From Carcharhinus amblyrhynchos (Eukaryota): 64,000 bases of DNA. Under the pieces are notes generated by a model. That model did no database searches. It saw only the letters and a program-made list of their open reading frames with translations, and was not told the DNA's origin. Positions 1 to 64,000 of the stretch are shown in pieces. Made by a program: the position numbers and the translations under genes. Every line of letters begins with the position of its first letter. The first letter of the stretch is position 1. The stretch spans positions 116,994,001 through 117,058,000 of the forward strand of contig OZ336870.1 of the NCBI GenBank assembly GCA_965287045.1, given 5' to 3'.

Positions 1-689
1 GGACAAAGTTACTTTTAGAAGAACAGGCACTGGAGTCCCAGGATCACACAGCAACCCAGGCCTCAGTTAAGTAATGTGGGTTCGTGGGGAGGAGTGCAGT
101 GGGTTGATTGCAAGGGCTGGGGGATGGCTCTCAGCAACATTGAATGCCTTTGATCAAGTGAATATGGCAGCACCGTTTTACCTGTCCGGCAAGTCACATG
201 GTGACAGGCCTGCAGCTGGGTTAATACCAGTGGTGGCGGGATGGTACCTTTAAGTGCTCCTTAATTGCCAACTAAAGGGCCTCAGTTGGCCAAGACTCAG
301 GAAGATTGACTCATGGATTTTCCTATTCAGAACTTAATTCTGGCAGGGAAGGTGGCAGGATCTGATAACACCACCATCTTGCTTATGTAAATACCCTTTC
401 TACGTTCAAGCTTGCCACCAGAGAAAGCACAAGATTCTGACTTTGTTCTGGTGTTTGGGGGAATCTCAGCTGTTGTTGCAAAGATTGGAAAGTTGTATAC
501 AACGTGCCTATGCTATTCTGAAATACCTGTTGGCAGGTGAAACTCCCCAGTGCATATTTGAAAAAATAACCCATTATACAATAGTGTAACTTTTCCACTA
601 ACAAGTAGTCGAAGGTATCATCTTGGTTTATGCTCTCTTGGAGGAATAGTCAAAGGACTGGCCAAAGATGACACTTTTCCTTCATTCTT

Positions 690-1125
690 AGAATGTGAGC
701 TTTGCTGGTAAGGCCAGTATTTAGTGTCAATCCCCAACTAGCCTTGAGGTGGTGGTGATGAGCTTGAACAACTGCAGTCCGCGTGGTGTAGATACTCCCA
801 TGATGCTTTTTTAAAAAAGTGCATGATACAACTTAAAACTTGCTATACCATTTTTGAGGACAATTGAAGTCAACCACATTGTGGACTTGGAGTCACACGT
901 AGGCCAGACCAGGTAAGGATGACCGATTGCCTTCTCTGAAGGATATAAGTGAAGACAAAATGGATTTTTACAACATATAGATTATTCATGAGATTAGTCT
1001 TCTTTTTCCAGATTTATCAATTGAATTCAAATGCTATTAGCTATCATGGTGGTAAGATTTGAACTCTTATCTCTAGAGTATTCATGTAGGCCTCTGGGTG
1101 ACTAGCCAAGTGACATTACCACTCT
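690..1125 (-). mobile_element. Degenerate tRNA-headed SINE (second family) plus adjacent LINE 3' fragment
   Basis: Shares gtcaaccacatt...ggagtcaca...ccag...taagga...cttc blocks with 33125-33455, 35095-35325 and, in the opposite orientation, 5965-6290. Confidence 0.6.
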
Positions 1126-2153
1126 CTGACTGTCCTGATAGCCTACTTTTTAAAATTGTTTCCAACGTAAAATCCATTAGTTTGCATTGGGTAACAGTCA
1201 TTTTTCCCTTTGGTTCAGGAGATATTGAGAAGAGTAATAAAAATGATCTAGAATGGTTGCAGCACTGACTCTACGACTGCCTTTATGGAACCTTGGATTG
1301 ATCTTATCCATTAATATCATTTCTGATAACTTTAGCGCACCACCTTTGAACAGCCTAAATTGTTACATCACAAAATTTTGCTCCGCTGCCAAAAAACCAT
1401 CTTAAATAGCAACAGAACAAAACTATGAGTCAGCAAAATCACACTTATAGCAGTGACGGATATAAAACTTGTTGGGATGGTGTAAAAAAAAACATATAAT
1501 AGGGCCTCTAACTTCAATGAGGTAAATATTATTGGTCAAACTATTTTTAACTCATCAATGTCTTAAACATTGTTTGTAGATCTAACTTCCCCACTGTCCA
1601 AACATACTTGTGTGAATTAAAAAGGATATAAATTGATTTGCTTCCTGTGCTATTCAGTATTGCATTTTGTAAGGTTGTTTAAGAGACTGAGCCAGATTAA
1701 TTTAGTCGTTATCTACCTGAGGGCAACAAACTGAATTAATATTCAAAATTTGACATCTCTTATTCATCAATTATATACCTGAAGCAAAAAAAACCACATT
1801 TTAACAATGACAGTCAGTGCTTACAGTTCACGATTTACAGCTAGTTCGAGCGCTGTAGACTATTTCTGTGGCTATGACCACTGCTTTATCATATTGATAT
1901 CTGCTTATAATAGACCAGGAACAGAATAACTACACAAAGGTAATACAACTGTACAAGTTTTGTTCTGCAGTTACATATCTGAGAATTTGTTACTCCAGAA
2001 TACACATTCTCTGGCAGATAACCAAAGGAACTTTCATCTCTGGGGTTTGAAGTTAAAATAATCTTTGGATGTGTTTCTGCTGAGTTCACATACCTGGGAA
2101 TTTACAGGAGAAATGTACTGTCTGACTGCTGTTGTTTTTTTTTGCTGCTTGTG

Positions 2154-2468
2154 GGGATGGCATGGTGACACAGTGGTTAGCACTGTTGCCTCACAGTGCC
2201 AGGGACCTGGGTTCAATTTCAACCTTGGGTGACTGTGTGGATTTTGTAGTTCTCCCTGTGTTATTGGTTAGGTGGATTGGCTATGCCGAATCGCCTCTCC
2301 GTGTCCCAAGATGTTAGATTAGATGGATTAGCGATGGTAAATGCTTGGGGTTATCAGGATAAGGCGGGGAAGAGGGTCTGGATAAGATATTCTATCAGAG
2401 GATTGGTGCAGACTTGATGGATCAATTGGCCTTCTCCTGTGTTGTAGGGATTCTATAAGTCTATGATT
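2154..2468 (+). mobile_element. HE1/V-SINE-type tRNA-derived SINE
   Basis: A-box-like GGTGACACAGTGG and B-box GGTTCAATT, with a CR1-type tail ending in TTCTAT repeats. Part of the V core is deleted. Confidence 0.85.
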
Positions 2469-2469
2469 A

Positions 2470-4598
2470 TAACAAGAGGTTGGAACAACCATGTGGAATA
2501 CTTGGAGTGTAATAGGGATCTGGAGATGCTCACATCTGTTAAGGACTCTGCAGTTTGAAACACCAATCACAGATTTATACAAGGGTCTATGCTATTGCTT
2601 GCAAGAGCTGTTCAGCAAAATGGGAAAAGGTTGGAGATCAACAACATCACAGCATTTATCTGCAATTGCAGTTTTGCAACTTCCTTTAAGAAAAGATGTT
2701 TCGAGGAGTATTTAAAAAAGTATGGGGTATTTTTTCAAAATCTTGCTCCTGCTTCATTTTCGCTCAAGCATCTGGCTGCAGCAGAACCAAAAGGCAGTAA
2801 GGGCTCGTCCACCTCAACTTGCCAGTTTTGATGTCTTAATTTTCAGATGGACTTAAATTCCGCTGGTCAGAAACAGGTAGGTGTTTCATGTACACATGGA
2901 AATCAGGGCAAATGGTACCATTTAGACTCCACTTGAATGTACCCAGTTATTGTTCTAGTCCGCCAACCACAGGCAGTACAAATTGAAAGGGGTGAATTTC
3001 CAGCAATCTTGAATGTAATCCATAGCTGCTGTCAGGTGAAGCCAAATTAAGCTTTCAAAGATTTTTTTCTGGCAGTCCCTTGGGAGCTTTTTGCCTCAAC
3101 AAATTTTAAAATTTATGTACTCACAGTAGGTTCAGCACGCAAGTTCATGCTGCTCCACATTCTCTGTTTTCAATCAAAAGTACACTTTCCATCTAATCTG
3201 CTGCTGTGGTCCCCTGGTGAGTGGCTGTACTGCCCAGCATCTTATCTCCAGGTTGGCAAGTTGCCTACTCTGAGAACGTTTTGCTTTGTCAGCTTGGAAG
3301 CTGCATGATAACAAGGAGGACCCCACGCTGACTCTTCAGTGCATGCCTGCCACCTATTTATCATGTGCAGATAAAGAGTAACTTCCAATAGCTTTCACTT
3401 CACAATATCAGGTCCAGCTAAGTAACTCCTCATCAAAACTATCAAGTTCAACACACAGGTGTCTAAAGAGATATATCTTTTCATTTCTGTACCGGGTCTG
3501 AATAAACCATATGCGCCCACAGTCCAAACCTATACGCTGTAGTGTAGCGCGCACAAATCTTTCTCTTTGCTGCAATTCTCACCTCACATCCTGTTCTTCT
3601 GCAAAGAGACATCATGAATTGACTACCAGCTATTTGTACAATCTTTCAGTTATTAGGTATGTCTGAGAGAGAAAGGAAGAGAGGGATACACTTGTCATCC
3701 AGCACAATTACATTTGGTTCAGAGGAAGTAGTCACTGACATTTTATCAGCAGCTGTTAGGAGCATGCAAGATTGTTCTTACTCTGTGCTGTCTGTACGCT
3801 TCTGTTGGGATTTTATTTTGGATGGAACAATTGTTATTGATGACTATATCACCAAGTACTATTCTCAAATGAGACATGAAGGTTCATTAATGATGGTCAG
3901 CTAATCAACCGCACTTCCCTCTCAGACGTGTTCACATGTGAGTTAGTGGGTTCATTTCTGAGGAGACTGTTGCATCAGCACTAAACCTCGGGAAAGGATA
4001 TTTAATTCATGGGCAACTGATGTAGCAGGTAGTTGGTAATCAGTTGAAACTGTCATTTCTTAATATCCAAACCAAAATGATTGGAAACTCTGGTGATTTA
4101 AAACGTAAGTGTAAAATGGCAAGATTATGACATTGGATTAATTTAAATGCATGGCAGTAAAAGTAACATAGTGCAATTTTTTTTCAGATACCAGACAGTT
4201 AACCAGCACTGCATTGGTTTGATTTACAAAAAAAAACAGTCACATTTTTCTGTCCTTACAATAAATTCAATCCTCAGAAAGGGGAAGGGTAGGTGGGTGG
4301 GGATGGGAAGGGAGGAGGGGGTGGGAGGAGTGTGCAGACTGAACCCTGACTTAACGTCACCAGTTTAACATATAACTCAGCCACAGGCTGTTGACCCACA
4401 TTTCCTTGACTGCTGTCAACTTCACATTACCACATGCCAGCATATGGAAAGATTAAAGAATACTTTGTTTGTAGAGGTATAGTAGAAAGTTGCTTTTTTT
4501 TTGGCAGTCACTCCTAGCTTAGGAGATGGAGTTGGGGTGCTGTGTGTCGGGACCGATCATAGGACAATTGCTATTTGCTTCCAGCTTTCCAACAACAA
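2470..4598 (-). other. Probable NDST 3' UTR (extent uncertain); candidate AATAAA at 3812-3817 on minus strand
   Basis: Follows the stop codon. About 2.1 kb with no recognisable SINE or LINE, in contrast to the introns. Plus-strand tttatt at 3812-3817. Confidence 0.45.
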
Positions 4599-4721
4599 CT
4601 ATCTCATCACTTTTTGCAATTCTTCCCTCAGCCAAGATGGCAGTGGCAGACCCAGTCTATAGAACAGCTTGGACAGTTCAATATTGTGGTCCTTGTAGTA
4701 TCGCGAGAGGAATGTTCTAGA
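4599..4721 (-). CDS. ndst3: NDST3/4 terminal coding exon (40 aa + TAG)
   Basis: Read manually. tttatag|TCT AGA...AGA TAG. Translates [40 protein letters not shown], a typical NDST C-terminus. Confidence 0.95.
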
Positions 4722-4827
4722 CTATAAAGGGGAAAAGAGAACAAAAAAGAAACACATCATTCAAACAAAAGAACCAGCTCATGTTTCAGCTCATCCAAAT
4801 CTACACAGCTTATACCTCGGAATTGGA

Positions 4828-5135
4828 ATTATAGAATTTAACACTGCGGAGGAGGCCATTTGGCCCATCGACTCTGCACCTGCCACAATCCCACCCAGGC
4901 CCTATTCCCATAACCCCATGCATTTACCCTAGCTAATCCCCCTTACACTGAGGTTCAATTTAACATGGCCAATCCACTAACCTGCACATCTTTCGACTGA
5001 GAGAGGAAACTGGAGCACCCGGAGGGAACCCACGCAGACTGTGCAAACTCCACACAGACAGTGACCCAAGCTGGGAACTGAGCCCAGGTCCCTGGTGCTA
5101 TGAGGCAGCAGTGCTACCCGCGCACTGTGCCGCCC
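4828..5135 (-). mobile_element. HE1/V-SINE-type SINE
   Basis: Reverse complement of the family, including the V-domain GTCTGCGTGGGTTCCCTCCGGGTGCTCCAGTTTCCTC. Confidence 0.9.
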
Positions 5136-5671
5136 TAAATTGTATAAATACATGACTGACTTATTTACACAATAATAAAGCACTAACAAAATGGGAAAAG
5201 CTATTAAAGGCACCACTGTCCAGAAACTGAATGTCTGGAACGTTAATGCAATCTATGAAGATGTTGCTTTATTTTTAGAGGTATGAATGTGTTTCTAGAA
5301 ATTGGTGGGATCAACTGCTGTGCAAGAAGATCAGGCAAAATTGCTCTATCTTTGGCCCATGAGATGGTGCGTCATTTGGGAAGGAACTGCAGTGGGGATA
5401 CCAGCACTGGGATGGGGGTAGGGTGGGGGGTGGTGGTGGGGTAGCAGGACATTGGGAACTGCAATGTTAATGTGGATTCAGGAGGTGTTCATTTTGGTTC
5501 CATGTTCAGGTGAGGAAAACAGCTGCTTTTTCCACCTTTTCTTGACCCCTCCTTTTAGAGGATCACCTGTTCCTCTGTTTTAAACTCTTTGCAGCTCGCA
5601 AGATCAGTGCCATTGGCTTCCTTCCCATTTTCCTGCACTGGTGGAGATCCAAGATAATGCTTGTAGGGACA

Positions 5672-5690
5672 TAGGCGCCCCCTACTGGCA
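5672..5690 (-). promoter_or_regulatory. CTCF-like binding motif
   Basis: Minus strand TGCCAGTAGGGGGCGCCTA fits the CTCF core CCASYAGRKGGCRS. Confidence 0.55.
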
Positions 5691-5964
5691 ACTTAAGGAA
5701 ATAACTCGTTCTCCGGCAGGGTTACAATGAAAGGGAGATCGGAAGGGAACCTGGAGGCATCCAGTGACCTCCTCAGCAGTGGAACAACTTCAAGGTATTT
5801 TGGCTGCTCCTTTTTTAGTATGTTAACACTTTAGAATCCAGTAAGATCAAAGGAAATTCCAATGTTCCTGGATCAATAAGACTGGCTTATTTATTCTTGG
5901 ATTGTCACGGCGAAAATAACATTATTATTGATTACATTAGATGCAGTTTTATCTCCTGTGATGA

Positions 5965-6290
5965 GGCATGGTAGTAGCAGAGTTAGTGTACGTTACTGGA
6001 CTAAGTCATTCAAAAGCGTGGTTCAAATATCCAAAAAAGAGCAATTTGGGAATTTGAATTCAGCGTAATAAAACATCTGGAAATATAAAAATGTCACCGG
6101 TGTAAAGTGACCATGAAGCTGTTGGGTTGTAGTAAAAATCCAACTGCTTACTATTGTCCTTTAGGGAAGAAAACCTGCCATCCTCACCCAGCCTGGCAGT
6201 GATATAGTGGCATTATTATCTTCTCAGGGCAACTAGACATGGCCAATAACTGTCAGCTTCGCAGGCAAATTCCCCAGCCCAAGAATGAAT
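5965..6290 (+). mobile_element. Degenerate tRNA-headed SINE (second family)
   Basis: actggactaag...ggttcaaat...gaatttgaattc...gtcctttagggaagaaaacctgcc...gggcaactag...gaatgaat tail. Homologous to 33125-33455. Confidence 0.6.
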
Positions 6291-6830
6291 GATAATAAGA
6301 GAAAACAACTAGAACTAACATCAAAATATTAATGCAAAAGCAAAATACTACACTAGCTGGGAGTATAAAAAAGGAAATGCTGGAAATACTGGGTAGGTCA
6401 GAATACAAGGTAGGGGCAGAGGTGAATATTGTGTCACAGCCAAACACCTGGAGGGTTAGTGTGGGAACCTGACCTACCCCATTAATGATGATCCACTACC
6501 TGTTTGGGGACCTGGGGACCATTCAATAAAATTAGTTTGAGAATATTATACTCCTACAGCTTTGCTAGTGCCATTGTTTATTCTATTGAAGTCTGAGTCG
6601 TTGTAACAGAGCAAATGTTACACATGTTTTGGATCAAAAATGGCAAGTCTGCTGCCGCTGATTTTCAGATGTGCAGTTGAGGTGCACGAGATACCTCTCA
6701 GCATGAAAGGACTTAGAAAATCTTCCCGTGCTGTTTCCTGGGATTCCCAGAGGTCTGTGATGTAAATTAAGAAAGCATTGCATGACATTTATATTAGGAT
6801 TAAGTTGCTGCTTTTATTAAACAGTAATAC

Positions 6831-6933
6831 CTCTAAATCCATCGCTGGATACCTTCTGCCTTTGCTTTTCCCCAGACATTTTGTCTTCCCTCCTTCAAGC
6901 AACTGGCACCAGAAGCCCTTCTGAGGATCAAAC
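6831..6933 (-). CDS. ndst3: NDST3/4 exon (103 bp), Cys-Cys loop and KGR motif
   Basis: Read manually. tttcag|G TTT GAT...TTA GAG|gtatt. Translates (T)[34 protein letters not shown]. Confidence 0.96.
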
Positions 6934-7282
6934 CTGAAATTCATAAGACACCCTCTCAGCCATTTGCGCTTGACATAAACTACATTTAGAAAAACCCTAT
7001 GGGGATTATTCTTACACTAAAAGCTAATGGGAAAGAAAAAGCAAATAAATCTTCTTCAGCGCAACAGGCAATTGCATCAAATCCCCATTTAGAGTACATT
7101 ATCACTCCTTATTTCATGCTTTTATTTTGTATTTAGCTTACCAATAATGGGAAGAAAATAGCTGGCAAATCGGTTTAGTAAATTACTTATCCATAAAGTT
7201 TATTTAGCTGTTTAAAAGGAAGCAGAGTTCAGTTTAATGGATTTAATCTGTAGACTTTTTATTGTATAACTACTAGTGTGTC

Positions 7283-7393
7283 ACAGTCCAAGGCCTGAAA
7301 GGATGTAGTTCTTATTCAGGATAAGCTAATGTCAGCAATGAAAAGACAGTAACATGATGAATAAGAACTACATCCTTTCAGGTCTTGGACTGT
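7283..7393. repeat. Inverted repeat, 36-bp arms, 39-nt loop
   Basis: 7283-7318 acagtccaaggcctgaaaggatgtagttcttattca versus 7358-7393 tgaataagaactacatcctttcaggtcttggactgt: 35/36 complementary. Confidence 0.9.
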
Positions 7394-7723
7394 ATAAGTA
7401 AAGTACTGGCAGTAAAGGTCAACAATGTTCTATGAATTAATTCTCTCCATGGACCTTTAATTCTTATTACGATGTTTTTGTGATAAATCACAACTAATCA
7501 TTATCTTGAAGTTTTCAATATATTTACCTCCCTTCCACTTTACCCTTCAAACTTTCTTATTTCCTTTCCAAATTTTTAGACAATTATTTCAAAAGCTTTT
7601 ATTCGTATTTTATAATACTTATATAACAAAATAATAGTATAACTGTTTCATTCCACCAGAAGTGCTGAGGGTTTCTATAGTTCTGCGCTGCTTAGATTTA
7701 TTGCATGTAGCTTCCAAGACGGT

Positions 7724-9290
7724 AAGAACTAGGAGGAGGACTCGGCCTTCTGGTCCCTCGAGCCTGCTTCGCCATTCAATAAGATCATGGCTGATCTTTT
7801 CGTCAACATAGCCCTTACCCGCCCGCTCACCATAACCCTTAATTTCTTTACTGTTCAAAAATCTATCCTTGCCTTAAAAACATTCAATGAGGTAGCCTCA
7901 ATTGCTTCCTTGGGCAGGGAATTCCACAAATTCACAACCCTTTCGATGAAGAAGCTCCTCTTCAACTCAGTCCTAAATCTGCTCCTCCTTTTTTTGAGGC
8001 CATGCCCCCTAGTTCTAGTTTCACCTGCCAGTGGGAACAACCTCCCTGCTTCTATCTTATGTTCTTATATGTTTCTATAAGATTTCCCCTCATTCTTCTG
8101 AATTTCAATGAGTATAGTCCCAGTCTACTTAGTCTCTCCTCACAGCCAACCTTCTCAATTCCAGAATCAATTTAGAGAATCTTCTCCGTACCCTCTCCTG
8201 TGGCAGTACATCCTTTCTCAAATAAGAAGGTCAAAACAGTTCATAATACTCCAGGTATGGCCTCACCAGCACCTTATACAACACCAACACTTATCCCTGA
8301 GGCACACAACTAGTTACTGATTGCCAACCAAAAAAACACCCATTTACCCCCACTCTTTGCTTTCTGATAGTAAACCAATCCTCTATCCATGCTAATACAT
8401 TACCTGCAACATTTTGCACCTTTTGTTTTATGCAGCAGCATTTTGTGTGGCACCTTGTCGAATGCCTTCTGGAAATCCAGATACACCATACTCACAGGTT
8501 CCCTGTTGTCCACTGAACTTAATGTCCTCAAGCAATTCCAATATATTAGTTAAACATGACCTGCCTTTCATGAACTATGTTGCATCTTCCCAGTAGGACA
8601 ATTTCTGTTCAGATGTCTCGCTCTTTCTTCCTTGATGATAGATTCAAGCAGTTTCCCCACTACAGAAGTTAATCTAACCAGCCTTTGCTGCTTTCCTGTG
8701 TCCCAGAAATGCCCCAGAATCCAGCGAATTTTGGTAAATTACCACTAGTGCATTTGCTATTTCCCTCGCCATTTCCTTTAGTACCCTGGGATGCCAGGAA
8801 ACTTGTCTATCGTTAACCCTATTAGCTTGGCCAACGCTACCCAGTGATAATAATAGTTTCTAGATCCTCACCTGCCATAGCCTCCTTGTCATCAAATTTT
8901 GGCATGTGTCTTCCAATGTGAAGTCCAACACAAAATATCCATTTAATGCCTCAGCCATTTCCTCATTTCCAGTTATTACATCCCCCTTCTTATCCTCTAA
9001 AGGACCAATGTTTACTTTAGCCACTCTTTTTCATTTTATATATTTGTAGAACTTTTGCTATCTGTTTTTATATTCTGAGCTAGTTTACTCTCATAAGCTA
9101 TCTTACTTTTCTCTACAGACTTTTTCGTGGCTTTCTGTGACCTTTAAAAATGTCCCAATCCTCTAGTTTCCTACAAATCTTTGCCACTTTGTATGTATTT
9201 TCTTTTAATTTGATACCCTCCTTTATTTCCTTAGATATTAATGGCAGATTATCCGTTTTCCTTTACAGTCCTTCCTTATCACTGGTATAT
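7724..9290 (-). mobile_element. CR1-type LINE, degenerate with internal deletions
   Basis: ORF 7855-8040 FPLAGETRTRGHGLKKRRSRFRTELKRSFFIERVVNLWNSLP is a CR1 ORF2 C-terminus. Remnant of YLDFQKAFDKVPH at about 8450-8490. Confidence 0.9.
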
Positions 9291-9310
9291 GCAGTGCAAA
9301 AATTTGGAAT

Positions 9311-9446
9311 GGCTGGAATTTTCTAGCCGTTCATGACAGTGGGATTCTCTGGTCCCACTGCAATGAATGGAGATTTGGCTAGGCACCAAATTCTCTGTCC
9401 TTGCTTGCAGCAGCGGTGGGGCATGAACAGCCTGATAATTTCAGCC
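9311..9446. mobile_element. Short non-autonomous DNA element (MITE-like)
   Basis: Imperfect terminal inverted repeats ggctggaattttc ... gataatttcagcc. Similar elements at about 17205-17392, 53585-53698 and 61810-61933. Confidence 0.55.
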
Positions 9447-10399
9447 AACATACGTACTGGAAACTTCCTTGGTTCTGTCACTGACCGCATCAAACTTCCT
9501 GATGTCAATCATTTTTGAAATGATATTTCTCAGTCGTGCTGTTGTTATGCAAATTGCAACATCTGCCAATTAGATAGAGTGCATTGATTTTTACCATGAT
9601 TGATTACACTCATTGGGAAGAGTTATTTAATTATTGAATGTTAACTGCAGTCCTAGCAATGCTGAAAGCGAGTCTCAATAGTGCCATGCATTGATAATGA
9701 GCGAACGGGAGAACATGTAACCCATGCTGTCAGTATGTCATCATTGCCTGATTTGAATGCGATGGTCTGTTTTTGGTCACATCTGGTGGAAAATCCGAGG
9801 AATATCCAGTGCCAGCAGGGAACTGATCTAGCAACTAACTGACTACCACACTTGTTTGAAAATAGGGCAACTGTCCTTTAGAAAACTGTGCCAATAAACC
9901 TGAATTCAATGATCCTGATAAGTAATTGTCCTTTAAACAAATTGAATCTGTTTGAATGTAGCACTGATTCCCACTATCATTGACTAACAGTTAGAGGGAT
10001 CTGAAGATTTAACTAATTGTAAACTGTGATTAGCAGCTTGAGGGATTTGGTTGGTTTCATGGTTCCATGAGTATCATTTGGATGGAGCAAAAGTTGATGT
10101 GTACACCCATTAAGCAAGCAATTTCATTAATCAGTGACAGGGAATTAGATCAGATTCAGTAGACTAGTCTCAATGTATGGGATATAAGTCTTGATCTTTC
10201 AAAGTCTGCGAAGCTAAGGTTGTATCCACTCATAGTAGGTCAGATCTGTACCAATGGCAGTGAAGACTGACATCATCAAACTTTGCAGGGTTAGCTATTT
10301 TTTGTTTCATTTTAACATGCTCCCTAAAGAATGGAGAAATATGGGGCAGGCTTTTCTCAAAACAACAAAACCAGAATGATCCGTATCGGTCCATCAGGC

Positions 10400-11075
10400 A
10401 CACTCCAAGCCACACTTGTCCCATACTCAGTCACTCTTTGGGAGAGTGGTGAGTTGCATGCCAATATTAGGGGGGGTGGGGGGCTTTAAACAAGCTGGTG
10501 ACCCCAGCTGTAGAGTGTGCTAGGATGCTGTTTTGCAATGCCACATATTGCTAGTGCCTTGTAACTGTGTGAAACGGCTAGTTGCAACAGGCAGAGTATT
10601 GACCATACTCAACCAGCTTGTGTTTGCGAAACTCAGAACATAGTGTGTGATCCCATGACTGGACAACACTTACTGAACAATCCAGAGGGTGCTAAGAATT
10701 AAACCATCAACCAATTAAAGTTACCAGTATTCATACAGTCACCTATCCCCTCTTTAAAAAGCAGCATATGCCCAGGCATGTTTCCTTTTACTATAAATTA
10801 CAAACATGGGAGACAATGGTTCTGTGGTGCATTCCCCACATCACACTTCGGCAAAATTGCCTCATTTGAATTTAAACTAAAGCTTGGGGATTAATTGCTG
10901 TTTTGTGCTTTCTCCATGGCAACACCTCACCCAATCAGAGAATACTAGTAAATAATCAGCACCATTTGCTCATGCATAATAAATTGATGTTCCCTTTGAA
11001 ATTTGATATCCTTGCATCTACCCTACTGAGTGCAGGATGAAAAGCTTTAACAGGATGTTTCTTTTTTCAGCTAAA
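10400..11075 (+). mobile_element. Penelope-like element remnant (GIY-YIG C-terminus and decayed terminal repeat)
   Basis: ggacaacacttactgaacaatccagagggtgctaagaat encodes GQHLLNNPEGAKN, resembling Penelope endonuclease C-termini. A decayed hammerhead-like string lies at about 11020-11050. Confidence 0.5.
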
Positions 11076-11819
11076 ACATCATAAATTTTGTGCATCTCAT
11101 TTCTCTTTCACAGGGACAGTTTTTGTCAAAAGGCCATGAAACAGTCAGTCAACATTGGGATAGAATAATATGGCACTTAAGGTAACAAGAAGAAATGAAT
11201 AGTCTGTTAATGCTGCGGTAGCCTAGGGAAGGAGATGATTTTTGTTGTGAAAATTATCTGCAGATCTCCATGGAGCCAGTGGTGTAGGTCAGCAACAGTC
11301 TTTCTAGTGAAATAAAACTCGTGAAGATAGGGGTCCTCTAATACAATGAACTAGGATATTGAGGCTATATAGTTAAACAAACCATTGACTCGAGCAGTCC
11401 ATTGAGGTGTTAATGTCCCATGTGAGCATCTGTCCATCTTCCCTCATGTGGCTCCCCCATTATCACCCTCTATTCCCTTCTCTCTCACATGGAAGATGAA
11501 CTGCCTAAATACTATTTGTTTCAAGCACTCCCTGTGATTACAGGCCCTACATACTCTCCAGTCCTCGGGTAAAGAATTCCTTGTTGGATTCCTTGGTGAT
11601 GATCATATATCGATGCCTCTAATTATGTTCTTCCCCAGTTGCAGGAGAAACATTGTCTAAATTCACTCTATCAAAACCTTTCCTAATTTTAAAGGCCTCC
11701 AATAGGTCCATTAGGAATGCTGGGGTGTTTAATTATGGATCGTGAAGTATCAATGTGTGTAGTCATCACGCCTCAGGTGTCAGTACACCTCTATTTTCTG
11801 TACTTCATGAGCAAGTCTT

Positions 11820-13058
11820 TATGCCCAACAGACGTGTGAGCCAAGTTAGAGCTCGTGGAATAAAGCAGCATGGATGCAAAATTGGCTGAATGACAGGAAA
11901 CAGAGGGTAATGATGAACGGTTATTTTTTGGAATGGAGGAAGGTTTATCACGCAGGGCTCATTGTTCCGGCCACTGCTCCTGAAAACCAAACACATCCAG
12001 AAAAAAAAACACACTTCCTTTGAACCTCATTGATGTTTAGATCAGTAAGTCTTTCTAACCTGAACCGGCACGACCTGAGCTGACACAAACCTCGCTGACC
12101 ACAACCAACACTTAGCACGGGAAATCTGGCTGTTTGTCTGCACTGTTTACCTCGCAAAATCTCTCCCACAAGCAGAATTGCAGATGGCACCACGTGTCAG
12201 AACATTTAACAGGCACTTTGCATTTATTATTCAGTGATGCATCTTACCTTTATTGGCCATTTTATTTACTTTGGACTATAGCTAGCTTAGGCTTTTGTAA
12301 GTAAGCCTAGACCCATTTGCGGTATCCAAAACCCAAACTTGTATAAAACCCAAAATACAATAAGCCCTGACAGTTGCAGATAAAGGGTGCTCGAGTTATG
12401 GACATATTGACCTCGGCTTTAGGGTGCAGGGCACCATTTCAATATTTGTGGATAACATAAAACTTCAAAGTATTATGAACTATGGGAAAGATAGTGTAAG
12501 ACCTTCAACAGGACGTAGACCAGTTTGTGGAATGGGGGAACAAGTGGCATCAGGGCAGTTTGAGAGCAAGATTAATAAAGTTTATGGGATCCTGGTCTTT
12601 ATAAATAGGAGAAAAGACTAGAAAAACAAGGAATTTATTATAAACCTGTGTAGAACAGTGGTAAGGCTTTAACTGGAATATAGTATTCAGTTTCGGGAAC
12701 CACAATTCCAGAAGGCACATGATTTATGAGAAGTATTCTTAGCCACCATTGTTCCTATTAGTGGAGGGAATTCAAAATAGAAGGCACAGATTTAAGGCAA
12801 GTGGCAAAAGACACAATGGCGACGTGAGTGAAATCATTTTTACACCGTGAATGGATAGGATCTGAAATACACTGCTGGGAGCAGGTACAATCATGGTATT
12901 CAAAAGGGAATTGGATCGTTAATTGAAAAGGAAAATTTTGAAGGGGCATGGGGAAAAAGCAGTGGAGTGGTACAAGGGGATTTGCTCTTGCAGAGAGCTA
13001 GTATAGATACAAAAGGCCAAATAGCCTCCTTCTGTGCTGTAATCATTCTATGATTCTG
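11820..13058 (+). mobile_element. CR1-type LINE, degenerate and interrupted
   Basis: RT-like remnants (ISIFVDNIKL resembling FADDTKL; GILVFINR) and a 3' tail ggccaaatagcctccttctgtgctgtaatcattctatgattct. Confidence 0.75.
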
Positions 13059-13574
13059 AATTGGGAAGATAGGGAGGACTCCAAAAGGAAATTCCATTCT
13101 CTGCAACTTGTTTACTGTAACTTCAATTACAAAATATCAAGTAACAGTGCCAGAATAATTGAATTTGAGAACAAAATGGTCTATGTAGTGAAAAAAACCT
13201 CTGCAGAGAGACAACAGGTAGCATAAGGTCTATGCTTGCTAAAAAATAAACACCAACATTGTCTGAACCTTTAGTATACAAACTTAGCTTTAAGAATCCA
13301 ATTTCAGCCATCCAGGCAAATTAATTAGTCACACAATTAATTTTTATAGGTGAGGCACTGCTTCTGGAGGGGAATGTGAAAGCTTGTCTTCGGAGTTTGA
13401 GTTTTCTTTCCCCCCCCGAACATGGGACCCAATATAAAGTTGACATATCAGATCTTACAGCTGCCATTTTACTTTGCTGCATTCGTCATTACCGCAGCAG
13501 TCAGGTCCCGTGCAAAATCAGGACAACAGTACAATGTAACATTTCACCCCTTCACTAAACTTGTATAAACTTAC

Positions 13575-13684
13575 GTGAGGGCCTGAGAATAATTGTAGTA
13601 CTGGGAAACGCCAAGGAATTTCTGCACACCATCCATTACAGCAGCAGGGTCAGTTCTCAGCTTGTGCCCATCTATAATGTGTAA
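13575..13684 (-). CDS. ndst3: NDST3/4 exon (110 bp)
   Basis: Read manually. ttttag|TTA CAC...CTC AC|gtaag. Translates [36 protein letters not shown](T). Confidence 0.95.
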
Positions 13685-16338
13685 CTAAAACCAGTTTCAG
13701 TCAGATAATGTTACAGGACAATCAATCCATTAAAATACAAACACAAGCTCAAAGTAAAAACAGAAATAAAATATAACCATCAACATCTGCCCGGTTGCCA
13801 ATTTGGCAGCATAGGGATTTAGATGCCTGTTTCACACTTGTGGTGAGGGGGAAGTGAAATAGTGTGGCTGCAAGACATGAGTTGATTTTCTATCTTAGGC
13901 TAGACTTCCTTTGGCAGGTAGCAGTGAATTTACTGCCATCGGTTTGACAAAAAAAATCTCCTGCTCTCAATTCCACAACGATTTCCCAGATGGCCAGGAA
14001 TAGCGAATCTATATTTATTAAATCCTGAGGAGCAGGTAGGATTTGATATTGCAACTGTGTGTGGGCTGGCAAAAAATAGTCTTGGCTGTCAAAAGTTATA
14101 ATTAATACTGATGTAACTTTTTAATTGCTTCATAATAATTGGTAAAAGGATTCAAAAGCTACTAAGGAGACAATTGCATTGTCTCCTTGCCAACGATAAT
14201 GTTATACTGCTTTTGCCCCATTGATGTGGAACAGGTTTTACTTCCCAGTGCAAAAACTAAAACCTGACTGCAGCAAACCTGGTGGTCAAGGTCAGGCGTG
14301 AAGAGTTGCTGCCATGGCACTTTGTGCCAGGGACATGGGTAAGAAGCAAAACTTCTCAAATTTCACAATCAAAACTTAGAAAATACAAAAATGATCCACC
14401 CAATTGATCTGCACCTTTTCTTAAACTTCAAGGCAACAATTTTTTGAGAACAGAAAGATCCCAGGTTTTGAGCAGAACTCCACCACGTCACTCATGGCAA
14501 TAGGATCAGATGGTGCGATTATGTCAGTGCAAGTTTATATGGCCTTCTTTCACAGCAGCTATCAAAAATCACACAGGTGTAAATTAGTCCCTGTTTTTTA
14601 ACCTGTGCGATAAAGACCATGTGATTCATTGCAAGTTCTCCACACACAGAGGCATTGGATCGACATCAATTTTACCCTGACTCTCTCAGTACAGGCAATG
14701 GGACAGATCAGGTGGTGTGACATTGCGAATGCTGATTATTCCTTTATAAATAGACTTAACTTCTTTCTCAATCTGCAGTGGTAACTTCCCCAGTGATACT
14801 TTGTGAGACAAAATTCTTAGGAGGCAGCTCTCAAACTAAGAGGAATGCCAGTGATAAGTGTGAGAGAAAGGGCTACAATAAATAATGGGGGAGGGGGGAA
14901 TTGGAGAGTTGGAGATGCAATACAGCACCTCCTACTTGCAGAGGAAGTTTCTTCAAATATTTATTTGTTAAGGCCTTTTTGAGGTGTTTTGTCCTTGTGC
15001 AATAGAGGCTGGAATTCTGTTCTGTTCATCACGAGCCAATTTGGTAGATAGGGTCACAAACAACTGGTAGGTCTCTTCTGTACACATATAAGGGATCTAC
15101 CATCTAAAAAATGACTAGCCCTAATAGATCAGAGCCTTGGGGCCCAGAGCATTGCCAGCCTATTTTACATCCATAAGAAAAGAATAAGGAGGATCAATTT
15201 CTCCCGACATGTTTGTCAGAGTACATAACCAGAGCAAATTGCTTGCAAGAGTAAATGTTGCCTGACAGGACAGCGGAAATAACGGCCTTGATATTCACCC
15301 CAAACATGGATCAATGAGGGTCAGATGGGTCCAAAGAGTTAAACACCTAAAGTGTGTTCTCCACACTTTGTCAATCCACGCTCGCCTGCTATCTTTTGTT
15401 CTGGCAGATGTTAAGGCGTCCAAGTATCCCATATTGAGAGGTGGAATAACTAATATAGCAGACTACTCCTCTCAGGCCTCTAGGAACTCTTTGATCTCCT
15501 CCAGCCTTGATTGCCAATCCTCCCCAGCCTCCAGCCTTCCCAACGACCGATCTCCCTGACTAAAAAGATTACAAACTCTCCCTCTACCCATGTACAGCCT
15601 CAACCTCCCGTTCTGATGGTGTGATCATTTCCCCTCATGATTGCCAGGGAGTGCATTCAAGGCTCCTTGGTCGTGACTTCCTTCCTTCCCACCTGCAGGT
15701 CAGGCTGCTGGACAAGAACAAAACATTTATTAATGAGGTCTGGCTGCCTAGTTTGCCTAACTCTGCATTACAGGTAACACCAGTTGCTGTCTTTAGCCTC
15801 CTTACACCTTCTCCTAATTCTGTAATTACTGGAGCCATAGAATCTACAATATTGTAAAGAGGTGCCAGCTGCTATTCTGATTCTAGAAGATGTATTACAT
15901 TAAGACTACATAGAAAAAGCTACAGCACATTCCTTACACAGATGAAGGCAGTGATATTGCAAGTTGTCAAGTGTCTGACTCTGAAGCAGAAAATCATATA
16001 GTTGGGTTCTAGGGCAACTGGTCACTAAACACCCTATTTCTCACCAGCTCTCAGATGGCTTACTAGCTAAAATGCCACCAAAGAGGCTAGGAACACAATG
16101 GGGACTGCGAAAAAAAAAATCAATCAGACATCTTTTAATCATGCTTAACACGAGCAGTGTGGATGGCCATCATAAGCACTTTTGTGAATTAACTGTATCG
16201 TCCTTCCAGACAGTGAGGAGGATATAGGATAGTGCAAAGGCATTGAAAAATGCAGCGTCAATTAAGACATTATTGAGAGAGAAATAACATATCACTTGTA
16301 ATTAAAGCAGATGCTTCTTGCCTACTTAAAGTGCTCAC

Positions 16339-16509
16339 CTGTCTAGTCGGGTAGTACGTTAGCCACCTTTCGATATGAGCTGCATACCAGCCAGGCACCA
16401 GACATCGATTGTGCAGGGCCCGAAGCTCAGGAACAGCCCGCCGACCTGCTGTGATCACCTCATAAAAACTATATCGAAGGGCAGCAGGATCTTCGTGAGC
16501 TCGCTGGTG
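16339..16509 (-). CDS. ndst3: NDST3/4 exon (171 bp)
   Basis: cacag|CAC CAG...AGA CAG|gtgag. Translates [57 protein letters not shown]. Confidence 0.96.
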
Positions 16510-16611
16510 CTGTGGGCATCAGAAAAGATGGAAAATTCAATAGTGATCTTGCATAAGTTAAAAGAGAGGGCGTTGAACATTGGCCTGAGGAAGCAGAATG
16601 GTCACGGTTAC

Positions 16612-16786
16612 CTGGTACCAGGAGTAGGCCCGATCTGAAGGGTTGATGAGAATGGTGATTATTTTCACCTTTGGCAAGAGGGCTGCGGCTCGTTTTGGAG
16701 CGTCCTCGGAGTGGAAGTAGTTTGCACTTTTCTCAAACAAGAAGTCGGTGGTCACATTGGAAGGGATAGGAAAAAAATTCATATAC
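16612..16786 (-). CDS. ndst3: NDST3/4 exon (175 bp), contains 3'-PB motif
   Basis: tgtag|G TAT ATG...TAC CAG|gtaac. Translates (W)[58 protein letters not shown]. Confidence 0.96.
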
Positions 16787-19700
16787 CTACAAAATTAGAA
16801 GAGTAAATTTTCATTATTATGATTGCATTATCTAGAGATTGCAGTACTGCAAACTAGAACTATAACGCTTTGTCTCAGAATTGCTAGCACAATACGATCT
16901 TTAATCTCTCCTGTGTCCGTTGGCTGAACTGCCTGCCCTTCATCACATCCAGGGAATGTTGTTTAAAGGTAGGAAAGATTTGTATTTGTACAATGCTCTT
17001 GATAATCAGTGGACATCTCAAAGTGCTTTGCAGCCCATGGTACTTTTGAAGTGCAGTCACTGCTGTAATGCAGGAAATTCAATAGGCAGGGGGAGAATTA
17101 AAATAAGTATAAAAATGTCCATGTATCTTCCAGAAAGTTTTGAGTACAATATGATTCTTGAATGGACTGATGGTTCCTTACCTACTTGGAAAAACTAGAC
17201 AAAAATATGCTGGTGGGGTTCTCTGGTCCTGCCAGCAGTGGTCCCCACCTGTGGGTTTCCCACATGCGTGGGGTGACATCAACGGGAATTCCCATTGACA
17301 GTGGTGCGACCAGAGAATCCTGCCATTAGCAAACAGTGTGCCACCTCCCACTGGCAAGAAGCATGCAGCTGGGAGGCTGGAGAATCTCACTCAGTTTCTG
17401 ACAATTGGAAATCTGATTTCAAATAATGAAGAATTTATTGTAAATTTTTGGTGACTGTCAGTGAGGAGAGAGCTCACAGTATCCAGAGACTGAGCTCCAT
17501 AGAGAAGGAAAGTGAAGATGTCATTCTAGTTAGGGAAGACATAATCATAGTTGTTTGCTCACTAAGTGATTATGAATGTTAATGTACACTTGAGAACAAT
17601 GTAGTCCAAAATCTCTTTGACAACATAGGTATAGTAGTAGGGTCCATTAGCTGATAGAAAGAAAACTAAAATGGGACCCAGATTTGCTGGGCCCCCAATC
17701 CATACAGCCAGTCCCTGATGGCAGCTTGGAGTGAGTGGAAACTCTGTCCATCCCACCCATACCCTATTACATCAGAGGAGGTGAGTCACGGGAAGGAATG
17801 TTCCACACTACAAATGTCTTCAGCTCTGGAACTAATTTATCACTGGAGGTTAATATTCCTTCCGCACACATTGATTTAGATGGCCAGAATTCCTGGAAAT
17901 TGGCAGGGTCTCATTTACGCACGTTACTCCAGCTGCAAATGAAAGTCCCTGACATCATTTTTGGCTCTACCCATGTAGCTATTCCCGGTTTCTCACCCCA
18001 CCCACAAACCTTGGGCTGGGGCACAGCTATCTCCTCTGGTATGAAAAAGGATCCGTAGTTGCAGTCAGGGCAAGCTGACTGAAGTTCAATATTACTGCAG
18101 CTGCTAGTGTGTTTTGACACTTAAAGGCTGCCATAGTTGAAAAAAATACTTCCCCAATGGTAAATGCTCTGCTTTGTCTAACTCCCATACTCTTTATTCG
18201 AAGGCACAATGTATGTCAACTGCCCTGTTGGTTTGCCTGCCTTTCTGACTGATGAGCTGCCTGTAAGGAGCATGATCAGCACTGGCATCTATTCAATGCA
18301 AGTTAGGCCCATTCATGAAAATTGATCAGGCCCCCTGCTAACCTTATTGAACATTAGGATCCTGCTGATCTCATTGGTGTTACGTGTGAACAGTATTCAA
18401 GTCAATGCAATTGAAAATTGGGACAGTTGGAAAATGGGCTGACATTTCACAATTGACTGTTTCACACTTTGCCCAAAGTTAATCTTACCCCCAGTATAAC
18501 TTTGAGTTTCAAGTTAGATTGAAAGGGTTGAATACCCCCACCGCAGGGGATACAGAAACTGGTTGAATTTCCATGGGTTTTCCCTCGCCAAGTATGGCAG
18601 AAGATCCATGAAAACTTCAGGGAAATGGGGTTGGTGGCATTCCCTGAGTTTTCCATGGATCTTTTGCCGAAGCTATGATAGATAATCAGGAGAGCCACAG
18701 CTGAATATTATTGGTGACCTTCTTAAAGAATATCTACTAAAATTAAGCTTTAGGAATAGACGGTCACCAAGTACTTTATTGAAACACCCATAAGAGCATA
18801 AGAATATGCTTAAAAGTACAGTCTATTCCACAAAACCTATTTCAATCTATTAAGGAAACATACTACAAAGTTTTTTTTTGATGACCCCAACATTAATAAA
18901 TGAAATGCCAGACTATCTTTTCATTCCACGTTTATGTCATTCAACCCTGGTCAAAGCTACCACTGCATTCCATGTACTATTTGATTATCTGTGCTGTTCT
19001 TATCCCTACAGCCATCAATTCTATTCTAACCACATATTTTTTCCATTTCGTTTCTGAGGAAGGATTACTTGACATAGGGCCAACTCATTTTGCTGCTAGT
19101 GCATTCCACTATGCTGAAAGGATTTCTTTTACTCACAATACCGCGTCTTATTTGAGGCTTATTAATTTTGTATGAGTCCTTTAGTTCTGAGGTCGCAGTC
19201 AAAGTTAAATGGCTTGTATAAATCTTCACCATTTATGCTCCTCATCATTTTTGCTACAATTCCTTCCTGTTAATTATCCCCAGTGAAAATAAGTTTAATC
19301 AGTATCTCTGAAAAATTTTGACTTTTGAGTCTGGTATCACCTTTGTTGCTTTCCTCTGAACCGTTACAAATGCAGCAATATTATTGTGAAGATTCAGGGG
19401 CTGGATTTTCAAAGCAGGATCAGGAACCTGTAACCCAGATAATGTGCAAGCCAAAACCCTGCAACGCAACAGCATCACTCATGCAATGCTATTCTAAAAT
19501 GTAAATGTTCTAACTGGGCCAAGGCAAGCTCAGTGCCGAATTAGTGGCACTGAGCATCTCCAGAAAGTAGGAGGAGTTACTTGCAGAGTGTGAACAGTAA
19601 ACAAAGATGACACCATAATGGAGCCTGCCATGGCCTTGCTGAAGAGAAGAGGTAGCATCTCAAAGTGTCAGCCGCATACACGTTCATGAGTGGCCACATG

Positions 19701-19977
19701 ACAAAATGGAAGGTAACGTGTACAATCTGGCAGAAGATTCCACAAGGTTCGATACTTTCCACTGTACAAAATAAACTTTCACCTCTCCCTGCTTTGAACA
19801 CAAGAACTATGTAGTAACATGCCCCAGACTGTGCAGGTTGTTGCGTCCACATTTGAAAACTGCATTCCCACCCTCCCCAACCCATTAACAAATTCCTCGA
19901 TGATCTTAATGGGCCTTTAATTGGGGGTGAGAGGGTGCCCACTCAAACCCTCCCTTTATAAATCAGAGTCCATTGAA

Positions 19978-20241
19978 GAATAGAATTCCTGCAGTGCAGG
20001 AGGCCATTTGGCCCCTCAAGTCTGCACCGACTCTCTGATAGAGCATTTTATCCATCCCCGTAACGTATTGACCCCATTAATTCCCCTAACCTACACATCT
20101 TGGGACTGTGGGAGGAAACTAAAGCACCTAGAGGAAACGCACACAGGCACGGGGAGAATGTGCAAACTTCACACAGTCATCTAAGGCTGGAATCAAACTC
20201 TGGTCTCTTGTGCTATGAGGCAACAGTGCCATCGTGCTCCC
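19978..20241 (-). mobile_element. HE1/V-SINE-type SINE
   Basis: Reverse complement of the V-domain and tail. Confidence 0.85.
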
Positions 20242-21100
20242 CATCAGAATGCAAACATGCCCTTTGGCAATGTGCTCCATAAATCCAGCCTCCATCCATT
20301 CTCAAACCCACTATCAATTGAAAATTCACTTTAAGTTTTCAAAACGGCACACAAAATTCTAAATGCAAGAATGACATTGAGTTGCTTTCATTACATTTTA
20401 AGGAAATTGAGTTGATTTTGTCTCTGCAAGTTCTGTGGCAAACACCAATACTTAAAAATTACACAACAGAATCATATTTCATCACTGCTGCCACCCCACC
20501 TCCCCCCTCCACCCACACACACACACACTTTCTTTTGCTCGTCTCAGGCCCATGGCAATCAACAAGTAATCACCTCCTCGACTTAACAGAGATGACGCAG
20601 GTGTGAATGTGACTACTACGCTTGAGAATGTTACAGAGCCTGAAATCCCAGCTGAAGGTAACAGATCACAAAGTCCAATGATCTTCATCTCTGAGAGGTC
20701 AGAATTGGAAAGATGCCTCAGTGTCAACATTGGAATGGCTCATTTGAGAATTCAAAACAATCATTCAAGAAACAAAACAAGTTCCAAGAGTCTGTTTCAT
20801 TCAATGCAAGATAATATTGACAAATTCAGTAGAGAATAGTTCATATACTTGCCAACAACCAATTGCGTTTACTGTTTTGTCCTCAAGCTCTTCTCAATAT
20901 CAGCAACAGCACTGGCTAGTGATGACCTTAATGATTAGCAAAACCTCGCTAGAATTCAAAATCATGAGAATTCTGAGGATCAGAGAAAAGCTTTGTTTAC
21001 ATATCTGACAAGGCAATGTGGTCTAATCTTCAATTCACATCAAGAAGGAACAGGGAAAAAGGGGGCAAGAGGTATGTATTTTGAACATGATTATGTATCA

Positions 21101-21436
21101 GGATGGCAAGGTTGCACAGTGGTTAGCACTGTTGTTTCACAATGCCAGGGACCTGGGTTCGATTCCCAGCTTAGGTCATTGAGTGTGTAGAGTTTGCAGA
21201 TTCTCCCCGGACTATGTGGGTTTCCTCTGGGTGCTCTGGTTTCCTCCCAGAATTCAAAGATGTGCGGGTTAAGTGGATTAGCCATGCTAAATTGCCCTGT
21301 AGTGTTAGAGGGACTAGCTCGGGTAAATGCATACGGTTATGGGGTAGGGCCTGGGTGGGATTGTGGTCACTGCAATCTTGATGGGCCAAATGGCCTCCTT
21401 CTGCACTGTAGTATTCTATGGTTCTATTTTATGATT
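21101..21436 (+). mobile_element. HE1/V-SINE-type SINE, full length
   Basis: A and B boxes (GGTTCGATTCC), V-domain, CR1-type tail. Confidence 0.9.
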
Positions 21437-22344
21437 TTATGTACACATGGATTAATTATCAGGAGGCAATGAAAAATTTTGATTGCTACATAAGGGAGCT
21501 TTTTTGGCTTGATAGAACTCACTGCTAAGCTTGGTCTATTTCTTTCCAGTCACATAAAACATTATAGAAGCAATGGATCTGTGAGGCCTTCATACTTGTC
21601 TGAAACAATGGCAGAATTCTCCCTAAAAATAACGAAGTGCTGCTGCAAGCAGGGAAGCTGGAATTTTAGTGCTGACAGCGATTGTCAAGTGGCATTTAAC
21701 CACTTTTAGTTTTTAAAATATGCACAGAGTGAAGCATGCCAGCTCACCCATCTTCACAGAAATCACAGTGCCATATTAAAAGGGCACCCCGATCTCAGAG
21801 ACATGGAACATGCCCTTACCCTGTCCCCATGGAAACATCAACCCCCCCCCTCCCTTCCCACCCCCTGCTGTTAAGAGCATCAACCCCAGCCCATTATCAC
21901 CGAAGGGCCATCTCCTTCCTACCCCTGAATGAACAAGTTCCACTTCCCCCACACACCATGCAGGCATAAGGCTGCCCCCCCCCCCAGTAACAGGCCCGAC
22001 TCTTCAACCTCCCCCGCCCTCCCCCAACCCTCCACCCCATCAGAGTTACACACTGACATAAGGTCACCAAATACTCAGCCCCTCTCAGGCCATCCTTGAG
22101 ACTCCACACTTTGACAGTGCCATCCTGGAGAGAAATAAGCACACATATTCCATGTGCTGGACATTCACTGAATCTTGTTGATCATGCTGCAGGTTATTGC
22201 TGCCTCGTCACAGTAAATCCTTTTGCTGTTGTAAACAAATACACTCATTCTTCTCTGCCTCGACAAAACACTGGACAGCACTCCAGTCATTCTTGGGTCC
22301 TGAGTCCACTGCACCAAAAGATCTCTCTGACACCAGGTGGGAAA

Positions 22345-22523
22345 TGATATGGAGATGCCGGCGTTGGACAGGGTAAACACAGTAAGAAGTCTCACAACAA
22401 ACAAGGTTAAAGTCCAACAGGTTTATTTGGTAGCAAACGCCACTAGCTTTCAGAGCGCAGCTCCTTCTTCAGGTAACTTACCTGACGAAGGAGCAGCGCT
22501 CTGAAAGCTAATGGCGTTTGCTT
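22345..22523. mobile_element. Short Penelope-derived palindromic insertion with 13-bp TSD and hammerhead motifs
   Basis: Direct repeat accaggtgggaaa at 22332-22344 and 22524-22536. 45-bp inverted arms at 22432-22476 and 22478-22522. Homologous to the terminus of the Penelope element at 49262-49350. Confidence 0.85.
22440..22476 (-). ncRNA. Minimal (Penelope-type) hammerhead ribozyme motif
   Basis: Minus strand UUAC-CUGAAGA-A-GGAGC(UGC)GCUCU-GAAA-GC-UA-GUGG: conserved CUGANGA and GAAA boxes, stem II, palindromic AGCU stem III, CUA cleavage triplet, stem I UUAC/GUGG. Confidence 0.6.
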
Positions 22524-22664
22524 ACCAGGTGGGAAACACATACGTAAAGTTTAAAGTTTATTTATTAGTGTCACAAGTAGGTTTACATTAACATTGCAAT
22601 GAAGTTACTGTGGAAATCCTCTAGTAGGCTCATTCAGTCATAGCTGAGAGTTATGGTTCAATTA

Positions 22665-23246
22665 TAAGAACATAAGAACATAAGAAATAGGAGCAGGAGT
22701 AGGCCATCCAGCCCTTCGAGCCTGCCCCGCCATTCAATAAGATCATGGCTGATCTGTCGCTGCTCAGTTCCACTTTCCCGCCCTCTCCCCATAACCCTTA
22801 ATCCCCTCTCCTATCAAAAACCCATCAACCCGCGTCTTAAAAATATTTAGCGAGGCAGCCTCCACCACTTCAACGGGCAGAGAATTCCAGAGATTCACCA
22901 CCCTTTGAGTGAAGAAGTTCCTCTTCAACTCTGTTCTAAACCGCCCTCCTTTTATCTTGAGGCTGTGCCCCCTAGTCCTACTGTCTTTTTTGAGCGGGAA
23001 GAGTCTTTCCACCTCTATCCTATCCATCCCATTCATCATCTTATACGTCTCAATGAGATCTCCTCTCATTCTTCTAAACTCTAACGAGTACAAGCCCAGT
23101 TTATTCAGCCTCTCCTCATAGCTCAACCCCCTCAACTCCGGTATCAGCCTAGTAAACCTCCTCTGCACTCCCTCCAAGGCCAAAATATCTTTGCGCAGGT
23201 GCAGCGCCCAAAACTGCACACAGTACTCCAGCTGCGGCCTAACCAA
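22665..23246 (-). mobile_element. Young 5'-truncated CR1-type LINE with uninterrupted ORF2 C-terminus
   Basis: ORF 22764-23246 VRPQLEYCVQFW...RGDLIETYKMM...RVVNLWNSLP has no stops or frameshifts. Tail of taagaaca repeats at 22665-22690. Confidence 0.95.
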
Positions 23247-23479
23247 TGACGATGAAAAAAGGTGCTACAAGGAGACAAACCGCCATTCTACAGGAGAAAG
23301 GGGAGAAATTTAGAGTTTGTGTTTACGTTAGAACTTTGGAATCATTTGTTAGATCGGTCCCACAAAACCAGCCAGTCTCTACAGGATCCAAAGTACATGC
23401 ACAAAGATTTACAGGTCACTTTCTCACTTCTTGAAGGAAACCCAAGAAAGTTTTGATGAAATTGAACTCAAAGCAAAAG

Positions 23480-24812
23480 AAAACTTGCCTGATGCGGGTT
23501 GTCAAGATGTGATGAGTAGAGTCATGCAGAAGTCTGTGCTGGGGCCTTAACTTGTTACAACTTATGTCAATGATTTAGTTAAGGAAGGAAAAACATGGTG
23601 GCAATTTTTTTTTTGATTTGACTTATTGTTGTTGCATGTATTAGTATACAGTGAAATGTACTGTTTTTTGTGTGCTATACAGACAAAGAATACTGTACAC
23701 AGAGAAGGAAAGGAGAGATTGCAGAATGTAGTGTTACAGTCATAGCTAGTGTGTAGAGAAAGGTCAACTTGAGACGAGTTAATTGGAAGGCTTAAAGAGT
23801 TAGAATAGAGTTTTAGAAGCATAGAACAGGAGTAAAATGTAGAAATAGAGATTATGCTGGGCACAGCTTGCAAGATGTTGCCACGCTCCAGAGCCATCTT
23901 GAATTTACAGGTGACACAAAGATAGGTAGAAAAGTATGTTGTGAAGAAGACATGAGGTTACAGGCTGATACAGATAGGTTGAGTGACTGGGCAAAAATCT
24001 GGGGGACGGAATACAATGTGGAAAAATATGAAGTTGTTCACTTTGACAGGAAGAATAAAAAAAGAATACAACTTAAATTCTGTGGTGGAAAAGGATCGAG
24101 GTGATCTAGTGCTTGAGTTATAACAGGTTATTATGCAGGTTCAGCAAGTAATCAATAAGGTTAATTGAATGCTATCTTCTATTACTAGAAGAATTGAACA
24201 TAGTAAGGGTGTTACGTTTCAGTTATACAGGACATCAGTGAAACCACAACTTGAATAGTGTGTGCAGTTTATGTCTCATTATTTAAAGAAGGATGTAAAT
24301 GAGTTGGACATGGTTCAGAGGAAATAGACCAGGTTGATGCATGGAATGAGCATGTTGTCTTATGAGGAGAGTTTAGACATACTGGGTTTGCTTCCTCTGG
24401 AGTTTAGAAGAGTGATGGGTGACTTGATTGCAATATATAAGATCTCAAACAGTCTTGACCAGTTGTATAGGAAAGGATACTTCCTCTTGCGGGTGAACCA
24501 GAACTAGGGAGCACTATTTGAAAATTAGGGGTTGTCCTTTTAAGAGAGAGGAGGAGAATTTTTTTTCTTTGTGGGCTGTGCAACTTTGGAACTCTGTTTC
24601 AGAAGATGATGGAAATGAGGTCACTGAATATTCTGAATTATTGAAAGTGGAGGTAGATTGATTCCCTTGCCTAACAAGAATCGAAGGTTACTCGGGGTAG
24701 ATGGGGAATGTGGAATGTGAGACATAAACAAGTCAGTCATGATCTTATCGAATGGCCTATTTCTTGCAGGCTCAAGGGGCTGAATGGCCTAAATTAACTC
24801 TCATTGCATATG
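23480..24812 (+). mobile_element. CR1-type LINE, degenerate, with a Rex1/Babar-like tail inserted at about 23605-23780
   Basis: FTGDTKIGRKVCCEEDMRLQADTDRLSDWAKIWGTEYNVEKYEVVHF is a CR1 RT C-terminal half. The insert matches 28525-28680. Confidence 0.85.
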
Positions 24813-24936
24813 TAGGCCTCAAGTGTGTGAATAAAAGGAGAAAAATGAAAAAAAAAAGTCAATGATGGTAATGCATCAAATGATGTTGAAATGTTTTCAT
24901 CAAGAGACAAGCGTTGAATTAAACTAGGGCGAATTA

Positions 24937-25243
24937 GGGCGGCATGGTGGCACTGCTGCCTCACAGCGCCAGGAGTCCGGATTCAATTCCGGCCTCTGAT
25001 CTGTGTGAAGTTTGCACATTCTCCTGTGTTTGTTTGGGTTTCCTCCGAGCACTCAGGTTTCCTCCCACACTCCAAAGATATGTAGGTTAGATAGATAGGC
25101 CATGCTAAATTGTCCTTTTGTGTTAAAAATGTGTAGGTTGGGGGATTAATGGAATAAATAATGTGGGATTTTGGGGATAGGGTGCAGGTTGAGATTGTTG
25201 TCAGTACAGGCACGATGGGCTGAATGGTCTCCTTTATTCCTAT
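24937..25243 (+). mobile_element. HE1/V-SINE-type SINE
   Basis: tRNA head, V-domain and tail. Confidence 0.85.
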
Positions 25244-26214
25244 GAAGGATGCACTTGAAACTAACTTGAAGAAAAGAGGAAATAACATGCAAAAATGTTT
25301 CAAATAATTTTTCATTTTTGGTTCATTTAGATGCCCCAGAAAAATAGCTGTGTGATGATGCAAAGCTTCTGATGAAAAGTTATCCTGACAACGTTGGTGA
25401 TAACCTCGCTGGAGAAATAAAACATTTTCAGGCTTATTGCAAGGAAAATTATCCAGATAAAGGGACTTTATGCCACCAGGATCCATATCAAGTCATCATC
25501 TAAGGTAAAATTCAGTTAGCTTTCCATAATGTTGAAGCAATATTGCAGCTCCTTTTGATCTGATGGTAACAAACTGCTGAGGGGAAAGGTCATTCTTACA
25601 GCTGAAAAATATCAAGAACGAGCTGTGGACAACAACGCTGCGAGCAATCTGCACTCAGCATAATGTATCTGCTGATTTTAACTTTTAGAATATGGAACGG
25701 AAGAATGTGCCTAATACTCATAATAAATCGGTAAGCACAACTTTGATCACAGGCCTTATTACATCAAGCACGGTGATGGAGCTGGCTAAATTGAGGCCTC
25801 CCAGTCATGGTCAATAATGGCCAGAATCGAACTGAGTGAAGTGGGGTGTTATGGCAGCAGTGGCCCAGCTGATCATTTTAGGAATTGAAGACACTCCAAT
25901 CAGTTAAGATCTCAAAAGGCAATTATGGTCTGTGGATTCAACTTTGCAGGTTGAAAGGAGCCCATTGTGTGAGGCAGAAAGAATTGAACACCTCATGTTA
26001 GGTATTCAGAATGTGTCTGGTTTCTTTATCAGTGTTGATGATGTGGTTAGGCAACTAAGCTCGTTTCAAGACAATACTGCTCCGTTACTGCCGAATAAAA
26101 GAAGTGAACATTGAACCATAGCCTGGGGTAATTTTAGAGAGAACTTAAAAATATTTGAAAGAGTGGGCATTTGAGAGTGATTCACTTTTCCGATCAGCTT
26201 GATGGACTGCGGCT

Positions 26215-26990
26215 TGGTTTAGTTGGCAGGAGCCTTGTCTCAAGTGAGGAGGTCATGGGTTCAAGTTCCATTTCAGGAATTTGAGAATATAATCTTGGAT
26301 ATATAACCGGATGGGACCGTGGTGAGCAAAACTGCCTCACAGTGTCAAGGACCTGGGTTCGATTCCCAGCTTGGATCACTGTCTGTGTGGAGTTTGCACG
26401 TTCTCCCTGTGTCTGTGTGGGTTTCCTCCCGGTGCTCCGGTTTCCTCCCACAAGCCAAAGATTTGCGGGTTAGATAGATTGGCCATGCTAAATTGCCGCT
26501 AAGTGTTAGGTGGACTAGCTAGGGTAAATGCATGGGGCTATGGGGTTAGGGCCTGGGTGGGATTGTGGTCAGTGCAGACTCGATGGGCTGAATGGCTTCC
26601 TTATAATTCTATAATTCTACAGTGTGGTACTGATGGAGTATGACGCTAGAAGAGGTACCTTCTTTTGGATGAGATGATAACAGAAGGCTCATCTGTCCTC
26701 TCAGATAGATGTATTGTAAAAGATCCCATAATATTACTCAAAGAAGAACAGGGGAGTTCTCTCTGATGTGCTGACCAATTTTGGCTTCAGCCAAAATTGC
26801 GAAAAGACATGTGATTTGGTCATTATCGCATTGCTGTTGATGAATTTGCAAAGCACAATTTGGCTATTGTGTTCCCTACATTATAGCAATGACCACACTT
26901 TAAAAATAACATAAAAGTGATTGCAGGGTGCTTTGGGATATTCTAAGAATGTGAACAACACTATATAAATGCACAAGCTTGATTTATCTT
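26215..26990 (+). mobile_element. Deu-domain-type SINE interrupted by a younger HE1-type SINE (26311-26619)
   Basis: Head with GGTTCAAGTTCC. After the insert: ttttggatgagatg...aaagatccca...gaagaacaggggagttctc...ggtcattatcgcattgctgtt...ttccctacatt...ctatataaatgca, the pattern I recall for AmnSINE1/SacSINE1-like elements. A tail fragment lies antisense at about 16965-17078. Confidence 0.7.
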
Positions 26991-27456
26991 TCTTTCTATT
27001 TCTGTATTTCCCAACGCTTCATACGTGTGACAATGTCACTTTTAAATTGGCTGCTAACTTGCACCACACTCCACAGGTTGATTGGTTTGCTAATTTACAG
27101 AATCGTCCTGGTCACATTCAAAAACTGACCTGGCATAATCACAGACAGACATTGTTGACTTACTGGGCCATGTCATTACATATTAACACGTCAAAACATT
27201 TATTTTGCTGCCTAGCTGTTTAGTTACATTCCAGAACTGCATAATCTTATAGTTGCACGTTAACGTGCCTTTGCAAATTAATTTGAAAATCTCAGGGATT
27301 CACAGAAAATTTCCATCATCGCTGAGACCCAACATAGAATTCAGACTTTCAAAACAAACAATTAACTTCTCTGCATAATACGAACACAGGGCTCCTAATT
27401 TTAATAAAGATCTTCTTGTATACAAAATATACATTTTGTTTGATCTCTTATCTTAC

Positions 27457-27580
27457 CAATCAATTCCCTTGTGATAGGCATTCCCATTGAAGAACTGCAC
27501 TTCTTCAAAGGTCTTTGGGTTGGGGAAATTACTGGTGATAGCTGGATGCATAATTAGGAACAAGTACAAAGCCGTGGTGC
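27457..27580 (-). CDS. ndst3: NDST3/4 exon (124 bp)
   Basis: Not in the ORF track; read manually. ctcag|GC ACC ACG...GAT TG|gtaag. Translates (G)[40 protein letters not shown](W). Phase 1 in, phase 2 out, matching its neighbours. Confidence 0.96.
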
Positions 27581-28524
27581 CTGAGAACAGAAAATATTAG
27601 AAAACTTATTGATGTGCTTGTGCAGAAATTGCTGCCCTTCTATCCGTGGCACTTTATCAGTGGAGCTTCTTCCTGCAAGCAATTTTTTTTTGAAAGAACT
27701 GCAAAAACACTGTTCTGTGAAATAATAGATTACTTAATTAGGACACAGTAATTACAGAATATTAGCATAATTCAATTTTCACCATTATTACCGTGTACAT
27801 GGTAGAATGGCATAAAACAATTTGCAGTGACAAATTAAAATACAAAATTATTTACCATTTCGGGCAGATATGGACTGCTAATGTAGTCAACATATTTAAG
27901 TCAATGGCTATTAATGGATATTTGCACTTGAATAGAAATTGATAATTTAAAACAAAAATTTACAGCCATTATGTTTGATGCTACTAACTAAATAATCTTA
28001 GCTATGTCCTACTGCTTTCTACTCTTCTTTGTTCCTTTAAAGATTGTGCTTAGTTAGTCTTTCTACCAAATCTAATACTTCTACATTTTTGACAGCCTTC
28101 TATTGTAATTAAAAGCTTCCCATATATCACGCCACGCAAAACAATTACAAATGATTTGCAGTGTGCTTCTGAGAAATGAATAAAAATATTGTTTGAAAAG
28201 AACTTATTCTCTAAATAGAAATAGAATGCATTTTTTTGGGAATTGTCTAACATCATCCAAACTACAGAAAAAATTTCAGTGAAATGCTTTATATGATTAA
28301 TGAAAAATAAACACAAAACCTTCATGCAAGATGGGTTATTCATTGTCACAGGTCCATCTCAAAAGGCCAACTGTCTTATCAAATGTGAGGGGCAATATTA
28401 ACTTAGCCTACTTAGTGGGAAATTGACAAGATCGGATCAAACGATTTTGCTTTCCATTTCAGAAAATAATCAATCATCTGTATCAGCTGGGTGCTCCATG
28501 GGCATCTACAGGCATATCCTGGGT

Positions 28525-29075
28525 GATTTGATTTATTACTGTCACATGTATTGGGATACCATGAGAAGTATTGTTTCATGTGCACTGTATAGACAAAGCA
28601 TACCATTCATAGAGAAACGAGACAGTGCAGAATGTAATATTACAGTTATAGCTAAGGTGTAGACAAAGATCAATTTAATGCAAGCTAGGGCCATTTAAAA
28701 TTCTGATGGCAGCAGGGAAGAAGCTGTCCTTGTGTCGATTGGTACGTGACTTCAGACTTCTGTGTTTTCTTCCCAATGGAAGAAGTGGAAGAGAGAATGC
28801 CCGGGGTGTGTGGGGTCCTTAATTACGCTGGCTGCTATTCCGAGGTGGCGGGGAGTGTAGACAGAGTCAATGGATGGGAGGCTGGTTTGTGTGATGGATT
28901 GGGCTACATTCACAACCTTTTGTAGTTCTTTGTAGTCTTGGACAGAGCAAGAGACATACCAAGCTCTGATACAATCAGAAGGAATGCTTTCTACAGTGCA
29001 TCTGTAAAAATTGGTGGGAGTCGCAGCTGACATGCCAAATTTCCTTAGTCGTCTGAGAAAATAGAGGCGTTGGTA
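28525..29075 (-). mobile_element. Rex1/Babar-type LINE 3' fragment
   Basis: QRLYFLRRLRKFGMSAATPTNFYRCTVESIPSDCIRAWY...IKDPTHPGHSLF, the characteristic Rex1/Babar C-terminal region. Confidence 0.85.
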
Positions 29076-29550
29076 GTGATTGGAAAAGGCAAGACTTGTT
29101 AGCTGCATGTGGAAAATGCTGATGGAAACTATTAAATATTGTGTGTTTTTTGTGGGAATCAATCCTCTTAAAAAGAGGAATGATTTCATTATGAGAGCCC
29201 ATAATGCTAACAGTGTGACAGTGAAATCCAGTTAATTTAGCTCATCCAATATTGCCTTAGGGTATTTCTAATAACACTGAATTCAATTTGTTATCGAGAA
29301 CTGATTCAATCCCTTCCTGAAATTTATTGAGGTTTCTTGTTCTACTGCTTGATTGGCAGTCTGCTCTGGGATGTTCCTGATTAGAGCCATGGCGGCCAAT
29401 ACACTTCCTGCATCAGCTGAAACCTCATAACTTTGCCAGAATTGAAATTACTTGGGATAGGAGCAGAATTCACTGCTGCCTCACTGCTCCAAATTGCTTC
29501 ATGGTGCTCAGTCCTCAATAGGTCAGACAGAACGTCTGCCCCACACAACA

Positions 29551-29816
29551 GGCCAGCAAGGTGGCAGAGAGGTTAGCACTACTGCCTAATAGCGCCAAGG
29601 ACCTGGCTTGGGTCACTGTCTGCATGTTCTCCCTGTGCAATGGGGGTGGGTTTCCTCCCACAGTCCAAAGGATGTGCTTGTTAGGTGGACTGAATTTGCT
29701 AAATTCTCCTTCAGTGTCCCTGAACAGGCGTTGGAGTGTGGTGACTTGGGGATTTTCACAGTAACTTCATTGCAGTGTTAATATATGCCTACTTGTGACA
29801 CTAATAAACAAACTTC
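29551..29816 (+). mobile_element. V-SINE subfamily with an alternative 3' tail
   Basis: Same head and partial V core, but the tail is ggattttcacagtaacttcattgcagtgttaat...cttgtgacactaataaa. The same tail occurs antisense at about 22547-22624. Confidence 0.75.
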
Positions 29817-31224
29817 AAACTCTAAAAATTTTAAACTTTATAAACTTTAACTCCTACCAGTCAGAGTTCCATACTATGGCCTCCAGCACTGAGACATGGC
29901 AGAGGAGTTCGGATATTGTGATGCGCTGGGATTAGGAGGGCGTGGCGATTGGGGGTAACCCAGAAGCCTTGGTTTTAACGCATGTGTCCTTTGTCAGTTG
30001 ACAGGTTTCCTACCCAGAGGTCAGCCTGGTCAACAGGTTTGGCCTCCAAGATGTGGCACACACTCCACAGGAGGTCACAGGATAACATCAAACCCTGACT
30101 CATGAGTGTGGGCTCTGATCATAATAGGAGCCCGAACTCTGATCACAGAGGGTGGATAGATGCCAGATTCCTTGATGGGGACAGCTTTGATCTCTGGCCT
30201 AGGGTGGGGATGGGGCTGGGTCTGATCTTGGGAGGGGTACCATGGTGGATGGGAGGGAGTAAAAGGAGGTGGGATCTAGCCCACAAGATGGAGCATCCCT
30301 GATTATGGAACAGCGTTAGGAGGATTGCTGTGCCTGAGAGTTATGGTGATGATGATGAAGCTTGGGGGTGGGTAGGCATGAGGGGCAGGTACCCCTGTTT
30401 CCTCTTGCCCACATGCTATACAGTGAAGGCATTTACCTTCTCCCTGAAGCTGTGCTCACTTCACTGCAGCAGCTGGAATTTCAAAAGGCAAACCCGTAAG
30501 GTCACTGTTAAACCCATATAACAGGGAGATTCAAGACTTCCAACCTTACTAACATATTGAAAATGCAAAACTGCATCCTGGGAGTAGATTGGCTACCCTC
30601 CCTGGTCCTACCTCAGTAAAATATGGAATTCAGTAAGTTGGATCCAGCTTCCTCACATGCACCTGTTTATCCACTTTACCCATCACTCACACACAATCTA
30701 TCCTCTCCCTCATGTTAAAATTTCCCCCAGCATTTCCAAATCCTGTTTGAATTCTTGCCTTAACTTACCTCTGCACTTTAACAGCCATATTCTGCCCTAA
30801 GGAAATATTGGACTTTATCATTTCACAAAGCAAAGTACTTCAAATGAAGAGTGAGTTTTCTGAAGCTACATAACCCATGCCTAGACTGAATATCTGGGAT
30901 TTTGATATGGACATCCACAGGCTCAGAAGGAATTCCCACTTGTCCATCGGGGTTGACTGATCTCTGTCTCTGAATTCTCAATAAGCAGAAATCCAGGGGC
31001 ACAGATTTGTAAACTCGACTAAATTGCTCTAACTCATGCTATCTTCAGATAAAGCTCATGGGACAAATTTCTGTGGAGTTTTTCACACTCATCCTTCTTA
31101 ACTTTGATATGACAACTGCAGAAATTCCCTCCAAAAATGGCACAGAGTTTTTGCCTTTTTCTCCAGGGTTTCCAAATTTCTTTGCCAGTTATGATAGACA
31201 ACTGAGCAACCCATTCATCCATAT

Positions 31225-31549
31225 GTGGCATGGTAGCTCAGTGGTTAGCACTGCTGCTTCACAGTGCCAGGGACCTGGGTTCGATTCCAGCCTTGGGTCA
31301 ATGTCTGTGTGGAATCTGCATGTTCTCTCCATGTCTGCACGCATTTCCTCTGGTTTCCTCCCACAGTCCCAAAGATGTGCGGGTTAGATGAATTGGCCAT
31401 GGTAAATTGTACCTTATTGTCAGGGGAGCTAGCAGGGTAAATATGTGGGGCTATGGGGAGAGGGCCTGGATGGGGTTGTGGTTGGTGCAGACTTGATGGG
31501 CTGAATGGCCTCCTTCTACACTGTATGTATTCTATGATTCTGTTCTATG
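31225..31549 (+). mobile_element. HE1/V-SINE-type SINE
   Basis: A-box GGTAGCTCAGTGG, B-box GGTTCGATTCC, V-domain and tail. Confidence 0.9.
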
Positions 31550-32604
31550 AATAATATATCAAAAATAAAAGGTAAATTTCACTTCAAGTAGTCAATACAA
31601 TAAAGATACATCTTATACAACTGCAAGCATTTGTGTCACTCCCCACACCAGTGTGGCATTGCGTTGACACACAGTTCCACAATTTGCTCTTCTTTATTCT
31701 TGGTTGGCCCAAGGGTTAGTTCCTGTGCTTTACTGTTTTTTGTTCTTTCATCCTTCATTCATGCCAGGTAGCTCAGGAGACCTCCTACAACAGTTTTCAC
31801 CTTTGAGTGTGATAGGTATGATTATCCTCAGCAAGACAAACCTCTGTGAATCCTCCCTCGCTTGGGTCTGATAGTTCTGATGACGTGCATTCCAGAATTC
31901 CTTTTCAACTGATCATTCAATAACACGCCAGTCATGATTTAGCCATCTCTGGGAAAATAGCTGCCAACTCCTTAGAATCCCCAAGACATTCACACAGATT
32001 CCTTATGGTTTTAGACCTTTTTAGACAGCTCGCACAGCACTGTGTGAGACAGCAGCTGTCTCCTTTTCTGCCAAACAGAAAATCTGATCAGTGATTTATT
32101 TCTTCTCACAAGAATTGTTGGTGTTTCTATTTCCATCTCTGTCTGCTTTCTCTTTGTGCTTTGTGCTGATCCTTTCACCCTCCAATTTCTCTGCTTGAAG
32201 TTCTCCTTTGAATCTGCCAGTCCGATTTCTTTTTTCCTGTTGGTACTGCTTCCAGGTCAATGGTCAATAGGTCACATTGACAAGTATTTCTTATTATGCA
32301 GCGAAAGTACCCTTTACAATTGATGCAACTCATAAAAAGCCATTTTAACCATTTTCAAAAACAACTGAAGATTCCACAGACCTTTAAACAAATTACAAAT
32401 TTTTCTTACTGTACATATTCCATGTCAAAGGTTACCACATCATAAAGTAAATTAATGCGGAGCTACATGAGAGTTGATATCACCTGAAAATATACTATTA
32501 GAATGTGCTTGATAGAACAGTTTGTATGAATAACTGTTTTCCATGTAACCCATTTAGACAGTATGGGAGAACCAAATCATTCGTACCTTGTGATTAAAAC
32601 TCAC

Positions 32605-32701
32605 CTGTTTTTTGAGGTCCAATAACCAGGAATTTTGGTAAACGATCACAGGTTTTCTCTTTAGACCAGATGTCCTTATGTCGTTTATCATCACATGGAT
32701 T
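32605..32701 (-). CDS. ndst3: NDST3/4 exon (97 bp), start of sulfotransferase domain with PAPS 5'-PSB loop
   Basis: ggcag|AAT...ACA G|gtgag. Translates [33 protein letters not shown], including the catalytic Lys of GPQKTG. Confidence 0.96.
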
Positions 32702-33124
32702 CTGCCAGAAAAGGTGGAAATTGGACACTGTATTAAAATGGCAGAGTTCCTCAGAGTTTAATGCAGCGTGAACGCTCATTGTTCTGAAAGGAATAGACAC
32801 TGAACCCTATAATTAGGGTGAGCCACTATAATGGGGGAAATGGCCTGACTGTGATTTCATAATTACATGGGAATTAACTTGTGCCTTCATTTGGAATGAC
32901 ATTTCTTGCTGAAATCGCAACCATGTCCAATAACTAGATAAAATATTCCAAGCTTTGTCCAGTAGTAGTGGGGTTGGTCTGAATCTAAAATCCAAACAAC
33001 GGTGTGGCAGAAAGGAGATGTTCTACACACCACCGTGGATTGCTTCCAGTATACCTACCTACTAGTCACTGTTCCCAGGAAGAGAAAGATATGACCACGA
33101 GAACGAAATGCTTTTTTAAAAAAT

Positions 33125-33455
33125 TAATTTATGGGATATGAGTGTCGCTGGCTCGGCCAGCATTTATTGCCCATCCCTAACTGTCCTCTATTTCAGAGGG
33201 AATTTGAGAGTCAACCACATTTCTGTAGACCTGGAGTCACATATATGCCAGGTCAGATAAGGACGGCAGATTTCCTTCCCTGAAGGGACAATTGACAATG
33301 GGTTTATGGTCAGTATTAGACATTTTAATCCCAGATTTTTATTCAATTCAAACTTCACCATCTGCCACGGTAGGATTCATACCCGGGTCCTCAGACCCTG
33401 ACTTGGGTCTCGGGGTTACTAGTCCAGTGACAATACCATTTGACCGCTGCCTCCC
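33125..33455 (-). mobile_element. tRNA-headed SINE (second family), near full length
   Basis: Homologous to 860-1125, 5965-6290 and 35095-35325. Confidence 0.7.
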
Positions 33456-34145
33456 CTTGAGATAGTTTGATCTGTTCATGCTCTACATAAATAGATGTTT
33501 AAATTTGCCATGGACATTGAGACTCACATGCCTGTCCCACCCTTCCTCTGAATCACAAGCTTCATGGTTCTTGAACAGAATATTGAAGCCACTATAAATC
33601 GAATACCCATTTTCTGACAGTCATCACATCAACAACAAACCAGCTAAAGTTTTCACAGTACGATTGGATCCATATAGGAGGGATATGGCAAAAACACTTG
33701 ACCAATTAAGCTTCCAGTTCTAAAATGGCCCGATTGCCAATGCCAAATAACATCTGAATTTTCCCCTTAGGCTGACTTGGAATAAGAATTTAGCTTTAGC
33801 ACTCATTCCTGCCATGCTGGCATTGCGACAATCTGTTTAACAATGCAAGTGGTCTTCAATAATCATACATGTTGTGAATTAAAGGCAAAGATTCAGAAAA
33901 AATATATAATAAGAGTGGCAGATAGGTTTTGGTGATCAGTTTGATGGCAACCATGTTCTTGGTTGTTAAAATCAGCCTACTTATCAAAACCAGGTAGAGT
34001 TATCAACAACATAATGGGAACCCTGGAAGTGCAGTCAATTCAAAGGAGATTAGTACACTAAGTAGGGGTGGGTGGCAGGGAATGGTTGTGGGTCTGTTAT
34101 CTGCAGACTTCGCTGCGCTTGTTTTAAAAAGGACTTGATGCACAC

Positions 34146-34328
34146 CTGCCAGAGCGGGTCCTTTTGTTCTGGAAAAAGCTCAAAGTATTTGTGTGCCAAC
34201 TGCACAGGGGGCATTGTTTGCAGCTTCAGGTTGGTCCAGCAGTGCACAAAATTAGCCAGGTTCACAAACGTGTAGAGGCCCAGTCGATCATTCCCATAGT
34301 TGGATAAATGTGTCATGAAGATGCTGAT
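34146..34328 (-). CDS. ndst3: NDST3/4-type N-deacetylase/N-sulfotransferase, internal exon (183 bp), end of N-deacetylase domain
   Basis: Minus strand tttcag|ATC...CAG|gtgtg. Translates [61 protein letters not shown], the hallmark NDST sequence. Phase 0/0. The symbol could equally be ndst4. Confidence 0.96.
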
Positions 34329-37300
34329 CTGAAAGAAAGAGAGAAACAGGTCACACTCAGGGAGGTCCTCAATTAAAGAGATTTAGTTAAATAATGTCTT
34401 AAGTAAGGAGGCGTCATTTATAATAGAGTTATTGTCAGGTTAACTTTTTCTTTCCACCCTCCTGTGGATCATGTGATTTTAGATCTAACATTTCTCACCT
34501 CATTGCTGGCCGGGTGGGACAGAAAAATTGTCAGGCAGGCAAAAACTCCAGTGGAGCAAAATGGGAATTTTGGGGCCAGAAAATCCTGGCCACTGATTCA
34601 TTTTGGATGAATGATTTGGGATAACAAATCTCTGTTGTTATGAAATCTACACTTACCTTGTTGGATAGCAGGAGGTCGGAACTTCAAGGCCAGAATTTTA
34701 CTGCAGATTCTGGGGTAGGCAAGGCTCACAGAATGGCATCCTCTGTTGGCCTCAGGCAGGATCTTATGAGCTTTGTGTGGGCAAGGCGGTAAAATTCTGG
34801 CACAAGTCTCGACAAAGTTCAAAGTTTCTACACACGCGCAGACAAGGTAAGGCTGCACATACACAGTTTTGCATTTTTAAGTTCCTTGGATCCAATGCAC
34901 CTATGCGCAAAGAGAATGGCATGAAAACCTGGGTCAGGTGACCTGAAGCTGAGCACCATTCAACAGAACAGTCCGAGACAGGGTACAAGGAGAGGTCCTA
35001 AGAGGAGAGTCCTAGACTTGAGACAGGGAGCGAAAAAAGGTCTCTCCCTAAGTTAAAAAGTTGTAAGGAGCTCAGGAAAAGCCCTGAAGATCCAGGAGGA
35101 TTGATGACAGATTGCCTTCCTTAAAGAACATTCGTAAACCGGATGAGTTTTTACGACAATCAGCAATGCTTTCATGGTCATCAGTGACTTTTAATTCCAG
35201 GCTTTTTATTGAATTAAAATTTGACCATTTGCCATAGTGGGATTTGAACCTGGGCCCCCAGATCTTGCTCTGAGTCTCCAGATTACTAGCCCAGTGACAA
35301 ACACTCTGTGCAACTGCCTACCCTAACATGCTGCAGATTGTTGGAATGATCATATCACTTTGGAGCAGGAGCATTTTACTACGTGCAGCCAAGGAACTAA
35401 AGTCGTGCTTGTGAGTTGGTGCCCGAGTGAATATTCAGGAATCCAGGGGAATGGAATCTCGGGAAATAAGACGGGAAGGTGGCGCGCTGTTGATGTCATC
35501 TGAGTTGGAATGACCTGAGAGAATTCTAAAGTTAGATCTTCAAAGGTGAAGACTGGAATTTTTAGTGACAGAGATGCAACTTCAGTGAGATTGGATGACT
35601 CACAGTATTAATGATGTCTGGATCAGTGTTGAGAAATCCATGAACTCTGCTTGGTCGCATTTGCTATTTATTATGCAATGTGGTGAGTTCGACCACAGTT
35701 TGCCTGTTAATTCACATGTACCTCATATTAATCCTGAACAGCAGAGTACCATCCAGACGAAAGACAGTTAGAGAATGGGTATCATTGGAGCAGTGGAAAG
35801 GGAGGAGATAGGAAGGGTTAGGGACAAGTGCAAGAGGGCAGGTTGAGTTTCAAGGATTTACTAATGATCTCCAGTCATCAACTGTCCCATTCAGTCAAAC
35901 AGCCTTTTGTATCACATTTCCAATATTTTTATTACTAATAAACAAAAGTGCTGAACAAAAATAAAAATAATCTCTTCTCCAAGTTTACTTGCAGCAGTCT
36001 CGCAGAAATTAGAGTTAATCCTGGAAGATTAACAATTCTAGGACCAACGTTTGCCTAAGTGGTTGCTTGCAGGGGGTAATTTTGACTCAGTGGTAGAGGG
36101 AGATGGGAAGGATCCTGTAAAAGCAGCAGCAATGGGGTTCTGAAATATCCCATAATACACAACTGGGAGTTTCCTGGAATCAGAAGTTCTTCTCCAGAGA
36201 GCAGCCAATTTAAATTTCCTGCCTCATTGCACCCCCATGAATGATGGGCACTTACATTATGTGTTGCAAATTATGACTAATGTTTAGGCACTGGATGCCA
36301 GAGCAACAATTTGTACTTGAAAATGCCTTTAATGTAATAAATTTCCCAAGGTGCTACACAGAAGCCATTATAAAATGAAATGTGGTTCCAAGCCGCATAA
36401 GGAGACATTGGGGAAGAAGACTGAAAGCTTAGCTTTTAAGAAATGTCTTATTTGTATATTTTATATCTTGGATCAGATGACGCACCTGCTCTGTGTGTGC
36501 AGGAACTTTCTCTACAAGAATTTTATAATTTAAAATGTCAACTTCATGTTTTAAGCCCTGGCTTCCAGCTCTTTTTACAGCTATGTTTACTTTTATCTGA
36601 GTCCACACCCTGGCTTCAGCAATCAAGGACAGTGAGCACCAGTAGTAAACAGATTCACATATTCAAACAAGGAAGAATCGAACCATACAGTGCTGAAGGA
36701 GAAAGGCAAGGTAAAGGCGCAGAGTTTGCAGAGAGAATTCCACAATTTAGGGCCTATGCAGCAGAAGGCAGGGCCACTAATACTGGAGCAATTATGATCA
36801 GAAAGAGGCCAGAATTAGGATAGTACAAGTCATTCAGAGGGTTGAGTAGGAGAAGAATATCATAGGAGAGAGATAGGGAGGGGAAGGCCATGGAGGGATT
36901 TGAATTCAAGGATGAGAATTTAACAAACAAGACATTGTTTAATCTACAGCCAGTGAGGGTCAGCTGCACTAACATTAAACAAGATTATTTCCTGCCTTTT
37001 CCAGTGAACTCAGCAGCTATATAAAATGATGGTCGTTCTTGGAGGGGTGGGGTGTGGGTAATAATGGAATGTTCAGGAGAGCTCCTGAAATCAGGAAGCA
37101 AAAGGAGAGATATTCAAACTGAAGAATGGAAGTTTGGGGGTTTGGGGGCACGGTGAGGGTGGGGCTTTGGGGCAGGGTGGGGATGGGAGCAATTGACTGT
37201 GGTGGAGTAGAGATGGAACCTGGGGAATGACAGCTCTTGGGGGTGTGGGGAGTGGAGACTGGGCTCAGTCTCATCTTTTTACTGACTCACGGGGGGCCTC

Positions 37301-37664
37301 CAGGTTCTTGGGACATTTCATAAAACAGCATTTTTTAAAAAAATGACATTAGTGTGGATTAAAACAGTTCAACAGGTGAAAATAGCCCACACAATCACTA
37401 AAAAATAAATCTCTCCTTAAAGTCATTAGCTGCAGACAGCATTTCTGCTATTATTAACAGCAGTGATCAAAAGCAGGAACCCAGCTTATTCTCTACAGCT
37501 ATAAATCCAGTGGTGCTAAAGTTAATTATAGCATCTCCATTGTAGTTGTGGCTGTGATCAGGCCAGGGTTCAAACCCAGGGCCTTTCTATTGTGTGCAGT
37601 TCATTGCCATTGCAAATTGTGCATTTGTCTACCAGACCATCGCAAAGAGCGTAGATTATACCAT

Positions 37665-38495
37665 AACACAGAAAATGTTGGAAATACTCAGCAGGTCAGG
37701 CAGCATCTGTGGAAAGAGAATTAGTTAAAGTTTCCGGGGGACTTCAAATAGTGGTGGTATTTTGGGTGATGTTAAACTGATAAGATATGAATCCTAACCC
37801 CGAGCCACCAAGACAGTTTGGCAATTTAAATGTTATGATGAGGCTGCATGTCTCATATGCACCTGCTATTTTAAATTTAATCCTGGCTTGCTAAGTTTTT
37901 TTAGCAATGGTTAAAAAGATGAGGCTATTGGACCCAGGAGGTAAATGCCTCTCCTCCTACCTGCTGCATACAGTTAATCTGCTTCATCAGATAAATTCTA
38001 CCCGCACCGCCACAACTGGAAATGCCCCCTGATCTTTCCAATCTCCCACTCCCATCCCCAACTTCCAATTTTCCCCGACCCTTTAGATCTCCTGTGTAAG
38101 GCTCCCAAACTTCCTCTGACTCCCGACCTCCAGATTTTCTTCTGGCTTCTGTTTACCCCCATCACCCCCCTTGCCCCAGCCTCTCTGACCCATCTCTTCC
38201 CCCTTTCTGTTCCACAGCTTTGGTACCTCATGGTCTAATAGCCAGCTGGCCTCCTTTCAATCTGGCTGGATGTGGCCAGAAAGCAGAGATAAAACTGCGC
38301 AGCAGATTTTATTAAATTCAGCAGAACCTGCAGGAAACCTGTTGTCCCGGCCTCAAAGCAGCCCTGAGCTCTACTGCTCACTCTACACCTCCTGGTTCGT
38401 GTCCAGCACTTTAGCTCTGTTTGTTTCTTTGTAGATGGCACCTGGGCATTTCCAGCATGTTCTTGTTTGGTTTTGGATTTCCAGCACCAACAGCA
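37665..38495. mobile_element. Split palindromic Penelope-derived element with intervening insertion
   Basis: Left arm acagaaaatgttggaaatactcagcaggtcaggcagcatctgtgg (37665-37735) and decayed inverted right arm (38410-38495). Related copies at about 6335-6420, 47565-47650 and 59511-59680. Confidence 0.5.
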
Positions 38496-38708
38496 CTTAA
38501 CCTTAGTATAAATAAGGGTTAACGCTTAATGTACAGCAAGGGGTTTGTAACGGCAAACTATCCAAGCCAAAACAATTGGATATCAAGATACAGCTCCAAA
38601 AAATCATTAACTTCAATTTAATAAACACCTGTAAGCTATAAAGAAAAACAAGCTTCTCTGCTCACTTTACTGCTGTGCCGAGGCAAGCAGCAATTTTAAC
38701 TAATCTCA

Positions 38709-39086
38709 AAATATTCCGTCTGCGACTTGGGATATTCTGGCTGCGACTCGGGATATTCTGACTGTGACTCGGGATATTCTGACTGTGACTCGGGATATTC
38801 TGACTGTGACTTGGGATATTCTGACTGTGACTTGGGATATTCCGTCTGCAACTCGGGATATTCCACCCGCGTCTCAGGATATTCCGCCTGCGTCTCGGGA
38901 TATTCCGCCTGCGTCTCGGGATATTCCGCCTGCGTCTCGGGATATTCCGCCTGCGTCTCGGGATATTCTGTCTGCATTTCGGAATTTTCTCTCTGCGTCT
39001 TGAAACATAATGTCTGTATCTCAGAGTAACCTGTCTGTATTGCAGGATGCGTGGTCTGTGCAAGCTCATCAAAATGTTTAGACATT
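38709..39086. repeat. 21-bp minisatellite (13 clear units plus about 4-5 degenerate in-phase units)
   Basis: Units atattctgactgtgactcggg and atattccgcctgcgtctcggg start every 21 bp from 38711 to 38963. Degenerate units continue in register to about 39070. Confidence 0.97.
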
Positions 39087-39403
39087 ACTAATCTCAGTTT
39101 AAACAAATAATAACACCTTTGTGTATTTAGGGTCAAAGCCAAGGCAGACTGAAAGCATGCTCGCATTTTTGTTTATCAGTCTGGTCACAGCTATTGCCTT
39201 TTATCCAATTAGAGTGCAAAATAACGTCAATCATCAAATATTTAGCCTTGCTTCTATTGTGGGTATTTGAGATATTTGGTTTCTGCTGTGTGCTTTATCC
39301 TTATTTGAAGCTTAGCTCTTCTCCAGCGTGGGGAAGGATGATCCAAATACAATGAAGCACACAGTGTAGAGACTGCTTTGATCCTGAAGTATTATTGCAG
39401 CAA

Positions 39404-39420
39404 GCCACTAGAGGGTGCTA
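39404..39420 (+). promoter_or_regulatory. CTCF-like binding motif
   Basis: GCCACTAGAGGGTGCTA, one C>T change at the CpG position of the core consensus. Confidence 0.4.
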
Positions 39421-39934
39421 AGTGTACTCTGACTACTTCAAATCTCAGCAGTTGCAAGATACCATTTTACGGAAGAAAAATAGTACATTTCACAGCCATT
39501 AGATTTTGAAAACAAATCTATACAAATATATTTAACAGTGACTGAAGAAACCAAGCTTTAGGCCAAGTAGTTAGTAACCTAGATATGGGTGACAGGCTCC
39601 TTCCGCCATTCCCACTCCACAATCAGAGATATATCACAAAACCATTGCACCGGGGGTTGTGGTGGTGTTACTGCAAGAAAAACTATCCACCACTGAACTT
39701 GCTCTGGCTTTGCTCTTGAACATTACAATGTAAAATAGCTAACATTAAGAACTGCACTGGAACCATCAGGATTTGTTCTATATAAATAATTATGGGCAAT
39801 TTTGAATTGCTATCCAGTTGTTTTTAGACTGAGTTCTTCACATGAGACACTTGAACTATTCCAAGAGAGGAGATGTTGTAATGGTTTGTGGCAGCTGATC
39901 TTTTTTTAATTGGTTAAAGTTCATTTAAGAAGCC

Positions 39935-40470
39935 CCAGACCTGGCCAAGTGGGCCATCAACAGATCCAGGCAATGGGTGGTCGAGAGGGTCGTCTGACCC
40001 GACTGTCTGCCCTTTTATTGTGGTTATGTTCAGGGCCGAGTGGCCTTGTACAGGGAGTACACGGTACACACCAATATTCTTCACGCCGTCCGTGATCGGC
40101 GAACACCACAGGGCAGTGCTGCATCATCACTGCTGGGAAACACTCTTTAATCTGAATAATACCTTCTAACATTCTATTTTTAGTTATAGTGTCTCCCTCT
40201 CATTTGTTAAATTTACTATTTATCAGTTTTATTTTGAAAAGAGTATAAATAGAGGATTGCCCCATCAGGGGGTGTCACCTCACCACTGTGTTTGTGTGTA
40301 ATATTTTGATTTTTAAGAGATTCAGCCCCATGAATGACATTTTACTTTGATTTTGTATTTTGTTTTCTTTGAAGTTTTGATGTTTTGCTACAGGATCCCA
40401 CCAAGGGCTTCACTTGCTCTTGTTTATTTATTTTTGTGTTGATTGCTTGTTTTATATTTTTAAAAAAGAG
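39935..40470 (+). mobile_element. Tx1/L1-clade LINE 3' fragment (ORF2 C-terminus and T-rich 3' UTR)
   Basis: From 39941: LAKWAINRSRQWVVERVV*PDCLPFYCGYVQGRVALYREYTVHTNILHAVRDRRTPQG, resembling Tx1 ORF2 ends (AKxxIxxxR motif). Recognised from memory, not by search. Confidence 0.65.
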
Positions 40471-40560
40471 TATGAAAATGTCCATAATGAGAGGCGGATG
40501 GTCAGTTTCCTCTTGCCTGGGGGGTTGACACTGACTTCATTAGTTGCTACCTTGTTTGGT

Positions 40561-40634
40561 GGCAATTTAGCTCAAGCGGTTTGAATATGGTCATAGTAAC
40601 TCTAATGCTGTGGGTTCCATCCCCATCCTGGCCA
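40561..40634 (+). pseudogene. tRNA-Ile(AAT)-like pseudogene
   Basis: 74 nt, gap-free alignment to vertebrate tRNA-Ile(AAT) as recalled, about 51/74 identical by my count. Anticodon now reads AGT and stems are disrupted. Confidence 0.7.
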
Positions 40635-40654
40635 GCTGGAAGACATTTTGTAGG

Positions 40655-40729
40655 AATGAGCTGGCTGAGAAATGATGGACTGCAAATCCATTAAGCTCTG
40701 TGTGATGGTTTCAAATCCCACCCTTGTTG
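40655..40729 (+). pseudogene. tRNA-Ser(GCT)-like pseudogene
   Basis: gagctggctgag...gatggactgcaaatccatt..gctctg....ggtttcaaatcccacccttgttg follows tRNA-Ser(GCT) (GATGGACTGCTAATCCATT, long variable arm, TTCGAATCCCACCCTCGTCG) with a D-loop deletion. Confidence 0.7.
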
Positions 40730-43091
40730 TTTGTTTGTTTAATATATTGCTTCTTTGTATTTTAAGAGGCCGTTAGCTTTATAATTTGACATACTCAAAA
40801 GAGTCTAAAAGAGGCCCATCTGTGAATCCCACAAACCACTGTGCTTGTGTTTTTAAGCACTGCTTAAGTAATATTACCTTTTCATCGAAACGATCAATCA
40901 TATTGTGGTGATTGCCCCTTTAAGGACTCAACTGCAGAGTAAGAGTCACATGACCTGGGGAACTTTCTTGCTGGCTAACTGAGGCCACAAGCCTTTGTAA
41001 TAAGTAAATAAATGTTGTGGTTATTATTTACCTAACTGGTGAAGTGAAATTATTACATTGGTGATGAGGATTAAAGAAAAACACAGCGGTCCCAAGATTG
41101 TGAGTATAAAGTCATATTGAAGTTCAGTTCATGTTGAGAAACAGATGAGTGTTTGCAGATATGCCCCTATTTGGATGGATAGATCCTTCTGGTGATCGAT
41201 GGAGGATTGGACACAATGTATTGAATGTTTGAGCTATTATTTTTAGGCCAACTGAACAGAGGAGGAGTGGAAATGGAAGGCAATCCTTCTGAGTGTCTGT
41301 GGGACTCAGGCCTACAGTTTATTATGCAGCTTCACATCCCCAAATGTGCCTGACTCCAAGTCATTCACTGAGATAGCTGAAAACACACCACCAACCAAAA
41401 ACATACTGCAATGATTTAAGTTTACCTTAATCAGGGGACCCCTGGGGAATCTACTGCAACATATATCCCAAATTAAGATAGATCTCAGAGCATTGTGACC
41501 TTGGAACCACTCTCAATGAAATGCTGCGTTTAGCCGGTGGTATAAATAAGGCCATCCAGAGGAAGCTATTAGCAGAGACAGTCACAATGTTAAGGCGGCG
41601 ATGGAGATGGTGTTGGCAATGGAGACCGCTGAGAAAGGTGTACAGGAGTTTCAGAGCTGGCAAAATGACGCAATTCACAGTTAGAGTGAGAAGCTGCAGT
41701 CAGCAGTGGCTCCAAAAATGAAGATGTATTTTAAAAGAGGAAGCAAATGCAGCCATGAATAGAGTGAGAAGACTTTTAAAAAGCCAATCAATCACCTAGG
41801 ATTGAAGCAGAGAGTTACCAGTGTGGGGGTAATCGCTCCCCTGAAACCTGCAGGTTTAAAGAGGCTGAATGTTTTTATTTGCTGCAGGAAAGGTCACTTA
41901 AGGAACTGGTGTAAAGTAATACATTGCAAGTGCATAGAATGGAAGTGACCAGAGAATGAAAGAGATTTGAATATTCACTCATTGTTCAATATAAAAGTGA
42001 ATAAGGTTGCCTTCGTCACTGTGATGCTTTTGGTAAATGACAGCCCCTTAAAGATGGAAGTTAATATGGGAGCCTCTGCCACGGTGACAGAATACCACAC
42101 ATTTTGATATTTACAAGGAAGAGTCCAGCCATTGAGTTTGAAGATACCATAGCAAAACTAACAACTTACACAGGGGAAGCTATCAAGATAAAGGCTACTA
42201 CCACAGTACCTGTAAGCTGTAAGCAGTAGTCCACTCAACGTCCAGTAATAATAGTGTCAGGGCAATGGCCATGTATTTTAGGTTGTGATTGGCTTAAGGT
42301 AATCAAGTTAAACTGGATGGAAATCTTCCATACTGAGAAGGGGGAGTGCCTGAATTAATGAAGAAGAATGACAATATTTTCTGTGACACATTGGGTAAAA
42401 TAAAGGGCCTTGAGGGGAAGATCTATGAAGATCTGGAAGCAATCTTATGACCAGGAGCATGTGCCTCGCAAAAACATTGGACGTGGAATTGAAGAGATTG
42501 GAAGAAGTGGGTACTATCCAACCAGTTCAATTTGCAGAGTGGGCAGCATTCATAGTCCTTGTGATTAGGCCTGACAAGACATCTGTGGAGTGGGAAGCGC
42601 TCATAGTCCCTGTGATAAAGCTTGATAAAACCATCCGCATCAAATTAACAGTTAATCAGGCTGCCAAATTAGGTAAATATCTAATCTCGAAGATTAAAGA
42701 CTTGAATGCAAAGCTGACTAGAGGCCAATCTTATTCAAAACTGGAAATGAGTCACACATATCAGCAACTTGAATTAGACGACACTTCCCGAAGTTATGTC
42801 ATGAGAAACACACACAAAACTTTGCACTTACTCTTTTGTGTGTCATCAGCATGTGCTATTTTTTATAGAACAACAAAAAGTTTATTGCCAGGACTGCCAC
42901 AAGTTGCACTGTACTTGGATAACGTTCTGATAACTGGATTGACAGAAGCTGAGCACTTAGCTAACTTAGAGGAGGTACTAAAGACATTTCAAGAAGCTAG
43001 AGTTTGCCTCAAAGGGAAATATATTTTTCAAGCTACTGAGACAGCCTGTCTGGGATATCCTAGTTGCACTAGGATTACACCCCATGGAAGA

Positions 43092-45115
43092 CAATCGTTT
43101 GAACGGCACCTCAACTTTTTGTTGGCCATAAGTGAAAGCTGGGCTTTAAAAAATGTAAGCGTTAATTCATGGTTCACATAAATTTTGGCCTTATCTTCTC
43201 GTATGCATACCAGCTCCCTCTGAAATGGTTCTTGATACTTACACAAGAGCTCCTGGAAAACCTCATCCTTGATGCTGAATATTTCCAGTCAATTCAACTT
43301 GCTTTGCTCAGCCAGTCTCATCCCATAAGGCTAGGCTTCTGTTCCTTCACTGCTATCAGGGTTAGCTAGGCAGACTGGTGCTGGTAAAATGCCTGTGTGG
43401 ATGACATGCCCAATTCCTTCAGTTCCTCCCAGTATAGGTTGCCAACTTGGCCATTGTACTTCTAAGCCTCACAGACTGCACCCCTCCCTGCAAATACCTG
43501 TAGGTTTTCTCTCCCATTGCTGGAGCGCCTGTATTGACTTCCAAAGTTAATGGACATCCTTTTAAAGGATGTTTTCAATGGTGGCAAGGGGAGAGGTGTG
43601 TTTTATTTAACTTTACAATGTTGAACTCATAAACTTTGGACTTCTTTTCCAAATCTTCCTCAGTCTTGTTCACTGGAGTCCTCGTTTTATTTTCTTGGGA
43701 ACTAGGTGTCGTCTGTTTGATTCTGCATCTGGCTCGTCTGTGGCCTTTCCAAGTTCATCTGAAACAAATGACATCTTTACATCTGCATCTGTCTCGGGGA
43801 TGGCATCTGCAACAACGGTAACATTTGTCAAACCCTTGTGGCTGATGACTTCTCTTCCTTCCCTCGGGTATATCGAGCTGCCACTATTTCCTGCCAAGTT
43901 TTATTCACCTCGCCCTGCACGCCTTGCAGTTCAAACACACTCCGTTCAGAGCTTTCAGTCACTTGAGCCAGTTCAACTATTTTACCCAGGGATATTTTAG
44001 TTCCCGCCAGCAACTTCTTCTGAATGTTCAAATTATTGCTACTTGGTGGCACAGTGGTTAGCACTGCTGCCTTACAGTGCCAGCTGGGTTCAATTCTGGC
44101 CTCGGGTCACTGTTTATGTGGAGTTTGCACATATTCCCCATGTCTGGTGTGGGTTTCCTCTGGGTGCTCCGGTTTCCTCGCACAGTCCAAAGATGTGTGG
44201 GTTAGGTTGATTGACCCTAGTGTCAGGGGATTAGCAGGATAAATGCGAAGGGTTCTGGGAATAGGGCCTGGGGGGGGGGGGATTGTGGTTGGAGCAGACT
44301 CGATGGGCTGAATGTCCTCCTTTTGCACTTTAGGGATTTGATGATTCTAAGAACATCACATAACATATCATTTAGAGACGGGCCAAAATCTCAATGTTCA
44401 ACCTTTTGACAAAGCCTGGTGACTAAAGCAGAAACCTGGCTCCCTTATGGCTGAATGGAATTTATATCGCTGCTAATAATGGAGGGTTGGGGATTGTGGT
44501 CGTGTCTTATTAGGGCAACTAGCTGGTCAAAGGATTTTGTATCTGGTGCCTCCAGAGACATTAGGCTTCTTATGAGGTTAGATGTCTGTGGGCTACACAA
44601 CATGAGCAAAATAACTTTCTGCTTTTCATCGGAATTTATTTTGTCAGGTGCAAAAAATATGGAAGTCTTTCATTGTACTGGCTCCAATTTTCAATCTCCA
44701 ATGGATGGATTTTCCTGAACATTGGCTTAGCGACTCTACTATGATTGGGACAATAAATTTCTACCTTCCCTACAGTTCTTCAGGGAATCACCCTCTCCCC
44801 TCCAAATGTTGACTTTTTTTTGCAGCTGTTGGCCAATTTATTCTTATTGCCAATATTGCAGTGTGAGGTAAAATGACAAGAAAGTCTTAAATCACAATAG
44901 TGATTTGTTGAATGATAGTTATAATTGTTTACAGACAAGCTGAGTACAGATACAGATCCAGCCCCACCGACTCCTGGGCTTAGGCTGCAGATTTCACCTT
45001 CCTGGACCCAAGCCCGAAGACTCAATAGGCTAAGGTTCGCACGCTCCATTCCAATAGGCTCCAGGAGTCATGTGACCATTGAACAATCACCCCTTAAAGG
45101 GGTCATGCTACCATA
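43092..45115 (-). mobile_element. Second Gypsy element nested antisense, 3'-truncated
   Basis: LTR about 44854-45115 (TATGGTAGCATGACCCCTTTAAGG..., similar to the host LTR start) and PBS-like TGGCAATAAGAA at 44841-44852. gag ENWSQYNERL...LIRSLMSLEAPDTKSFDQLVAL; pol start KYQEPFQRELVCIREDKAKIYV...FFKA. Confidence 0.85.
44044..44348 (+). mobile_element. HE1/V-SINE-type SINE inside the nested Gypsy gag
   Basis: Head, V-domain and tail. Confidence 0.9.
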
Positions 45116-45326
45116 TTCCCCAAGCAGAGGAATTATGTTGCTGCACAGCATTTGGAAACCCCCTGAAGGACGTGATTTATAATTGACTACATTCATGTAA
45201 TAAATATTTAATTATCTGAAAGTTTCTAAATTGATATTGATATTTGTATCAAAAGGACTTAGAGAGGAAGGATGTAGTGATTATCACTTTAAGGATAAAG
45301 GATTTGCAGAGGAAGGATCACTTGGG

Positions 45327-45674
45327 GGGTGGCATGGTGACACAGTGGTTAGCACTGCTGCCCCACAGCGCCAGAGATCTGGGTTCAATTGCGGCCTTGG
45401 GCCACTGTCTGTGTGGAATTTGCACGTTTGCCTCATGTCTGCATGGGTTTCCTCCGGGTGCTCCAGTTTTCTCCCACAGTCCAAAGATGTGCAACTTAGG
45501 TTGATTGGGCATGCTAAATTTCCCCCTAGAGTCCAAAGATATGTAGGTTAGGGGGATTAGCAGGTTGGGGTTATAGGGATAGGGCGAGGTTTGGGCCTGA
45601 GTAAAATGCGAGACAATGTAGAATCAATGGGCTGAATGGCCTCCTTCTGCACTGTAGAGATTCTATGAATTCTA
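45327..45674 (+). mobile_element. HE1/V-SINE-type SINE inside the Gypsy 3' LTR
   Basis: Head, V-domain and tail. LTR homology resumes on both sides. Confidence 0.9.
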
Positions 45675-46374
45675 CGATCCGAAGAACCTTCTCGGGCTGA
45701 CTGGCTGCAAGCCTCTGTATTATAGCGTATAATAGTTATATGTAAATAAATATTGCAGTTGATATTTAGTTAACTGGTGAACTGGAATTATTACGCACAT
45801 TTTTGATTTATCACTGCATTTATACAAAAAGAATATTTGTTTTTCAGTTCTTTTCTTGCATGAGTCAGGTATTATTCTTTAGTAAAGTATTATAAATTAT
45901 TTTTGAAAACAAATTTCTCAAACTGATATTGACAGTATACATGATGCAAGCAAAGCTGACATGAAATCAAACACACACCACCAGGATTCATTCCTGTAGA
46001 TAGGACTAGACAACACATCCTCTCCTGCTCTATAATTAGGGTATTTTTGGATATGATTACTTACCAGGTTGGCTTGGAGATTTGTGTAGCGTTTCAGTCT
46101 AACTGCAGCAGAGTTGCGGTTTCTGAAGAAATCCCTTCACTGCTGAACTATGCTGAAACATTGTTATGTATGGATTTCTCAATCATTCACTGCTTTAAAG
46201 GAATGTCTGCCAAATCTCTCTGCCACTCACGTATACAGCACTGTCCCCATGCAAAAAATGAGCTGGTGGGGATTTTCTGGGTTTACATCAGTTGGCTCTG
46301 GAGTGGCCTTAAAGCACTGATGCATCATGTCTTGCAGTCACCTGATATCGCCATACCTGAGATTTCCAGAATTT

Positions 46375-46678
46375 AGAATCATAGAAGCCCTATATTGCAG
46401 AAGGAGGCCATTCGGTCTATCAAGCCTGCACCGACTACAATTCCACTCAGGTCCTATCCTCATAACCCCTCATATTTACCCTGCTACCTCCTCTGAAATT
46501 AAGGGGCAATTTAACATGGACAATCAACCTAACCTGCACATCTTTGGATTGTGGGAGGAAACTGGAGCACTCAGAGGAAACCCATGCAGACATGGGGAGA
46601 ATGTGCAAACTCCACACAGACATGACTCAAGACTGGAGTCGAACCTGTGAGGCTAACCACTATGCCATCGTGCCACCC
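46375..46678 (-). mobile_element. HE1/V-SINE-type SINE
   Basis: Reverse complement of the family. Confidence 0.9.
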
Positions 46679-48423
46679 ATCAACTTTTTATGTGGTTTAG
46701 GAAACAGACTCCTTATCAGGACCAGCACTGTTTAACAAAGATGTTGTTAGTTTCAAGAACCTAGAATTTATCAGATATTGTCAAACTGACATTTGCAGTC
46801 AGACGAAATGGCTGGAATGCCCTTCCCAATAAGCAAATATTCAAGATGGAGTTAGCTGGATGTTTGATGGGCAAGCGAGTCCAGGGGACAGGCAAGAAAA
46901 TGGTGTTAATCGATTCGCCCTGAGCTTTTTGAATGGCAGAGCAGGCTCGATGGGCTGAATGGCATACTCCTACTCACGATTCTTATGACCTTATATGTGT
47001 TCCGTGGAGTAACGGAAGGGAAAGAGGAGCAACAGAAGTGGAAAGCTCCGAGAGTGAGGCATCAGGGTAAAATACAGCAGCCACGTATATTTTTTCTATT
47101 GGTGGATCTGTGTTTGTGCTCTTTTTATGCTAGTTTTTTCGGCATATTAACTCAGCAGGTGAAGGCTGCTTTAGGACTTCACAGTCAATCGCTTGCATAA
47201 GGACCCAGGCAGTGGCTGCGACTTGATCCAGTAACCATCCACCACAGGCAGGCTGAAACCTCAGTGCAATGTATTCCATTTCTGCACAACTGGTGTGTGT
47301 GCATCATTCTAGCCCTGGAGAGAGCCCTGATTGATGGATGGGGTTGTGAGCAATGTCCATGCCCTCAGAGTTATGGTCCTGGTTAAGTTTTGTTAGCATA
47401 AAAGGAATATAGGAATCTATCGGGATGAAGTTAGAATTCCCTCAACTACACATGAAAGATAGTTGTGTAATATAAGGACAGGAAAAGACCAGGAATTTAA
47501 AAATGAATCAAAGTAAAGAAACCAACAAACAAAGCAAGACACTGGAAGAAACAGAAATTAAATACTACAGACCCTGGCTGAAATACAAACAGGAAATGCT
47601 GGTAAACACAACAGGTCGGATAATATCAATGAAACGAGAAACAGAATTAATGGGCAAAGATTTATTTTTCAGCAATAAGGACTATTTTCAGCTCTCGACC
47701 CTGCCTGCAGTAGCAATACACCATCTGTATCAATCTTCTAGAAGGTGGACAACTAAGAATCCATCTATGGGATTTATGCCTGATTAGGGAGAGTGGGTAT
47801 CCTGAGGAGGCAGGAGGTCCATTCAGCAGGTCCCATTGTAAGGCCTGCCTTTGCTGTGCCAGCAGTGAGAGAGCTGCTTCAGAGAATGCAGCAGGCACAG
47901 GAGGGACATGATAAAGGTGCAGTCAGTCTGATGGGAGAGGTGTTCACTGCATCGCAGCCCAGCATAAACAAAGTCTCCAGCAGTTCCTCACGTCATGGCA
48001 AAACGGTAGCCAGCGGGAGATATCAGCCTTGCTATTATTTTGTTACTAAAGGTTATTGTCAAGGCGCTGACGCAGTGCGGAGCTAGTGTGACTCTCGGAA
48101 TATTGCAAAGTTGGTGAAAGATTGCAATAACTTGCTGAATTACGTATTGCAATAGGCTTTCTGACACCATGGGGCAGGCTGCTGACATCAGACTCGGCCC
48201 ATCCAACGTGGCTGAATGGGGGAAAGTGGTCAGCCCATCAGCCCAAAGCATTTTTCTCTAACTCACCTGGAAGGGTTTGGTAAAATTTTCCCCAGTGTTT
48301 TAGATAAATGGCCTTCACTGTTTATCTGCAATTTCTGATTTCGCTGCAAGAATATACAGGGGCCAGCACTGGGGCCATGCAATTGCAGAGCCTGAGGCTC
48401 CCAGTATTTTCAGACTTCAAATC

Positions 48424-48820
48424 AGGGGATCTCATAGAAACTTATAAAATTCGAACAGGGTTAGACAAGGTAGATTCAGAAAGAGTGTTCCCAGTGGCAG
48501 GGGAGTCCAGAACTAGGGGTCATACTTTAAGGTTAAGGGGTAAACCTTTTCGAACTGAGGTGAGGAGAAATTTCTTCACCCGGAGGATGGTGAGTGTGTG
48601 GCATTCACTACCACAGAAAGTAGTTGAGGCTAAAACGTTGTCTGATTTCAAGGAGAAATTGGACATAGCTCTTGGGGCTAAAGTGATCAAGGGATCGGGG
48701 GAGAGGGGGGAGGACATCAGGATATTGAATTTGACGATCGGTCATGATCAAAATGAATGATGGAGCATGCTCAAAGGGCCAAATGGCCAACTCCTGCTTC
48801 TAGTTTCCACGCTTCTATGT
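48424..48820 (+). mobile_element. CR1-type LINE 3' fragment
   Basis: GDLIETYKIRTGLDKVDSERVFPVAGESRTRGHTLRLRGKPFRTEVRRNFFT plus tail. Confidence 0.92.
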
Positions 48821-48834
48821 AAACTTTTGTATAC

Positions 48835-49260
48835 AATCAAGGAGCAGGAGCAGGCCATTCAGCCCCTTGAGCCTGCACCCCTCATTTAATTTGATTTGAT
48901 AGTAATCTCAAATATGTGTCCGGCCACCTCCCTGTAACCTATCACCTCTTGCTTACCAAAAATCTCTCCACCTCTGCCTTAAAAATATTCAAACACTCTG
49001 CTTCCACCACCTTTTCTGACAGACAATTTCAAAGACTCACAACTCTCTGTGTGAAAAAAGTTTGCTTCATCTCCATTTGAAGTAGGCTCATTTTGTTTTT
49101 AAATAGTGATCCCCTAGCTCTAGATTCTCCCACAAGTGGAAACATCCTCTCCACACCCATACTGTCAAGACCCCACAGGATCTTATAAGTTTCAATCAAA
49201 TTGCCTCTTCAAAACTCTAGTGGATACAAGGCTAGTCCCTCTAAGCCTTCATCATAAGAC
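48835..49260 (-). mobile_element. CR1-type LINE 3' fragment, tail-to-tail with the previous one
   Basis: ggagcaggagcaggccattcagccccttgagcctgc antisense tail and decayed ORF2 end. Confidence 0.8.
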
Positions 49261-49261
49261 A

Positions 49262-50365
49262 CTGTAAGAAGCCTCACCACACCAGATTAAGGTCCACCAG
49301 GTTTATTTGATAGCAAGAGCATTTGAAGTGCTGCTGCTTCATCAGGTGAGTGGAGGATTGGGTTCACAAACAGGGCATATATAGATACAGACTCAATTCA
49401 CAAGATAATGGCTGGAATGTGAGTCTTAACTGGGAATCAAGTCGTTACAGGTACAGACAACATGAGTGGAGAGAGGGTTAAGCACAGGTTAAAGAAGTGT
49501 GAATTGTCTCAAGCCAGGACAGTTAGTGAGATTTGTTGTGGAGGTTACAAGTAGTGTGACATGAATCCAAGATCCCAGTTGAGGCCATCCTCACGTGTGC
49601 AGAACTTAGCTATCAATTTCTCTCAGTGGTTCTGCGTTGTGTGTCTTGAAGGCCACCTTGGAGAACACTTATTCGAAGATCAGAGGCTGAATGCCCTTGA
49701 CTGCTGAAGTGTTCCTCGACAGGAAAGGAACATTCCTGCTTGATGATTGTTGAGTGGTGTTCATTCATACATTGTATCCGCATGGTTTTGCCAATGTACC
49801 ATGCCTCAGGACGTCCTTTCCTGTAGTGTATCAGGCAGACAATGTTGGCCGAGTCGTAAGAGTATGTAACGTGTACCTAGTGGATGGTGTTCTCACATGA
49901 GACGATGGCATCCACATCAATGATCCAGTACATCTTGCAGAGGTTGCTGTAGCAAGGTTGTGTGGTGTCGTGGTCACTGTTCTTCTAAAGGATGAGTAGT
50001 TTGCTGCAAACAATGGTCTGTCTGAGGTTGTGCGGTTATTTGAAGGCAAGTAATGGCGGTGGCCTTGGCGAGATGTTGATCTTCATCAGTGACATGTTGA
50101 AGGCTCCGAAGAAGATGGAGCAAATAAGAAGGAGCTTCTCTGCTCCAGGAAAGTACTGGACGATGAAGGGTACTTTGTCTGTTGTATCTTGTATTTGTCT
50201 TCTAGGAGGTTGGTGCGGTTTTTCGCTGTGGTGCATCGGAACTGTTGATTGATAAATCGAGCGCCATATCCTGCTCTTATAAGGGCATCTTTCAGTGTCT
50301 GTAGGTGTCCTTTGCAACCCTTCCCATCTGAGCAGATCTTGTGTATATGGAGGGCTTCAAACTCA
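49262..50365 (-). mobile_element. Penelope-like element (end of RT, GIY-YIG endonuclease, terminal repeat)
   Basis: Minus-strand fragments ALHIHKICSD, HLQTLKDALIRAGY, DTTDKVPFIVQYFPGAEKL, PPLLAFK, SANIVCLI and EAWYIGKT. Decayed hammerhead CUGAUGAAGCAGCAGCACUUCAAA at about 49322-49346. Confidence 0.88.
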
Positions 50366-51396
50366 ACTCTGGGTCTAACAGAGCACAACCTGGGAATTGA
50401 CTAGAATCAGTAACAATGGAGTGTGCAAGCTGTGCTGAGGACTGAAAATGATGGCTTTGGACTTGCAACACAATAACCTCATATCGGGAGAGGCTGCCAT
50501 TCACTCATCACTTAATTTTGGGCAAGCAGTCTTACAGCATTGAACTCATACTGCTGTTGAGTGAGATGGAGAAAATGTAAGGCTAGGTCTCACCAGCACA
50601 CCTTCTGAAATTGCTCCCATGCCTGTGTAATGCTGTCAGCAAAGGATAGCATATGACTGAGGATGAAAAAGGTCAAGGACAAAATGTTTGCCTCTTCTGC
50701 CTTCTTTATCCTTTTTCAAGCAATAGGTTCCCTTTTAGAAGTATTTATGGACCAGGGTTTTACAGGGTGACTTGATCCCGTTCATTATCCGGAAGGTCAG
50801 GGGCAATCTTGCTTTGATCAGTCGCAAGAAACCTGACATGATTTTGTATGCATCAGGCAACTAACTGCCTGAGATTGGTGCTCCCGTTCCTTCAAAGGAT
50901 AATGTCTCAACCCCAAGAGCTTCCATTCAATTGAAGGACTAGCAACTCTTCAGTCTAAATAACCCCATGGCGAGTGGTAATCACTCCCAGGACTGCAACA
51001 AGATAGGAGCAGCAAATGGAGCAGCTCAACCAGTATGAAGGAGAGAATGAGTTTGGGGTCATCAGAGTCTTCAGGTTGGACTTTGAGAGGTCAGTGGGGA
51101 TAGCTGGAAGGGGCAGGGGACAATCTTTCCCTGGGAAAACCCTTGCTGTTGTGAGATAATGGCAGGGGCCTTTCATATGTCACAGGTTGCCTGATTATGA
51201 GGTCCTCCCCAAGACTGCATGATAGCTGCCAGAAAATACCTAGTCATTGCCCTATGTGGTGGAGTGCCTACCCACTGTTGGTTAAATCCCAGTGGCAACA
51301 GGGAAGTGATCTCTACAGCAGCTCACCAACACTCCTTCGACAACAACTTCCAAACCATGACCACTACCCAACAGAACAGACAAGGGCAGCAGATCG

Positions 51397-51664
51397 TAGA
51401 ATCATAGAATCCTACAGTGCAGAAGGAGGTCATTCGGCCAATCGACTCTGCACTGATCACAATCCCACCTATTCCTGTAATCTCACATGTTTACCCTAGC
51501 TAATCCCCCTGATCAATTTAGCATGGCCAATCTACCTAACCTGCACATCTTTGGACTGTGGGACGAAACCAGAGTACCCAGAGGAAACCCATGTAGACAA
51601 GGGAAGAACAGTGACCCGCGGCCAGAATTGAACCCGGGGCCCAGGCAGCAGTGCTAACCACTGT
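51397..51664 (-). mobile_element. HE1/V-SINE-type SINE
   Basis: Reverse complement of the family, with internal deletions. Confidence 0.85.
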
Positions 51665-51812
51665 GGGGCCATCTCCATCTGCACGTTCCACTTCAAGTCA
51701 CCCACTATCCTGACTTGGAACTATGTTGCCATTTGTTCATGGTCGCGAGGTCAAAATCCTGAAATTTCCTTCCTAACAGCATTGATGGTGTACCCACACC
51801 CCATGGACTGCA

Positions 51813-52112
51813 TTCATAGGGTCCCTATAGTGCAGAAGACGACCATTTGGCTCATCAAGCCTGTATTGGCAACAATCCGACCCAGATCCTATCCCCGTAA
51901 CTCCACGTATTTACCCAACTAATCCCCTGACACAAATGACAACTTAGCATGGCCAGTCTACCTAACCCGCACATCATTGAACTGTGGGAGGAAACCCATG
52001 CAGACACAGGGAGAATGTGCAAACTCCACAGACAGTTACCCAGGGCTGGAATTGAACTTGGGTCCCTAGCACTGTGAGGCAGCAGTGCTAACCATTATGC
52101 CATTGTGCCGCC
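51813..52112 (-). mobile_element. HE1/V-SINE-type SINE inserted in a LINE 3' tail (about 51690-52200)
   Basis: Reverse complement of the family. LINE tail ...catggactgca|...ggtcaagaaggcagctcatca continues across it. Confidence 0.85.
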
Positions 52113-53277
52113 CAATGGTTCAATGGGTCAAGAAGGCAGCTCATCATACCAAGGGCAGTTAGCTATGGGCAGTTTGGCCCAATCAATGATGCCCGTATCC
52201 CTCGGCTTAAAAAAAATTCAGACTCAGAATGCAGACAGTTTGTTTCATGTCTTATCCTATCTATTGGAAGAATGGAAGAAGACACTAAGAGGAAGAGCAT
52301 TGTCACCGGCATTGCAAGCTCATACAAACAACAAAGTGTACAATTATTCATTAATTAAATCAAATTAAATTGATATTACTCTCTACTGAACATATCTATA
52401 CACATAAGTCTAACACTTCAACACGGTTGGGGGGGTGGGGACAGGTGTAAGTTTTTCAATTAGCTATTAATCTGGTACCCACCCTTTTTGAATGTTCAAG
52501 ATTCATTGTGTGAGCCCACCAAAGTTAGTTTTATACTTGTCCTTCAGGACCTCCACTTTACCTCTGGTAGGTTTTACTGGTCAGTTTTACTGGTCAGGTT
52601 TCACTGACCAGTCTTGACCACTAGATGACCAAAGTTTTCTTGGGTCCAACTTGATCAAAAGGCCACCAACTGACCTATATTTATGAAGCATTTGTTTCAG
52701 TCTTTCTTTGAAGGGGGATATTGCAAAGATATGTGGCATAAAGCAAATATTTTTCTATGATTTGGTGTAATAACTTCAGAACTGATTTTCTTATAAGGCG
52801 CACACAACAGTATAATCTCAAATATCCTAAAGAATATTTTTTCATTTCTATTAATACACGATTCCACACTCAACACTCTTGCCTATGGGATTGTCACTCT
52901 GGCTGAGAGAGATAACATGGAAAACCTTAAACGCAAGAAATAATTAAGGAATATCTTTTAAAGATGCCCTGAAGAGGCTTAAAGAGGCTTGACTCTTTTC
53001 AGAAATCCCTCCTTAGTTCTGAAATGGGAATTTAGTTAGGATGGTTCCAAAGTATATTGATAAACTGTTAGAATACAAGTAATTCCTGGCACTGCTATAA
53101 ATTTAGCACTTGATATCACAAACAGGTTTTATGTACATAACAGCATGAGACAGGTAGAACCCTCCTAACTTTTTATTTAAGTTATGCCAATAAACCATGA
53201 TCATAATTCTGGACCAACGTTACACAGGAAAAAGATCCTTGTCCTCAATGTTTATTTTGTATAGGAATTAGGAGCTG

Positions 53278-54255
53278 CAGTAGGCAAATTCAGCCTTTCA
53301 AGTCTGCTCCCCCATTCAATCAGCTCATGTCTGGCTGATCTCTCCCTGGTCTCAAATCCACCTCCCCACCTATTCGCCATACCACTTTTTTTTTAAATTA
53401 GAAAAAATATCTATCTCCTTTTTAAAACCATTCAAAGATTCAGATTCCATTGTGCTACAGGGCAGTGAGTGCCACAAATTCACCACCCTCTGTGAGGAGC
53501 AGTTCCTCCTCACCTCAGATTCAAATCTACCTCAACCTATATCTGTGACATCTTGCTCAAGATTGCCCCATAAGAAAAATTTGGGGTGGGCCTCACTCGT
53601 CCCGGATCATAAAATCCCACCAAAGGTCATGGATCTTTCCATGGTCCACCTGTCACCCACTCTGATTCTAGTGGTGGGCGGGATGGTAAAATTCCAGCTT
53701 TGGTCTGCATTTACTTATCAATCACTTTAAAATTTTATATACCTCGATCCAATGCCCTCTCCTCCTTCTAAACGCCACAGAGTATAAGCTCAATCTGTTT
53801 AATCTCTCCTCATAGGTCAATCCCTTCATCCCTGGAATCAAACTAGGGAACCTCCGCTGAACTTCCTCCAATGCAACCACACCCTTCCTCAAATAAGGAG
53901 ATCAAAACTGGGCACAATACTCCAGATGTGGTCTCACCAACACCCGATACAATTGCAACAACACTTCTCTACTCTTATACCCCAGTCCCTTTGCAACAAA
54001 TGCCAATATCCCATTTTTGCCAAAATGGACAACCTCACACTTATCTACATTAAACTCCATCTGCCAAATTTTGGCTCATACACCTAGCCTATCTATATCC
54101 ATCTGTATAAACTTTATATCCTCTTAACTGCCTGTTTGCCCACCTATTTTAATATCATCTGCAAATTTTGCTATGTCACCCTCTGTTCCTGCTTGCAGAT
54201 CATATATGTAGATTGTGAACAGTTGAGTTCCGAGGACTGACTTCTATGGCATGCT
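53278..54255 (-). mobile_element. CR1-type LINE fragment with MITE-like insertion (about 53585-53698)
   Basis: Antisense tail taggaattaggagctgcagtagg; ccacaaattcaccaccctctg (antisense RVVNLW); aatatcatctgcaaattt (antisense KFADD). Confidence 0.85.
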
Positions 54256-56749
54256 GAGGTAAAATTGAATATTTTACAGATGGAACTCAGGGGCATAAAG
54301 GTTCAAATTCATGGGGTTATTCCCCATCAAGTTTCCACCCAATTTACCATCAGGTTAAAGTACTGGTTCATGGAGTGGGGATAATGGCTTCTGCTCCCCT
54401 TTGTCTTGATAACTGCTTTCAGCCCCAAAATCTCTGCACTCCTCCAACTCTGTCTTCTCGTGCATTCACAATTTTCATTACTCACCATTGAGCCATTTAA
54501 CTACCCAGGAATTCATTGTATAAATCTCTTCAAGTCACTCTTTTTAATCTAACTCACTGACCCCTTCTTAGGTCTGGACTGTTGCAGATTTGTGGAACCT
54601 ACAGGAATCTTTGAAAATGAAAGGCTGGACCCACATCCAGAAGTCCACCCCAATTTCCCACAGATTCTATGGGAGGAGGGGTAAGGTGTGGTGGTGGCTT
54701 GATTCACACAAAGGAGAGCCGAACTTGGCAGGGCCATTTGAACTCAGCGCTGAGTTCAAACAGACTCCATTTTTCCTGGTATCTGGGCCTTATCCCAGTG
54801 TGCATTTATGATTTTTTAGAGAGAAATAAATATGCGTGATGGACAGAAAAGGTCTGTAGAAGTGTCAAGCTGACGAGTCATTTGAAAATTGTAAAATAAA
54901 CTGCTTACCTATGTCTGTGAGAATGGAAAAATATCTGTTCTAGTCATTCCAATAGCTGTTTCTTGATATAATGTAAATACTATTGTAGCATTATTAATGT
55001 TTGACTGCATCCTGCAACTATTTATCATTGTCATTGTGAGGGTTGTAAGTTCATGGTTTGATTGACAGCTTGAAAAGGTTACCGAAGGATCAACTGTCTT
55101 TGATGTTTGTTTTTAAAATGGATTAAATACTTGAGGGGATTTAAATGTGTTGAGTAGATTTCTATGAACGAGAGTGTAGTTTTTTTTATATATAGCAAAG
55201 TTATCAATAGATGTTTCAAACTGTATTTTATTTAATCTCAGATTGGTTTCTGAGACCTGTCCATGGTGAATACTAAGGGAATGTAAGGGCACAGTGTAGT
55301 GGGTGGGGGTTCATGAATTGGCATTAGTTGGCATGTATGAGCATAGAGTGTGGTGGTGGAGGGGGAGGAGGGTGGGGGGAGGTGGTGTGAAAGGCTCTGA
55401 ATGATGAGGATTAGAGTACCTAATATTTAATAACATAGCTGGAACAAAAGTCCCAGAGAACCAAGGCAGCACTTGTCAGCTTGTGGACATGTCTGATCTT
55501 CATCCAGCAGTAGCAGGCCTCACTCCATCCCAGCCATGTTCCCATTCCCCCTAGTTGGTGCAGCTGGCTGGAAGATCTTCTGGCTCTGTACACCTGTCTC
55601 GGGAGTGAAAATCCAGGTTGTAAAACATCCTCGGTGGTTTGATATTGAATGTTTTCTGCTCCAATGAGTGACCTTGAGTCATTTTTCCTAAGATAAAGGA
55701 ACCACTTAAATGCAAGTTGCTATCATTTAATGTCATACATATGGCTTCGACAATTTGATGGCACATCTTCACTGTATCTTTGGGCTAATTCAGAAATTCC
55801 ACACAAGCTCCTGTTTAATAATTAGCCATTTATTTCAGTTCAGAGGAGGTTGTCTCTGTAGTGGACCCACAATATCCTTAAATGTGTAAATCAACAAAAG
55901 TAATTAATCCCAGAGGGATCAATTAACATCATTCCCAAAAAAAGGCACCACTTTCAATACTGGACACAGGTGTTGTTTAAATTACGGACCTGCAAATCCT
56001 TGGTTTACAGAAGTATACCAAAGTACATAATGGTGACCTCTGTCCCTGACCTGCTGGGGTCTGGGTAAGTTCACAAAATTTAAATACCACTCATCCGCAT
56101 ATCAATTTGTCTTTGGCAGAGAGTGCACAGCCAGCAACACAGCAATATTGATTTGGCAATGTTTGCGAGTGATGAGCCGGAGAGATGCATAACAGAGAGT
56201 TGGATTAGTATTGGCCAGTATATACTAATAGTCAGAATCAAAATGATCCCCTCTACCACCAGCATTCAGGTTGTTTTGGAAGAATAGGAATTTTCAGCTG
56301 CACCAGGCCTCTGTATCTAGTGGGAACTTGAGCAGATTTTTCGCCTGATACACCTCCTGAGCCTAAAGTGCATGATGAGAGAAGAGGATTTGTGGCCTAT
56401 TGTGGGATTTGCTGCCACAGCCGTCTTTTAGATAGACAAAGCTGACAGGAAAAAGGGAGGCCTTGAAAAGTGGTGAGATTTCAAATCAAATACTGTTACA
56501 AAGTAGATATCAGAGACAAGAAAATAAAAGGGTCAATTCCCCATCTGGGTTTTCCTATCAGGGAGTGCTGTGGAATATCGAGGACCCAATGCTTTATTTT
56601 TTATCCATTTGAAACAGGCAATGACGTTTCTCCTCAGGTGCACCATTCCTCATGGAGAATGCTAGTTAGGAATACAAACAAACAATTTTTGAAACACTGG
56701 AGAACATTTTTTTTCCTTGAGCGTTGCATTCCTTAAGAGTCTTGCGATC

Positions 56750-57275
56750 AATTCTAGTAGCTACATTACAGGAAGGATGTGGAGGCTTTGGAGAGGATGC
56801 AGAAGAGATTTATCAGGATGTTCCCTGGATTAGAAGTTATGAGCTATAAGGAGGCTGGGCAAACTAGGGATGTTTTCTCTGGACAGTGGAAGCTGAGGGG
56901 AGACCTGATAGAAATCTATAAAATTAAGAGCGGCATATTTAGGTTTGACAATCAGAATCTTTTTCCGAGAGTTGAAATGTCTTATACCGGGAGGCATGCA
57001 CTTAAAGTGAAAGAGGGAAGTTCAAAGGAATTGTGAGGGGCATGTTCTTTTTTACACAGAGAATGGTAGGTGTCTGGAATGCGTTGCCAAGGATGGTGGT
57101 GAAAGCAGATATGAAAGGGGTGTTTAAGGGGTTTTTACATAAGCACATGAATATGCAAGGAGTAGAGGGATATGGACCAAGGGCAGACAGAAGGGATTAG
57201 TTTACTTTGGCTTCATGTTCAGCACAACATTGTGGGTGAAAGGGCCTGTTCCTGTGCTTCATTGTTCTATGTTCT
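56750..57275 (+). mobile_element. CR1-type LINE 3' fragment
   Basis: EALERMQKRFIRMFPGL...LRGDLIEIYKI plus tail ttctatgttct. Confidence 0.88.
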
Positions 57276-59156
57276 AAAATATGTACAAACAAGAGATCTG
57301 GGCGGCAATTTTCCGATATGGCATATATTAGAATGGGGGCACAGGGGAAATCATCCAAATTCCTGACATGTCCTCCCAGTGTGGGAAGCTCGGAGTAGCG
57401 AGCATCAATTTGGAAAATGATCAGGGTCATTATAAAACTAACTTATGACACCGAGACACACAAGGAGATACTAGGTCAGATGACCAAAAGTTTGGTCAAA
57501 GAGGAAAGGGTTTTAAGGGGTGTCTTAGTGGAGTAAACTGAGATGGAAGGGTGGAGGTGCAAGGTGCAGGGATAGTATTCCAGAGCTTAAGGGCCTTTAA
57601 AATTGTTTGTCGCAATTATGGAACAATTATGCAGGGTAACGTAACATTGTTAGAATCTAACAGACATTATTTGATTGAAACAGTAATGCAGGCACATCAA
57701 CGTGTAGCAAGAAGAGTCAGGTATTACATTTTATGTATGTTTCTATGGATGAAGAATGCATAAAGAATCACGAGGTAGACTTGATAACTTGAACACTGGG
57801 AGCTCTGTATTGAAGGTGAGCATTCATTCACAGCCAGGTCTAAGACTGGCCACCAGAGTCCCACACTGTGAGGAGCTAATTGCCCACGGGGTCACTTGAC
57901 CCCTTTTAATGGGGCAGTCCACGCCCCAAATCCCAACATACAATATATCCTATTAATTTTCAATTGGTCGCACCAAAACTGCAAGACTGAATGTTTCTGC
58001 TTATTATCTTGCTACTACCTCAGCCTAGGTTTTTTGAAGAATGAAGTAAAAATACAACTAACATGTCCAGCAATTTATATTCCCTATTAACTTCAGTGGA
58101 TTGTAAGTTATGAAGCTACATGCCTTCAATTTCCCAAGCTGCACTGTCAGATTATAGAATTACTGCTGTATTTTCACCTCCAGGTCTGGGTTCACATCTA
58201 GGCTGCACTAATGCACTAACGACTGTATGTCTCCACTCATCATCAGGCAAAAGGATCAGAAGTTTTATACAATAGGGCAGGCGGACTGCAAAACCGCCCC
58301 AAAGTTTGATACTAATTGATGATTCCCTTCAGGAACGACAGTAAATATGGTATAGAGAAATAACCCACTAATCCAACGGACGCAGTGTTCTAAAGTTGCA
58401 GCTCCTACACCATTGAAAGTATAAAGTACAAACATCTTTCATATTCCTCACCCTGATGAACAGACTTTTTTCACATCACTTTTTTCATAGTATGTGGTCT
58501 TAACTGACATAAAATTATTGGCAACACTCCAGGAAAAAAAACTAAAGCTAACCACTGTGGGAAATTAAAAATGGATTTAAAAAAAGAATCTATGTCGGTC
58601 TGCTGTGCCACACGTGTACACTTCTATCTGTCAACCTGTCAAGCCCTTTTCTATGCAAGGTTGAATGATTTAACTATTAATGACAAACTGTTTTTGCAAT
58701 TATTTGCATGCTTTCCTTATTTTGCAGTTTGGCAATTATTGCTTTTAGGCATTCGACAATATTTCACTCGATACCAGATATGCTATAAAAGGACCTGGCA
58801 CTTGGCACGCACATTTGCTGCTTCTTCATACGATAGTGCATACAGCTTGGTAACAGTGAATATCCTTCAAGAATTTGACATAATGGTTCACATAAATGGA
58901 ATGCTGAAATAGAACGTCTTTTTTCCACTAGAATAATTTTTTTGATAATTACAAGTTATCACGCACAGATTTAACAACCTTTCTACGCACAGTCCCTTCC
59001 CCACAAGATGTTCCATTGGTGCTCATGCATGCAAATTTAAGAAGCAAGATCTTTCATACTATCCACAGTTCTGATGATAAGCATTTTGTGGAAGACGAAG
59101 CTTGGCCTTCCCAAATGTTTCCAACTAGAATCTCAAACTGACCGAACTGCACTAGA

Positions 59157-59491
59157 AATCAGAGAAACCCTACAGTGCAGACAGAGGCCATTCAGCCCAT
59201 TGATCTACACTGACAACAATCCCACGCCATGCCCTAACTCCACAATCCCGCACATTTACCCCTCTAATCTCTCTAACTACAAATCCTAGGGCACTTAGGG
59301 GCAATTTAACATGACCAATTAACCTAACCCGCACATCTTTGGACTGAGAGAGGAAACCAGAGCACCCAGAGAAACCCACGCACACGGGGAGAATGTGCAG
59401 GCTCCACAAAGACAGTGATCGAAGCCCGGAATTGAACTCAGCTCCCTGGAGCTGTGAGGCAGCAGTGCTAATCACTTTGCCACCGTGCCGC
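59157..59491 (-). mobile_element. HE1/V-SINE-type SINE
   Basis: Reverse complement of the family. Confidence 0.9.
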
Positions 59492-59854
59492 TCATTACTT
59501 ACAGACATGTAAAACAGAAAATGCTGGATAAAGTCAGCAGGTTTGTGGAGAGAGAAAGAGAGAAGGAGAGAGAGAAAGAGAGATAGGTAACGTTTCAAGT
59601 CCATATAAGCCTCCTAGAAGAGACATACGGACTCGAAAAATTAACTGTGTTTCTCTCTGCAGATGCAGTATTTGCTTTTAGGAAAATTGTGGCAGCTCAA
59701 TGATGTGTATCATCTTCTACAGTCACATAGAACATTTTTTTTTAACTGATGATCAGGAAATGTATCATTCAGCTTTTGAAACCCCAACAAGACGATCTGG
59801 CTCAGTTTAATACTCATTTGTTTATTTGATTTCTCATGTTGAAATAATAGAAGT

Positions 59855-60190
59855 AGGCGACATTGTAGCACAGTGGTTAGCACCGCTACCTCACAGTATC
59901 AGGGACCCGGGTTCAATTCCGATCTCGGAAGACTGTGTAAAGTTTGTATGTTCTCTTCATGTCTGCATGGGTTTCCTCCGGGTGCTCCAGTTTCCTCCCA
60001 AAGTCCAAAAATGTGCGGGTCAGGTGGATTGGCCAGATGAAATGCCCCTTAGTGCCCAAAGATATGTAGGTTAGGTGGATTAGCCATGGCAAATGTGTGG
60101 GGTTACAGGGGTGGGCCTGGATAAGATGCTGTATCAGAGAGTCGGTGCAGATTTGATGGGTCTTCTGTACCTTTAGATTCTATGGATTCT
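59855..60190 (+). mobile_element. HE1/V-SINE-type SINE
   Basis: Head, V-domain and tail. Confidence 0.9.
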
Positions 60191-61649
60191 AGTCCAACAT
60201 ACAGCAGTTGAAATGCTTCCTTGATGTCTGTGAAACTTAAGACAACGTTAGAGTAAATATTCTAATCAGTGCCCATGTATGTGTCATGTTTCAGAAGGAG
60301 TGCCAGTAAAATAACGGAACCAGCAAGAACACCGTGAATAAGCACTGAACCAAACTAAAAAGCCAGAAGAATGCAGGTGTTAGTGTTTCGGGCCAAGTTG
60401 CAAAAAAAGCAAATTTAGCCTAAAATAGAAGTTGAAGAATTGATTAATATTGACCCTCATTAGAGATACCAGTGCAAACATGCGAAGGTGAGTTAATTCC
60501 AGTCCAAAAGAATCCAAAGAGATGCTGAAACAGTAATTCAGCACCAGGGCAGAAACTTCTCTTCTTCATTGAGTGAATGGACAGGAAGCGAGATGCTGGA
60601 AAACATTAAAACCATGTTGTCTCCAGGATCTGACTGCCCGAAGAAAGAGATTTAATGACCTGAGCAGGATTGCGTGGCCCTGTAGATTCATACTTTGCTT
60701 CAGCTGCGTCAAACTTTCTCTCTCCCACTTACTGTGATTCTCTACAAGCGATCAGGGAACATTTAACTTCACCTTCTTTCTAACTATACAGACACCCTAT
60801 GAAGGTGCTATTGCGCATAAAACTCTCTCTCTCCCGTGTTCTCACTTGCTGTTTTATTTTTTGCTACAAAACACACAATGACAGGCTGCCTGAAGCATTT
60901 CAAAAGGCCTGGCATGGGACACACATTAATCCACTTCCGCTCTTCGTGTAGGAGAAATTGCCACAGAACAGGAGGGAGCGCATCATCACAGGAAGGGGTG
61001 CTGCCAGGCATTGCAAACCATCAAGAGCATTGGAAAAACAACACACTGCCTCAGGGATGGCGAGACTGGAGGTGTTTTGACATCTTCTCTTCCTTTTCAC
61101 TTTCTCACTCTCAGCCACACATCCAGCATGACAAGTGTGTGATGCATTATGCCACATGGTAATGTTTATCTGCTGGTCACTCCAGTCAGACAAACTGAGG
61201 AGACCTGAGCAGACGATGTCTCGCCACTTAATCTGAGCTGTCCAAGCACAACCCCAGAAAATGGCACTGCACAATGTCAGACGTAATGAGTTCAAAGGGT
61301 CAGCGCATGAGGATGACCAGACACAACCAGGCAGGGATTGACAGAGGAGTCGAGGACTCCCCAGGGAAGAGTTTACCAGAGGACCAACTCATATCATGGC
61401 TCTGCTTAAGAGGACAGAAGTACAGAAACTGTGGGCAAAGAAGAAAATTTATCTGCACAAGCAATTGATGAATTAATTGGAGTGATTACCAAGAAACTTC
61501 TGGTCTCGCTGTGTCAACAGGATTTCCCACTGTAGCCACCCCACACCATCAGGGTGCACTGCCAGTGGGACCAGACAATCTGCCACTAGCAACCAGCTGG
61601 AGTGTTCCAGCCTGGGCCTTGGTATACATTCCAGTGTTCTCAGACACAG

Positions 61650-62152
61650 TGCAGATAAATTGGGGCTATTTGCCTTGGAGAAGAGACAGTTAAAGGGAGT
61701 TTAGATGGAGGTTTCCAAAATCATGAAGGGTCATTGGCAGTAGATTGGGGAACTAGGGGACACTGATTAAGGTGGCTGGTTTAAAAAAAGCAGTAGTGAC
61801 ATAAGGAAAGGCGGGACTTTGCAGCCTCACTCAGGTGAAATTGGAAACTCCCGCCTGAGGTCAACAGAGATTTCTGTTGTCGGACCCTCGCCTGCTCCGA
61901 TTCCGTGGCGGGCGAGCTGGTCGAGTTCCGGCCAGTATGTAATTAAATTCTGGAAGATAATAACTTTGGTGTGCTGGAGTCAGTTTGAATTGAGGACTTC
62001 AAAAGAGAAGTGAATAATTTCTGAAGCAAAACATTTGCAGGGCTAGGGGGAAAAGGCAAGGGAGTGGGACTCGGTGAGTTACACTTCTAGGGAGCTAGCA
62101 GGGGCATGATCGGCCAAATGGCCTCCTCCTGCACTGTAACTATTCTATGATT
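61650..62152 (+). mobile_element. CR1-type LINE 3' fragment with MITE-like insertion (about 61810-61933)
   Basis: ttggggctatttgccttggagaagagacagttaaaggg (resembling LGLFSLEKRRLRG) and tail ggccaaatggcctcctcctgcactgtaactattctatga. Confidence 0.75.
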
Positions 62153-64000
62153 GTATAATTTACATGGCCATATAGTTGTTTGCAAGCCTTGCAGGATGTG
62201 ACACAAACACTGTTGCAATCTACTTACAGAACTGAACCCACTTTATGCATTATTATTCTGCAGGTATATTGTACAGGGTTTATACACACGGTTGTGAGGG
62301 AGAAGCACAACACAATGTTTCATTTGTTCTCCTTCCATTCACAGCACTGATTGCTCCCTCCTCCAACCCTTATTTCTCTTCCCAAAGTGTGATTCCCAGA
62401 AAGATCACCATAAAGAAGTGTGCAATGCCAGTAGCCTCCTTAAGACTTCAGAATCTGCAGCATCGACTACAAGCACTTTCAGTTTAAGCTACTAAAAACC
62501 ACAAAATAATGGAAAGGGTCCGTCTAAATTTTTGAGAAAAGACACATGAGGAATAATAGACAACCATTCAGCGTGTCAGGTCTGTTCTGTACATGGGCTT
62601 CTCTGCTATAGAATTTACAAAAAGCTTGACATTTCTCCATGTTCTCTGGACTTTTTGTGGCACATACATCGACTGTGATCAAAATGACAGGTGATCAAGC
62701 TGATACTAAAGCTAATGATAACCTGATCCAACACAGATTAAGTAATCAATCACAGAGGTCAGAGTGCCCATTTATTGCTGCCTCTGATTTTCCAGTCTTA
62801 AAAAATCATTGCTAGAAAATCCAAGATCTAAAGAGATAGGAACAGAGGTTTCTGCATCCAGTTCTCGGATCTGCATTCCCTTTCACCAAGACTGAATAGG
62901 AGTCAACTTTAAAGCTATATAGCCAGTAACTGCAGTGTTAAATTTATACTATTGAAGACAATTTATACATTGTTGAAATGAATGCCTCGAGGCCACTGTT
63001 AACCTATAGTTTTGCACGGGTTATATAATATGATTAGTTTGTTCACTTCAAGGCAATGGAATTTCAGCTGTCTCATGGGCCTGTGTGAGTCACAAAATCA
63101 AATTAATTGTAGTAATGGATGTGAATGTGTGATGTGTCTCTGTAGGGTGGTTGATTTTGTGGCAACTGGGGATGATCAATTTTCCGGCAGTTTGCCAGAA
63201 AATTGTGCACATTATAATCACGTCAGGGTATGCAGCAAAAGAATATAAATGGATAGAAAGTTAGATGGGTTTCTTGACAAGTACGTGATCCTCGCTTTTG
63301 GACTTTGTTCTATGAAGGATGATCAGCTGATCCAATATCTCAAGGGCAGGAACAGAAAAATCTACAGCCATGTCTCAAAATTGTTTTCAATGCTAAAGTA
63401 TTTCAATGCAATGCCAGTCATCATTGTGTATTGCAGCACCTAAAAAAGTATGGGCAAAGTGGATTTAAACCTCATTTTTGCTCAATAGAGTGACACGGAA
63501 TGACAGCACCTGCGACAGAAAAGGAGAAGTAGGAAGGCTAACTGTGCCTGAAAAACATTATTCCCTTCCTTTCCAGATAATCACAGGGTGTATTAGTAAT
63601 AACCTGGGAGTTTGGTATATGCCTGCATTGTAAAATCAGTCAGTTGACTGGAATATTAACAGGAAGTTCACCTGGACTTTCCTATAAAATAGTATTGCTC
63701 AGTATTCATCAGTTTATTAATTTTATAAAGCCAAGTTACCCCACATGGATTCCAACTGAAGACTCATCCTGGAATCCACCCAAGATCACAGATCTCTGAG
63801 ACATAAAACATTTTTTGCACTGCTGTCCTCACTGAGACACAATGCTATGAATCTCCATATGTACACACTCCAGCAACACTAACTCACCCTATCTCAAAGT
63901 TGTCCTTGTCTCCAGTTGCATTTCATTCTTCATCTGATTGACGGTGCTTTGACAAAACTTTTTTCTCTTCTTTTTAAGTATTAAAGAAAGAAAGCTGAGA

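Follow-up and report, generated by a model that had tools for sequence, protein, structure and literature searches.

A Probable Decayed Penelope-Like Insertion with Head-to-Head Hammerhead Motifs in an NDST-Type Intron of Carcharhinus amblyrhynchos

The Locus and Its Host Gene

The window considered here, the whole 64,000-nt stretch of Carcharhinus amblyrhynchos DNA that was analyzed, contains exons of an NDST-type gene on the minus strand, marked by what we take to be NDST motifs at 34316, 32620, 27506, 16734, and 6920. The exon at 16612-16788 matches human NDST1 with an E-value of 1.6e-27, and two of the five NDST-type exon pieces compared with Pfam match Sulfotransfer_1, both below the cut-off. 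Exons lie on both sides of a short insert at 22332-22536, which bears out the original prediction that the insert occupies an intron of a minus-strand gene of this type. The insert itself is very probably a decayed, 5′-truncated copy of an abundant Penelope-like element (PLE), in which two pLTR arms stand head to head between 13-bp target-site duplications (TSDs). Family positions are counted backwards from the tail end (position 0); on this scale the CUGANGA core of the hammerhead begins at -126 and the predicted cut falls after -98. The features of the locus are as follows.

16612 to 16788 (approximate limits), minus strand: NDST-type exon downstream of the host intron, from motifs, the human NDST1 match, and Pfam
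22234 to 22331 (resuming at 22537-22549 and about 22635-22665), no strand assigned: older low-copy repeat that received the insertion, from six paralogues
22332 to 22344, no strand assigned: left copy of the 13-bp TSD, from the perfect repeat and the paralogous empty sites L207, L210, and L205
22345 to 22382, minus strand: PLE tail of ~38 nt, forming the 3′ end of the long arm, from comparison with family copies
22345 to 22476, minus strand: long, tail-bearing arm consisting of the last ~130 nt of the pLTR plus the tail, its 5′ end at family position -130
22440 to 22476, minus strand (the sense strand of NDST): hammerhead motif of the minimal type I, from the core pattern in the sequence
22477, no strand assigned: head-to-head junction with a 1-nt centre, the arms reaching family positions -132 (an initiator-like A) and -130
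22478 to 22523, plus strand: short, tail-less inverted arm reaching family position ~-84, from the inverted-arm match and family comparison
22478 to 22514, plus strand: second hammerhead motif, inside the short arm, with a G·U pair at 22502 and a break of stem I at 22511
22524 to 22536, no strand assigned: right copy of the 13-bp TSD, from the perfect repeat
27459 to 27581 (approximate limits), minus strand: NDST-type exon upstream of the host intron, from motifs and Pfam

Several other elements share the window. A short-period tandem repeat at about 38700-39170 gives rise to long minus-strand frames of low complexity, and a 250-codon open frame at 42429-43178 on the plus strand resembles a decayed reverse transcriptase of an LTR retrotransposon. 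A second copy of the PLE family, 1.1 kb long, lies on the minus strand at 49259-50357 and comprises the ORF end, the pLTR, and a tail-less end at about -34; its hammerhead is degenerate and has lost the GAAA core.

Structure of the Insert and Its Target Site

The 13-bp direct repeats are perfect and enclose 179 nt, as had been described. A repeat search of the window likewise recovered the fold-back, with inverted arms of 45 nt each (22432-22476 and 22478-22522) that pair at 42 of 45 positions (93%) around the single-nucleotide centre, an arm-to-arm identity inside the range of 0.80-0.96 found for other copies of the family. The hammerhead-core pattern has exactly two matches in the 64-kb window, at 22447-22472 on the minus strand and at 22482-22507 on the plus strand, in agreement with the proposal of one minimal motif per strand; not one of 100 shuffled controls contained any match. 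The three differences between the arms fall where the original prediction had placed them, at N7, in the stem II loop, and at the first 3′ base of stem I (22511), the last being a C·A mismatch that does break stem I in the plus-strand copy. An argument for selection, from two of three differences lying at free sites, was set aside as post hoc (about 0.02-0.18 according to the choice of sites) and offset by damage at 11.1 that both arms share. The notion that the fold-back is an end added to a 179-bp unit had to be abandoned, as the plus-strand arm holds the same pLTR segment over again, in shortened form.

The repeat that received the insertion has six paralogues with 74-84% identity, among which L207, L210, and L205 present empty sites carrying a single word resembling the 13-mer; in L207 and L210 this word directly abuts sequence resembling the right flank in the window. 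The repeats bounding the insert are, on the evidence of these paralogous sequences, a true target-site duplication, as had been claimed. No empty-site joint for 22000-22660 was present among the joints listed from sequencing contigs, which are mostly repeat copies and are accompanied by 265 further joints. The left junction is carried by a contig of another organism with 15 differences in 351 nt, of which 25 nt lie on the element side (the bar being 31 nt), so the insertion may be old. A 3′ piece of another, very abundant repeat occupies about 22550-22625, beginning 13 nt past the right TSD; it sits within the old low-copy repeat and is missing from paralogue L207.

The Parent Element

Comparison of the 179 nt with the animal's own genome returned 3356 first-look candidates, and among the 40 that were scored most are arranged head to head like the window copy but with a longer second arm. 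Counted as exact matches, a 28-mer from the hammerhead occurs 882 times in the genome, and a 23-mer from the tail, at the 3′ end, occurs 6114 times. The long arm of the window is 90% identical to the natural copy L038 and 77% identical to the intact young copy L105. In copy L038/L061, the pLTR known from the window is joined upstream to a broken frame encoding reverse transcriptase (RT) and GIY-YIG, together with an inverted arm of 0.94 kb, and a search with the L038 frame led to intact elements with an 893-aa ORF whose ATG begins at the last bases of the tail. At L104-L107 the tail is succeeded by intact ORFs, these elements being partial tandems that also include an inverted 5′ copy.

The 893-aa ORF matches RVT_1 in Pfam above the cut-off (E 5e-10). 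Pfam detected no GIY-YIG domain on the intact ORF or on the fragments, the pieces of broken L038 yielded nothing real in Pfam, and a PDB search with the intact ORF gave no matches. The atlas neighbors of the ORF carry RVT_1, HTH_animal, and GIY-YIG, at 0.96-0.98, and the sequence of the L105 ORF shows a CX4CxxC linker as well as cysteines placed between GIY and YIG. A single ORF with RT followed by GIY-YIG, the latter assigned from motifs and atlas neighbors, is thereby linked to the terminal sequence, and this link elsewhere in the genome bears out the Penelope-like origin that had been postulated. The intact copies form a younger subfamily with 77-83% identity to the window arm; for the subfamily to which the window copy belongs, the link comes from broken L038.

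The pLTR in partial tandem and/or with an inverted 5′-truncated copy, as in EN+ PLEs, is found at L104 and L105 and, as inverted copies, at 60 of 88 sampled loci (see below). By the criteria in PMC8557442, the element is, from its sequence features, a PLE of the Neptune/Nematis type. It shares with those elements, as far as that text describes them, the single ORF with RT and then a C-terminal GIY-YIG, the cysteines between GIY and YIG, and a CX2-5CxxC linker, which is common to Neptune and Nematis and takes the form CX4CxxC here; microsatellite targeting is not seen in the TSDs listed for the present family. The family may already be catalogued in repeat databases.

The young subfamily (L104-L113) has unbroken ORFs, with 917-codon open frames at several places, and a 111-aa piece of its ORF drew 18,516 first-look candidates, suggesting, at the level of sequence, recent or ongoing activity.

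Hammerhead Motifs in the Family and in the Window

In 121 family arms that were found without a pairing constraint, pairs 2-4 of stem II are Watson-Crick in 110, 99, and 103 arms, respectively, and their covariation lies above that of all 2000 shuffles, a ranking among related sequences that is not a probability. Pair 1 (10.1-11.1) is G-C in 96 of these arms and G·T in 18. A separate set of 14 representatives was chosen for perfect stems and is hence biased. With its core, covarying stem II, and palindromic stem III, the family carries the minimal PLE hammerhead, and the original prediction of such motifs holds at this level. The resemblance to the minimal type I hammerheads of metazoan PLEs, as given in the available portion of PMC4209133, extends to the CUGANGA/GAAA core, the extra A between positions 9 and 10.1, the G10.1-C11.1 pair, the palindromic 15-16 region (AGCU), a 4-bp stem I, and a covarying stem II. 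It also mentions paired motifs, one on each strand, with 100-700 bp between them, whereas the motifs in the window, known here from sequence, are about 10 nt apart and have G·U at 10.1-11.1.

The window copies fare less well than the family. Both arms have U at 11.1 (22452 and 22502), so that a G·U pair replaces the conserved G10.1-C11.1, and stem I contains two U·G pairs in addition to the C·A mismatch of the plus-strand arm; neither copy combines the G10.1-C11.1 pair with an intact stem I. To speak of an "intact copy" on the NDST-transcribed strand was consequently an overstatement. The predicted minus-strand cut would fall between 22444 and 22443, after CUA. According to PMC4209133, a single minimal motif does not cleave and dimers cleave at a low level. 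The ribozyme of the window is predicted to be inactive. The two arms could not supply a dimer, as they lie on opposite strands and are never in one RNA; a same-strand partner within the window was also considered and rejected, since the only other family copy (49259-50357) is without the GAAA core. The covariance check that had been proposed did not succeed either: Rfam returned no hammerhead family for the window, its 14 rows being hairpin-shaped miRNA matches far below the gathering score.

Positions 11.1-12 form a CpG in the subfamily, at which C-to-T and G-to-A changes are nearly equal (13 and 14 of 66), as decay by methylation predicts. Homogenization of the two arms found no support: the state of this CpG agrees in 5 of 30 arm pairs against 10.7 expected, with TG in both arms in none of the 30, although the choice of loci was biased. 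By eye, L005, L009, and L024 also have U in both arms, so the double loss in the window is not unique.

Insertion Architecture across Copies

The arrangement was surveyed in the first 91 of 100 listed tail matches on contig C1, which after removal of three duplicates gave 88 tail-selected copies. An inverted arm adjoins the 5′ end in 60 of the 88, and in 53 of these 60 the short arm is tail-less and ends at -28 to -45. A TSD score of at least 9 was reached by 40 of the 60 inverted copies, compared with 1 of 28 solo arms and none of 273 swapped-flank controls; together with the empty-site paralogues of the window, this gives the TSDs expected of an EN+ PLE. The duplications measure 12-14 bp in 31 of the 40, those listed reveal no microsatellite targeting, and 20 of the 60 inverted copies are without a clear TSD. 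The outer ends of two-armed copies are fixed, at 0 and about -36, and the turning points are spread continuously between about -25 and positions past -1000. Further 5′ reach belongs to the tail-less arm in 29 of the 60 copies and to the tail arm in 12, and the two arms end within 10 nt of each other in 19. Both arms include the core in 20 of 60, and both end at -118 to -150, as in the window, in 12. The tail, of 30-40 nt, is present at one end only: in 39 close junctions one tail was scored in 27, two tails in none, and no tail in 12. The palindrome is the normal insertion shape for this family.

This architecture has a published counterpart. Head-to-head inverted pLTRs with a one-sided tail of 30-40 nt and a TSD of 8-10 bp appear in PMC3846280 and PMC8557442, where the insertion units of Adineta Pen2/Pen2a (PMC3846280; PMC8557442, Fig. 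2) likewise have 5′-truncated pLTRs, TATA- and initiator-like motifs in the pLTR, and partial tandems in full-length copies. On the same descriptions, the present case differs in that TSDs are 12-14 bp rather than 8-10 bp, the window copy consists of two pLTR stubs without an ORF and with a short arm 46 nt below the usual, and thousands of copies permit statistics.

The short arm of the window is peculiar to it. An end at -84 occurs in none of the 60 sampled inverted copies, and no second copy with this short arm was found among the best 29 matches or those 60. Its end sequence can be read exactly as position -84 following on the usual -38 end, with 2 nt of microhomology where the two meet, and a jump or deletion of 46 nt from the usual end is its likely origin on this sequence evidence; alternatively, it could stem from cDNA primed at a match of 4 nt with an additional base.

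Other arrangements were encountered in the sample. Four identical inverted insertions with identical TSDs, about 50-75 kb apart, lie at L122-L125 (C1, 5.34-5.52 Mb); these are a local tandem or segmental duplication and were tallied as one. About nine tandem copies of a 22-nt segment from the short-arm end lie at L040:1022-1225, resembling slippage at the priming site. The nested or multiple inverted arms clustered at L051:1501-2051 reflect either repeated insertion at one spot or a re-mobilized palindrome.

A Shared Centre without a Propagating Unit

The original prediction regarded the insert as a small non-autonomous retroelement, to be recognized by identically structured inserts elsewhere. 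Genome-wide counts, made with shorter patterns, yielded 238 sites with the exact geometry of the window's centre and 2593 sites with back-to-back cores within 16 nt (control, 11), and 39 of the first 50 of these belong to this PLE family. The shared centre was thus found many times over; the short arm ending at -84, with none in 60, was not. A palindromic, retrozyme- or MITE-like element that is transcribed and re-inserted as a unit would account for the 238 sites, for the modal spacer of 9 (11 of 39 family sites), and for the 12 of 60 inverted copies with both ends at -118 to -150, and non-autonomous PLE derivatives do exist, according to the available part of bioRxiv 10.64898/2026.07.22.740005. 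Against it, the one geometry is found together with four or more different versions of stem II and of the flanking sequence, which are matched inside each locus, and at the 11 sites where the centre base could be assigned it agrees with the tail arm in seven and with the tail-less arm in four. Many identical copies with different TSDs, the mark of a fixed structure, were not found. The turning points, moreover, are continuous, the window's short arm is unmatched within the scope given above, and the tandem monomers typical of retrozymes are absent. Non-LTR retrozymes have in common with the insert a PLE-derived type I hammerhead and a lack of coding capacity, but they are head-to-tail tandems with hammerheads on the same strand, whereas the window has a head-to-head pair with one hammerhead per strand. 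Movement of the 179 bp as a unit is therefore regarded as very unlikely.

With several subfamilies sharing the centre, either arm contributing its base, and the -84 end unrepeated, the centre appears from these sequences to be a hotspot reached independently, and since the turning points vary so widely the palindrome was likely built anew at each insertion rather than copied as a unit.

Back-to-back pairs are also formed by another family, unrelated to this one, whose core is hammerhead-like and whose stem II differs; it accounts for eight of the 11 non-family sites in the first 50 (L225, L237, L250, L253, L264, L268, L269, and L270).

The 5′ Ends at -130 to -132

Among tail arms that reach -120, 24 of 39 stop within 25 nt, compared with 35 of 139 in neighboring bins (p 4e-5), and for tail-less arms the corresponding figures are 19 of 38 and 26 of 121 (p 0.002). 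The 39 close junctions supply 78 arm ends, of which 51 lie at -130 to -132 (14 at -130, 11 at -131, and 26 at -132), with six at -133 and six beyond; these junctions were limited to a 16-nt spacer, and the calls at -132 include a 1-nt ambiguity from microhomology. In samples free of the close-junction selection, the 5′ ends range over -126 to -143 and gather a second time at -135 to -143, so that there is no single 5′ wall.

In 52 of the 58 long copies, the A of an initiator-like BBCABW stands at -132, usually 29-30 nt past a TATA-like word, a spacing that is not independent because the 58 were picked from the 121 arms for that word. Position -130 is also the first base, and thus the 5′ edge, of hammerhead stem I. 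The preferred reading, in which the start site is put forward from motifs, is that the pile-up suggests run-off at the start of the transcript.

Definition of the 5′ ends by ribozyme cleavage was rejected, since they cluster some 32 nt to the 5′ side of the predicted cut and not at it. A spliced template for the ends near -140 is not supported, the sequence upstream being the opposite arm or unrelated flank, and apparent stops 35-44 nt upstream of the core are an edge effect of the 45-nt stretch that was scored.

At L105:1204-1340, a transcript starting at -132 would lose its cap to the hammerhead cut 34 nt in, about 97 nt before the ATG; given that start, removal of the cap might, speculatively, act as a self-limiting switch.

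Formation of the Two Arms

The two-armed insert in the window is likely the outcome of one insertion event in which reverse transcription was primed from both cut target strands. The endonuclease would nick the strands about 13 bp apart, and each target 3′ end would prime cDNA at one of two internal sites on the RNA, the tail end or a site about 36 nt further in. The cDNAs would be extended until drop-off, most commonly at -130 to -132 and likely at the 5′ end of the transcript, and their inner ends would be joined through 0-4 nt of microhomology, unless one cDNA folds back onto itself. The hammerhead, at -130 to -94, would lie just inside the usual stop and so be included in both arms. After insertion, both copies in the window would have lost the G10.1-C11.1 pair, likely by CpG decay.

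Biochemical precedent is provided by the Poseidon element of Anolis (PAc), whose protein in vitro, as described in PMC11167929, cleaves and extends both target strands, begins reverse transcription at two internal positions, one on either side of the tail, and copies RNA that has not been cleaved. These activities suit the fixed outer ends, the concentration of TSDs in two-armed copies, and the further reach of either arm, and the 5′ ends of the present family lie upstream of the cut site at -98. PAc differs, on that description, in that its ORF starts within the hammerhead and its tail lies inside the ORF, whereas here both are upstream of the ATG. Fold-back of the tail arm alone was rejected, the tail-less arm reaching further 5′ in 29 of 60 copies. 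An arm's own partner is its most similar arm in only 6 of 18 pairs, so that a common template molecule for both arms is not demonstrated.

A more specific version, offered tentatively as a real possibility, is that the ~230-bp palindromes are double "strong-stop" products of a dimeric PLE enzyme acting at both target nicks, with both cDNAs running off at the capped A at -132, immediately ahead of the hammerhead. The two sites for priming would be those in the 5′ pLTR that the element's own mRNA carries, and the identical cDNA ends would anneal by a 3-nt overlap with a central mismatch, leaving a palindrome with a 1-nt centre. A competing account, which we find rather unlikely, replaces the transcript start by a pause of RT at the 5′ edge of a folded, and possibly protein-bound, hammerhead and derives the inverted arm by self-priming fold-back. 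The coincidence of -130 with the first base of stem I and the further ends at -135 to -143 speak for a pause, as do, within the text available, the attribution of junction palindromes to self-priming in PMC3846280 and the requirement of PAc hammerhead cleavage for the element's protein in PMC11167929. A 1-nt centre cannot, however, directly make a snap-back loop, the initiator-like A stands at -132 in nearly all of the long copies, and the fixed outer ends and the frequency of TSDs (40 of 60 two-armed against 1 of 28 solo copies) mean that a second primer would still be required. Run-off at the transcript start, primed from both target strands, remains the preferred reading.

The Hairpin in NDST Pre-mRNA

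Transcription of NDST produces the antisense arm first and the sense hammerhead after it; the latter would then be trapped in the 45-bp hairpin, and cleavage is not expected. Computed folding of the 205 nt gives one long hairpin of -98.7 kcal/mol, in which the hammerhead stems have a pairing probability of 0.0 and could be forced only at a computed cost of 57.7 kcal/mol. The masking of the sense motif by its own antisense arm, which had been suggested, thus stands up computationally, yet there is probably little activity there to mask.

Recruitment of the hairpin by the host, whether as a regulated ribozyme switch or as a Drosha, Dicer, or ADAR substrate acting on NDST, was also weighed. The stability of this intronic hairpin is compatible with such a role, as is the junction in the contig of another organism, from which the insertion may be old. 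The arm identity, however, is unremarkable beside that of other copies, the conserved base at 11.1 is gone from both arms, the miRNA matches in Rfam are far below gathering, and with 2593 back-to-back sites genome-wide, of which this family supplies 39 in the first 50, nothing singles out the window's copy. Such recruitment is considered extremely improbable.

Concluding Remarks

The locus is one decayed copy among thousands, with an architecture that has been published, and in itself matters little. What is new is confined to the statistics of two-ended priming and the -130 to -132 hotspot; genome-scale statistics of this kind were not found in the literature searched, which includes few subscription papers. 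The data set bears on how PLEs make inverted ends. The two fixed outer ends, the near-confinement of TSDs to two-armed copies, the further reach of either arm, and the pile-up of 5′ ends at a predicted transcript start all fit the in vitro activity of PAc, and all are testable. If the strong-stop interpretation is true, thousands of copies would record the transcript start, the 12-14-bp stagger of the nicks, and the two-ended priming of PLEs.
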